Shown: piece after piece, positions 1 through 64,000 of the stretch
Numbering within the stretch: position 1 is the first letter of the stretch
Layout: each line of letters begins with the position of its first letter
Source: Naegleria gruberi
Lineage: Eukaryota
Assembly (NCBI GenBank): GCA_000004985.1
Contig: GG738849.1
DNA length: 64,000 bases
Direction: 5' to 3' (one strand)
Position numbers and translations under genes: made by a program
Notes under the pieces: generated by a model
What the model saw: the letters and a program-made list of their open reading frames with translations, nothing else
Databases searched by the model: none
Told to the model about the DNA's origin: nothing

Positions 1-264
1 TACCATCATGTATGGTCATTTCCCAATACTTATTATTATCCAAGTTACCCACCAACGAACAACACCTACGACACTATCTTGTTACAAAATAGAAACCACT
101 TCCTCTCCAACACGACTATTTTCAATTCCTTAATATCCTTTTCATCAACATTCTCTGTGAGGAAAGTCCACGCATATGGAACACCTCTCTTATTGGAAAG
201 TATTCAAAATGAAATTGAGTTAAATTTCATGAAGTATGAAGGTAACCCGATCGTGATTGTTTAG
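1..264 (+). CDS. Possible 3'-terminal coding fragment of a gene that starts upstream of the window. Its predicted tail is low-complexity and Y/P/T/N-rich (...YPSYPPTNNTY...EGNPIVIV*).
   Basis: Frame 1 is open from nt 1 to the TAG at 262-264 (88 codons with no stop). There is no recognisable domain. The six-frame track only shows the part from an internal Met (79..264). It could instead be UTR. Confidence 0.3.
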   Translation, partial: YHHVWSFPNTYYYPSYPPTNNTYDTILLQNRNHFLSNTTIFNSLISFSSTFSVRKVHAYGTPLLLESIQNEIELNFMKYEGNPIVIV

Positions 265-403
265 ATAGTGCTTCCTCCTCTAGTACCCTATCAAGTCACA
301 AATCAACATACAAATGTTGTAGTCTGTGGGATTCTCTTTTCAAAAAAAAGTAACAATCATTATCGTTGTCTAGTTGACTTGAATTGTTATTAGTTGATAC
401 AAA

Positions 404-2632
404 ATGTTTAGAAAGGGATTTCTGTTACTGCTAATTCTTTCACTGTTGGTGATAGCTGGTTTTTACACACAGTCAACTGTGGCGACTCTAGTTAACTCAA
501 ATACTTATCCAAGTGCAAATGTAATTTCTACGAGTGATGGGTTTAAAATGTATTGGAGATTATTGGCAGGAAATGGCACCAATTCCATTATTGAAATTGC
601 AATCATTGCTACTGGATGTGCCAGTGGATGGGTTGGTTTAGGAATAGATCACGACGTTTCGAGTGGTATGTCAAATGTTGATACAGTGATGGCAAGGTTT
701 GTACGAAATATTTCACATTATTTATAATTTGATGATGAAACTTTTATTATCCGTATGATGATGATGTTTAGATATACTGGATCAATTGATATCAAAGATA
801 TGTACTTGGCTACAAATTCACGATCAGCTCCTATTCAAGATACTATTGACAATTTGATTTTCAAAGATGGTGGAGTGAGTGGAAGTGATCTTCATGTGAT
901 TTTCAGAAGATACTTGAATACTGGAGATAGTTCAAGAGACAAAATTATTAGAAACGAAACTATGAGGTTCAGTTATGCCTACTCTTTATCTTCCAATGAT
1001 TTCCAATCATATCACGATAAGACTGGAAAGTTCACGACCAATTTGCTCTTGATTGCTACAAATTCATCAAGTGGAGGCACCACAACAGGCACTACAAATA
1101 ATCTCTATAATTTCCATCTGATTGTTACGGGAATCATGTTTGTGATTGTACTTTCATTGGGCATTGTCTTTACATTTATTCCAGTTTTGGTTAAACCAAA
1201 TCTACTGACAGATTTGATTTTATATAGAAGATTTTGCAAAGTTTCGACAAACAAATACTTGGGAGGAATGATTAATTCATTGGCTGACTTGACCATTGGA
1301 GAAGTTTTAATCGTGTCATCATATTGGCTCATTCTAGCTGCTTGGGCAGTTTATGGAGGTATTTCGGCAAGCTCATTCCCAGCTGGAAGAGCTTTTGCTT
1401 ATGTGAATGTTTGGAATTTTAGTTTGATACTATTCCCTTTGAGTAGATATTCAGTTTTACTTGCCCTGTTCGGTATTTCATTTGAGAGAGCTATCAAATT
1501 CCACAAATGGTTGGGAAGATCAACTCACTTCTTTGTTACTGTTCACTTCCTTGCCATGTTGATTGAAAATGCAATGATCAATAATGCTGCCTATTTGTGG
1601 TCAATGTCAACAATTAATTATCCTCTCTTGGGTTTTATTTCTTGGATTTTATTGAGTATTCTAGTGATGGGAACTTTTGAGCCAATTAGAAGAAAGTTGT
1701 GGGAACTTTTCTATGGTTCACATATTATTCTTGCTGTTCTAGTGATTGGATTATCCATTGCACACGGTAGAGGATGGATTACATTACTCCCTTATATGGC
1801 TGCAAGTATTCTCTTGTATTTGATTGATTTGCTATTCAGATGGGTATTTGGCTTTGGAATTCCAACAAAGGTTGTTGGTATTAGTTATAATGAGGATTGT
1901 AGTGTAACAACCGTTACTTTCCAGAAGAGATTTTTGACCTTCCTTAATATTGGAGGAAAACCTGGAAAGGGTTCATTTATTTTTGTTTATTTGCCTTCAG
2001 TTTCTCCTTTCGAATATCATCCATTTACTGTGAGTAGTTACAAGGAATTGGATAAGAAGGGAACCTATGAATTTACATGCCATGTCAAGAATCATCATGG
2101 TAAGGGTTATGGAAACAAGTTGGCCAATCTTGCCAAATCCAATCCAGATGTTAGTCGTCTATTTGCCAGAGTTGAGGGAGCATTTGGAAATCTCTCCATT
2201 CCTATTCAACATTATCAAACCGTCATCTTAATTAGTGGTGGTATTGGTATTACATTTGTTCATTCACTCCTCGATGGTCTAGTTCAGAGAGGAGAAGACA
2301 AGTCAAAGAAGATTCACTTGTGGTGGTCATTCAGACATCCCTCAATGTTGGATTTATTCCCAACGATTAAGAATAATTCATCTATCGAAAAGGAACTTTT
2401 CCTCACTGGAAAGGACACTGAGATGGGTTCTCATTCTCACAGTGACATTAAAATGTCAAGAATGGACGTTAAACAATTACTGGAAAAGGTGAAGAGTAAT
2501 ACCAATGATTCCTATGTTGGAGTATTCGTCTGTGGACCAACTCAATTAATTTCCACTGTACAAAATGCAATTTTCGATGTGAATGGTGGAGGTACTAGAT
2601 TCCATCTCCACAAGGAAGTATTTGAATTTTAA
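404..2632 (+). CDS. Secreted DOMON-domain ferric reductase / NADPH-oxidase-like transmembrane flavocytochrome. It has 2 exons (404..696 and 772..2632) and encodes about 717 aa.
   Basis: Exon 1 carries a signal peptide (MFRKGFLLLLILSLLVIAG) and DOMON-like motifs (FKMYWRL, GWVGLGI, GMSNVDTVMAR). The exon-1 ORF and the 625-aa ORF are in the same frame, separated by a stop. Removing a 75-nt intron (697..771, AAG|GTTTGT...TGTTTAG|A, length a multiple of 3) rebuilds an AGA codon and fuses them. The Met run MMMM at 755 is intron sequence. Exon 2 continues the DOMON domain and then has about 6 TM helices. There are two bis-heme His pairs 13 residues apart (FHKWLGRSTHFFVTVHF and GSHIILAVLVIGLSIAHG). 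The FAD motif HPFTVSS is at nt 2018-2038 and the NADPH motif ISGGIGITF is around nt 2231-2257. The C-terminal motif is FVCGPTQL. AATAAA overlaps the TAA stop at 2631-2636. Confidence 0.8.
697..771 (+). other. Intron of 75 nt with GTTTGT donor and TTTAG acceptor.
   Basis: This is the only GT...AG pair that keeps the two same-frame ORFs in frame and completes the DOMON domain. Confidence 0.7.
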
Positions 2633-2735
2633 TAAATTCATGAAATATTCTACTAAAACTCCCTCAATCAGAAATATATTAACAAACAGCCATTCAGAGC
2701 TATAGCTCTCTTCAATATTTTCCAACCTTAAAAAA

Positions 2736-3675
2736 ATGAAACTCTATGATCTACCAACGGAATTGTTGCAAGAAATTTTCAGTTTTCTCTTTAATTTGAG
2801 GGAGAGCAAGAAGACTCTCTATAATTCGCTTATTGAGGCAAGACAGTCGCTTCAACAAATTTGTCAAATGCAACAAGTTTGTACTACTTTTCGATCATCG
2901 GAGGAAATTATTGAATTATTTAATGATTTAATGTGGAGTTTATTCTGCAAGAGTTTTCCCTCTGCACTGATCGAAAATCTAGTCGAATTGTGTGGTGATG
3001 AATTTGAGGAGGAAATTCTAGAGCCAATTCGGAAGAAACATTTGATGAGGAAATACATTACTGGATTGATGAGAAAAATTGGAAAATTATCTTCATCAAG
3101 CGATAATTTAAAAGTATTATTTCTTGGTAAATATTAAATTATATAATATTTCAATTTTTATTAAAAATTTGGAAATTTATTTAGGAAATGGAAAGACAAC
3201 TTTATTGAAAAAGCTATCAGGTGGCAGATTTAAATCAATTGTAGGGTCCATTAAGAAAAAGATTAATCAAATTGGAAACGTTTCATTTGTATGCATGGAA
3301 CCAACTAATGAGACAACTTGTTTCCGTCTCATTTCCACCATGGAAAATAGATTTGATTGTTTTGTGATTGTAAATTATCCAGTGGATAATCGTGTGGGTA
3401 GTAATATAGTGCTACAATATCCTATGGATTTTAAAGATATTTCTGTATCAGTTGACTTTCCAATAGTTATTGTAATGAAGAATTGTTTTGTTTTGGGAGT
3501 GAGAAGTTTATTTTCTGATTTCAAGAATGTATCAATTATTGTAACTGAAGATGATGAAAGTGAGTTTTCAACAGGTAAAATTTTAGAGGAGGTTTATTTC
3601 AGAACATTCAAAACTAAACAGAATTTGCTGGATATTCTAATAGAGGAGGCAAAAAGTTTACAAAAATATGATTGA
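2736..3675 (+). CDS. F-box protein with a C-terminal degenerate Arf/Arl-like P-loop (pseudo-GTPase-like) domain. It has 2 exons (2736..3126 and 3185..3675) and encodes about 293 aa.
   Basis: The N-terminus has a canonical F-box (MKLYDLPTELLQEIFSFLF). The first ORF ends at ...KVLFLG|GTAAAT. A 58-nt intron (3127..3184, acceptor TTTATTTAG|G) joins it in phase 1 to the second ORF, rebuilding a GGA codon. The junction gives KVLFLGNGKTTLLKKL, an Arf/Arl/Sar-style G1 motif (GKTT[IL]LxKL). Downstream, NVSFVCMEPTNE aligns to the Arf ISFTVWDVGGQD region with DxGGQ lost. FDCFVIVNYPVDNR aligns to GLIFVVDSNDR. PIVIVMKNCF aligns to LLVFANKQD with NKxD degenerate. The stop is TGA at 3673-3675. Confidence 0.65.
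3127..3184 (+). other. Intron of 58 nt (GTAAAT...TTTAG).
   Basis: The two ORFs overlap in different frames (2736..3137 and 3124..3675). Only this splice restores one continuous frame and creates the P-loop. Confidence 0.6.
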
Positions 3676-3684
3676 AATTATTGC

Positions 3685-3800
3685 AAATTTCTCATCAATT
3701 TTCCAACAAAAATTCAACTCTCATTAAGAAAGCAGTTTATTGTGGGCCAATAATTGAGATAGGATTTGTGTAAAGTTGGGTCTATTGGATGGCTCTTGGT
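3685..3800 (-). pseudogene. Truncated duplicate of the 3' end of the TKL kinase gene (last ~25 codons plus ~40 nt of 3' UTR). It is a gene-fragment relic or short dispersed repeat.
   Basis: About 116 nt at 3685-3800 are ~94% identical to 8391-8506. On the - strand copy A reads ...YQEPSNRPNFTQILSQLLAHNKLLS* against ...WDQEPSNRPNFTQILSQLLTINELLS* in the intact gene. An in-frame TGA sits at the upstream edge of the homology, and no kinase sequence lies further upstream. Confidence 0.6.
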
Positions 3801-3997
3801 ATCATGATTACTTTCAACCAACAAGCTGCACAAGGCCCAGCAACATTCTAAAAAGGCTAGAGCAATTCAGTTTATTTAATATTCCAAAATTATTCGCTAA
3901 AAAATGAGTTTTAAACAAGCTTCTATTATTTAACTCAATTTTTCTAAAGTCTCCCATAATAACATTTCATACACAAATCAAAAGTATATAATAGAAT

Positions 3998-6900
3998 TTA
4001 GTAATTTCTATTTGCAATCATTTGTTTGAGAATTTCCTTCTTGCTCAAATTGGTCGTTGGCTTTAACCAAGACATGTTATCATAATTTTTCTTCAAAAAG
4101 CTTGACAAGACACTTCTACTTGGGAATAAATCTTTCAAATACATAATGGAAGCAATTTCGTATGGAGTAAGACCAAAGGCATTAATTGCATTAACATCAG
4201 CTCCATACTTTGTGACCAAAAGTTTGGCAAGTCCAATATTTGATGGATCCAAACAGGCAAGATGTAATGGAGTCATTAAACGGAGTGTTGGAATATTGAT
4301 AAGCTTTGGTTGTTTGTCGAGAACTGCTGTTATGATTTCTGTAGGTATACCAGTACGTTGGCTGGCCAAAATTGTGAGGCAAGTATATCCATTATCATCT
4401 CTGTACAAGAGATCTTCAGGTGACATATTTTCAATCAAGGTAAGGACGAATGGAACTGATCTCACCATGCTTGCCATCAATAAATTCAAAATGCTTGTCT
4501 CAATAATTCTTGGAGATTCAAATAACATAGCCTTTTGATCAAGTTCAAATGCTGGAACAGTTTGATTTAAATCAGAGATTTGACCATTGTAAATCATTTG
4601 AACGAGAGTAGCTTGTCTATTAAATTTGACTTCATCAGTAGAATCCAAAAAGTTGCAATAAGTTTTGGAGAAATCTTCTGAATATGGATCAGGGGTAGAT
4701 TTGGCGGATTGCATGTAAGTGATTCCTCCAAATACTTCTCTGAACTTTCCTAAACAAGTACACAAAGTTACAAGATTATCGATCAGTCTGATATCATCAT
4801 AGCTTGAAGTTAACATGGCAATAAGCTTGTCGGTAGTGATTTGAACCTTTTGCTTTTCATAATCAGGATGTGACTTTGGTTTAGTAAAGTATCTAAAGAA
4901 GACTTGCAAGGCTCTAACTTTTTGATCTGTAGAAAGCTCTTCTGTGCAGTTTGAGTCAGCTTCCACTTTCTTCAAGGTTTCTTCCAAATTATCAAGGCCT
5001 TGGAAATCTGAAATTTGAGACAGACTCTGTGCTAATAGTTCAATTGATCCATTTTCATAGAATAATTTGGCCATATAAAGATCTAAAAGGATGGTCTTGT
5101 CAAGATAGTATCCATTGATCTTACTACATTTACCAACCATGACTGAGAACATGAACTCTTCAAAGACGTGAGGATTCTTGAAGATATTCATACCAAAGTA
5201 TAACAAGACGTGACACCAGTGGAAGCTACCATCATAAATGATAGAATCTGGGTGGAGAAGGCTTTCTTCAGACTTGTTGTTATGATAGATGAGATATTCT
5301 TCAATAACTCTCTTTTCTTCTATGTGTTCGTAGTTGTAGGTATCTATAGCAGAATAAGGAATTTTGGATTTGATGCAATAATCAATAATTTCCTTCTTCT
5401 TAATGATGGATAATCCAGGGGATTGGGTCAATAATTGATTGATCAATGGTAGGAATTCTAATCTTTGTTCAGTCATTGCAGTTATTGGTCCTATCAAGTC
5501 CTTGTCAAGTTGGGCAACAAGAATGGCTCTGATAACCAATCTCTTTTCGTCTTCTCTATCGAGCATTGGACGAACAGTTAGAGCACCAGTAATATCGGCA
5601 GGGGTTTCTTGATTATCATCGTCATTATTTGTAAAGCCATCTTTTAAAGTATCTACTACCTTTTGAGGTTTACCTTCAAATAAGAAATAGAACTTGTCAT
5701 AAAACTTCTTCAAAACATCCTTGGCTGACTCAATATCAGCTGTTGTACTGGTATAAACGTTGGTCATCTGGGTATTGGAATCTGAATTTTCTCTTGTTTT
5801 TCCCAAAAAACTGATTTCCTTCATATTTGGGAAGAGTGTAGCAAGATATCCAATTTCAGTACCAAGAGAATATACATAATCACCATATGGGGCTAACTTG
5901 ACCTTTTTAACATTGTTAGCAAAGCAGGATCTGAGGAGATTCTTACTAACACTATCAAATTCTTGCAACTCTTCGAAATCGAAATATGATTTAATGGCCA
6001 AAGGATCCTTTGAAAGCCCATCAAGTTTTCCAGCATTAGGATAGAAGGATCTATCATTTGAGAAAACAAATGAAAGATTATCGAGTACAAAGTTAACAAA
6101 GGTAATCTCCTCAATATGACTACCACATACAGTACCTTTAACCAAGCTAGGATCAACAATCTTTGGAATTGTCTTACCATTCTCCAACAAGATATGTAAC
6201 AATATATTGTTCAAGAAGTTATAACTTTGGAAATTGATTAAGCTGATGGACTTGAATAACTTGTAAGTTTCCTCATGCCATTCACTGAACAGATCAGGAA
6301 GGGCTTTCCTAAGGGACAAACGAACCAAAGCGCAAAGATAAGTTTCGTATGTGTAAACAGGAGAGTATGCTAGAGTGTGAGGAGTCAAAATAAACTCGTG
6401 ATTCATTCTTGGAATACCCTCTGGGAAGTATTTTTTGTAAAGTTCAGATGGTTCCATATTGTCAAAGTTATCATTCAACAAATCCAACCCAATTTCTGTA
6501 GTGTCAACTGTTAATGGTAGTTTAGATTATGATAGCGACTTAAAATACTTACGTTCTAGAACTATATCGGCTCCTTTTGGACGTTTTTTGATCTTGTCCT
6601 TCTTGCTTGATTGGGTGACCAGACGTGAAAAGTTGGAAATCATATAATTATTATTCATAGTTTGTTGATTGAGTTCATCAACTAAATCTGCTTCAGTAGT
6701 TTCTTCATCTTGTGCTTCTTCATCTTGACTTTCTTTTTTGTCAACTTGAAGGAAAGTATCCTCTTCTACATCAACTTCAAGCGTTTCTTCTTTTTCTAAC
6801 TTTTCGTCAGTTTTAGCTTCCTTCTTGGTTTCTTCATCAACTTCAATATCTAAATCATCCACGTTATTGTTATAATAATTGAGTCTATAGGATGGAATAG

Positions 6901-8048
6901 AACCTCCAATGGTAAAAGTTCCAGTTTCGGTATCTGTTTTCAAAAGGAACATTTCACTCCAATTGGATTTCAAGCATCCATAAACCTTTGGGCAATTTTT
7001 GTAGATGCCTTCATCTTCAAAGTGATCCAACTTTTTGGAGTGGTACCTCTTTTTAGCATTGATAAAACAGAGCAAGTGAGCATATTTTGACAAGAAGAGG
7101 TCAATATTATTTTCTGGTTCAAATGCATTAGTTCTTGGTGAATAGAAACGAATGAAAATGGAAGCAATATTCAAAGAATCGCATTCATTCATTAAATATT
7201 CTTGCATTCTTGTGTTAAATGTCTTTGAAATTGCACGATACTTGTGATATGTTACAAATACTGAATCAATGGTTTCAGTACAAAAGTTATTTGGAGTATT
7301 GGAAAAATACTTTTTAAACTGGAATATGGTACTAGATTCTCTTTCGAATGGAAGTTTGCTAGATGTTGGAATCATGGTAATAATATGGAATTTCAACTCG
7401 AAATCAAAATGTTCTCTAATAAGTTCACATAATTCTTCCAATTTCTCAGATGACTCATCAGCGCTTTTTTCAACAATAGTTTTTTCTATTAATTCAATTA
7501 TTAATCATTGTAGTTCATAAAGAGATAACAAACCTTCACTCTTCTTTCTATCTGCATCAGTCCAGATCTTACTCAAAGGTGTCATTTTCTCACCTTCAGC
7601 AGCTTCAAAATCAACAGAGGATGAATAAACCTTCGGATCAAGATTCTACAACCATCATCAGTTGTGTGATATTAAATTTGATCAAAATTATTACAAAATC
7701 ACAAGGAAAAACAAACCTCAACTTTTGGAAATTTAGCCATTCCATTATTCCAATAGGCTTGGGCATAATTAGTATATTTTGATTTATCCTTGTGATATTG
7801 TGGAATTGTTTCTATATTATGATCATTTAATAATATTCATATATTAACAACATAATAACATGATCGGATGGAATGATAGGAATCACACATTAATATGTTC
7901 ATATATAATAATCTTCATTAGCAATCTAACAACACATTCAAAAAAACAAACCTTTGATCGGGGTTAAAATAGCCTCTCCCACACGATCATGAATCATCTC
8001 CAACAAATTACTAGCACTGGTAATATCCAACCCGAAAGGACCGTTCAT
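3998..8048 (-). CDS. Large protein of about 1250 aa with C-terminal ankyrin repeats and no recognised N-terminal domains, encoded in 5 exons. The exons in + coordinates are 3998..6507, 6553..7485, 7534..7645, 7717..7811 and 7952..8048.
   Basis: The 829-aa ORF (3998..6487) and 304-aa ORF (6527..7441) are in the same frame, split by a single TAA. A 45-nt intron (6508..6552, GAAC|GTAAGT...ATTAACAG|TT) removes the stop with matching phases (1+2). The C-terminus has ankyrin repeats (TPLHLACLDPSNIGLAKLLVTKYGADVNAINAFGLTPYEIA). Three further 5' introns, all with GTTTGT donors, are 7486..7533 (48 nt, acceptor AATAG), 7646..7716 (71 nt, acceptor TTGTAG) and 7812..7951 (140 nt, acceptor ATATAG). These link phase-compatible open exons back to an ATG at 8048-8046 (MNGPFGLDITSASNLLEMIHDRVGEAILTPIK...). 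The alternative start is the ATG at 7585 (MTPLSKIW...). The stop is TAA at 3998-4000. The 3' exons are well supported (0.75). The 5' exons come from splice-signal and phase inference only (0.45). Confidence 0.65.
6508..6552 (-). other. Intron of 45 nt (GTAAGT...AACAG) removing the in-frame TAA between the two large ORFs.
   Basis: It has a perfect GTAAGT donor, the reading frame is identical on both sides and the splice phases are compatible. A second in-frame acceptor 12 nt downstream (CTACAG) is also possible. Confidence 0.65.
7486..7533 (-). other. Intron of 48 nt (GTTTGT...AATTAATAG).
   Basis: It joins MTPLSKIWTDADRKKSE to EKTIVEKSADESSEKLEELCEL... with phase 1 on both sides. Confidence 0.5.
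7646..7716 (-). other. Intron of 71 nt (GTTTGT...TTGTAG).
   Basis: The acceptor lies exactly at the start of the open frame NLDPKVYSSS.... The upstream 95-nt exon is open in the matching phase. Confidence 0.45.
7812..7951 (-). other. Intron of 140 nt (GTTTGT...ATATAG).
   Basis: It joins the ATG exon (8048..7952, ending AAAG|GT) to the 7811..7717 exon, and phase 1 plus 2 completes a GAA codon. Confidence 0.4.
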
Positions 8049-8077
8049 TCTTCTCCCTCTTGATGATTTGGATTTTT

Positions 8078-8269
8078 TTATGTTTTGATTTTGTGAAGGA
8101 AATTGGCACCATGTTCGATCAATGTTCCATAAAACGCATTACAATGGGATGTTGTGACGTAATTATCATGATTATCTTGGTGTTTATTGGGAGTTTCATT
8201 TTCTTTTGAATTTTCTCTTGAGATAATCAAAATATTGTGCTCAACACTCAAAAAAAAGACATCTTTCAT
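8078..8269 (-). CDS. Small 63-aa ORF upstream of the ankyrin gene. It may be an upstream ORF or 5' leader, or it may not be a real gene.
   Basis: It runs ATG...TAA (MKDVFFLSVEHNILIISRENSKENETPNKHQDNHDNYVTTSHCNAFYGTLIEHGANFLHKIKT) and ends 30 nt before the 8048 ATG in another frame. It has no recognisable motifs. Confidence 0.15.
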   Translation of the reverse strand: MKDVFFLSVEHNILIISRENSKENETPNKHQDNHDNYVTTSHCNAFYGTLIEHGANFLHKIKT

Positions 8270-8390
8270 TATAAGAATTTCATCCTAAGGCTTATTGCCA
8301 TTGGATCAATGACATTAGTTATGAAGGATCCAAATATACAAGTGAATAAAGCAATTAACATCATTAGGGTATTGTATTGTAAATAAAATC

Positions 8391-8506
8391 AAATTTCTCA
8401 TCAATTTTCCAACAAAAATTCAACTCTCATTAAGACAGCAGTTCATTGATGGTCAATAATTGAGATAGGATTTGTGTAAAGTTGGGTCTATTGGATGGCT
8501 CTTGGT
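8391..8506 (-). repeat. Copy B of the ~116-nt duplicated segment. This is the genuine 3' end of the kinase CDS plus its 3' UTR, and the master copy of the fragment at 3685-3800.
   Basis: It aligns with 3685-3800 with about 6 mismatches. Weaker similarity extends about 15 nt further (8371-8390 against 3671-3684). Confidence 0.7.
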
Positions 8507-11487
8507 CCCATGTTTGCTTCATCAATTCAATAAAGAACTCGACTGATTTGAGCAGTTTTTCATTTGGTCCATCGGTTGTGAAATAGTTTCTATCTGAATC
8601 CCTCATAAAACTATTCATCCACTCACTCAATTGAATTCGTGTTGTAAAAGGAATTTTAGGTCGAAGTCCATCATTAGAAACCTTGAAAATAATATTAAAA
8701 GCATTGACTCTCTCATTTTCTAATGGAGGAGAGAAATAATGAATCTTTCTCGATTCCTCATTTAAAAATGGATTTTCCTCAAAGAATAATTCAAACATTA
8801 CAATTGCAAATGAATAGACATCAATCTTATGCAAGAGATCACTCTGTTTTTTCATGTCAGAGTTAATCATTTCTGGACTCATATAGAGCAAAGTTCCGAC
8901 TGTAGCAGTGTAGAGAGAATGTCTTGATCCATTATTAATGGTTTTTGAAAGTCCAAAATCACAAACTTTTGCCTTTCCAGAAGAATTGATGAGAATATTT
9001 GCAGGTTTTAAATCTCTAATTTTCAGAGTTGGTTAATAAATATATTTTAGGAACTATAAACTTACCTGTGAATAATTACTGGATTGAGTCCGTGTAGATA
9101 TTTCATTCCACTATTTGTCGTTCCATTAATTATATTAGAATCCATCAAAAATTTGAAACATACCTTGCGACATCAATGAGAATTCTTAATTTTTGTTTAA
9201 AGGAAATATTCTCCCTTCCACACTTTGACTCGTAGATAATTTTGTCAAGACTTCCCTTGTCCATATATTCAACAACCATGAATTTCTTAGTCTCTGTTAT
9301 GCAAATTCCATAAAAGGACACAATGTGAGGATTTCTCAAGTTGACCAAAAGTGCAACTTCTTTTTCAAATTCTTCCTCATCTGTATTTTCTGAATTTTGA
9401 TGAAATGATTTGACAGCAACATCTGTAGAGACATTCCATTTAGCTAAATACACTGATCCAAATCCGCCTTCAGCAATCTTTTTGCTAAATGTTAAATCCT
9501 CAGAATTAATAATAAATTTGGAAATTTTCTTGAGCTTGGTTCTTGGAGTGTTATTTACAGAAAAGTCAGCACTCAGAGACATGGAATCTCTTGTATGGAC
9601 CTCCTCTCCATATGATTGAAATGGACTCTCAAGAAGCTTACGTCCAATATCTTCATCAGCTTGTTCTCTCTTGGTCAATATCGAAACTCTCGCTCTCATG
9701 TACGAAATTTTCTTTACAATCTTTGAGAACAAAAATCCAAAGACACCACCCACTATTACTGCAATTAATAATCCTAAAATTGATAAGCTCACTACCATTG
9801 CTGTTGGAAAACTCTTCACACATTCACTCTCTCCAAGTTCATATCCACTCGGACAATCTCTAAATACCAAATCAATCGATAGACTTTCTGTAATTAGTGA
9901 AAGTGTAAGACTATTTCTGTGAGGAATATCGCGAAAACGTTTTCTTATTTGCAGTCCAATGCCATTAGGAAGGGCAAATTTCGTAATTTCAAAATCATAA
10001 AAGAAATCAAATATTTGAATTCTCTCTTGCATGAGTGCAAATTCGTTTCCCAAAACATCGGCCATTTGTAAAAATTTTAAATCCATTCTCTGTCCAAAGA
10101 AAACTTGAATGCTCTTTGGGTTTTTCACGACACTACTAATTTTACCATCAATGTCAAAAAAAGTAATTTCGAAATCTAAGATTGATTTGATGGGGCTTGC
10201 AAAGCTATTTCCATAAACCGATGCCTGATTGCCATGTATGGTAATATTATTGAGAAAGTTCAAAGTGTCAACATGGGATGTGACAAATAAGCCAGCTCCA
10301 GCAAAGGATGCAATATTATCTATGATAGTGGTATTCTCAACATGGAAAGAAGTTGAGAAATAAAAACCACCTCCACCCCAAGTAGCTCTGTTTCCACTAA
10401 TAACAGTTGATCCCAAGAAACCAAGTTGTTTCACTGAAAATGCGCCGCCAGTTCCTTTGCAATCTACGAACTCTGTTGAAATTGTACTATTACTCATTGA
10501 ATCCAACGAGTTCTCTATAAATATACATTCATTAATTATTAGGCCACTCACATATTCTGTGCCACCACGATAGAAGAGAGCTCCTCCTGATACACTTGCC
10601 CTATTTTTCTCCAAGAGGCACTTGTGAATGCCTCCTACTCCTATATTATTAAAATAAAGAGCTCCTCCACTTCCACCAATTGCCTTATTAGCAATAAAAG
10701 AAGAGCTCACAATATCCAAGATTTGGATTCCAGTCCCAGATATGGCTCCGCCATTGGTTGTTTTACCATTATTGATAAAAGTAGATGATCCACAAGATAA
10801 CGACTTTACATTTTCTACAAATATTGCACTACATCCATTATCTTTGAAATTACTATTTAACAATTCGACACTGGAAGCATGACTAATATGAATCAAGCTT
10901 TTTTGTCCAACTCCACAACGATTTTCTACCATTTCTAAATCTTTCAATGAAATAGATGATGAATATCGAATAGTAAATGCATTTCCTCCCATATCTTTCA
11001 CTTTCAATCCCTTCAAATTAACAGTAAAAACAATTTCTAAATCAAATACGAAATAATCTGTAGAAACGGCATGTTCAGAAAAGCCAATATATGAATCAAT
11101 AAAGTTAAATTGTTGAATGGATCTCAAATTCATTTTCCAATGCAATCCAATAGAAAATTCAACTCGGGACATGTTAAATAATTGGACGTTATTGATATCA
11201 AACTTGTTGTGTGCTTCCACAACCATTGATGTATTTACAATCTCTACAATGTCAGCCGATTCAATCGTTAATCCTACATAAATTAATTGGGAATTGTGAA
11301 TATGAACAGTAATTGAAGCATAAACCTCCACATCCGAAAGAACTGAATTTGACACACTGAGTGCAAAAGTTGGATTGACCAAACAATTCTTCACTCTAGA
11401 ATTTTGAATTTTGTAAAAAGGAGCTTGAACAAAATTCATTTCCACATTCTCCAATCCAACATTATATAAATTACTCAATATCAATTC
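8430..11487 (-). CDS. Receptor-type TKL-family Ser/Thr protein kinase with three parts. The large extracellular region contains Chlamydia-PMP-like (GGA[IL] / pectin-lyase-fold) beta-helix repeats. After it come a single TM helix and an intracellular kinase domain. The resolved exons are 8430..9015, 9066..9110 and 9164..11487. The 5' end runs into the 50-N gap.
   Basis: The 779-aa ORF carries repeated GGAISGTG, GGALYFNN, GGALFYRGG, GGAFSVKQ, GGGFYFSTS and AGAGLFVTS motifs (around nt 10194-10767). A Cys motif (RDCPSGYELGESEC) and a TM helix (FPTAMVVSLSILGLLIAVIVGGVFGFLF, around nt 9727-9804) follow. The kinase subdomain I motif is EGGFGSVYLAKW, and VAVK follows. The ORF ends ...DVAR then a stop, but AG|GTATGT (a 53-nt intron at 9111..9163, acceptor AAATAG) joins it to a 45-nt exon (GMKYLHGLNPVIIH). 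A 50-nt intron (9016..9065, GTAAGT...AATTAG) then rebuilds H-R-D-L-K: HRDLKPANILINSSGKAKVCDFGLSKT...LYMSPE...DVYSFAIVMFELF. The stop is TAA at 8430-8432. HRDLKPAN predicts Ser/Thr specificity. Confidence 0.8.
9016..9065 (-). other. Intron of 50 nt (GTAAGT...AAAATTAG) in the kinase catalytic loop.
   Basis: Splicing creates the canonical HRDLKPAN motif from CAC AG | A GAT TTA AAA. Confidence 0.75.
9111..9163 (-). other. Intron of 53 nt (GTATGT...AAATAG) in the kinase domain.
   Basis: It removes the in-frame TGA after DVAR and yields DVASGMKYLHGLNPVIIHRDLK, which matches subdomain VIa/b. Confidence 0.7.
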
Positions 11488-11537
11488 NNNNNNNNNNNNN
11501 NNNNNNNNNNNNNNNNNNNNNNNNNNNNNNNNNNNNN
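11488..11537. other. Assembly gap of 50 N, the conventional length for an unsized scaffold gap.
   Basis: It is a literal run of n and lies inside the receptor-kinase ectodomain coding region. The frame is open on both flanks. Confidence 1.
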
Positions 11538-11674
11538 TAGATAAACTTCTAGTAAGGACTGTCGAACCCTCTTGCTTCCAAAATCAAAATACCAACAAGG
11601 ATAGTTTCCATCAAGAATCCTCCTAACATTGACTCGACCGTTATATTTTACATATTTAACACAGTTATTTGGTA
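11538..11674 (-). CDS. Open reading segment on the far side of the gap, probably an exon of the receptor-kinase ectodomain (...RILDGNYPCWYFDFGSKRVRQSLLEVYL, reading into the gap). The true 5' acceptor is unresolved.
   Basis: The - strand frame is open from the TGA at 11675-11677 down to 11538, with no Met. One candidate acceptor is GTTAG|G at 11623-11624. It is on the same strand and orientation as the kinase ORF that resumes at 11487. Confidence 0.35.
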
Positions 11675-11879
11675 ATCATAACAATACATTGGATTGCCAT
11701 TCTTTCTATCTTATCGATTGGGTAGACGAAGAGTTACAGCAGTGATTTGTGAATGGTGCAGTAACCAACTTTCAAGTAGGTGGTTGACTTGTTAACATGA
11801 AAATCAAACCAGCTCTATTCACAATTCCTTCCTATCATTTAGGAATCCAATCTTTGTGCTACTTTTTGCAACACCTTAC

Positions 11880-11939
11880 TGGCAGGACAATCGATAATCT
11901 CAAAATGAGAAGTAGCAATATTACACGTTCAATTGCCAT
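11880..11939 (-). CDS. Candidate first exon of the receptor kinase encoding the signal peptide (MAIERVILLLLILRLSIVLP), followed by a GTAAGG donor.
   Basis: The ATG is at 11939-11937 (- strand). A 20-codon hydrophobic leader ends exactly at CCA|GTAAGG. It lies ~150 nt downstream (- sense) of the proteasome gene stop. I could not find an intermediate exon or acceptor to the next segment that keeps phase 0. Confidence 0.4.
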
Positions 11940-12087
11940 GTATTGATTGGTTCAGATTCTTACAACCTCTCATAGATGCTACATCAGTACTATCGCCACA
12001 AACAATATGAAGAAGTGGAAAGCAAAGGTGTAATTCTGTTTAGTTTGTTTTTAATAATAAATATTTTACAGATCATCAGTAGATGAT

Positions 12088-12330
12088 TTAATCGACCATT
12101 TCATCGATCTTCTTTGATGAAGTATCCAATAAATTCAAATAATTTTCAATATCATCATCCTCATATAAAGTGAATTTAAGATCCTTTCCAACAACAGCAA
12201 CTGAACAATTCTTTGTTGTCAATTCTACATTATCTCCAGTTGTTCCTTTAAGGGCCTTCAAGGCATGAACGATAAGATCCTTCCAATCATTTGTGAATGT
12301 ATCGTAATGCTTTTCAAAGTAAGTCTTGGC
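12088..12330 (-). CDS. C-terminal 80 codons of a 20S proteasome alpha-type subunit, partial because it is truncated by the large gap.
   Basis: The - strand frame is open for 81 codons to the TAA at 12088-12090. It reads AKTYFEKHYDTFTNDWKDLIVHALKALKGTTGDNVELTTKNCSVAVVGKDLKFTLYEDDDIENYL..., which aligns to the conserved C-terminal region of proteasome alpha subunits. For alpha-2 the matching region is [28 protein letters not shown]...NIEVGICNE...F..LTP.EVKDYL. Confidence 0.6.
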   Translation of the reverse strand, partial: AKTYFEKHYDTFTNDWKDLIVHALKALKGTTGDNVELTTKNCSVAVVGKDLKFTLYEDDDIENYLNLLDTSSKKIDEMVD

Positions 12331-12332
12331 AC

Positions 12333-15300
12333 NNNNNNNNNNNNNNNNNNNNNNNNNNNNNNNNNNNNNNNNNNNNNNNNNNNNNNNNNNNNNNNNNNNN
12401 NNNNNNNNNNNNNNNNNNNNNNNNNNNNNNNNNNNNNNNNNNNNNNNNNNNNNNNNNNNNNNNNNNNNNNNNNNNNNNNNNNNNNNNNNNNNNNNNNNNN
12501 NNNNNNNNNNNNNNNNNNNNNNNNNNNNNNNNNNNNNNNNNNNNNNNNNNNNNNNNNNNNNNNNNNNNNNNNNNNNNNNNNNNNNNNNNNNNNNNNNNNN
12601 NNNNNNNNNNNNNNNNNNNNNNNNNNNNNNNNNNNNNNNNNNNNNNNNNNNNNNNNNNNNNNNNNNNNNNNNNNNNNNNNNNNNNNNNNNNNNNNNNNNN
12701 NNNNNNNNNNNNNNNNNNNNNNNNNNNNNNNNNNNNNNNNNNNNNNNNNNNNNNNNNNNNNNNNNNNNNNNNNNNNNNNNNNNNNNNNNNNNNNNNNNNN
12801 NNNNNNNNNNNNNNNNNNNNNNNNNNNNNNNNNNNNNNNNNNNNNNNNNNNNNNNNNNNNNNNNNNNNNNNNNNNNNNNNNNNNNNNNNNNNNNNNNNNN
12901 NNNNNNNNNNNNNNNNNNNNNNNNNNNNNNNNNNNNNNNNNNNNNNNNNNNNNNNNNNNNNNNNNNNNNNNNNNNNNNNNNNNNNNNNNNNNNNNNNNNN
13001 NNNNNNNNNNNNNNNNNNNNNNNNNNNNNNNNNNNNNNNNNNNNNNNNNNNNNNNNNNNNNNNNNNNNNNNNNNNNNNNNNNNNNNNNNNNNNNNNNNNN
13101 NNNNNNNNNNNNNNNNNNNNNNNNNNNNNNNNNNNNNNNNNNNNNNNNNNNNNNNNNNNNNNNNNNNNNNNNNNNNNNNNNNNNNNNNNNNNNNNNNNNN
13201 NNNNNNNNNNNNNNNNNNNNNNNNNNNNNNNNNNNNNNNNNNNNNNNNNNNNNNNNNNNNNNNNNNNNNNNNNNNNNNNNNNNNNNNNNNNNNNNNNNNN
13301 NNNNNNNNNNNNNNNNNNNNNNNNNNNNNNNNNNNNNNNNNNNNNNNNNNNNNNNNNNNNNNNNNNNNNNNNNNNNNNNNNNNNNNNNNNNNNNNNNNNN
13401 NNNNNNNNNNNNNNNNNNNNNNNNNNNNNNNNNNNNNNNNNNNNNNNNNNNNNNNNNNNNNNNNNNNNNNNNNNNNNNNNNNNNNNNNNNNNNNNNNNNN
13501 NNNNNNNNNNNNNNNNNNNNNNNNNNNNNNNNNNNNNNNNNNNNNNNNNNNNNNNNNNNNNNNNNNNNNNNNNNNNNNNNNNNNNNNNNNNNNNNNNNNN
13601 NNNNNNNNNNNNNNNNNNNNNNNNNNNNNNNNNNNNNNNNNNNNNNNNNNNNNNNNNNNNNNNNNNNNNNNNNNNNNNNNNNNNNNNNNNNNNNNNNNNN
13701 NNNNNNNNNNNNNNNNNNNNNNNNNNNNNNNNNNNNNNNNNNNNNNNNNNNNNNNNNNNNNNNNNNNNNNNNNNNNNNNNNNNNNNNNNNNNNNNNNNNN
13801 NNNNNNNNNNNNNNNNNNNNNNNNNNNNNNNNNNNNNNNNNNNNNNNNNNNNNNNNNNNNNNNNNNNNNNNNNNNNNNNNNNNNNNNNNNNNNNNNNNNN
13901 NNNNNNNNNNNNNNNNNNNNNNNNNNNNNNNNNNNNNNNNNNNNNNNNNNNNNNNNNNNNNNNNNNNNNNNNNNNNNNNNNNNNNNNNNNNNNNNNNNNN
14001 NNNNNNNNNNNNNNNNNNNNNNNNNNNNNNNNNNNNNNNNNNNNNNNNNNNNNNNNNNNNNNNNNNNNNNNNNNNNNNNNNNNNNNNNNNNNNNNNNNNN
14101 NNNNNNNNNNNNNNNNNNNNNNNNNNNNNNNNNNNNNNNNNNNNNNNNNNNNNNNNNNNNNNNNNNNNNNNNNNNNNNNNNNNNNNNNNNNNNNNNNNNN
14201 NNNNNNNNNNNNNNNNNNNNNNNNNNNNNNNNNNNNNNNNNNNNNNNNNNNNNNNNNNNNNNNNNNNNNNNNNNNNNNNNNNNNNNNNNNNNNNNNNNNN
14301 NNNNNNNNNNNNNNNNNNNNNNNNNNNNNNNNNNNNNNNNNNNNNNNNNNNNNNNNNNNNNNNNNNNNNNNNNNNNNNNNNNNNNNNNNNNNNNNNNNNN
14401 NNNNNNNNNNNNNNNNNNNNNNNNNNNNNNNNNNNNNNNNNNNNNNNNNNNNNNNNNNNNNNNNNNNNNNNNNNNNNNNNNNNNNNNNNNNNNNNNNNNN
14501 NNNNNNNNNNNNNNNNNNNNNNNNNNNNNNNNNNNNNNNNNNNNNNNNNNNNNNNNNNNNNNNNNNNNNNNNNNNNNNNNNNNNNNNNNNNNNNNNNNNN
14601 NNNNNNNNNNNNNNNNNNNNNNNNNNNNNNNNNNNNNNNNNNNNNNNNNNNNNNNNNNNNNNNNNNNNNNNNNNNNNNNNNNNNNNNNNNNNNNNNNNNN
14701 NNNNNNNNNNNNNNNNNNNNNNNNNNNNNNNNNNNNNNNNNNNNNNNNNNNNNNNNNNNNNNNNNNNNNNNNNNNNNNNNNNNNNNNNNNNNNNNNNNNN
14801 NNNNNNNNNNNNNNNNNNNNNNNNNNNNNNNNNNNNNNNNNNNNNNNNNNNNNNNNNNNNNNNNNNNNNNNNNNNNNNNNNNNNNNNNNNNNNNNNNNNN
14901 NNNNNNNNNNNNNNNNNNNNNNNNNNNNNNNNNNNNNNNNNNNNNNNNNNNNNNNNNNNNNNNNNNNNNNNNNNNNNNNNNNNNNNNNNNNNNNNNNNNN
15001 NNNNNNNNNNNNNNNNNNNNNNNNNNNNNNNNNNNNNNNNNNNNNNNNNNNNNNNNNNNNNNNNNNNNNNNNNNNNNNNNNNNNNNNNNNNNNNNNNNNN
15101 NNNNNNNNNNNNNNNNNNNNNNNNNNNNNNNNNNNNNNNNNNNNNNNNNNNNNNNNNNNNNNNNNNNNNNNNNNNNNNNNNNNNNNNNNNNNNNNNNNNN
15201 NNNNNNNNNNNNNNNNNNNNNNNNNNNNNNNNNNNNNNNNNNNNNNNNNNNNNNNNNNNNNNNNNNNNNNNNNNNNNNNNNNNNNNNNNNNNNNNNNNNN

Positions 15301-18300
15301 NNNNNNNNNNNNNNNNNNNNNNNNNNNNNNNNNNNNNNNNNNNNNNNNNNNNNNNNNNNNNNNNNNNNNNNNNNNNNNNNNNNNNNNNNNNNNNNNNNNN
15401 NNNNNNNNNNNNNNNNNNNNNNNNNNNNNNNNNNNNNNNNNNNNNNNNNNNNNNNNNNNNNNNNNNNNNNNNNNNNNNNNNNNNNNNNNNNNNNNNNNNN
15501 NNNNNNNNNNNNNNNNNNNNNNNNNNNNNNNNNNNNNNNNNNNNNNNNNNNNNNNNNNNNNNNNNNNNNNNNNNNNNNNNNNNNNNNNNNNNNNNNNNNN
15601 NNNNNNNNNNNNNNNNNNNNNNNNNNNNNNNNNNNNNNNNNNNNNNNNNNNNNNNNNNNNNNNNNNNNNNNNNNNNNNNNNNNNNNNNNNNNNNNNNNNN
15701 NNNNNNNNNNNNNNNNNNNNNNNNNNNNNNNNNNNNNNNNNNNNNNNNNNNNNNNNNNNNNNNNNNNNNNNNNNNNNNNNNNNNNNNNNNNNNNNNNNNN
15801 NNNNNNNNNNNNNNNNNNNNNNNNNNNNNNNNNNNNNNNNNNNNNNNNNNNNNNNNNNNNNNNNNNNNNNNNNNNNNNNNNNNNNNNNNNNNNNNNNNNN
15901 NNNNNNNNNNNNNNNNNNNNNNNNNNNNNNNNNNNNNNNNNNNNNNNNNNNNNNNNNNNNNNNNNNNNNNNNNNNNNNNNNNNNNNNNNNNNNNNNNNNN
16001 NNNNNNNNNNNNNNNNNNNNNNNNNNNNNNNNNNNNNNNNNNNNNNNNNNNNNNNNNNNNNNNNNNNNNNNNNNNNNNNNNNNNNNNNNNNNNNNNNNNN
16101 NNNNNNNNNNNNNNNNNNNNNNNNNNNNNNNNNNNNNNNNNNNNNNNNNNNNNNNNNNNNNNNNNNNNNNNNNNNNNNNNNNNNNNNNNNNNNNNNNNNN
16201 NNNNNNNNNNNNNNNNNNNNNNNNNNNNNNNNNNNNNNNNNNNNNNNNNNNNNNNNNNNNNNNNNNNNNNNNNNNNNNNNNNNNNNNNNNNNNNNNNNNN
16301 NNNNNNNNNNNNNNNNNNNNNNNNNNNNNNNNNNNNNNNNNNNNNNNNNNNNNNNNNNNNNNNNNNNNNNNNNNNNNNNNNNNNNNNNNNNNNNNNNNNN
16401 NNNNNNNNNNNNNNNNNNNNNNNNNNNNNNNNNNNNNNNNNNNNNNNNNNNNNNNNNNNNNNNNNNNNNNNNNNNNNNNNNNNNNNNNNNNNNNNNNNNN
16501 NNNNNNNNNNNNNNNNNNNNNNNNNNNNNNNNNNNNNNNNNNNNNNNNNNNNNNNNNNNNNNNNNNNNNNNNNNNNNNNNNNNNNNNNNNNNNNNNNNNN
16601 NNNNNNNNNNNNNNNNNNNNNNNNNNNNNNNNNNNNNNNNNNNNNNNNNNNNNNNNNNNNNNNNNNNNNNNNNNNNNNNNNNNNNNNNNNNNNNNNNNNN
16701 NNNNNNNNNNNNNNNNNNNNNNNNNNNNNNNNNNNNNNNNNNNNNNNNNNNNNNNNNNNNNNNNNNNNNNNNNNNNNNNNNNNNNNNNNNNNNNNNNNNN
16801 NNNNNNNNNNNNNNNNNNNNNNNNNNNNNNNNNNNNNNNNNNNNNNNNNNNNNNNNNNNNNNNNNNNNNNNNNNNNNNNNNNNNNNNNNNNNNNNNNNNN
16901 NNNNNNNNNNNNNNNNNNNNNNNNNNNNNNNNNNNNNNNNNNNNNNNNNNNNNNNNNNNNNNNNNNNNNNNNNNNNNNNNNNNNNNNNNNNNNNNNNNNN
17001 NNNNNNNNNNNNNNNNNNNNNNNNNNNNNNNNNNNNNNNNNNNNNNNNNNNNNNNNNNNNNNNNNNNNNNNNNNNNNNNNNNNNNNNNNNNNNNNNNNNN
17101 NNNNNNNNNNNNNNNNNNNNNNNNNNNNNNNNNNNNNNNNNNNNNNNNNNNNNNNNNNNNNNNNNNNNNNNNNNNNNNNNNNNNNNNNNNNNNNNNNNNN
17201 NNNNNNNNNNNNNNNNNNNNNNNNNNNNNNNNNNNNNNNNNNNNNNNNNNNNNNNNNNNNNNNNNNNNNNNNNNNNNNNNNNNNNNNNNNNNNNNNNNNN
17301 NNNNNNNNNNNNNNNNNNNNNNNNNNNNNNNNNNNNNNNNNNNNNNNNNNNNNNNNNNNNNNNNNNNNNNNNNNNNNNNNNNNNNNNNNNNNNNNNNNNN
17401 NNNNNNNNNNNNNNNNNNNNNNNNNNNNNNNNNNNNNNNNNNNNNNNNNNNNNNNNNNNNNNNNNNNNNNNNNNNNNNNNNNNNNNNNNNNNNNNNNNNN
17501 NNNNNNNNNNNNNNNNNNNNNNNNNNNNNNNNNNNNNNNNNNNNNNNNNNNNNNNNNNNNNNNNNNNNNNNNNNNNNNNNNNNNNNNNNNNNNNNNNNNN
17601 NNNNNNNNNNNNNNNNNNNNNNNNNNNNNNNNNNNNNNNNNNNNNNNNNNNNNNNNNNNNNNNNNNNNNNNNNNNNNNNNNNNNNNNNNNNNNNNNNNNN
17701 NNNNNNNNNNNNNNNNNNNNNNNNNNNNNNNNNNNNNNNNNNNNNNNNNNNNNNNNNNNNNNNNNNNNNNNNNNNNNNNNNNNNNNNNNNNNNNNNNNNN
17801 NNNNNNNNNNNNNNNNNNNNNNNNNNNNNNNNNNNNNNNNNNNNNNNNNNNNNNNNNNNNNNNNNNNNNNNNNNNNNNNNNNNNNNNNNNNNNNNNNNNN
17901 NNNNNNNNNNNNNNNNNNNNNNNNNNNNNNNNNNNNNNNNNNNNNNNNNNNNNNNNNNNNNNNNNNNNNNNNNNNNNNNNNNNNNNNNNNNNNNNNNNNN
18001 NNNNNNNNNNNNNNNNNNNNNNNNNNNNNNNNNNNNNNNNNNNNNNNNNNNNNNNNNNNNNNNNNNNNNNNNNNNNNNNNNNNNNNNNNNNNNNNNNNNN
18101 NNNNNNNNNNNNNNNNNNNNNNNNNNNNNNNNNNNNNNNNNNNNNNNNNNNNNNNNNNNNNNNNNNNNNNNNNNNNNNNNNNNNNNNNNNNNNNNNNNNN
18201 NNNNNNNNNNNNNNNNNNNNNNNNNNNNNNNNNNNNNNNNNNNNNNNNNNNNNNNNNNNNNNNNNNNNNNNNNNNNNNNNNNNNNNNNNNNNNNNNNNNN

Positions 18301-21300
18301 NNNNNNNNNNNNNNNNNNNNNNNNNNNNNNNNNNNNNNNNNNNNNNNNNNNNNNNNNNNNNNNNNNNNNNNNNNNNNNNNNNNNNNNNNNNNNNNNNNNN
18401 NNNNNNNNNNNNNNNNNNNNNNNNNNNNNNNNNNNNNNNNNNNNNNNNNNNNNNNNNNNNNNNNNNNNNNNNNNNNNNNNNNNNNNNNNNNNNNNNNNNN
18501 NNNNNNNNNNNNNNNNNNNNNNNNNNNNNNNNNNNNNNNNNNNNNNNNNNNNNNNNNNNNNNNNNNNNNNNNNNNNNNNNNNNNNNNNNNNNNNNNNNNN
18601 NNNNNNNNNNNNNNNNNNNNNNNNNNNNNNNNNNNNNNNNNNNNNNNNNNNNNNNNNNNNNNNNNNNNNNNNNNNNNNNNNNNNNNNNNNNNNNNNNNNN
18701 NNNNNNNNNNNNNNNNNNNNNNNNNNNNNNNNNNNNNNNNNNNNNNNNNNNNNNNNNNNNNNNNNNNNNNNNNNNNNNNNNNNNNNNNNNNNNNNNNNNN
18801 NNNNNNNNNNNNNNNNNNNNNNNNNNNNNNNNNNNNNNNNNNNNNNNNNNNNNNNNNNNNNNNNNNNNNNNNNNNNNNNNNNNNNNNNNNNNNNNNNNNN
18901 NNNNNNNNNNNNNNNNNNNNNNNNNNNNNNNNNNNNNNNNNNNNNNNNNNNNNNNNNNNNNNNNNNNNNNNNNNNNNNNNNNNNNNNNNNNNNNNNNNNN
19001 NNNNNNNNNNNNNNNNNNNNNNNNNNNNNNNNNNNNNNNNNNNNNNNNNNNNNNNNNNNNNNNNNNNNNNNNNNNNNNNNNNNNNNNNNNNNNNNNNNNN
19101 NNNNNNNNNNNNNNNNNNNNNNNNNNNNNNNNNNNNNNNNNNNNNNNNNNNNNNNNNNNNNNNNNNNNNNNNNNNNNNNNNNNNNNNNNNNNNNNNNNNN
19201 NNNNNNNNNNNNNNNNNNNNNNNNNNNNNNNNNNNNNNNNNNNNNNNNNNNNNNNNNNNNNNNNNNNNNNNNNNNNNNNNNNNNNNNNNNNNNNNNNNNN
19301 NNNNNNNNNNNNNNNNNNNNNNNNNNNNNNNNNNNNNNNNNNNNNNNNNNNNNNNNNNNNNNNNNNNNNNNNNNNNNNNNNNNNNNNNNNNNNNNNNNNN
19401 NNNNNNNNNNNNNNNNNNNNNNNNNNNNNNNNNNNNNNNNNNNNNNNNNNNNNNNNNNNNNNNNNNNNNNNNNNNNNNNNNNNNNNNNNNNNNNNNNNNN
19501 NNNNNNNNNNNNNNNNNNNNNNNNNNNNNNNNNNNNNNNNNNNNNNNNNNNNNNNNNNNNNNNNNNNNNNNNNNNNNNNNNNNNNNNNNNNNNNNNNNNN
19601 NNNNNNNNNNNNNNNNNNNNNNNNNNNNNNNNNNNNNNNNNNNNNNNNNNNNNNNNNNNNNNNNNNNNNNNNNNNNNNNNNNNNNNNNNNNNNNNNNNNN
19701 NNNNNNNNNNNNNNNNNNNNNNNNNNNNNNNNNNNNNNNNNNNNNNNNNNNNNNNNNNNNNNNNNNNNNNNNNNNNNNNNNNNNNNNNNNNNNNNNNNNN
19801 NNNNNNNNNNNNNNNNNNNNNNNNNNNNNNNNNNNNNNNNNNNNNNNNNNNNNNNNNNNNNNNNNNNNNNNNNNNNNNNNNNNNNNNNNNNNNNNNNNNN
19901 NNNNNNNNNNNNNNNNNNNNNNNNNNNNNNNNNNNNNNNNNNNNNNNNNNNNNNNNNNNNNNNNNNNNNNNNNNNNNNNNNNNNNNNNNNNNNNNNNNNN
20001 NNNNNNNNNNNNNNNNNNNNNNNNNNNNNNNNNNNNNNNNNNNNNNNNNNNNNNNNNNNNNNNNNNNNNNNNNNNNNNNNNNNNNNNNNNNNNNNNNNNN
20101 NNNNNNNNNNNNNNNNNNNNNNNNNNNNNNNNNNNNNNNNNNNNNNNNNNNNNNNNNNNNNNNNNNNNNNNNNNNNNNNNNNNNNNNNNNNNNNNNNNNN
20201 NNNNNNNNNNNNNNNNNNNNNNNNNNNNNNNNNNNNNNNNNNNNNNNNNNNNNNNNNNNNNNNNNNNNNNNNNNNNNNNNNNNNNNNNNNNNNNNNNNNN
20301 NNNNNNNNNNNNNNNNNNNNNNNNNNNNNNNNNNNNNNNNNNNNNNNNNNNNNNNNNNNNNNNNNNNNNNNNNNNNNNNNNNNNNNNNNNNNNNNNNNNN
20401 NNNNNNNNNNNNNNNNNNNNNNNNNNNNNNNNNNNNNNNNNNNNNNNNNNNNNNNNNNNNNNNNNNNNNNNNNNNNNNNNNNNNNNNNNNNNNNNNNNNN
20501 NNNNNNNNNNNNNNNNNNNNNNNNNNNNNNNNNNNNNNNNNNNNNNNNNNNNNNNNNNNNNNNNNNNNNNNNNNNNNNNNNNNNNNNNNNNNNNNNNNNN
20601 NNNNNNNNNNNNNNNNNNNNNNNNNNNNNNNNNNNNNNNNNNNNNNNNNNNNNNNNNNNNNNNNNNNNNNNNNNNNNNNNNNNNNNNNNNNNNNNNNNNN
20701 NNNNNNNNNNNNNNNNNNNNNNNNNNNNNNNNNNNNNNNNNNNNNNNNNNNNNNNNNNNNNNNNNNNNNNNNNNNNNNNNNNNNNNNNNNNNNNNNNNNN
20801 NNNNNNNNNNNNNNNNNNNNNNNNNNNNNNNNNNNNNNNNNNNNNNNNNNNNNNNNNNNNNNNNNNNNNNNNNNNNNNNNNNNNNNNNNNNNNNNNNNNN
20901 NNNNNNNNNNNNNNNNNNNNNNNNNNNNNNNNNNNNNNNNNNNNNNNNNNNNNNNNNNNNNNNNNNNNNNNNNNNNNNNNNNNNNNNNNNNNNNNNNNNN
21001 NNNNNNNNNNNNNNNNNNNNNNNNNNNNNNNNNNNNNNNNNNNNNNNNNNNNNNNNNNNNNNNNNNNNNNNNNNNNNNNNNNNNNNNNNNNNNNNNNNNN
21101 NNNNNNNNNNNNNNNNNNNNNNNNNNNNNNNNNNNNNNNNNNNNNNNNNNNNNNNNNNNNNNNNNNNNNNNNNNNNNNNNNNNNNNNNNNNNNNNNNNNN
21201 NNNNNNNNNNNNNNNNNNNNNNNNNNNNNNNNNNNNNNNNNNNNNNNNNNNNNNNNNNNNNNNNNNNNNNNNNNNNNNNNNNNNNNNNNNNNNNNNNNNN

Positions 21301-24300
21301 NNNNNNNNNNNNNNNNNNNNNNNNNNNNNNNNNNNNNNNNNNNNNNNNNNNNNNNNNNNNNNNNNNNNNNNNNNNNNNNNNNNNNNNNNNNNNNNNNNNN
21401 NNNNNNNNNNNNNNNNNNNNNNNNNNNNNNNNNNNNNNNNNNNNNNNNNNNNNNNNNNNNNNNNNNNNNNNNNNNNNNNNNNNNNNNNNNNNNNNNNNNN
21501 NNNNNNNNNNNNNNNNNNNNNNNNNNNNNNNNNNNNNNNNNNNNNNNNNNNNNNNNNNNNNNNNNNNNNNNNNNNNNNNNNNNNNNNNNNNNNNNNNNNN
21601 NNNNNNNNNNNNNNNNNNNNNNNNNNNNNNNNNNNNNNNNNNNNNNNNNNNNNNNNNNNNNNNNNNNNNNNNNNNNNNNNNNNNNNNNNNNNNNNNNNNN
21701 NNNNNNNNNNNNNNNNNNNNNNNNNNNNNNNNNNNNNNNNNNNNNNNNNNNNNNNNNNNNNNNNNNNNNNNNNNNNNNNNNNNNNNNNNNNNNNNNNNNN
21801 NNNNNNNNNNNNNNNNNNNNNNNNNNNNNNNNNNNNNNNNNNNNNNNNNNNNNNNNNNNNNNNNNNNNNNNNNNNNNNNNNNNNNNNNNNNNNNNNNNNN
21901 NNNNNNNNNNNNNNNNNNNNNNNNNNNNNNNNNNNNNNNNNNNNNNNNNNNNNNNNNNNNNNNNNNNNNNNNNNNNNNNNNNNNNNNNNNNNNNNNNNNN
22001 NNNNNNNNNNNNNNNNNNNNNNNNNNNNNNNNNNNNNNNNNNNNNNNNNNNNNNNNNNNNNNNNNNNNNNNNNNNNNNNNNNNNNNNNNNNNNNNNNNNN
22101 NNNNNNNNNNNNNNNNNNNNNNNNNNNNNNNNNNNNNNNNNNNNNNNNNNNNNNNNNNNNNNNNNNNNNNNNNNNNNNNNNNNNNNNNNNNNNNNNNNNN
22201 NNNNNNNNNNNNNNNNNNNNNNNNNNNNNNNNNNNNNNNNNNNNNNNNNNNNNNNNNNNNNNNNNNNNNNNNNNNNNNNNNNNNNNNNNNNNNNNNNNNN
22301 NNNNNNNNNNNNNNNNNNNNNNNNNNNNNNNNNNNNNNNNNNNNNNNNNNNNNNNNNNNNNNNNNNNNNNNNNNNNNNNNNNNNNNNNNNNNNNNNNNNN
22401 NNNNNNNNNNNNNNNNNNNNNNNNNNNNNNNNNNNNNNNNNNNNNNNNNNNNNNNNNNNNNNNNNNNNNNNNNNNNNNNNNNNNNNNNNNNNNNNNNNNN
22501 NNNNNNNNNNNNNNNNNNNNNNNNNNNNNNNNNNNNNNNNNNNNNNNNNNNNNNNNNNNNNNNNNNNNNNNNNNNNNNNNNNNNNNNNNNNNNNNNNNNN
22601 NNNNNNNNNNNNNNNNNNNNNNNNNNNNNNNNNNNNNNNNNNNNNNNNNNNNNNNNNNNNNNNNNNNNNNNNNNNNNNNNNNNNNNNNNNNNNNNNNNNN
22701 NNNNNNNNNNNNNNNNNNNNNNNNNNNNNNNNNNNNNNNNNNNNNNNNNNNNNNNNNNNNNNNNNNNNNNNNNNNNNNNNNNNNNNNNNNNNNNNNNNNN
22801 NNNNNNNNNNNNNNNNNNNNNNNNNNNNNNNNNNNNNNNNNNNNNNNNNNNNNNNNNNNNNNNNNNNNNNNNNNNNNNNNNNNNNNNNNNNNNNNNNNNN
22901 NNNNNNNNNNNNNNNNNNNNNNNNNNNNNNNNNNNNNNNNNNNNNNNNNNNNNNNNNNNNNNNNNNNNNNNNNNNNNNNNNNNNNNNNNNNNNNNNNNNN
23001 NNNNNNNNNNNNNNNNNNNNNNNNNNNNNNNNNNNNNNNNNNNNNNNNNNNNNNNNNNNNNNNNNNNNNNNNNNNNNNNNNNNNNNNNNNNNNNNNNNNN
23101 NNNNNNNNNNNNNNNNNNNNNNNNNNNNNNNNNNNNNNNNNNNNNNNNNNNNNNNNNNNNNNNNNNNNNNNNNNNNNNNNNNNNNNNNNNNNNNNNNNNN
23201 NNNNNNNNNNNNNNNNNNNNNNNNNNNNNNNNNNNNNNNNNNNNNNNNNNNNNNNNNNNNNNNNNNNNNNNNNNNNNNNNNNNNNNNNNNNNNNNNNNNN
23301 NNNNNNNNNNNNNNNNNNNNNNNNNNNNNNNNNNNNNNNNNNNNNNNNNNNNNNNNNNNNNNNNNNNNNNNNNNNNNNNNNNNNNNNNNNNNNNNNNNNN
23401 NNNNNNNNNNNNNNNNNNNNNNNNNNNNNNNNNNNNNNNNNNNNNNNNNNNNNNNNNNNNNNNNNNNNNNNNNNNNNNNNNNNNNNNNNNNNNNNNNNNN
23501 NNNNNNNNNNNNNNNNNNNNNNNNNNNNNNNNNNNNNNNNNNNNNNNNNNNNNNNNNNNNNNNNNNNNNNNNNNNNNNNNNNNNNNNNNNNNNNNNNNNN
23601 NNNNNNNNNNNNNNNNNNNNNNNNNNNNNNNNNNNNNNNNNNNNNNNNNNNNNNNNNNNNNNNNNNNNNNNNNNNNNNNNNNNNNNNNNNNNNNNNNNNN
23701 NNNNNNNNNNNNNNNNNNNNNNNNNNNNNNNNNNNNNNNNNNNNNNNNNNNNNNNNNNNNNNNNNNNNNNNNNNNNNNNNNNNNNNNNNNNNNNNNNNNN
23801 NNNNNNNNNNNNNNNNNNNNNNNNNNNNNNNNNNNNNNNNNNNNNNNNNNNNNNNNNNNNNNNNNNNNNNNNNNNNNNNNNNNNNNNNNNNNNNNNNNNN
23901 NNNNNNNNNNNNNNNNNNNNNNNNNNNNNNNNNNNNNNNNNNNNNNNNNNNNNNNNNNNNNNNNNNNNNNNNNNNNNNNNNNNNNNNNNNNNNNNNNNNN
24001 NNNNNNNNNNNNNNNNNNNNNNNNNNNNNNNNNNNNNNNNNNNNNNNNNNNNNNNNNNNNNNNNNNNNNNNNNNNNNNNNNNNNNNNNNNNNNNNNNNNN
24101 NNNNNNNNNNNNNNNNNNNNNNNNNNNNNNNNNNNNNNNNNNNNNNNNNNNNNNNNNNNNNNNNNNNNNNNNNNNNNNNNNNNNNNNNNNNNNNNNNNNN
24201 NNNNNNNNNNNNNNNNNNNNNNNNNNNNNNNNNNNNNNNNNNNNNNNNNNNNNNNNNNNNNNNNNNNNNNNNNNNNNNNNNNNNNNNNNNNNNNNNNNNN

Positions 24301-27300
24301 NNNNNNNNNNNNNNNNNNNNNNNNNNNNNNNNNNNNNNNNNNNNNNNNNNNNNNNNNNNNNNNNNNNNNNNNNNNNNNNNNNNNNNNNNNNNNNNNNNNN
24401 NNNNNNNNNNNNNNNNNNNNNNNNNNNNNNNNNNNNNNNNNNNNNNNNNNNNNNNNNNNNNNNNNNNNNNNNNNNNNNNNNNNNNNNNNNNNNNNNNNNN
24501 NNNNNNNNNNNNNNNNNNNNNNNNNNNNNNNNNNNNNNNNNNNNNNNNNNNNNNNNNNNNNNNNNNNNNNNNNNNNNNNNNNNNNNNNNNNNNNNNNNNN
24601 NNNNNNNNNNNNNNNNNNNNNNNNNNNNNNNNNNNNNNNNNNNNNNNNNNNNNNNNNNNNNNNNNNNNNNNNNNNNNNNNNNNNNNNNNNNNNNNNNNNN
24701 NNNNNNNNNNNNNNNNNNNNNNNNNNNNNNNNNNNNNNNNNNNNNNNNNNNNNNNNNNNNNNNNNNNNNNNNNNNNNNNNNNNNNNNNNNNNNNNNNNNN
24801 NNNNNNNNNNNNNNNNNNNNNNNNNNNNNNNNNNNNNNNNNNNNNNNNNNNNNNNNNNNNNNNNNNNNNNNNNNNNNNNNNNNNNNNNNNNNNNNNNNNN
24901 NNNNNNNNNNNNNNNNNNNNNNNNNNNNNNNNNNNNNNNNNNNNNNNNNNNNNNNNNNNNNNNNNNNNNNNNNNNNNNNNNNNNNNNNNNNNNNNNNNNN
25001 NNNNNNNNNNNNNNNNNNNNNNNNNNNNNNNNNNNNNNNNNNNNNNNNNNNNNNNNNNNNNNNNNNNNNNNNNNNNNNNNNNNNNNNNNNNNNNNNNNNN
25101 NNNNNNNNNNNNNNNNNNNNNNNNNNNNNNNNNNNNNNNNNNNNNNNNNNNNNNNNNNNNNNNNNNNNNNNNNNNNNNNNNNNNNNNNNNNNNNNNNNNN
25201 NNNNNNNNNNNNNNNNNNNNNNNNNNNNNNNNNNNNNNNNNNNNNNNNNNNNNNNNNNNNNNNNNNNNNNNNNNNNNNNNNNNNNNNNNNNNNNNNNNNN
25301 NNNNNNNNNNNNNNNNNNNNNNNNNNNNNNNNNNNNNNNNNNNNNNNNNNNNNNNNNNNNNNNNNNNNNNNNNNNNNNNNNNNNNNNNNNNNNNNNNNNN
25401 NNNNNNNNNNNNNNNNNNNNNNNNNNNNNNNNNNNNNNNNNNNNNNNNNNNNNNNNNNNNNNNNNNNNNNNNNNNNNNNNNNNNNNNNNNNNNNNNNNNN
25501 NNNNNNNNNNNNNNNNNNNNNNNNNNNNNNNNNNNNNNNNNNNNNNNNNNNNNNNNNNNNNNNNNNNNNNNNNNNNNNNNNNNNNNNNNNNNNNNNNNNN
25601 NNNNNNNNNNNNNNNNNNNNNNNNNNNNNNNNNNNNNNNNNNNNNNNNNNNNNNNNNNNNNNNNNNNNNNNNNNNNNNNNNNNNNNNNNNNNNNNNNNNN
25701 NNNNNNNNNNNNNNNNNNNNNNNNNNNNNNNNNNNNNNNNNNNNNNNNNNNNNNNNNNNNNNNNNNNNNNNNNNNNNNNNNNNNNNNNNNNNNNNNNNNN
25801 NNNNNNNNNNNNNNNNNNNNNNNNNNNNNNNNNNNNNNNNNNNNNNNNNNNNNNNNNNNNNNNNNNNNNNNNNNNNNNNNNNNNNNNNNNNNNNNNNNNN
25901 NNNNNNNNNNNNNNNNNNNNNNNNNNNNNNNNNNNNNNNNNNNNNNNNNNNNNNNNNNNNNNNNNNNNNNNNNNNNNNNNNNNNNNNNNNNNNNNNNNNN
26001 NNNNNNNNNNNNNNNNNNNNNNNNNNNNNNNNNNNNNNNNNNNNNNNNNNNNNNNNNNNNNNNNNNNNNNNNNNNNNNNNNNNNNNNNNNNNNNNNNNNN
26101 NNNNNNNNNNNNNNNNNNNNNNNNNNNNNNNNNNNNNNNNNNNNNNNNNNNNNNNNNNNNNNNNNNNNNNNNNNNNNNNNNNNNNNNNNNNNNNNNNNNN
26201 NNNNNNNNNNNNNNNNNNNNNNNNNNNNNNNNNNNNNNNNNNNNNNNNNNNNNNNNNNNNNNNNNNNNNNNNNNNNNNNNNNNNNNNNNNNNNNNNNNNN
26301 NNNNNNNNNNNNNNNNNNNNNNNNNNNNNNNNNNNNNNNNNNNNNNNNNNNNNNNNNNNNNNNNNNNNNNNNNNNNNNNNNNNNNNNNNNNNNNNNNNNN
26401 NNNNNNNNNNNNNNNNNNNNNNNNNNNNNNNNNNNNNNNNNNNNNNNNNNNNNNNNNNNNNNNNNNNNNNNNNNNNNNNNNNNNNNNNNNNNNNNNNNNN
26501 NNNNNNNNNNNNNNNNNNNNNNNNNNNNNNNNNNNNNNNNNNNNNNNNNNNNNNNNNNNNNNNNNNNNNNNNNNNNNNNNNNNNNNNNNNNNNNNNNNNN
26601 NNNNNNNNNNNNNNNNNNNNNNNNNNNNNNNNNNNNNNNNNNNNNNNNNNNNNNNNNNNNNNNNNNNNNNNNNNNNNNNNNNNNNNNNNNNNNNNNNNNN
26701 NNNNNNNNNNNNNNNNNNNNNNNNNNNNNNNNNNNNNNNNNNNNNNNNNNNNNNNNNNNNNNNNNNNNNNNNNNNNNNNNNNNNNNNNNNNNNNNNNNNN
26801 NNNNNNNNNNNNNNNNNNNNNNNNNNNNNNNNNNNNNNNNNNNNNNNNNNNNNNNNNNNNNNNNNNNNNNNNNNNNNNNNNNNNNNNNNNNNNNNNNNNN
26901 NNNNNNNNNNNNNNNNNNNNNNNNNNNNNNNNNNNNNNNNNNNNNNNNNNNNNNNNNNNNNNNNNNNNNNNNNNNNNNNNNNNNNNNNNNNNNNNNNNNN
27001 NNNNNNNNNNNNNNNNNNNNNNNNNNNNNNNNNNNNNNNNNNNNNNNNNNNNNNNNNNNNNNNNNNNNNNNNNNNNNNNNNNNNNNNNNNNNNNNNNNNN
27101 NNNNNNNNNNNNNNNNNNNNNNNNNNNNNNNNNNNNNNNNNNNNNNNNNNNNNNNNNNNNNNNNNNNNNNNNNNNNNNNNNNNNNNNNNNNNNNNNNNNN
27201 NNNNNNNNNNNNNNNNNNNNNNNNNNNNNNNNNNNNNNNNNNNNNNNNNNNNNNNNNNNNNNNNNNNNNNNNNNNNNNNNNNNNNNNNNNNNNNNNNNNN

Positions 27301-30300
27301 NNNNNNNNNNNNNNNNNNNNNNNNNNNNNNNNNNNNNNNNNNNNNNNNNNNNNNNNNNNNNNNNNNNNNNNNNNNNNNNNNNNNNNNNNNNNNNNNNNNN
27401 NNNNNNNNNNNNNNNNNNNNNNNNNNNNNNNNNNNNNNNNNNNNNNNNNNNNNNNNNNNNNNNNNNNNNNNNNNNNNNNNNNNNNNNNNNNNNNNNNNNN
27501 NNNNNNNNNNNNNNNNNNNNNNNNNNNNNNNNNNNNNNNNNNNNNNNNNNNNNNNNNNNNNNNNNNNNNNNNNNNNNNNNNNNNNNNNNNNNNNNNNNNN
27601 NNNNNNNNNNNNNNNNNNNNNNNNNNNNNNNNNNNNNNNNNNNNNNNNNNNNNNNNNNNNNNNNNNNNNNNNNNNNNNNNNNNNNNNNNNNNNNNNNNNN
27701 NNNNNNNNNNNNNNNNNNNNNNNNNNNNNNNNNNNNNNNNNNNNNNNNNNNNNNNNNNNNNNNNNNNNNNNNNNNNNNNNNNNNNNNNNNNNNNNNNNNN
27801 NNNNNNNNNNNNNNNNNNNNNNNNNNNNNNNNNNNNNNNNNNNNNNNNNNNNNNNNNNNNNNNNNNNNNNNNNNNNNNNNNNNNNNNNNNNNNNNNNNNN
27901 NNNNNNNNNNNNNNNNNNNNNNNNNNNNNNNNNNNNNNNNNNNNNNNNNNNNNNNNNNNNNNNNNNNNNNNNNNNNNNNNNNNNNNNNNNNNNNNNNNNN
28001 NNNNNNNNNNNNNNNNNNNNNNNNNNNNNNNNNNNNNNNNNNNNNNNNNNNNNNNNNNNNNNNNNNNNNNNNNNNNNNNNNNNNNNNNNNNNNNNNNNNN
28101 NNNNNNNNNNNNNNNNNNNNNNNNNNNNNNNNNNNNNNNNNNNNNNNNNNNNNNNNNNNNNNNNNNNNNNNNNNNNNNNNNNNNNNNNNNNNNNNNNNNN
28201 NNNNNNNNNNNNNNNNNNNNNNNNNNNNNNNNNNNNNNNNNNNNNNNNNNNNNNNNNNNNNNNNNNNNNNNNNNNNNNNNNNNNNNNNNNNNNNNNNNNN
28301 NNNNNNNNNNNNNNNNNNNNNNNNNNNNNNNNNNNNNNNNNNNNNNNNNNNNNNNNNNNNNNNNNNNNNNNNNNNNNNNNNNNNNNNNNNNNNNNNNNNN
28401 NNNNNNNNNNNNNNNNNNNNNNNNNNNNNNNNNNNNNNNNNNNNNNNNNNNNNNNNNNNNNNNNNNNNNNNNNNNNNNNNNNNNNNNNNNNNNNNNNNNN
28501 NNNNNNNNNNNNNNNNNNNNNNNNNNNNNNNNNNNNNNNNNNNNNNNNNNNNNNNNNNNNNNNNNNNNNNNNNNNNNNNNNNNNNNNNNNNNNNNNNNNN
28601 NNNNNNNNNNNNNNNNNNNNNNNNNNNNNNNNNNNNNNNNNNNNNNNNNNNNNNNNNNNNNNNNNNNNNNNNNNNNNNNNNNNNNNNNNNNNNNNNNNNN
28701 NNNNNNNNNNNNNNNNNNNNNNNNNNNNNNNNNNNNNNNNNNNNNNNNNNNNNNNNNNNNNNNNNNNNNNNNNNNNNNNNNNNNNNNNNNNNNNNNNNNN
28801 NNNNNNNNNNNNNNNNNNNNNNNNNNNNNNNNNNNNNNNNNNNNNNNNNNNNNNNNNNNNNNNNNNNNNNNNNNNNNNNNNNNNNNNNNNNNNNNNNNNN
28901 NNNNNNNNNNNNNNNNNNNNNNNNNNNNNNNNNNNNNNNNNNNNNNNNNNNNNNNNNNNNNNNNNNNNNNNNNNNNNNNNNNNNNNNNNNNNNNNNNNNN
29001 NNNNNNNNNNNNNNNNNNNNNNNNNNNNNNNNNNNNNNNNNNNNNNNNNNNNNNNNNNNNNNNNNNNNNNNNNNNNNNNNNNNNNNNNNNNNNNNNNNNN
29101 NNNNNNNNNNNNNNNNNNNNNNNNNNNNNNNNNNNNNNNNNNNNNNNNNNNNNNNNNNNNNNNNNNNNNNNNNNNNNNNNNNNNNNNNNNNNNNNNNNNN
29201 NNNNNNNNNNNNNNNNNNNNNNNNNNNNNNNNNNNNNNNNNNNNNNNNNNNNNNNNNNNNNNNNNNNNNNNNNNNNNNNNNNNNNNNNNNNNNNNNNNNN
29301 NNNNNNNNNNNNNNNNNNNNNNNNNNNNNNNNNNNNNNNNNNNNNNNNNNNNNNNNNNNNNNNNNNNNNNNNNNNNNNNNNNNNNNNNNNNNNNNNNNNN
29401 NNNNNNNNNNNNNNNNNNNNNNNNNNNNNNNNNNNNNNNNNNNNNNNNNNNNNNNNNNNNNNNNNNNNNNNNNNNNNNNNNNNNNNNNNNNNNNNNNNNN
29501 NNNNNNNNNNNNNNNNNNNNNNNNNNNNNNNNNNNNNNNNNNNNNNNNNNNNNNNNNNNNNNNNNNNNNNNNNNNNNNNNNNNNNNNNNNNNNNNNNNNN
29601 NNNNNNNNNNNNNNNNNNNNNNNNNNNNNNNNNNNNNNNNNNNNNNNNNNNNNNNNNNNNNNNNNNNNNNNNNNNNNNNNNNNNNNNNNNNNNNNNNNNN
29701 NNNNNNNNNNNNNNNNNNNNNNNNNNNNNNNNNNNNNNNNNNNNNNNNNNNNNNNNNNNNNNNNNNNNNNNNNNNNNNNNNNNNNNNNNNNNNNNNNNNN
29801 NNNNNNNNNNNNNNNNNNNNNNNNNNNNNNNNNNNNNNNNNNNNNNNNNNNNNNNNNNNNNNNNNNNNNNNNNNNNNNNNNNNNNNNNNNNNNNNNNNNN
29901 NNNNNNNNNNNNNNNNNNNNNNNNNNNNNNNNNNNNNNNNNNNNNNNNNNNNNNNNNNNNNNNNNNNNNNNNNNNNNNNNNNNNNNNNNNNNNNNNNNNN
30001 NNNNNNNNNNNNNNNNNNNNNNNNNNNNNNNNNNNNNNNNNNNNNNNNNNNNNNNNNNNNNNNNNNNNNNNNNNNNNNNNNNNNNNNNNNNNNNNNNNNN
30101 NNNNNNNNNNNNNNNNNNNNNNNNNNNNNNNNNNNNNNNNNNNNNNNNNNNNNNNNNNNNNNNNNNNNNNNNNNNNNNNNNNNNNNNNNNNNNNNNNNNN
30201 NNNNNNNNNNNNNNNNNNNNNNNNNNNNNNNNNNNNNNNNNNNNNNNNNNNNNNNNNNNNNNNNNNNNNNNNNNNNNNNNNNNNNNNNNNNNNNNNNNNN

Positions 30301-33300
30301 NNNNNNNNNNNNNNNNNNNNNNNNNNNNNNNNNNNNNNNNNNNNNNNNNNNNNNNNNNNNNNNNNNNNNNNNNNNNNNNNNNNNNNNNNNNNNNNNNNNN
30401 NNNNNNNNNNNNNNNNNNNNNNNNNNNNNNNNNNNNNNNNNNNNNNNNNNNNNNNNNNNNNNNNNNNNNNNNNNNNNNNNNNNNNNNNNNNNNNNNNNNN
30501 NNNNNNNNNNNNNNNNNNNNNNNNNNNNNNNNNNNNNNNNNNNNNNNNNNNNNNNNNNNNNNNNNNNNNNNNNNNNNNNNNNNNNNNNNNNNNNNNNNNN
30601 NNNNNNNNNNNNNNNNNNNNNNNNNNNNNNNNNNNNNNNNNNNNNNNNNNNNNNNNNNNNNNNNNNNNNNNNNNNNNNNNNNNNNNNNNNNNNNNNNNNN
30701 NNNNNNNNNNNNNNNNNNNNNNNNNNNNNNNNNNNNNNNNNNNNNNNNNNNNNNNNNNNNNNNNNNNNNNNNNNNNNNNNNNNNNNNNNNNNNNNNNNNN
30801 NNNNNNNNNNNNNNNNNNNNNNNNNNNNNNNNNNNNNNNNNNNNNNNNNNNNNNNNNNNNNNNNNNNNNNNNNNNNNNNNNNNNNNNNNNNNNNNNNNNN
30901 NNNNNNNNNNNNNNNNNNNNNNNNNNNNNNNNNNNNNNNNNNNNNNNNNNNNNNNNNNNNNNNNNNNNNNNNNNNNNNNNNNNNNNNNNNNNNNNNNNNN
31001 NNNNNNNNNNNNNNNNNNNNNNNNNNNNNNNNNNNNNNNNNNNNNNNNNNNNNNNNNNNNNNNNNNNNNNNNNNNNNNNNNNNNNNNNNNNNNNNNNNNN
31101 NNNNNNNNNNNNNNNNNNNNNNNNNNNNNNNNNNNNNNNNNNNNNNNNNNNNNNNNNNNNNNNNNNNNNNNNNNNNNNNNNNNNNNNNNNNNNNNNNNNN
31201 NNNNNNNNNNNNNNNNNNNNNNNNNNNNNNNNNNNNNNNNNNNNNNNNNNNNNNNNNNNNNNNNNNNNNNNNNNNNNNNNNNNNNNNNNNNNNNNNNNNN
31301 NNNNNNNNNNNNNNNNNNNNNNNNNNNNNNNNNNNNNNNNNNNNNNNNNNNNNNNNNNNNNNNNNNNNNNNNNNNNNNNNNNNNNNNNNNNNNNNNNNNN
31401 NNNNNNNNNNNNNNNNNNNNNNNNNNNNNNNNNNNNNNNNNNNNNNNNNNNNNNNNNNNNNNNNNNNNNNNNNNNNNNNNNNNNNNNNNNNNNNNNNNNN
31501 NNNNNNNNNNNNNNNNNNNNNNNNNNNNNNNNNNNNNNNNNNNNNNNNNNNNNNNNNNNNNNNNNNNNNNNNNNNNNNNNNNNNNNNNNNNNNNNNNNNN
31601 NNNNNNNNNNNNNNNNNNNNNNNNNNNNNNNNNNNNNNNNNNNNNNNNNNNNNNNNNNNNNNNNNNNNNNNNNNNNNNNNNNNNNNNNNNNNNNNNNNNN
31701 NNNNNNNNNNNNNNNNNNNNNNNNNNNNNNNNNNNNNNNNNNNNNNNNNNNNNNNNNNNNNNNNNNNNNNNNNNNNNNNNNNNNNNNNNNNNNNNNNNNN
31801 NNNNNNNNNNNNNNNNNNNNNNNNNNNNNNNNNNNNNNNNNNNNNNNNNNNNNNNNNNNNNNNNNNNNNNNNNNNNNNNNNNNNNNNNNNNNNNNNNNNN
31901 NNNNNNNNNNNNNNNNNNNNNNNNNNNNNNNNNNNNNNNNNNNNNNNNNNNNNNNNNNNNNNNNNNNNNNNNNNNNNNNNNNNNNNNNNNNNNNNNNNNN
32001 NNNNNNNNNNNNNNNNNNNNNNNNNNNNNNNNNNNNNNNNNNNNNNNNNNNNNNNNNNNNNNNNNNNNNNNNNNNNNNNNNNNNNNNNNNNNNNNNNNNN
32101 NNNNNNNNNNNNNNNNNNNNNNNNNNNNNNNNNNNNNNNNNNNNNNNNNNNNNNNNNNNNNNNNNNNNNNNNNNNNNNNNNNNNNNNNNNNNNNNNNNNN
32201 NNNNNNNNNNNNNNNNNNNNNNNNNNNNNNNNNNNNNNNNNNNNNNNNNNNNNNNNNNNNNNNNNNNNNNNNNNNNNNNNNNNNNNNNNNNNNNNNNNNN
32301 NNNNNNNNNNNNNNNNNNNNNNNNNNNNNNNNNNNNNNNNNNNNNNNNNNNNNNNNNNNNNNNNNNNNNNNNNNNNNNNNNNNNNNNNNNNNNNNNNNNN
32401 NNNNNNNNNNNNNNNNNNNNNNNNNNNNNNNNNNNNNNNNNNNNNNNNNNNNNNNNNNNNNNNNNNNNNNNNNNNNNNNNNNNNNNNNNNNNNNNNNNNN
32501 NNNNNNNNNNNNNNNNNNNNNNNNNNNNNNNNNNNNNNNNNNNNNNNNNNNNNNNNNNNNNNNNNNNNNNNNNNNNNNNNNNNNNNNNNNNNNNNNNNNN
32601 NNNNNNNNNNNNNNNNNNNNNNNNNNNNNNNNNNNNNNNNNNNNNNNNNNNNNNNNNNNNNNNNNNNNNNNNNNNNNNNNNNNNNNNNNNNNNNNNNNNN
32701 NNNNNNNNNNNNNNNNNNNNNNNNNNNNNNNNNNNNNNNNNNNNNNNNNNNNNNNNNNNNNNNNNNNNNNNNNNNNNNNNNNNNNNNNNNNNNNNNNNNN
32801 NNNNNNNNNNNNNNNNNNNNNNNNNNNNNNNNNNNNNNNNNNNNNNNNNNNNNNNNNNNNNNNNNNNNNNNNNNNNNNNNNNNNNNNNNNNNNNNNNNNN
32901 NNNNNNNNNNNNNNNNNNNNNNNNNNNNNNNNNNNNNNNNNNNNNNNNNNNNNNNNNNNNNNNNNNNNNNNNNNNNNNNNNNNNNNNNNNNNNNNNNNNN
33001 NNNNNNNNNNNNNNNNNNNNNNNNNNNNNNNNNNNNNNNNNNNNNNNNNNNNNNNNNNNNNNNNNNNNNNNNNNNNNNNNNNNNNNNNNNNNNNNNNNNN
33101 NNNNNNNNNNNNNNNNNNNNNNNNNNNNNNNNNNNNNNNNNNNNNNNNNNNNNNNNNNNNNNNNNNNNNNNNNNNNNNNNNNNNNNNNNNNNNNNNNNNN
33201 NNNNNNNNNNNNNNNNNNNNNNNNNNNNNNNNNNNNNNNNNNNNNNNNNNNNNNNNNNNNNNNNNNNNNNNNNNNNNNNNNNNNNNNNNNNNNNNNNNNN

Positions 33301-36300
33301 NNNNNNNNNNNNNNNNNNNNNNNNNNNNNNNNNNNNNNNNNNNNNNNNNNNNNNNNNNNNNNNNNNNNNNNNNNNNNNNNNNNNNNNNNNNNNNNNNNNN
33401 NNNNNNNNNNNNNNNNNNNNNNNNNNNNNNNNNNNNNNNNNNNNNNNNNNNNNNNNNNNNNNNNNNNNNNNNNNNNNNNNNNNNNNNNNNNNNNNNNNNN
33501 NNNNNNNNNNNNNNNNNNNNNNNNNNNNNNNNNNNNNNNNNNNNNNNNNNNNNNNNNNNNNNNNNNNNNNNNNNNNNNNNNNNNNNNNNNNNNNNNNNNN
33601 NNNNNNNNNNNNNNNNNNNNNNNNNNNNNNNNNNNNNNNNNNNNNNNNNNNNNNNNNNNNNNNNNNNNNNNNNNNNNNNNNNNNNNNNNNNNNNNNNNNN
33701 NNNNNNNNNNNNNNNNNNNNNNNNNNNNNNNNNNNNNNNNNNNNNNNNNNNNNNNNNNNNNNNNNNNNNNNNNNNNNNNNNNNNNNNNNNNNNNNNNNNN
33801 NNNNNNNNNNNNNNNNNNNNNNNNNNNNNNNNNNNNNNNNNNNNNNNNNNNNNNNNNNNNNNNNNNNNNNNNNNNNNNNNNNNNNNNNNNNNNNNNNNNN
33901 NNNNNNNNNNNNNNNNNNNNNNNNNNNNNNNNNNNNNNNNNNNNNNNNNNNNNNNNNNNNNNNNNNNNNNNNNNNNNNNNNNNNNNNNNNNNNNNNNNNN
34001 NNNNNNNNNNNNNNNNNNNNNNNNNNNNNNNNNNNNNNNNNNNNNNNNNNNNNNNNNNNNNNNNNNNNNNNNNNNNNNNNNNNNNNNNNNNNNNNNNNNN
34101 NNNNNNNNNNNNNNNNNNNNNNNNNNNNNNNNNNNNNNNNNNNNNNNNNNNNNNNNNNNNNNNNNNNNNNNNNNNNNNNNNNNNNNNNNNNNNNNNNNNN
34201 NNNNNNNNNNNNNNNNNNNNNNNNNNNNNNNNNNNNNNNNNNNNNNNNNNNNNNNNNNNNNNNNNNNNNNNNNNNNNNNNNNNNNNNNNNNNNNNNNNNN
34301 NNNNNNNNNNNNNNNNNNNNNNNNNNNNNNNNNNNNNNNNNNNNNNNNNNNNNNNNNNNNNNNNNNNNNNNNNNNNNNNNNNNNNNNNNNNNNNNNNNNN
34401 NNNNNNNNNNNNNNNNNNNNNNNNNNNNNNNNNNNNNNNNNNNNNNNNNNNNNNNNNNNNNNNNNNNNNNNNNNNNNNNNNNNNNNNNNNNNNNNNNNNN
34501 NNNNNNNNNNNNNNNNNNNNNNNNNNNNNNNNNNNNNNNNNNNNNNNNNNNNNNNNNNNNNNNNNNNNNNNNNNNNNNNNNNNNNNNNNNNNNNNNNNNN
34601 NNNNNNNNNNNNNNNNNNNNNNNNNNNNNNNNNNNNNNNNNNNNNNNNNNNNNNNNNNNNNNNNNNNNNNNNNNNNNNNNNNNNNNNNNNNNNNNNNNNN
34701 NNNNNNNNNNNNNNNNNNNNNNNNNNNNNNNNNNNNNNNNNNNNNNNNNNNNNNNNNNNNNNNNNNNNNNNNNNNNNNNNNNNNNNNNNNNNNNNNNNNN
34801 NNNNNNNNNNNNNNNNNNNNNNNNNNNNNNNNNNNNNNNNNNNNNNNNNNNNNNNNNNNNNNNNNNNNNNNNNNNNNNNNNNNNNNNNNNNNNNNNNNNN
34901 NNNNNNNNNNNNNNNNNNNNNNNNNNNNNNNNNNNNNNNNNNNNNNNNNNNNNNNNNNNNNNNNNNNNNNNNNNNNNNNNNNNNNNNNNNNNNNNNNNNN
35001 NNNNNNNNNNNNNNNNNNNNNNNNNNNNNNNNNNNNNNNNNNNNNNNNNNNNNNNNNNNNNNNNNNNNNNNNNNNNNNNNNNNNNNNNNNNNNNNNNNNN
35101 NNNNNNNNNNNNNNNNNNNNNNNNNNNNNNNNNNNNNNNNNNNNNNNNNNNNNNNNNNNNNNNNNNNNNNNNNNNNNNNNNNNNNNNNNNNNNNNNNNNN
35201 NNNNNNNNNNNNNNNNNNNNNNNNNNNNNNNNNNNNNNNNNNNNNNNNNNNNNNNNNNNNNNNNNNNNNNNNNNNNNNNNNNNNNNNNNNNNNNNNNNNN
35301 NNNNNNNNNNNNNNNNNNNNNNNNNNNNNNNNNNNNNNNNNNNNNNNNNNNNNNNNNNNNNNNNNNNNNNNNNNNNNNNNNNNNNNNNNNNNNNNNNNNN
35401 NNNNNNNNNNNNNNNNNNNNNNNNNNNNNNNNNNNNNNNNNNNNNNNNNNNNNNNNNNNNNNNNNNNNNNNNNNNNNNNNNNNNNNNNNNNNNNNNNNNN
35501 NNNNNNNNNNNNNNNNNNNNNNNNNNNNNNNNNNNNNNNNNNNNNNNNNNNNNNNNNNNNNNNNNNNNNNNNNNNNNNNNNNNNNNNNNNNNNNNNNNNN
35601 NNNNNNNNNNNNNNNNNNNNNNNNNNNNNNNNNNNNNNNNNNNNNNNNNNNNNNNNNNNNNNNNNNNNNNNNNNNNNNNNNNNNNNNNNNNNNNNNNNNN
35701 NNNNNNNNNNNNNNNNNNNNNNNNNNNNNNNNNNNNNNNNNNNNNNNNNNNNNNNNNNNNNNNNNNNNNNNNNNNNNNNNNNNNNNNNNNNNNNNNNNNN
35801 NNNNNNNNNNNNNNNNNNNNNNNNNNNNNNNNNNNNNNNNNNNNNNNNNNNNNNNNNNNNNNNNNNNNNNNNNNNNNNNNNNNNNNNNNNNNNNNNNNNN
35901 NNNNNNNNNNNNNNNNNNNNNNNNNNNNNNNNNNNNNNNNNNNNNNNNNNNNNNNNNNNNNNNNNNNNNNNNNNNNNNNNNNNNNNNNNNNNNNNNNNNN
36001 NNNNNNNNNNNNNNNNNNNNNNNNNNNNNNNNNNNNNNNNNNNNNNNNNNNNNNNNNNNNNNNNNNNNNNNNNNNNNNNNNNNNNNNNNNNNNNNNNNNN
36101 NNNNNNNNNNNNNNNNNNNNNNNNNNNNNNNNNNNNNNNNNNNNNNNNNNNNNNNNNNNNNNNNNNNNNNNNNNNNNNNNNNNNNNNNNNNNNNNNNNNN
36201 NNNNNNNNNNNNNNNNNNNNNNNNNNNNNNNNNNNNNNNNNNNNNNNNNNNNNNNNNNNNNNNNNNNNNNNNNNNNNNNNNNNNNNNNNNNNNNNNNNNN

Positions 36301-39300
36301 NNNNNNNNNNNNNNNNNNNNNNNNNNNNNNNNNNNNNNNNNNNNNNNNNNNNNNNNNNNNNNNNNNNNNNNNNNNNNNNNNNNNNNNNNNNNNNNNNNNN
36401 NNNNNNNNNNNNNNNNNNNNNNNNNNNNNNNNNNNNNNNNNNNNNNNNNNNNNNNNNNNNNNNNNNNNNNNNNNNNNNNNNNNNNNNNNNNNNNNNNNNN
36501 NNNNNNNNNNNNNNNNNNNNNNNNNNNNNNNNNNNNNNNNNNNNNNNNNNNNNNNNNNNNNNNNNNNNNNNNNNNNNNNNNNNNNNNNNNNNNNNNNNNN
36601 NNNNNNNNNNNNNNNNNNNNNNNNNNNNNNNNNNNNNNNNNNNNNNNNNNNNNNNNNNNNNNNNNNNNNNNNNNNNNNNNNNNNNNNNNNNNNNNNNNNN
36701 NNNNNNNNNNNNNNNNNNNNNNNNNNNNNNNNNNNNNNNNNNNNNNNNNNNNNNNNNNNNNNNNNNNNNNNNNNNNNNNNNNNNNNNNNNNNNNNNNNNN
36801 NNNNNNNNNNNNNNNNNNNNNNNNNNNNNNNNNNNNNNNNNNNNNNNNNNNNNNNNNNNNNNNNNNNNNNNNNNNNNNNNNNNNNNNNNNNNNNNNNNNN
36901 NNNNNNNNNNNNNNNNNNNNNNNNNNNNNNNNNNNNNNNNNNNNNNNNNNNNNNNNNNNNNNNNNNNNNNNNNNNNNNNNNNNNNNNNNNNNNNNNNNNN
37001 NNNNNNNNNNNNNNNNNNNNNNNNNNNNNNNNNNNNNNNNNNNNNNNNNNNNNNNNNNNNNNNNNNNNNNNNNNNNNNNNNNNNNNNNNNNNNNNNNNNN
37101 NNNNNNNNNNNNNNNNNNNNNNNNNNNNNNNNNNNNNNNNNNNNNNNNNNNNNNNNNNNNNNNNNNNNNNNNNNNNNNNNNNNNNNNNNNNNNNNNNNNN
37201 NNNNNNNNNNNNNNNNNNNNNNNNNNNNNNNNNNNNNNNNNNNNNNNNNNNNNNNNNNNNNNNNNNNNNNNNNNNNNNNNNNNNNNNNNNNNNNNNNNNN
37301 NNNNNNNNNNNNNNNNNNNNNNNNNNNNNNNNNNNNNNNNNNNNNNNNNNNNNNNNNNNNNNNNNNNNNNNNNNNNNNNNNNNNNNNNNNNNNNNNNNNN
37401 NNNNNNNNNNNNNNNNNNNNNNNNNNNNNNNNNNNNNNNNNNNNNNNNNNNNNNNNNNNNNNNNNNNNNNNNNNNNNNNNNNNNNNNNNNNNNNNNNNNN
37501 NNNNNNNNNNNNNNNNNNNNNNNNNNNNNNNNNNNNNNNNNNNNNNNNNNNNNNNNNNNNNNNNNNNNNNNNNNNNNNNNNNNNNNNNNNNNNNNNNNNN
37601 NNNNNNNNNNNNNNNNNNNNNNNNNNNNNNNNNNNNNNNNNNNNNNNNNNNNNNNNNNNNNNNNNNNNNNNNNNNNNNNNNNNNNNNNNNNNNNNNNNNN
37701 NNNNNNNNNNNNNNNNNNNNNNNNNNNNNNNNNNNNNNNNNNNNNNNNNNNNNNNNNNNNNNNNNNNNNNNNNNNNNNNNNNNNNNNNNNNNNNNNNNNN
37801 NNNNNNNNNNNNNNNNNNNNNNNNNNNNNNNNNNNNNNNNNNNNNNNNNNNNNNNNNNNNNNNNNNNNNNNNNNNNNNNNNNNNNNNNNNNNNNNNNNNN
37901 NNNNNNNNNNNNNNNNNNNNNNNNNNNNNNNNNNNNNNNNNNNNNNNNNNNNNNNNNNNNNNNNNNNNNNNNNNNNNNNNNNNNNNNNNNNNNNNNNNNN
38001 NNNNNNNNNNNNNNNNNNNNNNNNNNNNNNNNNNNNNNNNNNNNNNNNNNNNNNNNNNNNNNNNNNNNNNNNNNNNNNNNNNNNNNNNNNNNNNNNNNNN
38101 NNNNNNNNNNNNNNNNNNNNNNNNNNNNNNNNNNNNNNNNNNNNNNNNNNNNNNNNNNNNNNNNNNNNNNNNNNNNNNNNNNNNNNNNNNNNNNNNNNNN
38201 NNNNNNNNNNNNNNNNNNNNNNNNNNNNNNNNNNNNNNNNNNNNNNNNNNNNNNNNNNNNNNNNNNNNNNNNNNNNNNNNNNNNNNNNNNNNNNNNNNNN
38301 NNNNNNNNNNNNNNNNNNNNNNNNNNNNNNNNNNNNNNNNNNNNNNNNNNNNNNNNNNNNNNNNNNNNNNNNNNNNNNNNNNNNNNNNNNNNNNNNNNNN
38401 NNNNNNNNNNNNNNNNNNNNNNNNNNNNNNNNNNNNNNNNNNNNNNNNNNNNNNNNNNNNNNNNNNNNNNNNNNNNNNNNNNNNNNNNNNNNNNNNNNNN
38501 NNNNNNNNNNNNNNNNNNNNNNNNNNNNNNNNNNNNNNNNNNNNNNNNNNNNNNNNNNNNNNNNNNNNNNNNNNNNNNNNNNNNNNNNNNNNNNNNNNNN
38601 NNNNNNNNNNNNNNNNNNNNNNNNNNNNNNNNNNNNNNNNNNNNNNNNNNNNNNNNNNNNNNNNNNNNNNNNNNNNNNNNNNNNNNNNNNNNNNNNNNNN
38701 NNNNNNNNNNNNNNNNNNNNNNNNNNNNNNNNNNNNNNNNNNNNNNNNNNNNNNNNNNNNNNNNNNNNNNNNNNNNNNNNNNNNNNNNNNNNNNNNNNNN
38801 NNNNNNNNNNNNNNNNNNNNNNNNNNNNNNNNNNNNNNNNNNNNNNNNNNNNNNNNNNNNNNNNNNNNNNNNNNNNNNNNNNNNNNNNNNNNNNNNNNNN
38901 NNNNNNNNNNNNNNNNNNNNNNNNNNNNNNNNNNNNNNNNNNNNNNNNNNNNNNNNNNNNNNNNNNNNNNNNNNNNNNNNNNNNNNNNNNNNNNNNNNNN
39001 NNNNNNNNNNNNNNNNNNNNNNNNNNNNNNNNNNNNNNNNNNNNNNNNNNNNNNNNNNNNNNNNNNNNNNNNNNNNNNNNNNNNNNNNNNNNNNNNNNNN
39101 NNNNNNNNNNNNNNNNNNNNNNNNNNNNNNNNNNNNNNNNNNNNNNNNNNNNNNNNNNNNNNNNNNNNNNNNNNNNNNNNNNNNNNNNNNNNNNNNNNNN
39201 NNNNNNNNNNNNNNNNNNNNNNNNNNNNNNNNNNNNNNNNNNNNNNNNNNNNNNNNNNNNNNNNNNNNNNNNNNNNNNNNNNNNNNNNNNNNNNNNNNNN

Positions 39301-42300
39301 NNNNNNNNNNNNNNNNNNNNNNNNNNNNNNNNNNNNNNNNNNNNNNNNNNNNNNNNNNNNNNNNNNNNNNNNNNNNNNNNNNNNNNNNNNNNNNNNNNNN
39401 NNNNNNNNNNNNNNNNNNNNNNNNNNNNNNNNNNNNNNNNNNNNNNNNNNNNNNNNNNNNNNNNNNNNNNNNNNNNNNNNNNNNNNNNNNNNNNNNNNNN
39501 NNNNNNNNNNNNNNNNNNNNNNNNNNNNNNNNNNNNNNNNNNNNNNNNNNNNNNNNNNNNNNNNNNNNNNNNNNNNNNNNNNNNNNNNNNNNNNNNNNNN
39601 NNNNNNNNNNNNNNNNNNNNNNNNNNNNNNNNNNNNNNNNNNNNNNNNNNNNNNNNNNNNNNNNNNNNNNNNNNNNNNNNNNNNNNNNNNNNNNNNNNNN
39701 NNNNNNNNNNNNNNNNNNNNNNNNNNNNNNNNNNNNNNNNNNNNNNNNNNNNNNNNNNNNNNNNNNNNNNNNNNNNNNNNNNNNNNNNNNNNNNNNNNNN
39801 NNNNNNNNNNNNNNNNNNNNNNNNNNNNNNNNNNNNNNNNNNNNNNNNNNNNNNNNNNNNNNNNNNNNNNNNNNNNNNNNNNNNNNNNNNNNNNNNNNNN
39901 NNNNNNNNNNNNNNNNNNNNNNNNNNNNNNNNNNNNNNNNNNNNNNNNNNNNNNNNNNNNNNNNNNNNNNNNNNNNNNNNNNNNNNNNNNNNNNNNNNNN
40001 NNNNNNNNNNNNNNNNNNNNNNNNNNNNNNNNNNNNNNNNNNNNNNNNNNNNNNNNNNNNNNNNNNNNNNNNNNNNNNNNNNNNNNNNNNNNNNNNNNNN
40101 NNNNNNNNNNNNNNNNNNNNNNNNNNNNNNNNNNNNNNNNNNNNNNNNNNNNNNNNNNNNNNNNNNNNNNNNNNNNNNNNNNNNNNNNNNNNNNNNNNNN
40201 NNNNNNNNNNNNNNNNNNNNNNNNNNNNNNNNNNNNNNNNNNNNNNNNNNNNNNNNNNNNNNNNNNNNNNNNNNNNNNNNNNNNNNNNNNNNNNNNNNNN
40301 NNNNNNNNNNNNNNNNNNNNNNNNNNNNNNNNNNNNNNNNNNNNNNNNNNNNNNNNNNNNNNNNNNNNNNNNNNNNNNNNNNNNNNNNNNNNNNNNNNNN
40401 NNNNNNNNNNNNNNNNNNNNNNNNNNNNNNNNNNNNNNNNNNNNNNNNNNNNNNNNNNNNNNNNNNNNNNNNNNNNNNNNNNNNNNNNNNNNNNNNNNNN
40501 NNNNNNNNNNNNNNNNNNNNNNNNNNNNNNNNNNNNNNNNNNNNNNNNNNNNNNNNNNNNNNNNNNNNNNNNNNNNNNNNNNNNNNNNNNNNNNNNNNNN
40601 NNNNNNNNNNNNNNNNNNNNNNNNNNNNNNNNNNNNNNNNNNNNNNNNNNNNNNNNNNNNNNNNNNNNNNNNNNNNNNNNNNNNNNNNNNNNNNNNNNNN
40701 NNNNNNNNNNNNNNNNNNNNNNNNNNNNNNNNNNNNNNNNNNNNNNNNNNNNNNNNNNNNNNNNNNNNNNNNNNNNNNNNNNNNNNNNNNNNNNNNNNNN
40801 NNNNNNNNNNNNNNNNNNNNNNNNNNNNNNNNNNNNNNNNNNNNNNNNNNNNNNNNNNNNNNNNNNNNNNNNNNNNNNNNNNNNNNNNNNNNNNNNNNNN
40901 NNNNNNNNNNNNNNNNNNNNNNNNNNNNNNNNNNNNNNNNNNNNNNNNNNNNNNNNNNNNNNNNNNNNNNNNNNNNNNNNNNNNNNNNNNNNNNNNNNNN
41001 NNNNNNNNNNNNNNNNNNNNNNNNNNNNNNNNNNNNNNNNNNNNNNNNNNNNNNNNNNNNNNNNNNNNNNNNNNNNNNNNNNNNNNNNNNNNNNNNNNNN
41101 NNNNNNNNNNNNNNNNNNNNNNNNNNNNNNNNNNNNNNNNNNNNNNNNNNNNNNNNNNNNNNNNNNNNNNNNNNNNNNNNNNNNNNNNNNNNNNNNNNNN
41201 NNNNNNNNNNNNNNNNNNNNNNNNNNNNNNNNNNNNNNNNNNNNNNNNNNNNNNNNNNNNNNNNNNNNNNNNNNNNNNNNNNNNNNNNNNNNNNNNNNNN
41301 NNNNNNNNNNNNNNNNNNNNNNNNNNNNNNNNNNNNNNNNNNNNNNNNNNNNNNNNNNNNNNNNNNNNNNNNNNNNNNNNNNNNNNNNNNNNNNNNNNNN
41401 NNNNNNNNNNNNNNNNNNNNNNNNNNNNNNNNNNNNNNNNNNNNNNNNNNNNNNNNNNNNNNNNNNNNNNNNNNNNNNNNNNNNNNNNNNNNNNNNNNNN
41501 NNNNNNNNNNNNNNNNNNNNNNNNNNNNNNNNNNNNNNNNNNNNNNNNNNNNNNNNNNNNNNNNNNNNNNNNNNNNNNNNNNNNNNNNNNNNNNNNNNNN
41601 NNNNNNNNNNNNNNNNNNNNNNNNNNNNNNNNNNNNNNNNNNNNNNNNNNNNNNNNNNNNNNNNNNNNNNNNNNNNNNNNNNNNNNNNNNNNNNNNNNNN
41701 NNNNNNNNNNNNNNNNNNNNNNNNNNNNNNNNNNNNNNNNNNNNNNNNNNNNNNNNNNNNNNNNNNNNNNNNNNNNNNNNNNNNNNNNNNNNNNNNNNNN
41801 NNNNNNNNNNNNNNNNNNNNNNNNNNNNNNNNNNNNNNNNNNNNNNNNNNNNNNNNNNNNNNNNNNNNNNNNNNNNNNNNNNNNNNNNNNNNNNNNNNNN
41901 NNNNNNNNNNNNNNNNNNNNNNNNNNNNNNNNNNNNNNNNNNNNNNNNNNNNNNNNNNNNNNNNNNNNNNNNNNNNNNNNNNNNNNNNNNNNNNNNNNNN
42001 NNNNNNNNNNNNNNNNNNNNNNNNNNNNNNNNNNNNNNNNNNNNNNNNNNNNNNNNNNNNNNNNNNNNNNNNNNNNNNNNNNNNNNNNNNNNNNNNNNNN
42101 NNNNNNNNNNNNNNNNNNNNNNNNNNNNNNNNNNNNNNNNNNNNNNNNNNNNNNNNNNNNNNNNNNNNNNNNNNNNNNNNNNNNNNNNNNNNNNNNNNNN
42201 NNNNNNNNNNNNNNNNNNNNNNNNNNNNNNNNNNNNNNNNNNNNNNNNNNNNNNNNNNNNNNNNNNNNNNNNNNNNNNNNNNNNNNNNNNNNNNNNNNNN

Positions 42301-45300
42301 NNNNNNNNNNNNNNNNNNNNNNNNNNNNNNNNNNNNNNNNNNNNNNNNNNNNNNNNNNNNNNNNNNNNNNNNNNNNNNNNNNNNNNNNNNNNNNNNNNNN
42401 NNNNNNNNNNNNNNNNNNNNNNNNNNNNNNNNNNNNNNNNNNNNNNNNNNNNNNNNNNNNNNNNNNNNNNNNNNNNNNNNNNNNNNNNNNNNNNNNNNNN
42501 NNNNNNNNNNNNNNNNNNNNNNNNNNNNNNNNNNNNNNNNNNNNNNNNNNNNNNNNNNNNNNNNNNNNNNNNNNNNNNNNNNNNNNNNNNNNNNNNNNNN
42601 NNNNNNNNNNNNNNNNNNNNNNNNNNNNNNNNNNNNNNNNNNNNNNNNNNNNNNNNNNNNNNNNNNNNNNNNNNNNNNNNNNNNNNNNNNNNNNNNNNNN
42701 NNNNNNNNNNNNNNNNNNNNNNNNNNNNNNNNNNNNNNNNNNNNNNNNNNNNNNNNNNNNNNNNNNNNNNNNNNNNNNNNNNNNNNNNNNNNNNNNNNNN
42801 NNNNNNNNNNNNNNNNNNNNNNNNNNNNNNNNNNNNNNNNNNNNNNNNNNNNNNNNNNNNNNNNNNNNNNNNNNNNNNNNNNNNNNNNNNNNNNNNNNNN
42901 NNNNNNNNNNNNNNNNNNNNNNNNNNNNNNNNNNNNNNNNNNNNNNNNNNNNNNNNNNNNNNNNNNNNNNNNNNNNNNNNNNNNNNNNNNNNNNNNNNNN
43001 NNNNNNNNNNNNNNNNNNNNNNNNNNNNNNNNNNNNNNNNNNNNNNNNNNNNNNNNNNNNNNNNNNNNNNNNNNNNNNNNNNNNNNNNNNNNNNNNNNNN
43101 NNNNNNNNNNNNNNNNNNNNNNNNNNNNNNNNNNNNNNNNNNNNNNNNNNNNNNNNNNNNNNNNNNNNNNNNNNNNNNNNNNNNNNNNNNNNNNNNNNNN
43201 NNNNNNNNNNNNNNNNNNNNNNNNNNNNNNNNNNNNNNNNNNNNNNNNNNNNNNNNNNNNNNNNNNNNNNNNNNNNNNNNNNNNNNNNNNNNNNNNNNNN
43301 NNNNNNNNNNNNNNNNNNNNNNNNNNNNNNNNNNNNNNNNNNNNNNNNNNNNNNNNNNNNNNNNNNNNNNNNNNNNNNNNNNNNNNNNNNNNNNNNNNNN
43401 NNNNNNNNNNNNNNNNNNNNNNNNNNNNNNNNNNNNNNNNNNNNNNNNNNNNNNNNNNNNNNNNNNNNNNNNNNNNNNNNNNNNNNNNNNNNNNNNNNNN
43501 NNNNNNNNNNNNNNNNNNNNNNNNNNNNNNNNNNNNNNNNNNNNNNNNNNNNNNNNNNNNNNNNNNNNNNNNNNNNNNNNNNNNNNNNNNNNNNNNNNNN
43601 NNNNNNNNNNNNNNNNNNNNNNNNNNNNNNNNNNNNNNNNNNNNNNNNNNNNNNNNNNNNNNNNNNNNNNNNNNNNNNNNNNNNNNNNNNNNNNNNNNNN
43701 NNNNNNNNNNNNNNNNNNNNNNNNNNNNNNNNNNNNNNNNNNNNNNNNNNNNNNNNNNNNNNNNNNNNNNNNNNNNNNNNNNNNNNNNNNNNNNNNNNNN
43801 NNNNNNNNNNNNNNNNNNNNNNNNNNNNNNNNNNNNNNNNNNNNNNNNNNNNNNNNNNNNNNNNNNNNNNNNNNNNNNNNNNNNNNNNNNNNNNNNNNNN
43901 NNNNNNNNNNNNNNNNNNNNNNNNNNNNNNNNNNNNNNNNNNNNNNNNNNNNNNNNNNNNNNNNNNNNNNNNNNNNNNNNNNNNNNNNNNNNNNNNNNNN
44001 NNNNNNNNNNNNNNNNNNNNNNNNNNNNNNNNNNNNNNNNNNNNNNNNNNNNNNNNNNNNNNNNNNNNNNNNNNNNNNNNNNNNNNNNNNNNNNNNNNNN
44101 NNNNNNNNNNNNNNNNNNNNNNNNNNNNNNNNNNNNNNNNNNNNNNNNNNNNNNNNNNNNNNNNNNNNNNNNNNNNNNNNNNNNNNNNNNNNNNNNNNNN
44201 NNNNNNNNNNNNNNNNNNNNNNNNNNNNNNNNNNNNNNNNNNNNNNNNNNNNNNNNNNNNNNNNNNNNNNNNNNNNNNNNNNNNNNNNNNNNNNNNNNNN
44301 NNNNNNNNNNNNNNNNNNNNNNNNNNNNNNNNNNNNNNNNNNNNNNNNNNNNNNNNNNNNNNNNNNNNNNNNNNNNNNNNNNNNNNNNNNNNNNNNNNNN
44401 NNNNNNNNNNNNNNNNNNNNNNNNNNNNNNNNNNNNNNNNNNNNNNNNNNNNNNNNNNNNNNNNNNNNNNNNNNNNNNNNNNNNNNNNNNNNNNNNNNNN
44501 NNNNNNNNNNNNNNNNNNNNNNNNNNNNNNNNNNNNNNNNNNNNNNNNNNNNNNNNNNNNNNNNNNNNNNNNNNNNNNNNNNNNNNNNNNNNNNNNNNNN
44601 NNNNNNNNNNNNNNNNNNNNNNNNNNNNNNNNNNNNNNNNNNNNNNNNNNNNNNNNNNNNNNNNNNNNNNNNNNNNNNNNNNNNNNNNNNNNNNNNNNNN
44701 NNNNNNNNNNNNNNNNNNNNNNNNNNNNNNNNNNNNNNNNNNNNNNNNNNNNNNNNNNNNNNNNNNNNNNNNNNNNNNNNNNNNNNNNNNNNNNNNNNNN
44801 NNNNNNNNNNNNNNNNNNNNNNNNNNNNNNNNNNNNNNNNNNNNNNNNNNNNNNNNNNNNNNNNNNNNNNNNNNNNNNNNNNNNNNNNNNNNNNNNNNNN
44901 NNNNNNNNNNNNNNNNNNNNNNNNNNNNNNNNNNNNNNNNNNNNNNNNNNNNNNNNNNNNNNNNNNNNNNNNNNNNNNNNNNNNNNNNNNNNNNNNNNNN
45001 NNNNNNNNNNNNNNNNNNNNNNNNNNNNNNNNNNNNNNNNNNNNNNNNNNNNNNNNNNNNNNNNNNNNNNNNNNNNNNNNNNNNNNNNNNNNNNNNNNNN
45101 NNNNNNNNNNNNNNNNNNNNNNNNNNNNNNNNNNNNNNNNNNNNNNNNNNNNNNNNNNNNNNNNNNNNNNNNNNNNNNNNNNNNNNNNNNNNNNNNNNNN
45201 NNNNNNNNNNNNNNNNNNNNNNNNNNNNNNNNNNNNNNNNNNNNNNNNNNNNNNNNNNNNNNNNNNNNNNNNNNNNNNNNNNNNNNNNNNNNNNNNNNNN

Positions 45301-48300
45301 NNNNNNNNNNNNNNNNNNNNNNNNNNNNNNNNNNNNNNNNNNNNNNNNNNNNNNNNNNNNNNNNNNNNNNNNNNNNNNNNNNNNNNNNNNNNNNNNNNNN
45401 NNNNNNNNNNNNNNNNNNNNNNNNNNNNNNNNNNNNNNNNNNNNNNNNNNNNNNNNNNNNNNNNNNNNNNNNNNNNNNNNNNNNNNNNNNNNNNNNNNNN
45501 NNNNNNNNNNNNNNNNNNNNNNNNNNNNNNNNNNNNNNNNNNNNNNNNNNNNNNNNNNNNNNNNNNNNNNNNNNNNNNNNNNNNNNNNNNNNNNNNNNNN
45601 NNNNNNNNNNNNNNNNNNNNNNNNNNNNNNNNNNNNNNNNNNNNNNNNNNNNNNNNNNNNNNNNNNNNNNNNNNNNNNNNNNNNNNNNNNNNNNNNNNNN
45701 NNNNNNNNNNNNNNNNNNNNNNNNNNNNNNNNNNNNNNNNNNNNNNNNNNNNNNNNNNNNNNNNNNNNNNNNNNNNNNNNNNNNNNNNNNNNNNNNNNNN
45801 NNNNNNNNNNNNNNNNNNNNNNNNNNNNNNNNNNNNNNNNNNNNNNNNNNNNNNNNNNNNNNNNNNNNNNNNNNNNNNNNNNNNNNNNNNNNNNNNNNNN
45901 NNNNNNNNNNNNNNNNNNNNNNNNNNNNNNNNNNNNNNNNNNNNNNNNNNNNNNNNNNNNNNNNNNNNNNNNNNNNNNNNNNNNNNNNNNNNNNNNNNNN
46001 NNNNNNNNNNNNNNNNNNNNNNNNNNNNNNNNNNNNNNNNNNNNNNNNNNNNNNNNNNNNNNNNNNNNNNNNNNNNNNNNNNNNNNNNNNNNNNNNNNNN
46101 NNNNNNNNNNNNNNNNNNNNNNNNNNNNNNNNNNNNNNNNNNNNNNNNNNNNNNNNNNNNNNNNNNNNNNNNNNNNNNNNNNNNNNNNNNNNNNNNNNNN
46201 NNNNNNNNNNNNNNNNNNNNNNNNNNNNNNNNNNNNNNNNNNNNNNNNNNNNNNNNNNNNNNNNNNNNNNNNNNNNNNNNNNNNNNNNNNNNNNNNNNNN
46301 NNNNNNNNNNNNNNNNNNNNNNNNNNNNNNNNNNNNNNNNNNNNNNNNNNNNNNNNNNNNNNNNNNNNNNNNNNNNNNNNNNNNNNNNNNNNNNNNNNNN
46401 NNNNNNNNNNNNNNNNNNNNNNNNNNNNNNNNNNNNNNNNNNNNNNNNNNNNNNNNNNNNNNNNNNNNNNNNNNNNNNNNNNNNNNNNNNNNNNNNNNNN
46501 NNNNNNNNNNNNNNNNNNNNNNNNNNNNNNNNNNNNNNNNNNNNNNNNNNNNNNNNNNNNNNNNNNNNNNNNNNNNNNNNNNNNNNNNNNNNNNNNNNNN
46601 NNNNNNNNNNNNNNNNNNNNNNNNNNNNNNNNNNNNNNNNNNNNNNNNNNNNNNNNNNNNNNNNNNNNNNNNNNNNNNNNNNNNNNNNNNNNNNNNNNNN
46701 NNNNNNNNNNNNNNNNNNNNNNNNNNNNNNNNNNNNNNNNNNNNNNNNNNNNNNNNNNNNNNNNNNNNNNNNNNNNNNNNNNNNNNNNNNNNNNNNNNNN
46801 NNNNNNNNNNNNNNNNNNNNNNNNNNNNNNNNNNNNNNNNNNNNNNNNNNNNNNNNNNNNNNNNNNNNNNNNNNNNNNNNNNNNNNNNNNNNNNNNNNNN
46901 NNNNNNNNNNNNNNNNNNNNNNNNNNNNNNNNNNNNNNNNNNNNNNNNNNNNNNNNNNNNNNNNNNNNNNNNNNNNNNNNNNNNNNNNNNNNNNNNNNNN
47001 NNNNNNNNNNNNNNNNNNNNNNNNNNNNNNNNNNNNNNNNNNNNNNNNNNNNNNNNNNNNNNNNNNNNNNNNNNNNNNNNNNNNNNNNNNNNNNNNNNNN
47101 NNNNNNNNNNNNNNNNNNNNNNNNNNNNNNNNNNNNNNNNNNNNNNNNNNNNNNNNNNNNNNNNNNNNNNNNNNNNNNNNNNNNNNNNNNNNNNNNNNNN
47201 NNNNNNNNNNNNNNNNNNNNNNNNNNNNNNNNNNNNNNNNNNNNNNNNNNNNNNNNNNNNNNNNNNNNNNNNNNNNNNNNNNNNNNNNNNNNNNNNNNNN
47301 NNNNNNNNNNNNNNNNNNNNNNNNNNNNNNNNNNNNNNNNNNNNNNNNNNNNNNNNNNNNNNNNNNNNNNNNNNNNNNNNNNNNNNNNNNNNNNNNNNNN
47401 NNNNNNNNNNNNNNNNNNNNNNNNNNNNNNNNNNNNNNNNNNNNNNNNNNNNNNNNNNNNNNNNNNNNNNNNNNNNNNNNNNNNNNNNNNNNNNNNNNNN
47501 NNNNNNNNNNNNNNNNNNNNNNNNNNNNNNNNNNNNNNNNNNNNNNNNNNNNNNNNNNNNNNNNNNNNNNNNNNNNNNNNNNNNNNNNNNNNNNNNNNNN
47601 NNNNNNNNNNNNNNNNNNNNNNNNNNNNNNNNNNNNNNNNNNNNNNNNNNNNNNNNNNNNNNNNNNNNNNNNNNNNNNNNNNNNNNNNNNNNNNNNNNNN
47701 NNNNNNNNNNNNNNNNNNNNNNNNNNNNNNNNNNNNNNNNNNNNNNNNNNNNNNNNNNNNNNNNNNNNNNNNNNNNNNNNNNNNNNNNNNNNNNNNNNNN
47801 NNNNNNNNNNNNNNNNNNNNNNNNNNNNNNNNNNNNNNNNNNNNNNNNNNNNNNNNNNNNNNNNNNNNNNNNNNNNNNNNNNNNNNNNNNNNNNNNNNNN
47901 NNNNNNNNNNNNNNNNNNNNNNNNNNNNNNNNNNNNNNNNNNNNNNNNNNNNNNNNNNNNNNNNNNNNNNNNNNNNNNNNNNNNNNNNNNNNNNNNNNNN
48001 NNNNNNNNNNNNNNNNNNNNNNNNNNNNNNNNNNNNNNNNNNNNNNNNNNNNNNNNNNNNNNNNNNNNNNNNNNNNNNNNNNNNNNNNNNNNNNNNNNNN
48101 NNNNNNNNNNNNNNNNNNNNNNNNNNNNNNNNNNNNNNNNNNNNNNNNNNNNNNNNNNNNNNNNNNNNNNNNNNNNNNNNNNNNNNNNNNNNNNNNNNNN
48201 NNNNNNNNNNNNNNNNNNNNNNNNNNNNNNNNNNNNNNNNNNNNNNNNNNNNNNNNNNNNNNNNNNNNNNNNNNNNNNNNNNNNNNNNNNNNNNNNNNNN

Positions 48301-51300
48301 NNNNNNNNNNNNNNNNNNNNNNNNNNNNNNNNNNNNNNNNNNNNNNNNNNNNNNNNNNNNNNNNNNNNNNNNNNNNNNNNNNNNNNNNNNNNNNNNNNNN
48401 NNNNNNNNNNNNNNNNNNNNNNNNNNNNNNNNNNNNNNNNNNNNNNNNNNNNNNNNNNNNNNNNNNNNNNNNNNNNNNNNNNNNNNNNNNNNNNNNNNNN
48501 NNNNNNNNNNNNNNNNNNNNNNNNNNNNNNNNNNNNNNNNNNNNNNNNNNNNNNNNNNNNNNNNNNNNNNNNNNNNNNNNNNNNNNNNNNNNNNNNNNNN
48601 NNNNNNNNNNNNNNNNNNNNNNNNNNNNNNNNNNNNNNNNNNNNNNNNNNNNNNNNNNNNNNNNNNNNNNNNNNNNNNNNNNNNNNNNNNNNNNNNNNNN
48701 NNNNNNNNNNNNNNNNNNNNNNNNNNNNNNNNNNNNNNNNNNNNNNNNNNNNNNNNNNNNNNNNNNNNNNNNNNNNNNNNNNNNNNNNNNNNNNNNNNNN
48801 NNNNNNNNNNNNNNNNNNNNNNNNNNNNNNNNNNNNNNNNNNNNNNNNNNNNNNNNNNNNNNNNNNNNNNNNNNNNNNNNNNNNNNNNNNNNNNNNNNNN
48901 NNNNNNNNNNNNNNNNNNNNNNNNNNNNNNNNNNNNNNNNNNNNNNNNNNNNNNNNNNNNNNNNNNNNNNNNNNNNNNNNNNNNNNNNNNNNNNNNNNNN
49001 NNNNNNNNNNNNNNNNNNNNNNNNNNNNNNNNNNNNNNNNNNNNNNNNNNNNNNNNNNNNNNNNNNNNNNNNNNNNNNNNNNNNNNNNNNNNNNNNNNNN
49101 NNNNNNNNNNNNNNNNNNNNNNNNNNNNNNNNNNNNNNNNNNNNNNNNNNNNNNNNNNNNNNNNNNNNNNNNNNNNNNNNNNNNNNNNNNNNNNNNNNNN
49201 NNNNNNNNNNNNNNNNNNNNNNNNNNNNNNNNNNNNNNNNNNNNNNNNNNNNNNNNNNNNNNNNNNNNNNNNNNNNNNNNNNNNNNNNNNNNNNNNNNNN
49301 NNNNNNNNNNNNNNNNNNNNNNNNNNNNNNNNNNNNNNNNNNNNNNNNNNNNNNNNNNNNNNNNNNNNNNNNNNNNNNNNNNNNNNNNNNNNNNNNNNNN
49401 NNNNNNNNNNNNNNNNNNNNNNNNNNNNNNNNNNNNNNNNNNNNNNNNNNNNNNNNNNNNNNNNNNNNNNNNNNNNNNNNNNNNNNNNNNNNNNNNNNNN
49501 NNNNNNNNNNNNNNNNNNNNNNNNNNNNNNNNNNNNNNNNNNNNNNNNNNNNNNNNNNNNNNNNNNNNNNNNNNNNNNNNNNNNNNNNNNNNNNNNNNNN
49601 NNNNNNNNNNNNNNNNNNNNNNNNNNNNNNNNNNNNNNNNNNNNNNNNNNNNNNNNNNNNNNNNNNNNNNNNNNNNNNNNNNNNNNNNNNNNNNNNNNNN
49701 NNNNNNNNNNNNNNNNNNNNNNNNNNNNNNNNNNNNNNNNNNNNNNNNNNNNNNNNNNNNNNNNNNNNNNNNNNNNNNNNNNNNNNNNNNNNNNNNNNNN
49801 NNNNNNNNNNNNNNNNNNNNNNNNNNNNNNNNNNNNNNNNNNNNNNNNNNNNNNNNNNNNNNNNNNNNNNNNNNNNNNNNNNNNNNNNNNNNNNNNNNNN
49901 NNNNNNNNNNNNNNNNNNNNNNNNNNNNNNNNNNNNNNNNNNNNNNNNNNNNNNNNNNNNNNNNNNNNNNNNNNNNNNNNNNNNNNNNNNNNNNNNNNNN
50001 NNNNNNNNNNNNNNNNNNNNNNNNNNNNNNNNNNNNNNNNNNNNNNNNNNNNNNNNNNNNNNNNNNNNNNNNNNNNNNNNNNNNNNNNNNNNNNNNNNNN
50101 NNNNNNNNNNNNNNNNNNNNNNNNNNNNNNNNNNNNNNNNNNNNNNNNNNNNNNNNNNNNNNNNNNNNNNNNNNNNNNNNNNNNNNNNNNNNNNNNNNNN
50201 NNNNNNNNNNNNNNNNNNNNNNNNNNNNNNNNNNNNNNNNNNNNNNNNNNNNNNNNNNNNNNNNNNNNNNNNNNNNNNNNNNNNNNNNNNNNNNNNNNNN
50301 NNNNNNNNNNNNNNNNNNNNNNNNNNNNNNNNNNNNNNNNNNNNNNNNNNNNNNNNNNNNNNNNNNNNNNNNNNNNNNNNNNNNNNNNNNNNNNNNNNNN
50401 NNNNNNNNNNNNNNNNNNNNNNNNNNNNNNNNNNNNNNNNNNNNNNNNNNNNNNNNNNNNNNNNNNNNNNNNNNNNNNNNNNNNNNNNNNNNNNNNNNNN
50501 NNNNNNNNNNNNNNNNNNNNNNNNNNNNNNNNNNNNNNNNNNNNNNNNNNNNNNNNNNNNNNNNNNNNNNNNNNNNNNNNNNNNNNNNNNNNNNNNNNNN
50601 NNNNNNNNNNNNNNNNNNNNNNNNNNNNNNNNNNNNNNNNNNNNNNNNNNNNNNNNNNNNNNNNNNNNNNNNNNNNNNNNNNNNNNNNNNNNNNNNNNNN
50701 NNNNNNNNNNNNNNNNNNNNNNNNNNNNNNNNNNNNNNNNNNNNNNNNNNNNNNNNNNNNNNNNNNNNNNNNNNNNNNNNNNNNNNNNNNNNNNNNNNNN
50801 NNNNNNNNNNNNNNNNNNNNNNNNNNNNNNNNNNNNNNNNNNNNNNNNNNNNNNNNNNNNNNNNNNNNNNNNNNNNNNNNNNNNNNNNNNNNNNNNNNNN
50901 NNNNNNNNNNNNNNNNNNNNNNNNNNNNNNNNNNNNNNNNNNNNNNNNNNNNNNNNNNNNNNNNNNNNNNNNNNNNNNNNNNNNNNNNNNNNNNNNNNNN
51001 NNNNNNNNNNNNNNNNNNNNNNNNNNNNNNNNNNNNNNNNNNNNNNNNNNNNNNNNNNNNNNNNNNNNNNNNNNNNNNNNNNNNNNNNNNNNNNNNNNNN
51101 NNNNNNNNNNNNNNNNNNNNNNNNNNNNNNNNNNNNNNNNNNNNNNNNNNNNNNNNNNNNNNNNNNNNNNNNNNNNNNNNNNNNNNNNNNNNNNNNNNNN
51201 NNNNNNNNNNNNNNNNNNNNNNNNNNNNNNNNNNNNNNNNNNNNNNNNNNNNNNNNNNNNNNNNNNNNNNNNNNNNNNNNNNNNNNNNNNNNNNNNNNNN

Positions 51301-54300
51301 NNNNNNNNNNNNNNNNNNNNNNNNNNNNNNNNNNNNNNNNNNNNNNNNNNNNNNNNNNNNNNNNNNNNNNNNNNNNNNNNNNNNNNNNNNNNNNNNNNNN
51401 NNNNNNNNNNNNNNNNNNNNNNNNNNNNNNNNNNNNNNNNNNNNNNNNNNNNNNNNNNNNNNNNNNNNNNNNNNNNNNNNNNNNNNNNNNNNNNNNNNNN
51501 NNNNNNNNNNNNNNNNNNNNNNNNNNNNNNNNNNNNNNNNNNNNNNNNNNNNNNNNNNNNNNNNNNNNNNNNNNNNNNNNNNNNNNNNNNNNNNNNNNNN
51601 NNNNNNNNNNNNNNNNNNNNNNNNNNNNNNNNNNNNNNNNNNNNNNNNNNNNNNNNNNNNNNNNNNNNNNNNNNNNNNNNNNNNNNNNNNNNNNNNNNNN
51701 NNNNNNNNNNNNNNNNNNNNNNNNNNNNNNNNNNNNNNNNNNNNNNNNNNNNNNNNNNNNNNNNNNNNNNNNNNNNNNNNNNNNNNNNNNNNNNNNNNNN
51801 NNNNNNNNNNNNNNNNNNNNNNNNNNNNNNNNNNNNNNNNNNNNNNNNNNNNNNNNNNNNNNNNNNNNNNNNNNNNNNNNNNNNNNNNNNNNNNNNNNNN
51901 NNNNNNNNNNNNNNNNNNNNNNNNNNNNNNNNNNNNNNNNNNNNNNNNNNNNNNNNNNNNNNNNNNNNNNNNNNNNNNNNNNNNNNNNNNNNNNNNNNNN
52001 NNNNNNNNNNNNNNNNNNNNNNNNNNNNNNNNNNNNNNNNNNNNNNNNNNNNNNNNNNNNNNNNNNNNNNNNNNNNNNNNNNNNNNNNNNNNNNNNNNNN
52101 NNNNNNNNNNNNNNNNNNNNNNNNNNNNNNNNNNNNNNNNNNNNNNNNNNNNNNNNNNNNNNNNNNNNNNNNNNNNNNNNNNNNNNNNNNNNNNNNNNNN
52201 NNNNNNNNNNNNNNNNNNNNNNNNNNNNNNNNNNNNNNNNNNNNNNNNNNNNNNNNNNNNNNNNNNNNNNNNNNNNNNNNNNNNNNNNNNNNNNNNNNNN
52301 NNNNNNNNNNNNNNNNNNNNNNNNNNNNNNNNNNNNNNNNNNNNNNNNNNNNNNNNNNNNNNNNNNNNNNNNNNNNNNNNNNNNNNNNNNNNNNNNNNNN
52401 NNNNNNNNNNNNNNNNNNNNNNNNNNNNNNNNNNNNNNNNNNNNNNNNNNNNNNNNNNNNNNNNNNNNNNNNNNNNNNNNNNNNNNNNNNNNNNNNNNNN
52501 NNNNNNNNNNNNNNNNNNNNNNNNNNNNNNNNNNNNNNNNNNNNNNNNNNNNNNNNNNNNNNNNNNNNNNNNNNNNNNNNNNNNNNNNNNNNNNNNNNNN
52601 NNNNNNNNNNNNNNNNNNNNNNNNNNNNNNNNNNNNNNNNNNNNNNNNNNNNNNNNNNNNNNNNNNNNNNNNNNNNNNNNNNNNNNNNNNNNNNNNNNNN
52701 NNNNNNNNNNNNNNNNNNNNNNNNNNNNNNNNNNNNNNNNNNNNNNNNNNNNNNNNNNNNNNNNNNNNNNNNNNNNNNNNNNNNNNNNNNNNNNNNNNNN
52801 NNNNNNNNNNNNNNNNNNNNNNNNNNNNNNNNNNNNNNNNNNNNNNNNNNNNNNNNNNNNNNNNNNNNNNNNNNNNNNNNNNNNNNNNNNNNNNNNNNNN
52901 NNNNNNNNNNNNNNNNNNNNNNNNNNNNNNNNNNNNNNNNNNNNNNNNNNNNNNNNNNNNNNNNNNNNNNNNNNNNNNNNNNNNNNNNNNNNNNNNNNNN
53001 NNNNNNNNNNNNNNNNNNNNNNNNNNNNNNNNNNNNNNNNNNNNNNNNNNNNNNNNNNNNNNNNNNNNNNNNNNNNNNNNNNNNNNNNNNNNNNNNNNNN
53101 NNNNNNNNNNNNNNNNNNNNNNNNNNNNNNNNNNNNNNNNNNNNNNNNNNNNNNNNNNNNNNNNNNNNNNNNNNNNNNNNNNNNNNNNNNNNNNNNNNNN
53201 NNNNNNNNNNNNNNNNNNNNNNNNNNNNNNNNNNNNNNNNNNNNNNNNNNNNNNNNNNNNNNNNNNNNNNNNNNNNNNNNNNNNNNNNNNNNNNNNNNNN
53301 NNNNNNNNNNNNNNNNNNNNNNNNNNNNNNNNNNNNNNNNNNNNNNNNNNNNNNNNNNNNNNNNNNNNNNNNNNNNNNNNNNNNNNNNNNNNNNNNNNNN
53401 NNNNNNNNNNNNNNNNNNNNNNNNNNNNNNNNNNNNNNNNNNNNNNNNNNNNNNNNNNNNNNNNNNNNNNNNNNNNNNNNNNNNNNNNNNNNNNNNNNNN
53501 NNNNNNNNNNNNNNNNNNNNNNNNNNNNNNNNNNNNNNNNNNNNNNNNNNNNNNNNNNNNNNNNNNNNNNNNNNNNNNNNNNNNNNNNNNNNNNNNNNNN
53601 NNNNNNNNNNNNNNNNNNNNNNNNNNNNNNNNNNNNNNNNNNNNNNNNNNNNNNNNNNNNNNNNNNNNNNNNNNNNNNNNNNNNNNNNNNNNNNNNNNNN
53701 NNNNNNNNNNNNNNNNNNNNNNNNNNNNNNNNNNNNNNNNNNNNNNNNNNNNNNNNNNNNNNNNNNNNNNNNNNNNNNNNNNNNNNNNNNNNNNNNNNNN
53801 NNNNNNNNNNNNNNNNNNNNNNNNNNNNNNNNNNNNNNNNNNNNNNNNNNNNNNNNNNNNNNNNNNNNNNNNNNNNNNNNNNNNNNNNNNNNNNNNNNNN
53901 NNNNNNNNNNNNNNNNNNNNNNNNNNNNNNNNNNNNNNNNNNNNNNNNNNNNNNNNNNNNNNNNNNNNNNNNNNNNNNNNNNNNNNNNNNNNNNNNNNNN
54001 NNNNNNNNNNNNNNNNNNNNNNNNNNNNNNNNNNNNNNNNNNNNNNNNNNNNNNNNNNNNNNNNNNNNNNNNNNNNNNNNNNNNNNNNNNNNNNNNNNNN
54101 NNNNNNNNNNNNNNNNNNNNNNNNNNNNNNNNNNNNNNNNNNNNNNNNNNNNNNNNNNNNNNNNNNNNNNNNNNNNNNNNNNNNNNNNNNNNNNNNNNNN
54201 NNNNNNNNNNNNNNNNNNNNNNNNNNNNNNNNNNNNNNNNNNNNNNNNNNNNNNNNNNNNNNNNNNNNNNNNNNNNNNNNNNNNNNNNNNNNNNNNNNNN

Positions 54301-57300
54301 NNNNNNNNNNNNNNNNNNNNNNNNNNNNNNNNNNNNNNNNNNNNNNNNNNNNNNNNNNNNNNNNNNNNNNNNNNNNNNNNNNNNNNNNNNNNNNNNNNNN
54401 NNNNNNNNNNNNNNNNNNNNNNNNNNNNNNNNNNNNNNNNNNNNNNNNNNNNNNNNNNNNNNNNNNNNNNNNNNNNNNNNNNNNNNNNNNNNNNNNNNNN
54501 NNNNNNNNNNNNNNNNNNNNNNNNNNNNNNNNNNNNNNNNNNNNNNNNNNNNNNNNNNNNNNNNNNNNNNNNNNNNNNNNNNNNNNNNNNNNNNNNNNNN
54601 NNNNNNNNNNNNNNNNNNNNNNNNNNNNNNNNNNNNNNNNNNNNNNNNNNNNNNNNNNNNNNNNNNNNNNNNNNNNNNNNNNNNNNNNNNNNNNNNNNNN
54701 NNNNNNNNNNNNNNNNNNNNNNNNNNNNNNNNNNNNNNNNNNNNNNNNNNNNNNNNNNNNNNNNNNNNNNNNNNNNNNNNNNNNNNNNNNNNNNNNNNNN
54801 NNNNNNNNNNNNNNNNNNNNNNNNNNNNNNNNNNNNNNNNNNNNNNNNNNNNNNNNNNNNNNNNNNNNNNNNNNNNNNNNNNNNNNNNNNNNNNNNNNNN
54901 NNNNNNNNNNNNNNNNNNNNNNNNNNNNNNNNNNNNNNNNNNNNNNNNNNNNNNNNNNNNNNNNNNNNNNNNNNNNNNNNNNNNNNNNNNNNNNNNNNNN
55001 NNNNNNNNNNNNNNNNNNNNNNNNNNNNNNNNNNNNNNNNNNNNNNNNNNNNNNNNNNNNNNNNNNNNNNNNNNNNNNNNNNNNNNNNNNNNNNNNNNNN
55101 NNNNNNNNNNNNNNNNNNNNNNNNNNNNNNNNNNNNNNNNNNNNNNNNNNNNNNNNNNNNNNNNNNNNNNNNNNNNNNNNNNNNNNNNNNNNNNNNNNNN
55201 NNNNNNNNNNNNNNNNNNNNNNNNNNNNNNNNNNNNNNNNNNNNNNNNNNNNNNNNNNNNNNNNNNNNNNNNNNNNNNNNNNNNNNNNNNNNNNNNNNNN
55301 NNNNNNNNNNNNNNNNNNNNNNNNNNNNNNNNNNNNNNNNNNNNNNNNNNNNNNNNNNNNNNNNNNNNNNNNNNNNNNNNNNNNNNNNNNNNNNNNNNNN
55401 NNNNNNNNNNNNNNNNNNNNNNNNNNNNNNNNNNNNNNNNNNNNNNNNNNNNNNNNNNNNNNNNNNNNNNNNNNNNNNNNNNNNNNNNNNNNNNNNNNNN
55501 NNNNNNNNNNNNNNNNNNNNNNNNNNNNNNNNNNNNNNNNNNNNNNNNNNNNNNNNNNNNNNNNNNNNNNNNNNNNNNNNNNNNNNNNNNNNNNNNNNNN
55601 NNNNNNNNNNNNNNNNNNNNNNNNNNNNNNNNNNNNNNNNNNNNNNNNNNNNNNNNNNNNNNNNNNNNNNNNNNNNNNNNNNNNNNNNNNNNNNNNNNNN
55701 NNNNNNNNNNNNNNNNNNNNNNNNNNNNNNNNNNNNNNNNNNNNNNNNNNNNNNNNNNNNNNNNNNNNNNNNNNNNNNNNNNNNNNNNNNNNNNNNNNNN
55801 NNNNNNNNNNNNNNNNNNNNNNNNNNNNNNNNNNNNNNNNNNNNNNNNNNNNNNNNNNNNNNNNNNNNNNNNNNNNNNNNNNNNNNNNNNNNNNNNNNNN
55901 NNNNNNNNNNNNNNNNNNNNNNNNNNNNNNNNNNNNNNNNNNNNNNNNNNNNNNNNNNNNNNNNNNNNNNNNNNNNNNNNNNNNNNNNNNNNNNNNNNNN
56001 NNNNNNNNNNNNNNNNNNNNNNNNNNNNNNNNNNNNNNNNNNNNNNNNNNNNNNNNNNNNNNNNNNNNNNNNNNNNNNNNNNNNNNNNNNNNNNNNNNNN
56101 NNNNNNNNNNNNNNNNNNNNNNNNNNNNNNNNNNNNNNNNNNNNNNNNNNNNNNNNNNNNNNNNNNNNNNNNNNNNNNNNNNNNNNNNNNNNNNNNNNNN
56201 NNNNNNNNNNNNNNNNNNNNNNNNNNNNNNNNNNNNNNNNNNNNNNNNNNNNNNNNNNNNNNNNNNNNNNNNNNNNNNNNNNNNNNNNNNNNNNNNNNNN
56301 NNNNNNNNNNNNNNNNNNNNNNNNNNNNNNNNNNNNNNNNNNNNNNNNNNNNNNNNNNNNNNNNNNNNNNNNNNNNNNNNNNNNNNNNNNNNNNNNNNNN
56401 NNNNNNNNNNNNNNNNNNNNNNNNNNNNNNNNNNNNNNNNNNNNNNNNNNNNNNNNNNNNNNNNNNNNNNNNNNNNNNNNNNNNNNNNNNNNNNNNNNNN
56501 NNNNNNNNNNNNNNNNNNNNNNNNNNNNNNNNNNNNNNNNNNNNNNNNNNNNNNNNNNNNNNNNNNNNNNNNNNNNNNNNNNNNNNNNNNNNNNNNNNNN
56601 NNNNNNNNNNNNNNNNNNNNNNNNNNNNNNNNNNNNNNNNNNNNNNNNNNNNNNNNNNNNNNNNNNNNNNNNNNNNNNNNNNNNNNNNNNNNNNNNNNNN
56701 NNNNNNNNNNNNNNNNNNNNNNNNNNNNNNNNNNNNNNNNNNNNNNNNNNNNNNNNNNNNNNNNNNNNNNNNNNNNNNNNNNNNNNNNNNNNNNNNNNNN
56801 NNNNNNNNNNNNNNNNNNNNNNNNNNNNNNNNNNNNNNNNNNNNNNNNNNNNNNNNNNNNNNNNNNNNNNNNNNNNNNNNNNNNNNNNNNNNNNNNNNNN
56901 NNNNNNNNNNNNNNNNNNNNNNNNNNNNNNNNNNNNNNNNNNNNNNNNNNNNNNNNNNNNNNNNNNNNNNNNNNNNNNNNNNNNNNNNNNNNNNNNNNNN
57001 NNNNNNNNNNNNNNNNNNNNNNNNNNNNNNNNNNNNNNNNNNNNNNNNNNNNNNNNNNNNNNNNNNNNNNNNNNNNNNNNNNNNNNNNNNNNNNNNNNNN
57101 NNNNNNNNNNNNNNNNNNNNNNNNNNNNNNNNNNNNNNNNNNNNNNNNNNNNNNNNNNNNNNNNNNNNNNNNNNNNNNNNNNNNNNNNNNNNNNNNNNNN
57201 NNNNNNNNNNNNNNNNNNNNNNNNNNNNNNNNNNNNNNNNNNNNNNNNNNNNNNNNNNNNNNNNNNNNNNNNNNNNNNNNNNNNNNNNNNNNNNNNNNNN

Positions 57301-60300
57301 NNNNNNNNNNNNNNNNNNNNNNNNNNNNNNNNNNNNNNNNNNNNNNNNNNNNNNNNNNNNNNNNNNNNNNNNNNNNNNNNNNNNNNNNNNNNNNNNNNNN
57401 NNNNNNNNNNNNNNNNNNNNNNNNNNNNNNNNNNNNNNNNNNNNNNNNNNNNNNNNNNNNNNNNNNNNNNNNNNNNNNNNNNNNNNNNNNNNNNNNNNNN
57501 NNNNNNNNNNNNNNNNNNNNNNNNNNNNNNNNNNNNNNNNNNNNNNNNNNNNNNNNNNNNNNNNNNNNNNNNNNNNNNNNNNNNNNNNNNNNNNNNNNNN
57601 NNNNNNNNNNNNNNNNNNNNNNNNNNNNNNNNNNNNNNNNNNNNNNNNNNNNNNNNNNNNNNNNNNNNNNNNNNNNNNNNNNNNNNNNNNNNNNNNNNNN
57701 NNNNNNNNNNNNNNNNNNNNNNNNNNNNNNNNNNNNNNNNNNNNNNNNNNNNNNNNNNNNNNNNNNNNNNNNNNNNNNNNNNNNNNNNNNNNNNNNNNNN
57801 NNNNNNNNNNNNNNNNNNNNNNNNNNNNNNNNNNNNNNNNNNNNNNNNNNNNNNNNNNNNNNNNNNNNNNNNNNNNNNNNNNNNNNNNNNNNNNNNNNNN
57901 NNNNNNNNNNNNNNNNNNNNNNNNNNNNNNNNNNNNNNNNNNNNNNNNNNNNNNNNNNNNNNNNNNNNNNNNNNNNNNNNNNNNNNNNNNNNNNNNNNNN
58001 NNNNNNNNNNNNNNNNNNNNNNNNNNNNNNNNNNNNNNNNNNNNNNNNNNNNNNNNNNNNNNNNNNNNNNNNNNNNNNNNNNNNNNNNNNNNNNNNNNNN
58101 NNNNNNNNNNNNNNNNNNNNNNNNNNNNNNNNNNNNNNNNNNNNNNNNNNNNNNNNNNNNNNNNNNNNNNNNNNNNNNNNNNNNNNNNNNNNNNNNNNNN
58201 NNNNNNNNNNNNNNNNNNNNNNNNNNNNNNNNNNNNNNNNNNNNNNNNNNNNNNNNNNNNNNNNNNNNNNNNNNNNNNNNNNNNNNNNNNNNNNNNNNNN
58301 NNNNNNNNNNNNNNNNNNNNNNNNNNNNNNNNNNNNNNNNNNNNNNNNNNNNNNNNNNNNNNNNNNNNNNNNNNNNNNNNNNNNNNNNNNNNNNNNNNNN
58401 NNNNNNNNNNNNNNNNNNNNNNNNNNNNNNNNNNNNNNNNNNNNNNNNNNNNNNNNNNNNNNNNNNNNNNNNNNNNNNNNNNNNNNNNNNNNNNNNNNNN
58501 NNNNNNNNNNNNNNNNNNNNNNNNNNNNNNNNNNNNNNNNNNNNNNNNNNNNNNNNNNNNNNNNNNNNNNNNNNNNNNNNNNNNNNNNNNNNNNNNNNNN
58601 NNNNNNNNNNNNNNNNNNNNNNNNNNNNNNNNNNNNNNNNNNNNNNNNNNNNNNNNNNNNNNNNNNNNNNNNNNNNNNNNNNNNNNNNNNNNNNNNNNNN
58701 NNNNNNNNNNNNNNNNNNNNNNNNNNNNNNNNNNNNNNNNNNNNNNNNNNNNNNNNNNNNNNNNNNNNNNNNNNNNNNNNNNNNNNNNNNNNNNNNNNNN
58801 NNNNNNNNNNNNNNNNNNNNNNNNNNNNNNNNNNNNNNNNNNNNNNNNNNNNNNNNNNNNNNNNNNNNNNNNNNNNNNNNNNNNNNNNNNNNNNNNNNNN
58901 NNNNNNNNNNNNNNNNNNNNNNNNNNNNNNNNNNNNNNNNNNNNNNNNNNNNNNNNNNNNNNNNNNNNNNNNNNNNNNNNNNNNNNNNNNNNNNNNNNNN
59001 NNNNNNNNNNNNNNNNNNNNNNNNNNNNNNNNNNNNNNNNNNNNNNNNNNNNNNNNNNNNNNNNNNNNNNNNNNNNNNNNNNNNNNNNNNNNNNNNNNNN
59101 NNNNNNNNNNNNNNNNNNNNNNNNNNNNNNNNNNNNNNNNNNNNNNNNNNNNNNNNNNNNNNNNNNNNNNNNNNNNNNNNNNNNNNNNNNNNNNNNNNNN
59201 NNNNNNNNNNNNNNNNNNNNNNNNNNNNNNNNNNNNNNNNNNNNNNNNNNNNNNNNNNNNNNNNNNNNNNNNNNNNNNNNNNNNNNNNNNNNNNNNNNNN
59301 NNNNNNNNNNNNNNNNNNNNNNNNNNNNNNNNNNNNNNNNNNNNNNNNNNNNNNNNNNNNNNNNNNNNNNNNNNNNNNNNNNNNNNNNNNNNNNNNNNNN
59401 NNNNNNNNNNNNNNNNNNNNNNNNNNNNNNNNNNNNNNNNNNNNNNNNNNNNNNNNNNNNNNNNNNNNNNNNNNNNNNNNNNNNNNNNNNNNNNNNNNNN
59501 NNNNNNNNNNNNNNNNNNNNNNNNNNNNNNNNNNNNNNNNNNNNNNNNNNNNNNNNNNNNNNNNNNNNNNNNNNNNNNNNNNNNNNNNNNNNNNNNNNNN
59601 NNNNNNNNNNNNNNNNNNNNNNNNNNNNNNNNNNNNNNNNNNNNNNNNNNNNNNNNNNNNNNNNNNNNNNNNNNNNNNNNNNNNNNNNNNNNNNNNNNNN
59701 NNNNNNNNNNNNNNNNNNNNNNNNNNNNNNNNNNNNNNNNNNNNNNNNNNNNNNNNNNNNNNNNNNNNNNNNNNNNNNNNNNNNNNNNNNNNNNNNNNNN
59801 NNNNNNNNNNNNNNNNNNNNNNNNNNNNNNNNNNNNNNNNNNNNNNNNNNNNNNNNNNNNNNNNNNNNNNNNNNNNNNNNNNNNNNNNNNNNNNNNNNNN
59901 NNNNNNNNNNNNNNNNNNNNNNNNNNNNNNNNNNNNNNNNNNNNNNNNNNNNNNNNNNNNNNNNNNNNNNNNNNNNNNNNNNNNNNNNNNNNNNNNNNNN
60001 NNNNNNNNNNNNNNNNNNNNNNNNNNNNNNNNNNNNNNNNNNNNNNNNNNNNNNNNNNNNNNNNNNNNNNNNNNNNNNNNNNNNNNNNNNNNNNNNNNNN
60101 NNNNNNNNNNNNNNNNNNNNNNNNNNNNNNNNNNNNNNNNNNNNNNNNNNNNNNNNNNNNNNNNNNNNNNNNNNNNNNNNNNNNNNNNNNNNNNNNNNNN
60201 NNNNNNNNNNNNNNNNNNNNNNNNNNNNNNNNNNNNNNNNNNNNNNNNNNNNNNNNNNNNNNNNNNNNNNNNNNNNNNNNNNNNNNNNNNNNNNNNNNNN

Positions 60301-63300
60301 NNNNNNNNNNNNNNNNNNNNNNNNNNNNNNNNNNNNNNNNNNNNNNNNNNNNNNNNNNNNNNNNNNNNNNNNNNNNNNNNNNNNNNNNNNNNNNNNNNNN
60401 NNNNNNNNNNNNNNNNNNNNNNNNNNNNNNNNNNNNNNNNNNNNNNNNNNNNNNNNNNNNNNNNNNNNNNNNNNNNNNNNNNNNNNNNNNNNNNNNNNNN
60501 NNNNNNNNNNNNNNNNNNNNNNNNNNNNNNNNNNNNNNNNNNNNNNNNNNNNNNNNNNNNNNNNNNNNNNNNNNNNNNNNNNNNNNNNNNNNNNNNNNNN
60601 NNNNNNNNNNNNNNNNNNNNNNNNNNNNNNNNNNNNNNNNNNNNNNNNNNNNNNNNNNNNNNNNNNNNNNNNNNNNNNNNNNNNNNNNNNNNNNNNNNNN
60701 NNNNNNNNNNNNNNNNNNNNNNNNNNNNNNNNNNNNNNNNNNNNNNNNNNNNNNNNNNNNNNNNNNNNNNNNNNNNNNNNNNNNNNNNNNNNNNNNNNNN
60801 NNNNNNNNNNNNNNNNNNNNNNNNNNNNNNNNNNNNNNNNNNNNNNNNNNNNNNNNNNNNNNNNNNNNNNNNNNNNNNNNNNNNNNNNNNNNNNNNNNNN
60901 NNNNNNNNNNNNNNNNNNNNNNNNNNNNNNNNNNNNNNNNNNNNNNNNNNNNNNNNNNNNNNNNNNNNNNNNNNNNNNNNNNNNNNNNNNNNNNNNNNNN
61001 NNNNNNNNNNNNNNNNNNNNNNNNNNNNNNNNNNNNNNNNNNNNNNNNNNNNNNNNNNNNNNNNNNNNNNNNNNNNNNNNNNNNNNNNNNNNNNNNNNNN
61101 NNNNNNNNNNNNNNNNNNNNNNNNNNNNNNNNNNNNNNNNNNNNNNNNNNNNNNNNNNNNNNNNNNNNNNNNNNNNNNNNNNNNNNNNNNNNNNNNNNNN
61201 NNNNNNNNNNNNNNNNNNNNNNNNNNNNNNNNNNNNNNNNNNNNNNNNNNNNNNNNNNNNNNNNNNNNNNNNNNNNNNNNNNNNNNNNNNNNNNNNNNNN
61301 NNNNNNNNNNNNNNNNNNNNNNNNNNNNNNNNNNNNNNNNNNNNNNNNNNNNNNNNNNNNNNNNNNNNNNNNNNNNNNNNNNNNNNNNNNNNNNNNNNNN
61401 NNNNNNNNNNNNNNNNNNNNNNNNNNNNNNNNNNNNNNNNNNNNNNNNNNNNNNNNNNNNNNNNNNNNNNNNNNNNNNNNNNNNNNNNNNNNNNNNNNNN
61501 NNNNNNNNNNNNNNNNNNNNNNNNNNNNNNNNNNNNNNNNNNNNNNNNNNNNNNNNNNNNNNNNNNNNNNNNNNNNNNNNNNNNNNNNNNNNNNNNNNNN
61601 NNNNNNNNNNNNNNNNNNNNNNNNNNNNNNNNNNNNNNNNNNNNNNNNNNNNNNNNNNNNNNNNNNNNNNNNNNNNNNNNNNNNNNNNNNNNNNNNNNNN
61701 NNNNNNNNNNNNNNNNNNNNNNNNNNNNNNNNNNNNNNNNNNNNNNNNNNNNNNNNNNNNNNNNNNNNNNNNNNNNNNNNNNNNNNNNNNNNNNNNNNNN
61801 NNNNNNNNNNNNNNNNNNNNNNNNNNNNNNNNNNNNNNNNNNNNNNNNNNNNNNNNNNNNNNNNNNNNNNNNNNNNNNNNNNNNNNNNNNNNNNNNNNNN
61901 NNNNNNNNNNNNNNNNNNNNNNNNNNNNNNNNNNNNNNNNNNNNNNNNNNNNNNNNNNNNNNNNNNNNNNNNNNNNNNNNNNNNNNNNNNNNNNNNNNNN
62001 NNNNNNNNNNNNNNNNNNNNNNNNNNNNNNNNNNNNNNNNNNNNNNNNNNNNNNNNNNNNNNNNNNNNNNNNNNNNNNNNNNNNNNNNNNNNNNNNNNNN
62101 NNNNNNNNNNNNNNNNNNNNNNNNNNNNNNNNNNNNNNNNNNNNNNNNNNNNNNNNNNNNNNNNNNNNNNNNNNNNNNNNNNNNNNNNNNNNNNNNNNNN
62201 NNNNNNNNNNNNNNNNNNNNNNNNNNNNNNNNNNNNNNNNNNNNNNNNNNNNNNNNNNNNNNNNNNNNNNNNNNNNNNNNNNNNNNNNNNNNNNNNNNNN
62301 NNNNNNNNNNNNNNNNNNNNNNNNNNNNNNNNNNNNNNNNNNNNNNNNNNNNNNNNNNNNNNNNNNNNNNNNNNNNNNNNNNNNNNNNNNNNNNNNNNNN
62401 NNNNNNNNNNNNNNNNNNNNNNNNNNNNNNNNNNNNNNNNNNNNNNNNNNNNNNNNNNNNNNNNNNNNNNNNNNNNNNNNNNNNNNNNNNNNNNNNNNNN
62501 NNNNNNNNNNNNNNNNNNNNNNNNNNNNNNNNNNNNNNNNNNNNNNNNNNNNNNNNNNNNNNNNNNNNNNNNNNNNNNNNNNNNNNNNNNNNNNNNNNNN
62601 NNNNNNNNNNNNNNNNNNNNNNNNNNNNNNNNNNNNNNNNNNNNNNNNNNNNNNNNNNNNNNNNNNNNNNNNNNNNNNNNNNNNNNNNNNNNNNNNNNNN
62701 NNNNNNNNNNNNNNNNNNNNNNNNNNNNNNNNNNNNNNNNNNNNNNNNNNNNNNNNNNNNNNNNNNNNNNNNNNNNNNNNNNNNNNNNNNNNNNNNNNNN
62801 NNNNNNNNNNNNNNNNNNNNNNNNNNNNNNNNNNNNNNNNNNNNNNNNNNNNNNNNNNNNNNNNNNNNNNNNNNNNNNNNNNNNNNNNNNNNNNNNNNNN
62901 NNNNNNNNNNNNNNNNNNNNNNNNNNNNNNNNNNNNNNNNNNNNNNNNNNNNNNNNNNNNNNNNNNNNNNNNNNNNNNNNNNNNNNNNNNNNNNNNNNNN
63001 NNNNNNNNNNNNNNNNNNNNNNNNNNNNNNNNNNNNNNNNNNNNNNNNNNNNNNNNNNNNNNNNNNNNNNNNNNNNNNNNNNNNNNNNNNNNNNNNNNNN
63101 NNNNNNNNNNNNNNNNNNNNNNNNNNNNNNNNNNNNNNNNNNNNNNNNNNNNNNNNNNNNNNNNNNNNNNNNNNNNNNNNNNNNNNNNNNNNNNNNNNNN
63201 NNNNNNNNNNNNNNNNNNNNNNNNNNNNNNNNNNNNNNNNNNNNNNNNNNNNNNNNNNNNNNNNNNNNNNNNNNNNNNNNNNNNNNNNNNNNNNNNNNNN

Positions 63301-64000
63301 NNNNNNNNNNNNNNNNNNNNNNNNNNNNNNNNNNNNNNNNNNNNNNNNNNNNNNNNNNNNNNNNNNNNNNNNNNNNNNNNNNNNNNNNNNNNNNNNNNNN
63401 NNNNNNNNNNNNNNNNNNNNNNNNNNNNNNNNNNNNNNNNNNNNNNNNNNNNNNNNNNNNNNNNNNNNNNNNNNNNNNNNNNNNNNNNNNNNNNNNNNNN
63501 NNNNNNNNNNNNNNNNNNNNNNNNNNNNNNNNNNNNNNNNNNNNNNNNNNNNNNNNNNNNNNNNNNNNNNNNNNNNNNNNNNNNNNNNNNNNNNNNNNNN
63601 NNNNNNNNNNNNNNNNNNNNNNNNNNNNNNNNNNNNNNNNNNNNNNNNNNNNNNNNNNNNNNNNNNNNNNNNNNNNNNNNNNNNNNNNNNNNNNNNNNNN
63701 NNNNNNNNNNNNNNNNNNNNNNNNNNNNNNNNNNNNNNNNNNNNNNNNNNNNNNNNNNNNNNNNNNNNNNNNNNNNNNNNNNNNNNNNNNNNNNNNNNNN
63801 NNNNNNNNNNNNNNNNNNNNNNNNNNNNNNNNNNNNNNNNNNNNNNNNNNNNNNNNNNNNNNNNNNNNNNNNNNNNNNNNNNNNNNNNNNNNNNNNNNNN
63901 NNNNNNNNNNNNNNNNNNNNNNNNNNNNNNNNNNNNNNNNNNNNNNNNNNNNNNNNNNNNNNNNNNNNNNNNNNNNNNNNNNNNNNNNNNNNNNNNNNNN
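12333..64000. other. Assembly gap: 51,668 consecutive N, about 81% of the window.
   Basis: It is a literal n run to the end of the window, so no features can be called there. Confidence 1.

What the first reader, a model, noticed from the sequence alone, without database searches (positions are those of the whole stretch)
2736..3675. F-box fused to a degenerate Arf/Arl-like pseudo-GTPase domain
A textbook F-box (LPTELLQEIFSFL) is joined across a 58-nt intron to a domain with the Arf-family G1 signature GKTTLLKKL. The intron splice site itself creates the P-loop: ...FLG|NGKTT.... In this Arf-like domain the P-loop is two residues short. The switch II WDVGGQ is replaced by CMEPTNE, so the catalytic Gln and the DxxG Gly are both lost. 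NKxD is also degenerate (MKNCF). This suggests a nucleotide-independent Arf-like fold used as the substrate-recognition module of an SCF ubiquitin ligase. I do not recognise this combination from characterised proteins.
Basis: partly seen in the sequence, partly recalled or inferred. Interest (0 to 1): 0.55.

Follow-up and report, generated by a model that had tools for sequence, protein, structure and literature searches.

The report
Orphan Naegleria F-box protein, Arf-like remnant
A small two-exon gene in a Naegleria amoeba encodes an F-box protein whose second half begins like an Arf-type GTPase but has lost the GTPase motifs; F-box-to-Arf fusions are already catalogued in other protists, so this is a modest curiosity.

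Summary
The observation mostly holds. The window (real DNA only 1-12332, a Naegleria species) carries a two-exon gene: 2736-3126, a 58-nt GT..AG intron, and 3185-3675, giving 293 aa.

- **Gene model:** Codon usage supports both exons, and this is the only junction that keeps a long reading frame. No RNA data were available.
- **F-box:** Real but borderline. It is at or just above Pfam thresholds.
- **Arf-like part:** Only residues ~115-193 (N-terminal helix, strand 1, P-loop, helix 1, weakly on to strand 4) resemble Arf/Arl/Sar. Pfam Arf scores 15.6-16.4 bits against a cutoff of 22.3. hhalign gives P 1.7e-7, mostly from the P-loop segment.
- **P-loop:** It is three residues short, not two.
- **C-terminal 100 residues:** They match nothing. 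AlphaFold gave pLDDT 31, so the fold is untested.
- **Relatives:** None were found in 1.84 billion proteins, in metagenomes, or at the syntenic site in other Naegleria.
- **Precedent:** F-box plus Arf is already catalogued in Physarum, Euglena, Mastigamoeba and Thecamonas (Vargová 2021). The Physarum family has also lost DxxGQ and NKxD.

Verdict: a lineage-specific F-box orphan with a probable degenerate Arf remnant. Interest is low to moderate.

The parts
2736..3126 (+). Exon 1: residues 1-130 plus the first base of codon 131. Holds the F-box, a helical linker, and the start of the Arf-like segment.
   Evidence: ORF from ATG 2736. Codon-usage LLR is +18 bits in this frame only. An ENA metagenome contig (L003) carries the first 95 codons with one amino-acid difference.
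2745..2897 (+). F-box (residues 4-54), with an insertion of about 18 aa between helix 1 and the QVCTTF helix.
   Evidence: PF12937 23.7 bits on the full protein. On the N-terminal 125 aa alone, PF12937 scores 25.4 and PF00646 scores 21.1, both above cutoff.
2898..3077 (+). Linker, residues 55-114, predicted all-helical at low confidence.
   Evidence: AF2 single-sequence model, pLDDT 45, helices only. No family match.
3078..3126 (+). Arf-like segment, part 1 (residues 115-130): an Arl-type helix 'IGKLSSSSDN' followed by strand 1 'LKVLFL'.
   Evidence: Pfam Arf stretch 115-160 maps to profile positions 5-53. Also seen with my own Arf HMMs and hhalign.
3127..3184 (+). Predicted 58-nt intron, GTAAAT...TTTAG, phase 1. 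It sits exactly where the P-loop is 3 residues short.
   Evidence: GC 8.6%. In-frame stop at 3135-3137 if retained. Same size class as other introns in the window. Not verified by RNA.
3185..3675 (+). Exon 2: residues 131-293 plus the TGA stop.
   Evidence: Open for 183 codons in a 33% GC genome. Codon-usage LLR is +37 bits in this frame only.
3185..3201 (+). Shortened P-loop G131-N-G-K-T-T136. Codon 131 is split, with its first base at 3126.
   Evidence: Profile alignments put a 3-residue gap against GLDxAGKT.
3202..3372 (+). Arf-like segment, part 2 (residues 137-193): helix 1 LLKKL, then a weak match to strands 2-3, switch II (MEPTNE) and strand 4 (CFVIV).
   Evidence: hhalign local alignment of query 121-193 to Arf columns 15-92. 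Score 47.7 against 38.1 +/- 1.6 in shuffles that keep the P-loop segment.
3373..3672 (+). C-terminal 100 residues (194-293) with no detectable relatives. The flanking stretch includes a weak 14-aa internal repeat (ENRFDCFVIVNYPV / DNRVGSNIVLQYPM).
   Evidence: No family hit. The global Arf alignment loses score here. The internal repeat scores 36, reached by 11 of 500 shuffles.

Best explanation
This is a lineage-specific, fast-evolving F-box protein gene of a Naegleria species.

**What is shown**
- It has two exons separated by one 58-nt intron.
- The N-terminus is an F-box.
- After a helical linker of about 60 residues comes a domain whose first ~75 residues resemble an Arf/Arl/Sar GTPase: the N-terminal helix, strand 1, the P-loop and helix 1, and more weakly on to strand 4.
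- This domain has lost 3 residues of the P-loop exactly at the intron site.
- It has also lost the DxxGQ switch II motif and any recognisable NKxD or G5 motif.
- The last 100 residues are unrecognisable.

**What is inferred**
- The Arf-like segment descends from an Arf/Arl/Sar GTPase.
- The F-box binds Skp1 and brings the protein into an SCF ubiquitin ligase.
- The degenerate GTPase-derived domain no longer cycles GTP. It serves either as the partner- or substrate-binding module, or as a leftover of a once-regulated F-box-Arf protein of the kind known in Physarum and Euglena.
For: - **Gene model:** The junction is unique and the intron is AT-rich and typically sized. Codon usage supports both exons.
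- **F-box:** At or above Pfam cutoffs.
- **Arf specificity:** Arf is the only P-loop family Pfam reports, and the match starts in the Arf-specific helix before strand 1.
- **Extension of the match:** hhalign gives P 1.7e-7 over residues 121-193. It beats all 100 shuffles that keep the P-loop segment (47.7 against a maximum of 45.0). With HMMER, 12 of 1000 such shuffles reach the observed score.
- **Closest N. gruberi relatives:** The best pairwise matches are Sar1b and Arl2, again only over the N-terminal part.
- **Shared layout:** The arrangement matches confirmed F-box-Arf proteins: F-box at the N-terminus, a linker, then the Arf domain starting near residues 113-130.
- **Precedent for motif loss:** The Physarum family has also lost DxxGQ (EVWDxEDF) and NKxD (LATKW).
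- **Organism:** Neighbouring NOX gene matches N. lovaniensis at 60% and Willaertia at 46%.
Against: - The Arf score is below Pfam's cutoff (15.6-16.4 against 22.3).
- The 31-residue P-loop segment alone already gives hhalign probability 92.6, so most of the signal is one motif.
- Everything after helix 1 scores nothing by itself.
- A global alignment lowers the score.
- No Arf protein appears in the exhaustive search, and there are no PDB sequence hits.
- AF2 models are unusable, with pLDDT 31.5 and 45.2.
- There is no specific similarity to the Physarum/Euglena F-box-Arf family beyond two short motifs.
- A weak 14-aa repeat sits where Arf has helix 3.
- No orthologue exists to test selection. 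Only one substitution, nonsynonymous, was seen in the 286 nt shared with a second strain.
Confidence: 0.5

Rival explanations
1. This is an F-box protein with an unrelated, lineage-specific C-terminal domain. The GKTTLLKKL stretch and its hydrophobic lead-in are a chance match or a generic P-loop-like motif, not a remnant of an Arf GTPase.
For: - The Arf hit is sub-threshold and covers about 46 residues.
- With the P-loop masked the score is -1.6 bits.
- The P-loop segment alone gives nearly the full hhalign probability.
- The C-terminal half scores negatively in a global alignment.
- No Arf relatives appear among 1.84 billion representatives.
- GKTT followed by LL also occurs in other P-loop families such as ABC ATPases (my own knowledge).
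Against: - Pfam reports no other P-loop family.
- The match includes the Arf-type helix before strand 1 and extends beyond the P-loop more than shuffles do.
- The position of the motif relative to the F-box matches true F-box-Arf proteins.
Confidence: 0.3
2. This is a decaying or non-functional gene, or a wrong gene model. The F-box ORF may end at 3137 (a 133-aa product if the intron is retained or not an intron), with the downstream ORF being a relic of a former Arf-like exon that is drifting.
For: - It is an orphan. It is absent from the syntenic position next to NOX in N. lovaniensis and two other Naegleria contigs.
- All GTPase motifs are degraded.
- The donor GTAAAT differs from the GTAAGT/GTATGT seen in neighbouring introns.
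- The only polymorphism seen is nonsynonymous.
- Its codon-usage score per codon is lower than that of the neighbours (0.14-0.23 against 0.26-0.38 bits).
Against: - A 183-codon open frame in 33% GC DNA is very unlikely without constraint or recent origin. I estimate about 1e-6, not from a tool run.
- Codon usage is positive only in the predicted frame.
- The splice sites restore the frame exactly.
Confidence: 0.12
3. This is a still-active, non-canonical P-loop NTPase. Read without a gap, LFLGNGKT fits xxxGxGK[ST] and departs from GxxxxGK[ST] only at its first position. The Glu of FVCME could act as a Walker B acid. On this reading the domain still binds a nucleotide that regulates the F-box protein.
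For: Direct reading of the sequence. In the hhalign alignment Glu169 pairs with the Asp of WDVGGQ.
Against: - Profile alignments prefer the 3-residue gap.
- There is no DxxG glycine, no catalytic Gln, and no NKxD or SAx motif for base recognition.
- No family with this motif set was found.
Confidence: 0.08

Closest known systems
Lineage-specific F-box-ARF-family fusion proteins: PpoArlX5 of Physarum polycephalum and relatives, and EgrArlX1/X2 of Euglena gracilis (Vargová et al. 2021, PMC8358228)
   Same: - The order and spacing match: N-terminal F-box, a linker of about 70-100 aa, then the Arf-type domain starting near residue 115-130.
- The Physarum family has also lost DxxGQ and NKxD.
   Different: - Those proteins pass Pfam Arf cutoffs (44-71 bits) and keep a full GxxxxGK[ST].
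- This one scores 15.6-16.4 bits, has a shortened P-loop and has an unrecognisable C-terminal half.
- Profile comparison finds only the LPxE and P-loop motifs in common, at probability 5-13%.
Canonical Arf/Arl/Sar small GTPases (Pfam PF00025), e.g. ARL2/ARL3 and Naegleria gruberi Sar1b/Arl2
   Same: The helix-strand-P-loop-helix opening is shared: 'GLMRKIGKLSSSSDNLKVLFLG---NGKTTLLKKL' against ARL3 '[36 protein letters not shown]' (ARL3 sequence from memory). There is a weak colinear match to strand 4.
   Different: - It is internal rather than N-terminal, so no myristoylated Gly2 is possible.
- The P-loop is 3 residues short.
- There is no WDxGGQ, NKxD or G5 motif.
- It scores below the family threshold.
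TRIM23/ARD1 (RING E3 ligase with a C-terminal Arf domain) and Naegleria gruberi BTB-Arf1 proteins NgrArf1j/k/l
   Same: An Arf-type domain is joined to a module that connects to a ubiquitin ligase (PMC8358228).
   Different: The ligase-linked domain differs (RING or BTB rather than F-box). The Arf domains of those proteins are canonical and presumably GTP-binding.
TbFRP of Euglenozoa (FYVE, F-box and a Rab-like GTPase; PMC3593210)
   Same: An F-box lies upstream of a small-GTPase-type domain in a Discoba lineage. The F-box has been suggested to link the protein to turnover.
   Different: The GTPase is Rab-like and intact, and there is an extra FYVE domain. The authors found no orthologue in N. 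gruberi.

Membership tests
F-box (Pfam PF12937 / PF00646) | Profile score at or above the curated cutoff, over the LPxEhh...hxxVCxxW helices | tested here: met
   The result is borderline. On the full protein PF12937 scores 23.7 against a cutoff of 24.3. On the N-terminal 125 aa alone, PF12937 scores 25.4 and PF00646 scores 21.1 against a cutoff of 20.5. An insertion of about 18 aa splits the domain.
F-box (Pfam PF12937 / PF00646) | Binds Skp1 and assembles into an SCF complex | not testable with these tools
   This needs a pull-down or two-hybrid experiment.
ARF family GTPases (Pfam PF00025) | Profile score at or above the curated cutoff of 22.3 bits, over most of the 174-position model | tested here: not met
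   The score is 15.6-16.4 bits and covers profile positions 5-53 only.
ARF family GTPases (Pfam PF00025) | G1 / Walker A motif GxxxxGK[ST] (GLDxAGKT) | tested here: not met
   The sequence is LFLG-NGKTT. There is a 3-residue gap in all profile alignments. Read without a gap, the first Gly is replaced by Leu.
ARF family GTPases (Pfam PF00025) | G3 / switch II motif WDxGGQ (DxxG plus the catalytic Gln) | tested here: not met
   The aligned residues are MEPTNE. That part of the alignment is low-confidence.
ARF family GTPases (Pfam PF00025) | G4 NKxD and G5 (C/S)A(T/K) guanine-recognition motifs | tested here: not met
   No NKxD is present anywhere in exon 2. MKNC pairs with NKQD only in a forced global alignment that lowers the score.
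ARF family GTPases (Pfam PF00025) | Small-GTPase alpha/beta fold with an interswitch hairpin | tested here: inconclusive
   AF2 without homologues gave pLDDT 31.5. No homologues exist to build an alignment.
F-box-ArlX proteins of Physarum/Euglena (PMC8358228) | Full-length colinear similarity to the family profile (EgrArlX1 against the Physarum family gives probability 98% over 252 columns) | tested here: not met
   The query gives probability 5-13%, matching only the LPxE and P-loop motifs. For comparison.
F-box-ArlX proteins of Physarum/Euglena (PMC8358228) | Architecture: N-terminal F-box, linker, then a C-terminal Arf domain | tested here: inconclusive
   The order and spacing match, but the Arf domain itself is not established.
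PseudoGTPases (GTPase fold retained, nucleotide binding or hydrolysis lost) | Retained GTPase fold together with loss of the G motifs and of nucleotide binding | tested here: inconclusive
   Motif loss is shown. The fold is not shown. Nucleotide binding cannot be tested here.

The most novel reading that the evidence does not exclude
Residues 115-293 still adopt an Arf-like fold that binds no nucleotide. This pseudoGTPase would be the substrate- or partner-recognition module of a Naegleria SCF ubiquitin ligase. It would be an extreme endpoint of the F-box-Arf lineage seen in Physarum and Euglena, with the P-loop shortened by a shift at the intron boundary.
Probability: 0.25. Interest if true: 0.45.

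Novelty: new variant of a known kind. Interest (0 to 1): 0.25.

Why it matters
If the Arf-derived reading is right, the gene adds a Heterolobosean example to the repeated recruitment of Arf-type domains into ubiquitin-ligase proteins (TRIM23, BTB-Arf, F-box-Arf). It would also show how far such a domain can decay while the gene stays open. That is of some use to people studying pseudoGTPases and the turnover of F-box gene families. It does not open a new question. The architecture is already catalogued, the protein is a single-species orphan, and nothing can be said about its targets.

Tried and rejected
- I used window-contiguous pieces instead.
- **AlphaFold2:** AF2 on the 183-aa ORF gave pLDDT 31.5. 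This ORF includes 20 intron-encoded residues that happen to mimic strand 1. AF2 on exon 1 gave pLDDT 45.2. Neither model is good enough for a fold search, so none was run.
- **Forced alignment not attempted:** I did not feed AF2 a forced alignment with Arf proteins. That would impose the Arf fold and make the test circular.
- **Exhaustive phmmer of exon 2:** The single hit, P0001 (E 1.2e-4), is a 14-aa tandem-repeat ORF on short metagenome contigs. I rejected it as a repeat artefact.
- **Internal 14-aa repeat:** That hit drew attention to a 14-aa periodicity in the query. It is only marginal (11 of 500 shuffles reach it), and TRF finds no DNA repeat in the region.
- **Other searches with no result:** The word-indexed protein search found nothing, nor did the PDB sequence search. 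Two JGI metagenome scans, one with exon 2 and one with exon 1, also found nothing.
- **Synteny:** The locus downstream of the NOX orthologue in N. lovaniensis and two other contigs carries HSP20 and a methylase. tblastn of the spliced protein against these loci found nothing.
- **Alternative gene models:** Alternative splice sites, and a frameshift read-through of the 'intron', were rejected. There is no other GT or AG, GC is 8.6%, and the weakly positive codon score of the intron reflects AT-rich codons.
- **Intron gain by duplication:** I considered intron gain by tandem duplication, because exon 1 ends NLKVLFLG and the intron reads NLEIYLG in frame. The DNA similarity is not convincing in AT-rich sequence, so I did not pursue it.

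Full report
**Source and context**

Only bases 1-12332 of the window are real sequence. The rest is N, and there is a 50-N gap at 11488-11537. GC content is about 33%, and the introns are short GT..AG introns of 55-70 nt.

The neighbouring ferric-reductase/NOX gene identifies the organism as a Naegleria species:
- It has a 100% identical protein on an ENA metagenome contig.
- Its best named relatives are N. lovaniensis (60%) and Willaertia magna (46%).
- N. gruberi proteins match at 43% or less and look like paralogues.

The metagenome contig (L003) is 98.9% identical to window 1-3021. It covers only the first 95 codons of the gene in question, with one amino-acid difference, M45L.

**Check of the observation**

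The sequence is as described:
- ATG at 2736.
- An ORF that would stop at 3135-3137.
- A 58-nt GTAAAT...TTTAG intervening sequence (3127-3184) with 8.6% GC, against 30-33% in the flanks.
- A second open frame running to the TGA at 3673-3675.

Joining 3126 to 3185 gives 293 aa and the junction KVLFLG|NGKTTLLKKL. The intron holds no other GT or AG, and the next downstream AG gives a closed frame. This is therefore the only splice that yields a long product.

A codon-usage model trained on the neighbouring genes supports both exons:

| Region | Score in predicted frame | Other frames or comparison |
|---|---|---|
| Exon 1 | +18 bits | negative or near zero in all other frames |
| Exon 2 | +37 bits | negative or near zero in all other frames |
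| Downstream intergenic DNA | n/a | -24 to -36 bits |

The gene model is therefore well supported, but no RNA evidence confirms it.

**F-box**

Pfam F-box-like scores 23.7 bits (E 4e-5) on the full protein, just under the 24.3 cutoff. On the N-terminal 125 residues alone, F-box-like scores 25.4 and F-box scores 21.1, both above their cutoffs. The domain carries an insertion of about 18 residues after the LPTELLQEIFSFL helix. I accept it as an F-box.

**Arf-like part**

*Pfam and HMMER.* Pfam reports Arf (PF00025) as the only P-loop family. The score is 15.6-16.4 bits (E 0.007-0.011), below the 22.3 cutoff, and covers only residues 115-160, which map to profile positions 5-53 of 174.

I built Arf profiles from 8 human sequences written from memory and from Physarum, Mastigamoeba and Naegleria sequences taken from the supplement of PMC8358228. 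They give the same picture:
- The score is about 15 bits, all from residues 115-165.
- With the P-loop masked it falls to -1.6 bits.
- The region after helix 1 alone scores -1.8 bits.
- When the P-loop segment is kept and the rest shuffled, the mean is 8.8 +/- 2.0 bits, and 12 of 1000 shuffles reach the observed value.

*hhalign.* The local alignment runs from residue 121 to 193, from strand 1 to strand 4, with probability 93.8% and P 1.7e-7. The 31-residue head alone already gives probability 92.6%. The full sequence scores 47.7, against 38.1 +/- 1.6 (maximum 45.0, n=100) for shuffles that keep the head. The region after the head, taken alone, finds nothing. A global alignment drops the score from 46 to 33, so the C-terminal ~100 residues are not Arf-like in sequence.

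*Comparison with N. gruberi.* Against 28 Naegleria gruberi ARF-family sequences (searched together with two Euglena F-box-Arf proteins), the best pairwise matches are Sar1b (10.4 bits) and Arl2 (8.6 bits). Both match only over the N-terminal ~45 residues of the domain.

*What this amounts to.* The helix, strand 1, P-loop and helix 1 opening is specifically Arf/Arl/Sar-like, and the similarity probably continues to strand 4. Nothing beyond that can be shown.

*Motifs.* All alignments place a 3-residue gap in the P-loop (LG---NGKTT), not the 2 residues reported. Read without a gap, LFLGNGKT still fits xxxGxGK[ST], so phosphate binding cannot be strictly excluded. The pairing of MEPTNE with WDVGGQ comes from the low-confidence part of the alignment. 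The pairing of MKNC with NKQD comes only from the global alignment.

**Structure**

The 183-aa contiguous ORF gave pLDDT 31.5 and exon 1 gave 45.2. Neither is usable, so the fold question stays open.

**Relatives**

No relative was found by any route:

| Search | Result |
|---|---|
| Word-indexed protein search | nothing |
| Exhaustive phmmer of exon 2 against 1.84 billion representatives | one hit, a tandem-repeat artefact |
| PDB sequence search | nothing |
| Two JGI metagenome scans | nothing |
| Syntenic locus in N. lovaniensis and two other Naegleria-like contigs | NOX is followed by HSP20 and a methylase, with no trace of this gene |

The protein is therefore an orphan at the current level of sampling. 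One caveat applies. In so large a library a 30%-identical orthologue could fall below E 0.001, and the eukaryotic genomes themselves could not be searched by translated search.

**Comparison with what is known**

The fusion is not new.
- Vargová et al. 2021 state that some lineage-specific ARF-family proteins carry BTB or F-box domains (PMC8358228).
- Their table lists F-box or F-box-like domains for Physarum PpoArlX5, two Mastigamoeba Arf1 paralogues and a Thecamonas protein.
- I confirmed F-box plus Arf above Pfam cutoffs for PpoArlX5, a distant relative, and Euglena EgrArlX1/X2.
- PpoArlX5 has a small family of relatives. These keep GxxxxGKS but have EVWDxEDF in place of WDxGGQ and LATKW in place of NKxD. 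Degenerate Arf domains behind an F-box therefore already exist.
- N. gruberi itself has BTB-Arf1 fusions.
- TbFRP, studied experimentally, combines FYVE, F-box and a Rab-like GTPase (PMC3593210).

The present protein shares the layout and spacing of the F-box-Arf proteins. It shows no specific similarity to them beyond the LPxE and P-loop motifs, at probability 5-13%.

**Mechanism**

- **Shown:** an F-box and a degenerate Arf-type opening lie in one open, codon-biased, two-exon gene.
- **Inferred:** the F-box binds Skp1 and assembles into an SCF complex. The C-terminal domain does not cycle GTP and acts as a binding module.
- **Alternatives:** the C-terminal domain may be unrelated to Arf. The gene may be decaying or mis-modelled. 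A non-canonical nucleotide-binding site may persist.

**Verdict**

This is best described as a new, extreme variant of a catalogued kind of protein, in a single species. Interest is low to moderate.

Noticed in passing
window 12333-64000 and 11488-11537: The window is mostly padding. Only 12,332 bases are real sequence, with a 50-N scaffold gap at 11488-11537.
   Followed up: yes
window 404-2632 (+): A two-exon DOMON and ferric-reductase/NOX-type gene, with an intron at roughly 700-770. An identical protein lies on an ENA metagenome contig (L003), which extends about 1 kb beyond the window start and is 98.9% identical in DNA. Of the 14 differences in the large exon, 12 are synonymous, consistent with purifying selection.
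   Followed up: partly
L001 (N. lovaniensis PYSW02000004.1), L002, L004 compared with window 2633-6487: Synteny breaks immediately downstream of NOX. Other Naegleria carry HSP20, a TP_methylase and a kinase-RabGAP gene there. The window carries the F-box gene and an ankyrin-repeat gene.
   Followed up: partly
window 3998-7441 (-): The 829-aa ankyrin-repeat ORF (3998-6487) and the 304-aa ORF (6527-7441) are probably one gene. They appear to be joined by a short GTAAGT...AG intron of about 45-57 nt near 6497-6553.
   Followed up: partly
window 8430-11484 (-): A receptor-type gene with a large repeat-rich extracellular region (GGAL/FxxN-like repeats), one transmembrane segment and a TKL-type kinase domain split by two introns of about 55 nt. 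The 5' end runs into the N gap.
   Followed up: partly
proteins P0002-P0011 and Euglena EgrArlX1 (not in the window): Euglena EgrArlX1 aligns colinearly over 252 columns, from the F-box to the end of the Arf domain, with the Physarum PpoArlX5 family (hhalign probability 98%, E 1e-13). There may be one widespread F-box-Arl family spanning Amoebozoa and Euglenozoa rather than independent fusions.
   Followed up: partly
window 3127-3184: The predicted intron is open in the exon-2 frame. Translated, it ends ...KNLEIYLG, which echoes the end of exon 1 (...DNLKVLFLG). This could be chance in AT-rich DNA or a trace of intron origin by local duplication. The 3-residue P-loop deletion lies exactly at this junction.
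   Followed up: no

What the first reader, a model, noticed from the sequence alone, without database searches (positions are those of the whole stretch)
8430..11939. Receptor kinase whose ectodomain is a Chlamydia-PMP-type beta-helix repeat array
The extracellular part of this single-pass receptor kinase is cysteine-poor and built from at least 6 tandem GGA[ILF]/FxxN-type repeats. That motif defines chlamydial polymorphic membrane proteins and pectin-lyase-fold adhesins. Here it is fused through a juxtamembrane CxxxxxxxxxxC motif and a TM helix to a canonical TKL Ser/Thr kinase (GxGxxG, VAVK, HRDLKPAN, DFG, SPE). Eukaryotic receptor kinases normally use LRR, EGF, lectin or CXXC-rich ectodomains. 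A PMP-repeat ectodomain on a kinase is an unusual architecture and a likely lineage-specific expansion in this organism. A near-identical fragment elsewhere in the window points the same way.
Basis: partly seen in the sequence, partly recalled or inferred. Interest (0 to 1): 0.6.

Follow-up and report, generated by a model that had tools for sequence, protein, structure and literature searches.

The report
Naegleria receptor kinase with PMP beta-helix ectodomain
This is a real Naegleria gruberi gene for a single-pass membrane kinase whose outside part is a bacterial-adhesin-type (Chlamydia PMP-like) beta-helix; this domain combination is rare and undescribed in the papers searched, but it belongs to a small family shared by three Naegleria species, not a large expansion.

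Summary

Three points need correcting:
- The stretch 11538-11939 is not part of the gene. The true N-terminus, including the signal peptide, lies in the 50-N assembly gap and was recovered from a 98%-identical metagenome contig.
- The "near-identical fragment" is a relic of only 24 codons plus the 3'UTR of the kinase. It contains no ectodomain.
- I found no large expansion, only 1-3 members per Naegleria genome.

The organism is N. gruberi NEG-M. The deposited model XP_002681770.1 ("tyrosine kinase") is N-truncated and wrongly fused to two downstream genes. The same domain combination occurs in one Protostelium transcript. PMP ectodomains are already known on Dictyostelium GPCRs and on trichomonad surface proteins. 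I rate this a new variant of a known kind, of moderate interest.

The parts
9164..11487 (-). Exon 1, incomplete at its 5' end because of the assembly gap. It covers ectodomain residues 151-712 (numbering completed from L001), the TM helix, the juxtamembrane region and the kinase N-lobe, all in one open frame.
   Evidence: ORF list. tblastn of the composite protein is 100% identical over 11487-9166. Splice donor at 9163.
10213..10848 (-). Canonical PMP repeat zone (residues 364-575). It has 6-7 rungs with [FIL]xxN ... GGA[ILF]-type motif pairs: GGAI396, GGAL424, GGAL451, GGAF497, GGGF522, plus the degenerate GCSAI and AGAGL.
   Evidence: Motif count against shuffles. TIGR01376 best stretch lies here, as does the sub-threshold Pfam Chlam_PMP stretch. 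These are the invariant columns in the family alignment. The model shows three short strands per repeat.
10849..11487 (-). N-terminal part of the beta-helix, with degenerate rungs lacking GGA motifs (residues 151-363). The cap and signal peptide (residues 1-150) are missing in the gap.
   Evidence: The AlphaFold model has strand triplets from model residue 9 onward with pLDDT of 80-97. It aligns with P0002, P0004 and P0005.
9862..10191 (-). Post-helix beta-rich module (residues about 583-692) between the helix and the membrane. It is family-specific, with conserved YGN..AS, P, GQ and D positions.
   Evidence: Model strands 432-541. BLAST of this segment hits only P0001, P0269, P0002 and P0004. 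Invariant columns.
9820..9855 (-). Juxtamembrane C-x10-C motif (CPSGYELGESEC, C695-C706).
   Evidence: C695, P696, G698 and C706 are invariant in all four family members. Position.
9727..9801 (-). Single transmembrane helix (AMVVSLSILGLLIAVIVGGVFGFLF, residues 713-737), followed by the basic stretch SKIVKKISYMRAR.
   Evidence: It is the only hydrophobic segment (Kyte-Doolittle >1.8) apart from the signal peptide.
8457..9495 (-). Protein kinase domain (TKL-like), interrupted by two introns. Motifs present: AEGGFG, VAVK, HRDLKPAN, DFG, SPE.
   Evidence: Pfam PF07714 2.7e-53 and PF00069 1.3e-51 over residues 664-975 of the window protein. It is 51% identical to the N. lovaniensis homologue's kinase.
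9111..9163 (-). Intron 1 (53 nt, GTATGT..AG).
   Evidence: The spliced product is collinear with P0002. The deposited model P0269 uses the same junctions.
9066..9110 (-). Exon 2 (45 nt; GMKYLHGLNPVIIH).
9016..9065 (-). Intron 2 (50 nt, GTAAGT..AG), which splits the HRD codon run.
8430..9015 (-). Exon 3: kinase C-lobe with a conserved insert, ending in the stop codon TAA at 8432-8430.
   Evidence: The C-terminus aligns to the end of P0002.
11488..11537 (.). 50-N scaffold gap. It hides the 5' end of the gene (at least 450 nt of CDS plus the upstream region).
   Evidence: L001 bases 1-1641 have no match in the window.
3684..3813 (-). Relic copy of the gene's last 24 codons plus 3'UTR (QEPSNRPNFTQILSQLLAHNKLLS*). 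It is not a gene and contains no ectodomain.

Best explanation
The gene encodes a type I, single-pass receptor protein kinase of Naegleria gruberi. Its order is: signal peptide, a long right-handed parallel beta-helix of about 16 rungs, a small beta-rich stalk module, a C-x10-C hairpin, one TM helix, a juxtamembrane segment of about 85 residues, and a catalytically complete TKL-type Ser/Thr kinase. The membrane-proximal 6-7 rungs carry the FxxN/GGA[ILF] motif pairs of the Chlamydia-PMP repeat family.

The architecture, the fold class and homology to PMP-repeat proteins are shown here. The mechanism is inferred. I propose that the rigid beta-helix projects from the cell surface and acts as a binding or self-association surface, as PMP-type helices do in bacterial and trichomonad adhesins. 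Engagement with a ligand, or with a particle surface such as bacterial prey or another cell, would cluster the receptor and activate the kinase by trans-phosphorylation. That would couple surface contact to intracellular Ser/Thr (possibly dual-specificity) phosphorylation.

The gene belongs to a small family conserved in N. gruberi, N. lovaniensis and N. fowleri. The family also includes at least one kinase-less receptor-like member, found on an environmental metagenome contig.
For: - The ectodomain, TM and kinase N-lobe lie in a single ORF. The spliced kinase is complete.
- Only two hydrophobic segments exist, the signal peptide and the TM helix, and the ectodomain has 9 N-glycosylation sequons. 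The signal peptide comes from the 98%-identical contig L001.
- PMP motifs are enriched: 5 against 0.31 expected. TIGR01376 scores 21.8 bits against a cutoff of 15.
- Exhaustive phmmer with the ectodomain alone finds 350 proteins at E<=1e-3. The top non-family hits are Chlam_PMP/Beta_helix proteins.
- A family profile finds 397 hits at E<=1e-5, and nearly all of the 120 listed carry PF02415 and/or PF13229.
- The N. lovaniensis homologue XP_044549398.1 aligns in one HSP of 1141 columns at 32.5% identity, E 5e-173, and passes Pfam Chlam_PMP. N. fowleri XP_044564237.1 has the same layout.
- FxxN/GGA motifs are known to form beta-helix rungs and to mediate adhesion and oligomerisation in Pmps (PMC10715098, PMC11166332, PMC2997323).
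- The CDS is about 7-fold less diverged than its 3' flank between two independent assemblies, and the ORF is intact in both.
- The kinase-less member P0005 is confirmed on its contig.
Against: - Pfam Chlam_PMP is below threshold for this protein itself (12.2 vs 20.6 bits), and Pfam Beta_helix gives no hit.
- The fold evidence rests on a predicted model. AlphaFold2 is reported to over-predict beta-solenoids for repeat sequences (bioRxiv 10.1101/2024.10.30.621056, seen). Foldseek TM-scores are low (0.2-0.3).
- There are no expression data and no localisation, ligand or kinase-activity data. The signal peptide is seen only in a related contig, not in the window.
- With 5 synonymous and 5 non-synonymous differences, there is too little information to show purifying selection.
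Confidence: 0.8

Rival explanations
1. The protein is mainly an adhesion or phagocytosis receptor, not a sensor of a soluble ligand. The PMP helix would bind particle surfaces (bacterial prey, or host cells in N. fowleri), and the kinase would locally drive engulfment, as proposed for the Entamoeba transmembrane kinase PATMK. This is a variant of the main explanation and does not exclude it.
Against: There is no direct evidence for this protein. No endocytic or phagocytic motifs were analysed. The family is small, whereas expanded adhesin families are large.
Confidence: 0.3
2. The ectodomain is a generic right-handed beta-helix whose GGA/FxxN-like motifs are convergent. It would then not be a true relative of the PMP repeat family.
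For: Pfam PF02415 is below its cutoff on this protein. Only 4 strict GGA[ILF] motifs are present. The N-terminal half of the helix has no motifs.
Against: TIGR01376 is above its cutoff. The profile search gives E down to 1e-74 against PF02415 proteins, with an FxxNxAxxxGGA consensus in the joint alignment. Homologues P0002 and P0005 pass PF02415.
Confidence: 0.08
3. The ectodomain is an enzyme, a polysaccharide lyase, hydrolase or epimerase of the pectin-lyase-like superfamily, tethered to a kinase.
Against: Those matches have 5-14% identity and reflect the shared fold. Sequence-level matches are to PMP adhesin-type repeats, not to CAZyme families. No catalytic motif was identified.
Confidence: 0.05
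4. The fusion is an artefact of assembly or gene modelling, and the ectodomain and kinase are separate genes.
For: The deposited model XP_002681770.1 is demonstrably chimeric at its 3' end and truncated by a gap at its 5' end.
Against: The ectodomain, TM and kinase N-lobe share one uninterrupted 779-codon ORF. The same ORF occurs in an independent metagenome assembly. Orthologues in two other species have the same layout.
Confidence: 0.02

Closest known systems
Chlamydial polymorphic membrane proteins (Pmps; PF02415/TIGR01376 repeat family)
   Same: Both have repeated FxxN and GGA[ILV] tetrapeptide pairs spaced about 25 residues apart, with each pair forming a rung of a right-handed beta-helix. 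Both are displayed on the cell surface.
   Different: Pmps are bacterial type V autotransporters with a Pmp middle domain and a C-terminal beta-barrel. This protein is eukaryotic and is anchored by a single TM helix to a cytoplasmic kinase. It has far fewer canonical repeats.
Trichomonad Pmp-like surface proteins (e.g. TVAG_212570; PMC6701047)
   Same: Both are eukaryotic type I membrane proteins with an FxxN/GGA ectodomain and one C-terminal TM helix.
   Different: The trichomonad proteins have a short cytoplasmic tail with endocytic motifs and a conserved ATPITK motif, and no kinase. They also form a much larger family.
Dictyostelium GrlP/GrlQ/GrlR (family 3 GPCRs with PMP-like N-termini; PMC1885808)
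   Same: A PMP-like extracellular region is fused to a eukaryotic signalling receptor in an amoeboid protist.
   Different: The transducer there is a 7-TM GPCR, not a single-pass kinase, and the supergroup is different (Amoebozoa vs Heterolobosea).
Amoebozoan TKL receptor kinases (Dictyostelium GDT and DRK families, PMC1420674) and Entamoeba TMKs
   Same: The layout is the same: signal peptide, lineage-specific ectodomain, one TM helix and a TKL-type kinase.
   Different: Their ectodomains are unrelated (gdt/drk-specific, TIG or CXXC-rich) and are not beta-helices.
Protostelium nocturnum transcript EP01117_P006589 (P0193)
   Same: It has the same domain order: a long PMP/Beta_helix ectodomain, a TM helix and a PK_Tyr_Ser-Thr kinase.
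   Different: It has 26 canonical GGA motifs against 5 here and lacks the Naegleria-specific N-terminal and post-helix modules. Its kinase is only distantly related and is truncated in the transcript. It is probably an independent fusion.

Membership tests
Chlamydia-PMP repeat family (PF02415 / TIGR01376) | Repeated GGA[ILV] and FxxN tetrapeptide pairs at regular spacing | tested here: met
   Five GG[AGS][ILVFM] motifs at residues 396, 424, 451, 497 and 522, against 0.31 expected. Each is preceded by [FIL]xxN.
Chlamydia-PMP repeat family (PF02415 / TIGR01376) | Pfam PF02415 gathering score (20.6 bits) | tested here: not met
   This protein scores 12.2 bits, E 0.25. Homologues score 23.0 (P0002), 46.7 (P0005), 20.4 (P0389) and 17.7 (P0004).
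Chlamydia-PMP repeat family (PF02415 / TIGR01376) | NCBIfam TIGR01376 POMP_repeat cutoff (15 bits) | tested here: met
   21.8 bits, E 1.1e-4, two stretches.
Chlamydia-PMP repeat family (PF02415 / TIGR01376) | Significant sequence homology to recognised family members | tested here: met
   phmmer hits to PF02415 proteins at 1e-25 to 1e-10. The family profile gives E down to 1e-74.
Chlamydial Pmp autotransporters proper | C-terminal autotransporter beta-barrel (PF03797) and Pmp middle domain | tested here: not met
   No such Pfam hit at E<=10. The C-terminus is a TM helix plus a kinase.
Right-handed parallel beta-helix (pectin-lyase-like) fold | Three-stranded rungs stacked into a right-handed solenoid, with structural similarity to solved members | tested here: met
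Right-handed parallel beta-helix (pectin-lyase-like) fold | Pfam PF13229 Beta_helix hit | tested here: not met
   No hit on this protein. Homologues P0004 (60.7 bits) and P0005 (26.1 bits) pass.
Eukaryotic receptor protein kinases (TKL group) | Complete ePK catalytic domain (VAIK Lys, HRD, catalytic Asn, DFG, APE) | tested here: met
   PF07714 scores 181 bits and PF00069 176 bits. VAVK, HRDLKPAN, DFG and SPE are present. The P-loop is AxGxxG.
Eukaryotic receptor protein kinases (TKL group) | Signal peptide and exactly one TM helix between the ectodomain and the kinase | tested here: met
   Hydropathy shows only two hydrophobic segments. The signal peptide is taken from the 98%-identical contig L001, because the window's 5' end lies in a gap. 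No dedicated SignalP or TMHMM tool was available.
Eukaryotic receptor protein kinases (TKL group) | Placement in the TKL group by kinase phylogeny | tested here: inconclusive
   The nearest non-Naegleria hits are plant STY46/HT1 kinases, plant RLKs and amoebozoan SH2 kinases, all TKL. No tree was built.
Eukaryotic receptor protein kinases (TKL group) | Ligand-dependent kinase activity at the cell surface | not testable with these tools
   This needs biochemistry and cell biology.
Trichomonad Pmp-like surface proteins | Conserved ATPITK motif and a short tail with NPx[YF] endocytic motifs (PMC6701047) | tested here: not met
   By my visual reading of the spliced protein printed, there is no ATPITK motif; no pattern search was run. 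The cytoplasmic part is a kinase-bearing region of about 400 residues.

The most novel reading that the evidence does not exclude
Naegleria, including the brain-eating N. fowleri, may have a dedicated pair of surface receptors built on a beta-helix module of the bacterial-adhesin type. One form carries a TKL kinase and one is kinase-less. The arrangement would resemble plant RLK/RLP pairs and would serve to sense contact with bacterial prey or host cells. The ectodomain may have been acquired by horizontal transfer from bacteria or archaea, and the same fusion may have arisen independently in Protostelium.
Probability: 0.15. Interest if true: 0.6.

Novelty: new variant of a known kind. Interest (0 to 1): 0.4.

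Why it matters
- It adds a right-handed beta-helix of the PMP adhesin type to the known ectodomains of eukaryotic receptor kinases. It does so in Heterolobosea, a lineage whose surface signalling is almost unstudied.
- The family has a member in the pathogen N. fowleri (XP_044564237.1), currently annotated as a hypothetical protein. That member is a candidate contact or adhesion sensor.
- The N. gruberi reference model XP_002681770.1 is truncated and chimeric. It hides both the true architecture and two independent downstream genes.
- The importance should not be overstated. Domain shuffling of protist receptor-kinase ectodomains is common, and PMP-like ectodomains on other receptor types are already described.

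Tried and rejected
- Single-sequence AlphaFold gave pLDDT 34.6, so I discarded that model.
- A PDB sequence search with the ectodomain gave only a spurious antibody light-chain hit at E 0.7.
- The first word-indexed homologue search found only the gene itself. The exhaustive HMMER search was needed to find relatives.
- The afdb50 fold library was unavailable.
- The contig look-up for the N. gruberi paralogue P0270 failed, and the P0272 contig is cut inside the kinase. I therefore could not tell whether those kinase-only models hide PMP ectodomains.
- The kinase-anchored search returned multi-kinase proteins P0274-P0278, which are unrelated in architecture.
- Rfam found nothing in the window.
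- No paper mentions PRJEB11402.
- Literature searches combining Naegleria or protist receptor kinases with PMP, beta-helix or pectin-lyase terms found no description of this architecture.
- I rejected the fragment at 3684-3813 as evidence of an ectodomain family.
Full report
WHAT THE WINDOW IS. Only bases 1-12332 are real sequence. The rest is N padding, and a 50-N scaffold gap lies at 11488-11537. GC content is about 33%, genes are densely packed, and introns are short GT..AG introns. The protein encoded here falls in the same 90%-identity cluster as XP_002681770.1/EFC49026.1, 'tyrosine kinase [Naegleria gruberi strain NEG-M]'. That record matches the window residue for residue, including positions where a related metagenome contig differs. 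So the window is N. gruberi NEG-M.

THE GENE. On the minus strand, a 779-codon ORF (9145-11484) is open right up to the gap edge at 11487. It already contains a large extracellular region, one hydrophobic helix and the N-lobe of a kinase. The ectodomain-kinase fusion is therefore read directly from the DNA and does not depend on any splice prediction. Two short introns (9163-9111, GTATGT..AG; 9065-9016, GTAAGT..AG) restore ...DVASGMKYLHGLNPVIIHRDLKPANIL..., and the frame runs to TAA at 8432-8430. The spliced product is collinear through both junctions and to the C-terminus with the N. lovaniensis homologue. Pfam gives PK_Tyr_Ser-Thr 2.7e-53 and Pkinase 1.3e-51. VAVK, HRDLKPAN, DFG and SPE are present, and the glycine loop is AEGGFG. 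The closest non-Naegleria kinases are plant Raf-like STY46/HT1 kinases, plant RLKs and amoebozoan SH2 kinases, which is TKL territory. The HRDLKPAN catalytic loop is of the Ser/Thr type, so the database name 'tyrosine kinase' is nominal (established kinase knowledge).

THE 5' END. It contains no ORF longer than 49 aa, and the proposed ATG at 11939 opens a 26-aa ORF. An ENA metagenome contig (L001, 5186 nt) is 98% identical to window 11487-7924, but its first 1641 bases match nothing in the window. Those bases supply 151 further codons starting MLRCPTLQILILLTLCLFFNTTRA, which is a signal peptide. Upstream of that sits a D-arabinono-1,4-lactone oxidase gene. The true N-terminus is therefore hidden in the gap, which must be at least 1.6 kb if the join is correct. 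Hydropathy of the completed 1134-aa protein shows only two hydrophobic segments, the signal peptide and residues 713-737, the latter followed by basic residues. The ectodomain has 9 NxS/T sequons. This is type I topology.

IS THE ECTODOMAIN A PMP-TYPE BETA-HELIX?
- Motifs. GGAI396, GGAL424, GGAL451, GGAF497 and GGGF522, plus the degenerate GCSAI and AGAGL, each follow an [FIL]xxN motif, with spacing of about 25-28 residues. That is 5 matches against 0.31 expected, and only 1 of 5000 shuffles reached 5.
- Curated HMMs. Pfam Chlam_PMP is below threshold (12.2 vs 20.6 bits, E 0.25). NCBIfam TIGR01376 POMP_repeat is above its cutoff (21.8 vs 15 bits, E 1.1e-4).
- Exhaustive phmmer with the ectodomain alone found 350 proteins at E<=1e-3. 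Three align end to end: P0002 (E 5.9e-30), P0004 and P0005. The remainder hit the repeat zone in multiple stretches, and those tested are strong Chlam_PMP/Beta_helix proteins.
- The full-length relatives themselves pass the curated thresholds: P0002 Chlam_PMP 23.0 bits, P0005 Chlam_PMP 46.7 and Beta_helix 26.1, P0004 Beta_helix 60.7.
- A profile of the four ectodomains retrieves 397 proteins at E<=1e-5. Nearly all of the 120 listed carry PF02415 and/or PF13229, with E down to 1e-74. A joint alignment has the consensus FxxNxAxxxGGA repeated throughout.
- Published work shows that the FxxN and GGA motifs of Pmps are the structural signature of beta-helix rungs (PMC10715098, PMC11166332).
- Caveat. 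AlphaFold2 can over-predict solenoids for repeats (bioRxiv 10.1101/2024.10.30.621056, listed). The sequence-homology evidence is independent of the model.
- Conclusion. The ectodomain is a PMP-repeat-family right-handed beta-helix, divergent enough to fall under Pfam's cutoff. It is not a chlamydial-type autotransporter, because it has no beta-barrel and no Pmp middle domain.

THE FAMILY. The completed protein aligns with N. lovaniensis XP_044549398.1 (P0002, 1191 aa, 'hypothetical protein') in one HSP of 1141 columns, at 32.5% identity and E 5e-173. N. fowleri XP_044564237.1 (P0389, 1077 aa) has Chlam_PMP at 20.4 bits plus a kinase, and a 94%-identical shorter copy exists. Further close kinases are N. 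gruberi NAEGRDRAFT_30678 (47% identical, modelled as kinase only) and N. lovaniensis C9374_008101. I could not recover their upstream DNA. The N-terminal and post-helix ectodomain modules occur only in this family. The invariant positions include the juxtamembrane CPxG...C...P. P0005, on a JGI metagenome contig, has the signal peptide, helix and TM, followed by a 54-residue tail. The next gene begins 315 nt downstream on the other strand, so P0005 is a kinase-less receptor-like member. The family is thus conserved across the genus but small. I saw no evidence of a large lineage-specific expansion.

HOW UNUSUAL IS THE FUSION? Among 267 PMP-type proteins retrieved, only two have a kinase. One is the N. 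lovaniensis homologue. The other is a Protostelium nocturnum (Amoebozoa) transcript, which has 26 GGA motifs, a TM helix and a truncated kinase. Its ectodomain lacks the Naegleria-specific modules, so an independent fusion seems likely, though this is an inference. PMP-like ectodomains on other eukaryotic receptors are documented. Dictyostelium GPCRs GrlP/Q/R have them (PMC1885808). Trichomonad Pmps combine a TM helix with a short endocytic tail (PMC6701047). Planoprotostelium has an annotated 'polymorphic outer membrane protein'. Single-pass TKL receptor kinases with lineage-specific ectodomains are known in Dictyostelium (PMC1420674). A 2023 cross-kingdom survey of protist transmembrane kinases mentions neither PMP or beta-helix ectodomains nor Naegleria (PMC10463195). 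None of my other literature searches found this architecture described.

THE 'NEAR-IDENTICAL FRAGMENT'. Bases 3684-3813 are 91-94% identical to 8381-8519. The fragment encodes only QEPSNRPNFTQILSQLLAHNKLLS* plus about 50 nt of 3'UTR. It is preceded by stop codons and lies between two unrelated genes. It is a relic of a kinase 3' end and says nothing about PMP ectodomains.

MECHANISM (INFERRED). The shown parts are the type I topology, the beta-helix ectodomain of the PMP family and a catalytically complete TKL kinase. By analogy with Pmp adhesins, whose FxxN/GGA repeats mediate adhesion and oligomerisation (PMC2997323), and with single-pass receptor kinases in general, I propose the following. 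The rigid helix serves as a ligand-binding or contact surface, and clustering activates the kinase by trans-phosphorylation. A phagocytosis or adhesion role, like that of Entamoeba PATMK (PMC2211552), is a plausible specialisation. An enzymatic ectodomain is unlikely, because similarity to lyases and hydrolases is at the fold level only.

GENE INTEGRITY. Between the window and L001, the CDS differs at 10 of 2952 positions (5 synonymous, 5 non-synonymous). The 3' flank differs by 2.4% plus indels. Both ORFs are intact. This is consistent with a functional gene but too sparse to prove selection.

ANNOTATION PROBLEM. XP_002681770.1 (2154 aa) starts at the first Met after the gap. It leaves the kinase after ...TRIQL and then reads into the ORFs at 6527-7441 and 3998-6487, the latter carrying ankyrin repeats. 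The model is therefore truncated and chimeric.

VERDICT. The expansion claim and the fragment argument fail. This is a new variant of a known kind: a single-pass TKL receptor kinase that uses a PMP-type beta-helix as its ectodomain. It is present in public databases but is unrecognised there, and it is absent from the literature I could search. Interest is moderate.

Noticed in passing
window 3998-11487 (minus strand): The deposited N. gruberi model XP_002681770.1 (2154 aa, 'tyrosine kinase') is chimeric. It starts at the first Met after the assembly gap, leaves the kinase after ...TRIQL, and fuses it to two downstream genes: ORF 6527-7441 and the ankyrin-repeat ORF 3998-6487.
   Followed up: yes
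window 3684-3813: A 130-nt relic, 91-94% identical to the 3' end of the kinase gene (last 24 codons plus 3'UTR), sits between two unrelated genes and is preceded by stop codons. Its origin is unknown; it may be the remnant of a lost paralogue or a duplicated 3' end.
   Followed up: partly
window 404-2632 (+): The two ORFs form one gene if a 75-nt GT..AG intron (697-771) is spliced out. The product has a signal peptide, a DOMON domain, the ferric-reductase TM domain, and FAD- and NAD-binding domains. It is therefore a NOX/FRE-type oxidoreductase with an N-terminal DOMON domain.
   Followed up: partly
window 11538-12087: These 550 bases between the scaffold gap and the end of a short C-terminal ORF fragment (12088-12330, no Pfam match; I suspect a proteasome alpha subunit, untested) hold no ORF longer than 49 aa. 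They do not match the DNA upstream of the gene in the 98%-identical contig L001, which carries an ALO oxidase gene there. Either the gap hides at least 1.6 kb or the scaffold join is wrong.
   Followed up: partly
L003 2977-5319: A family member from a JGI metagenome (P0005) has the signal peptide, PMP beta-helix and TM helix but only a 54-residue tail and no kinase. It is a receptor-like protein counterpart of the receptor kinase.
   Followed up: partly
window 2736-3675 (+): An F-box-like ORF (2736-3137) overlaps the start of a 183-aa ORF with no family match (3124-3675). They are probably one gene with an intron or frameshift.
   Followed up: no
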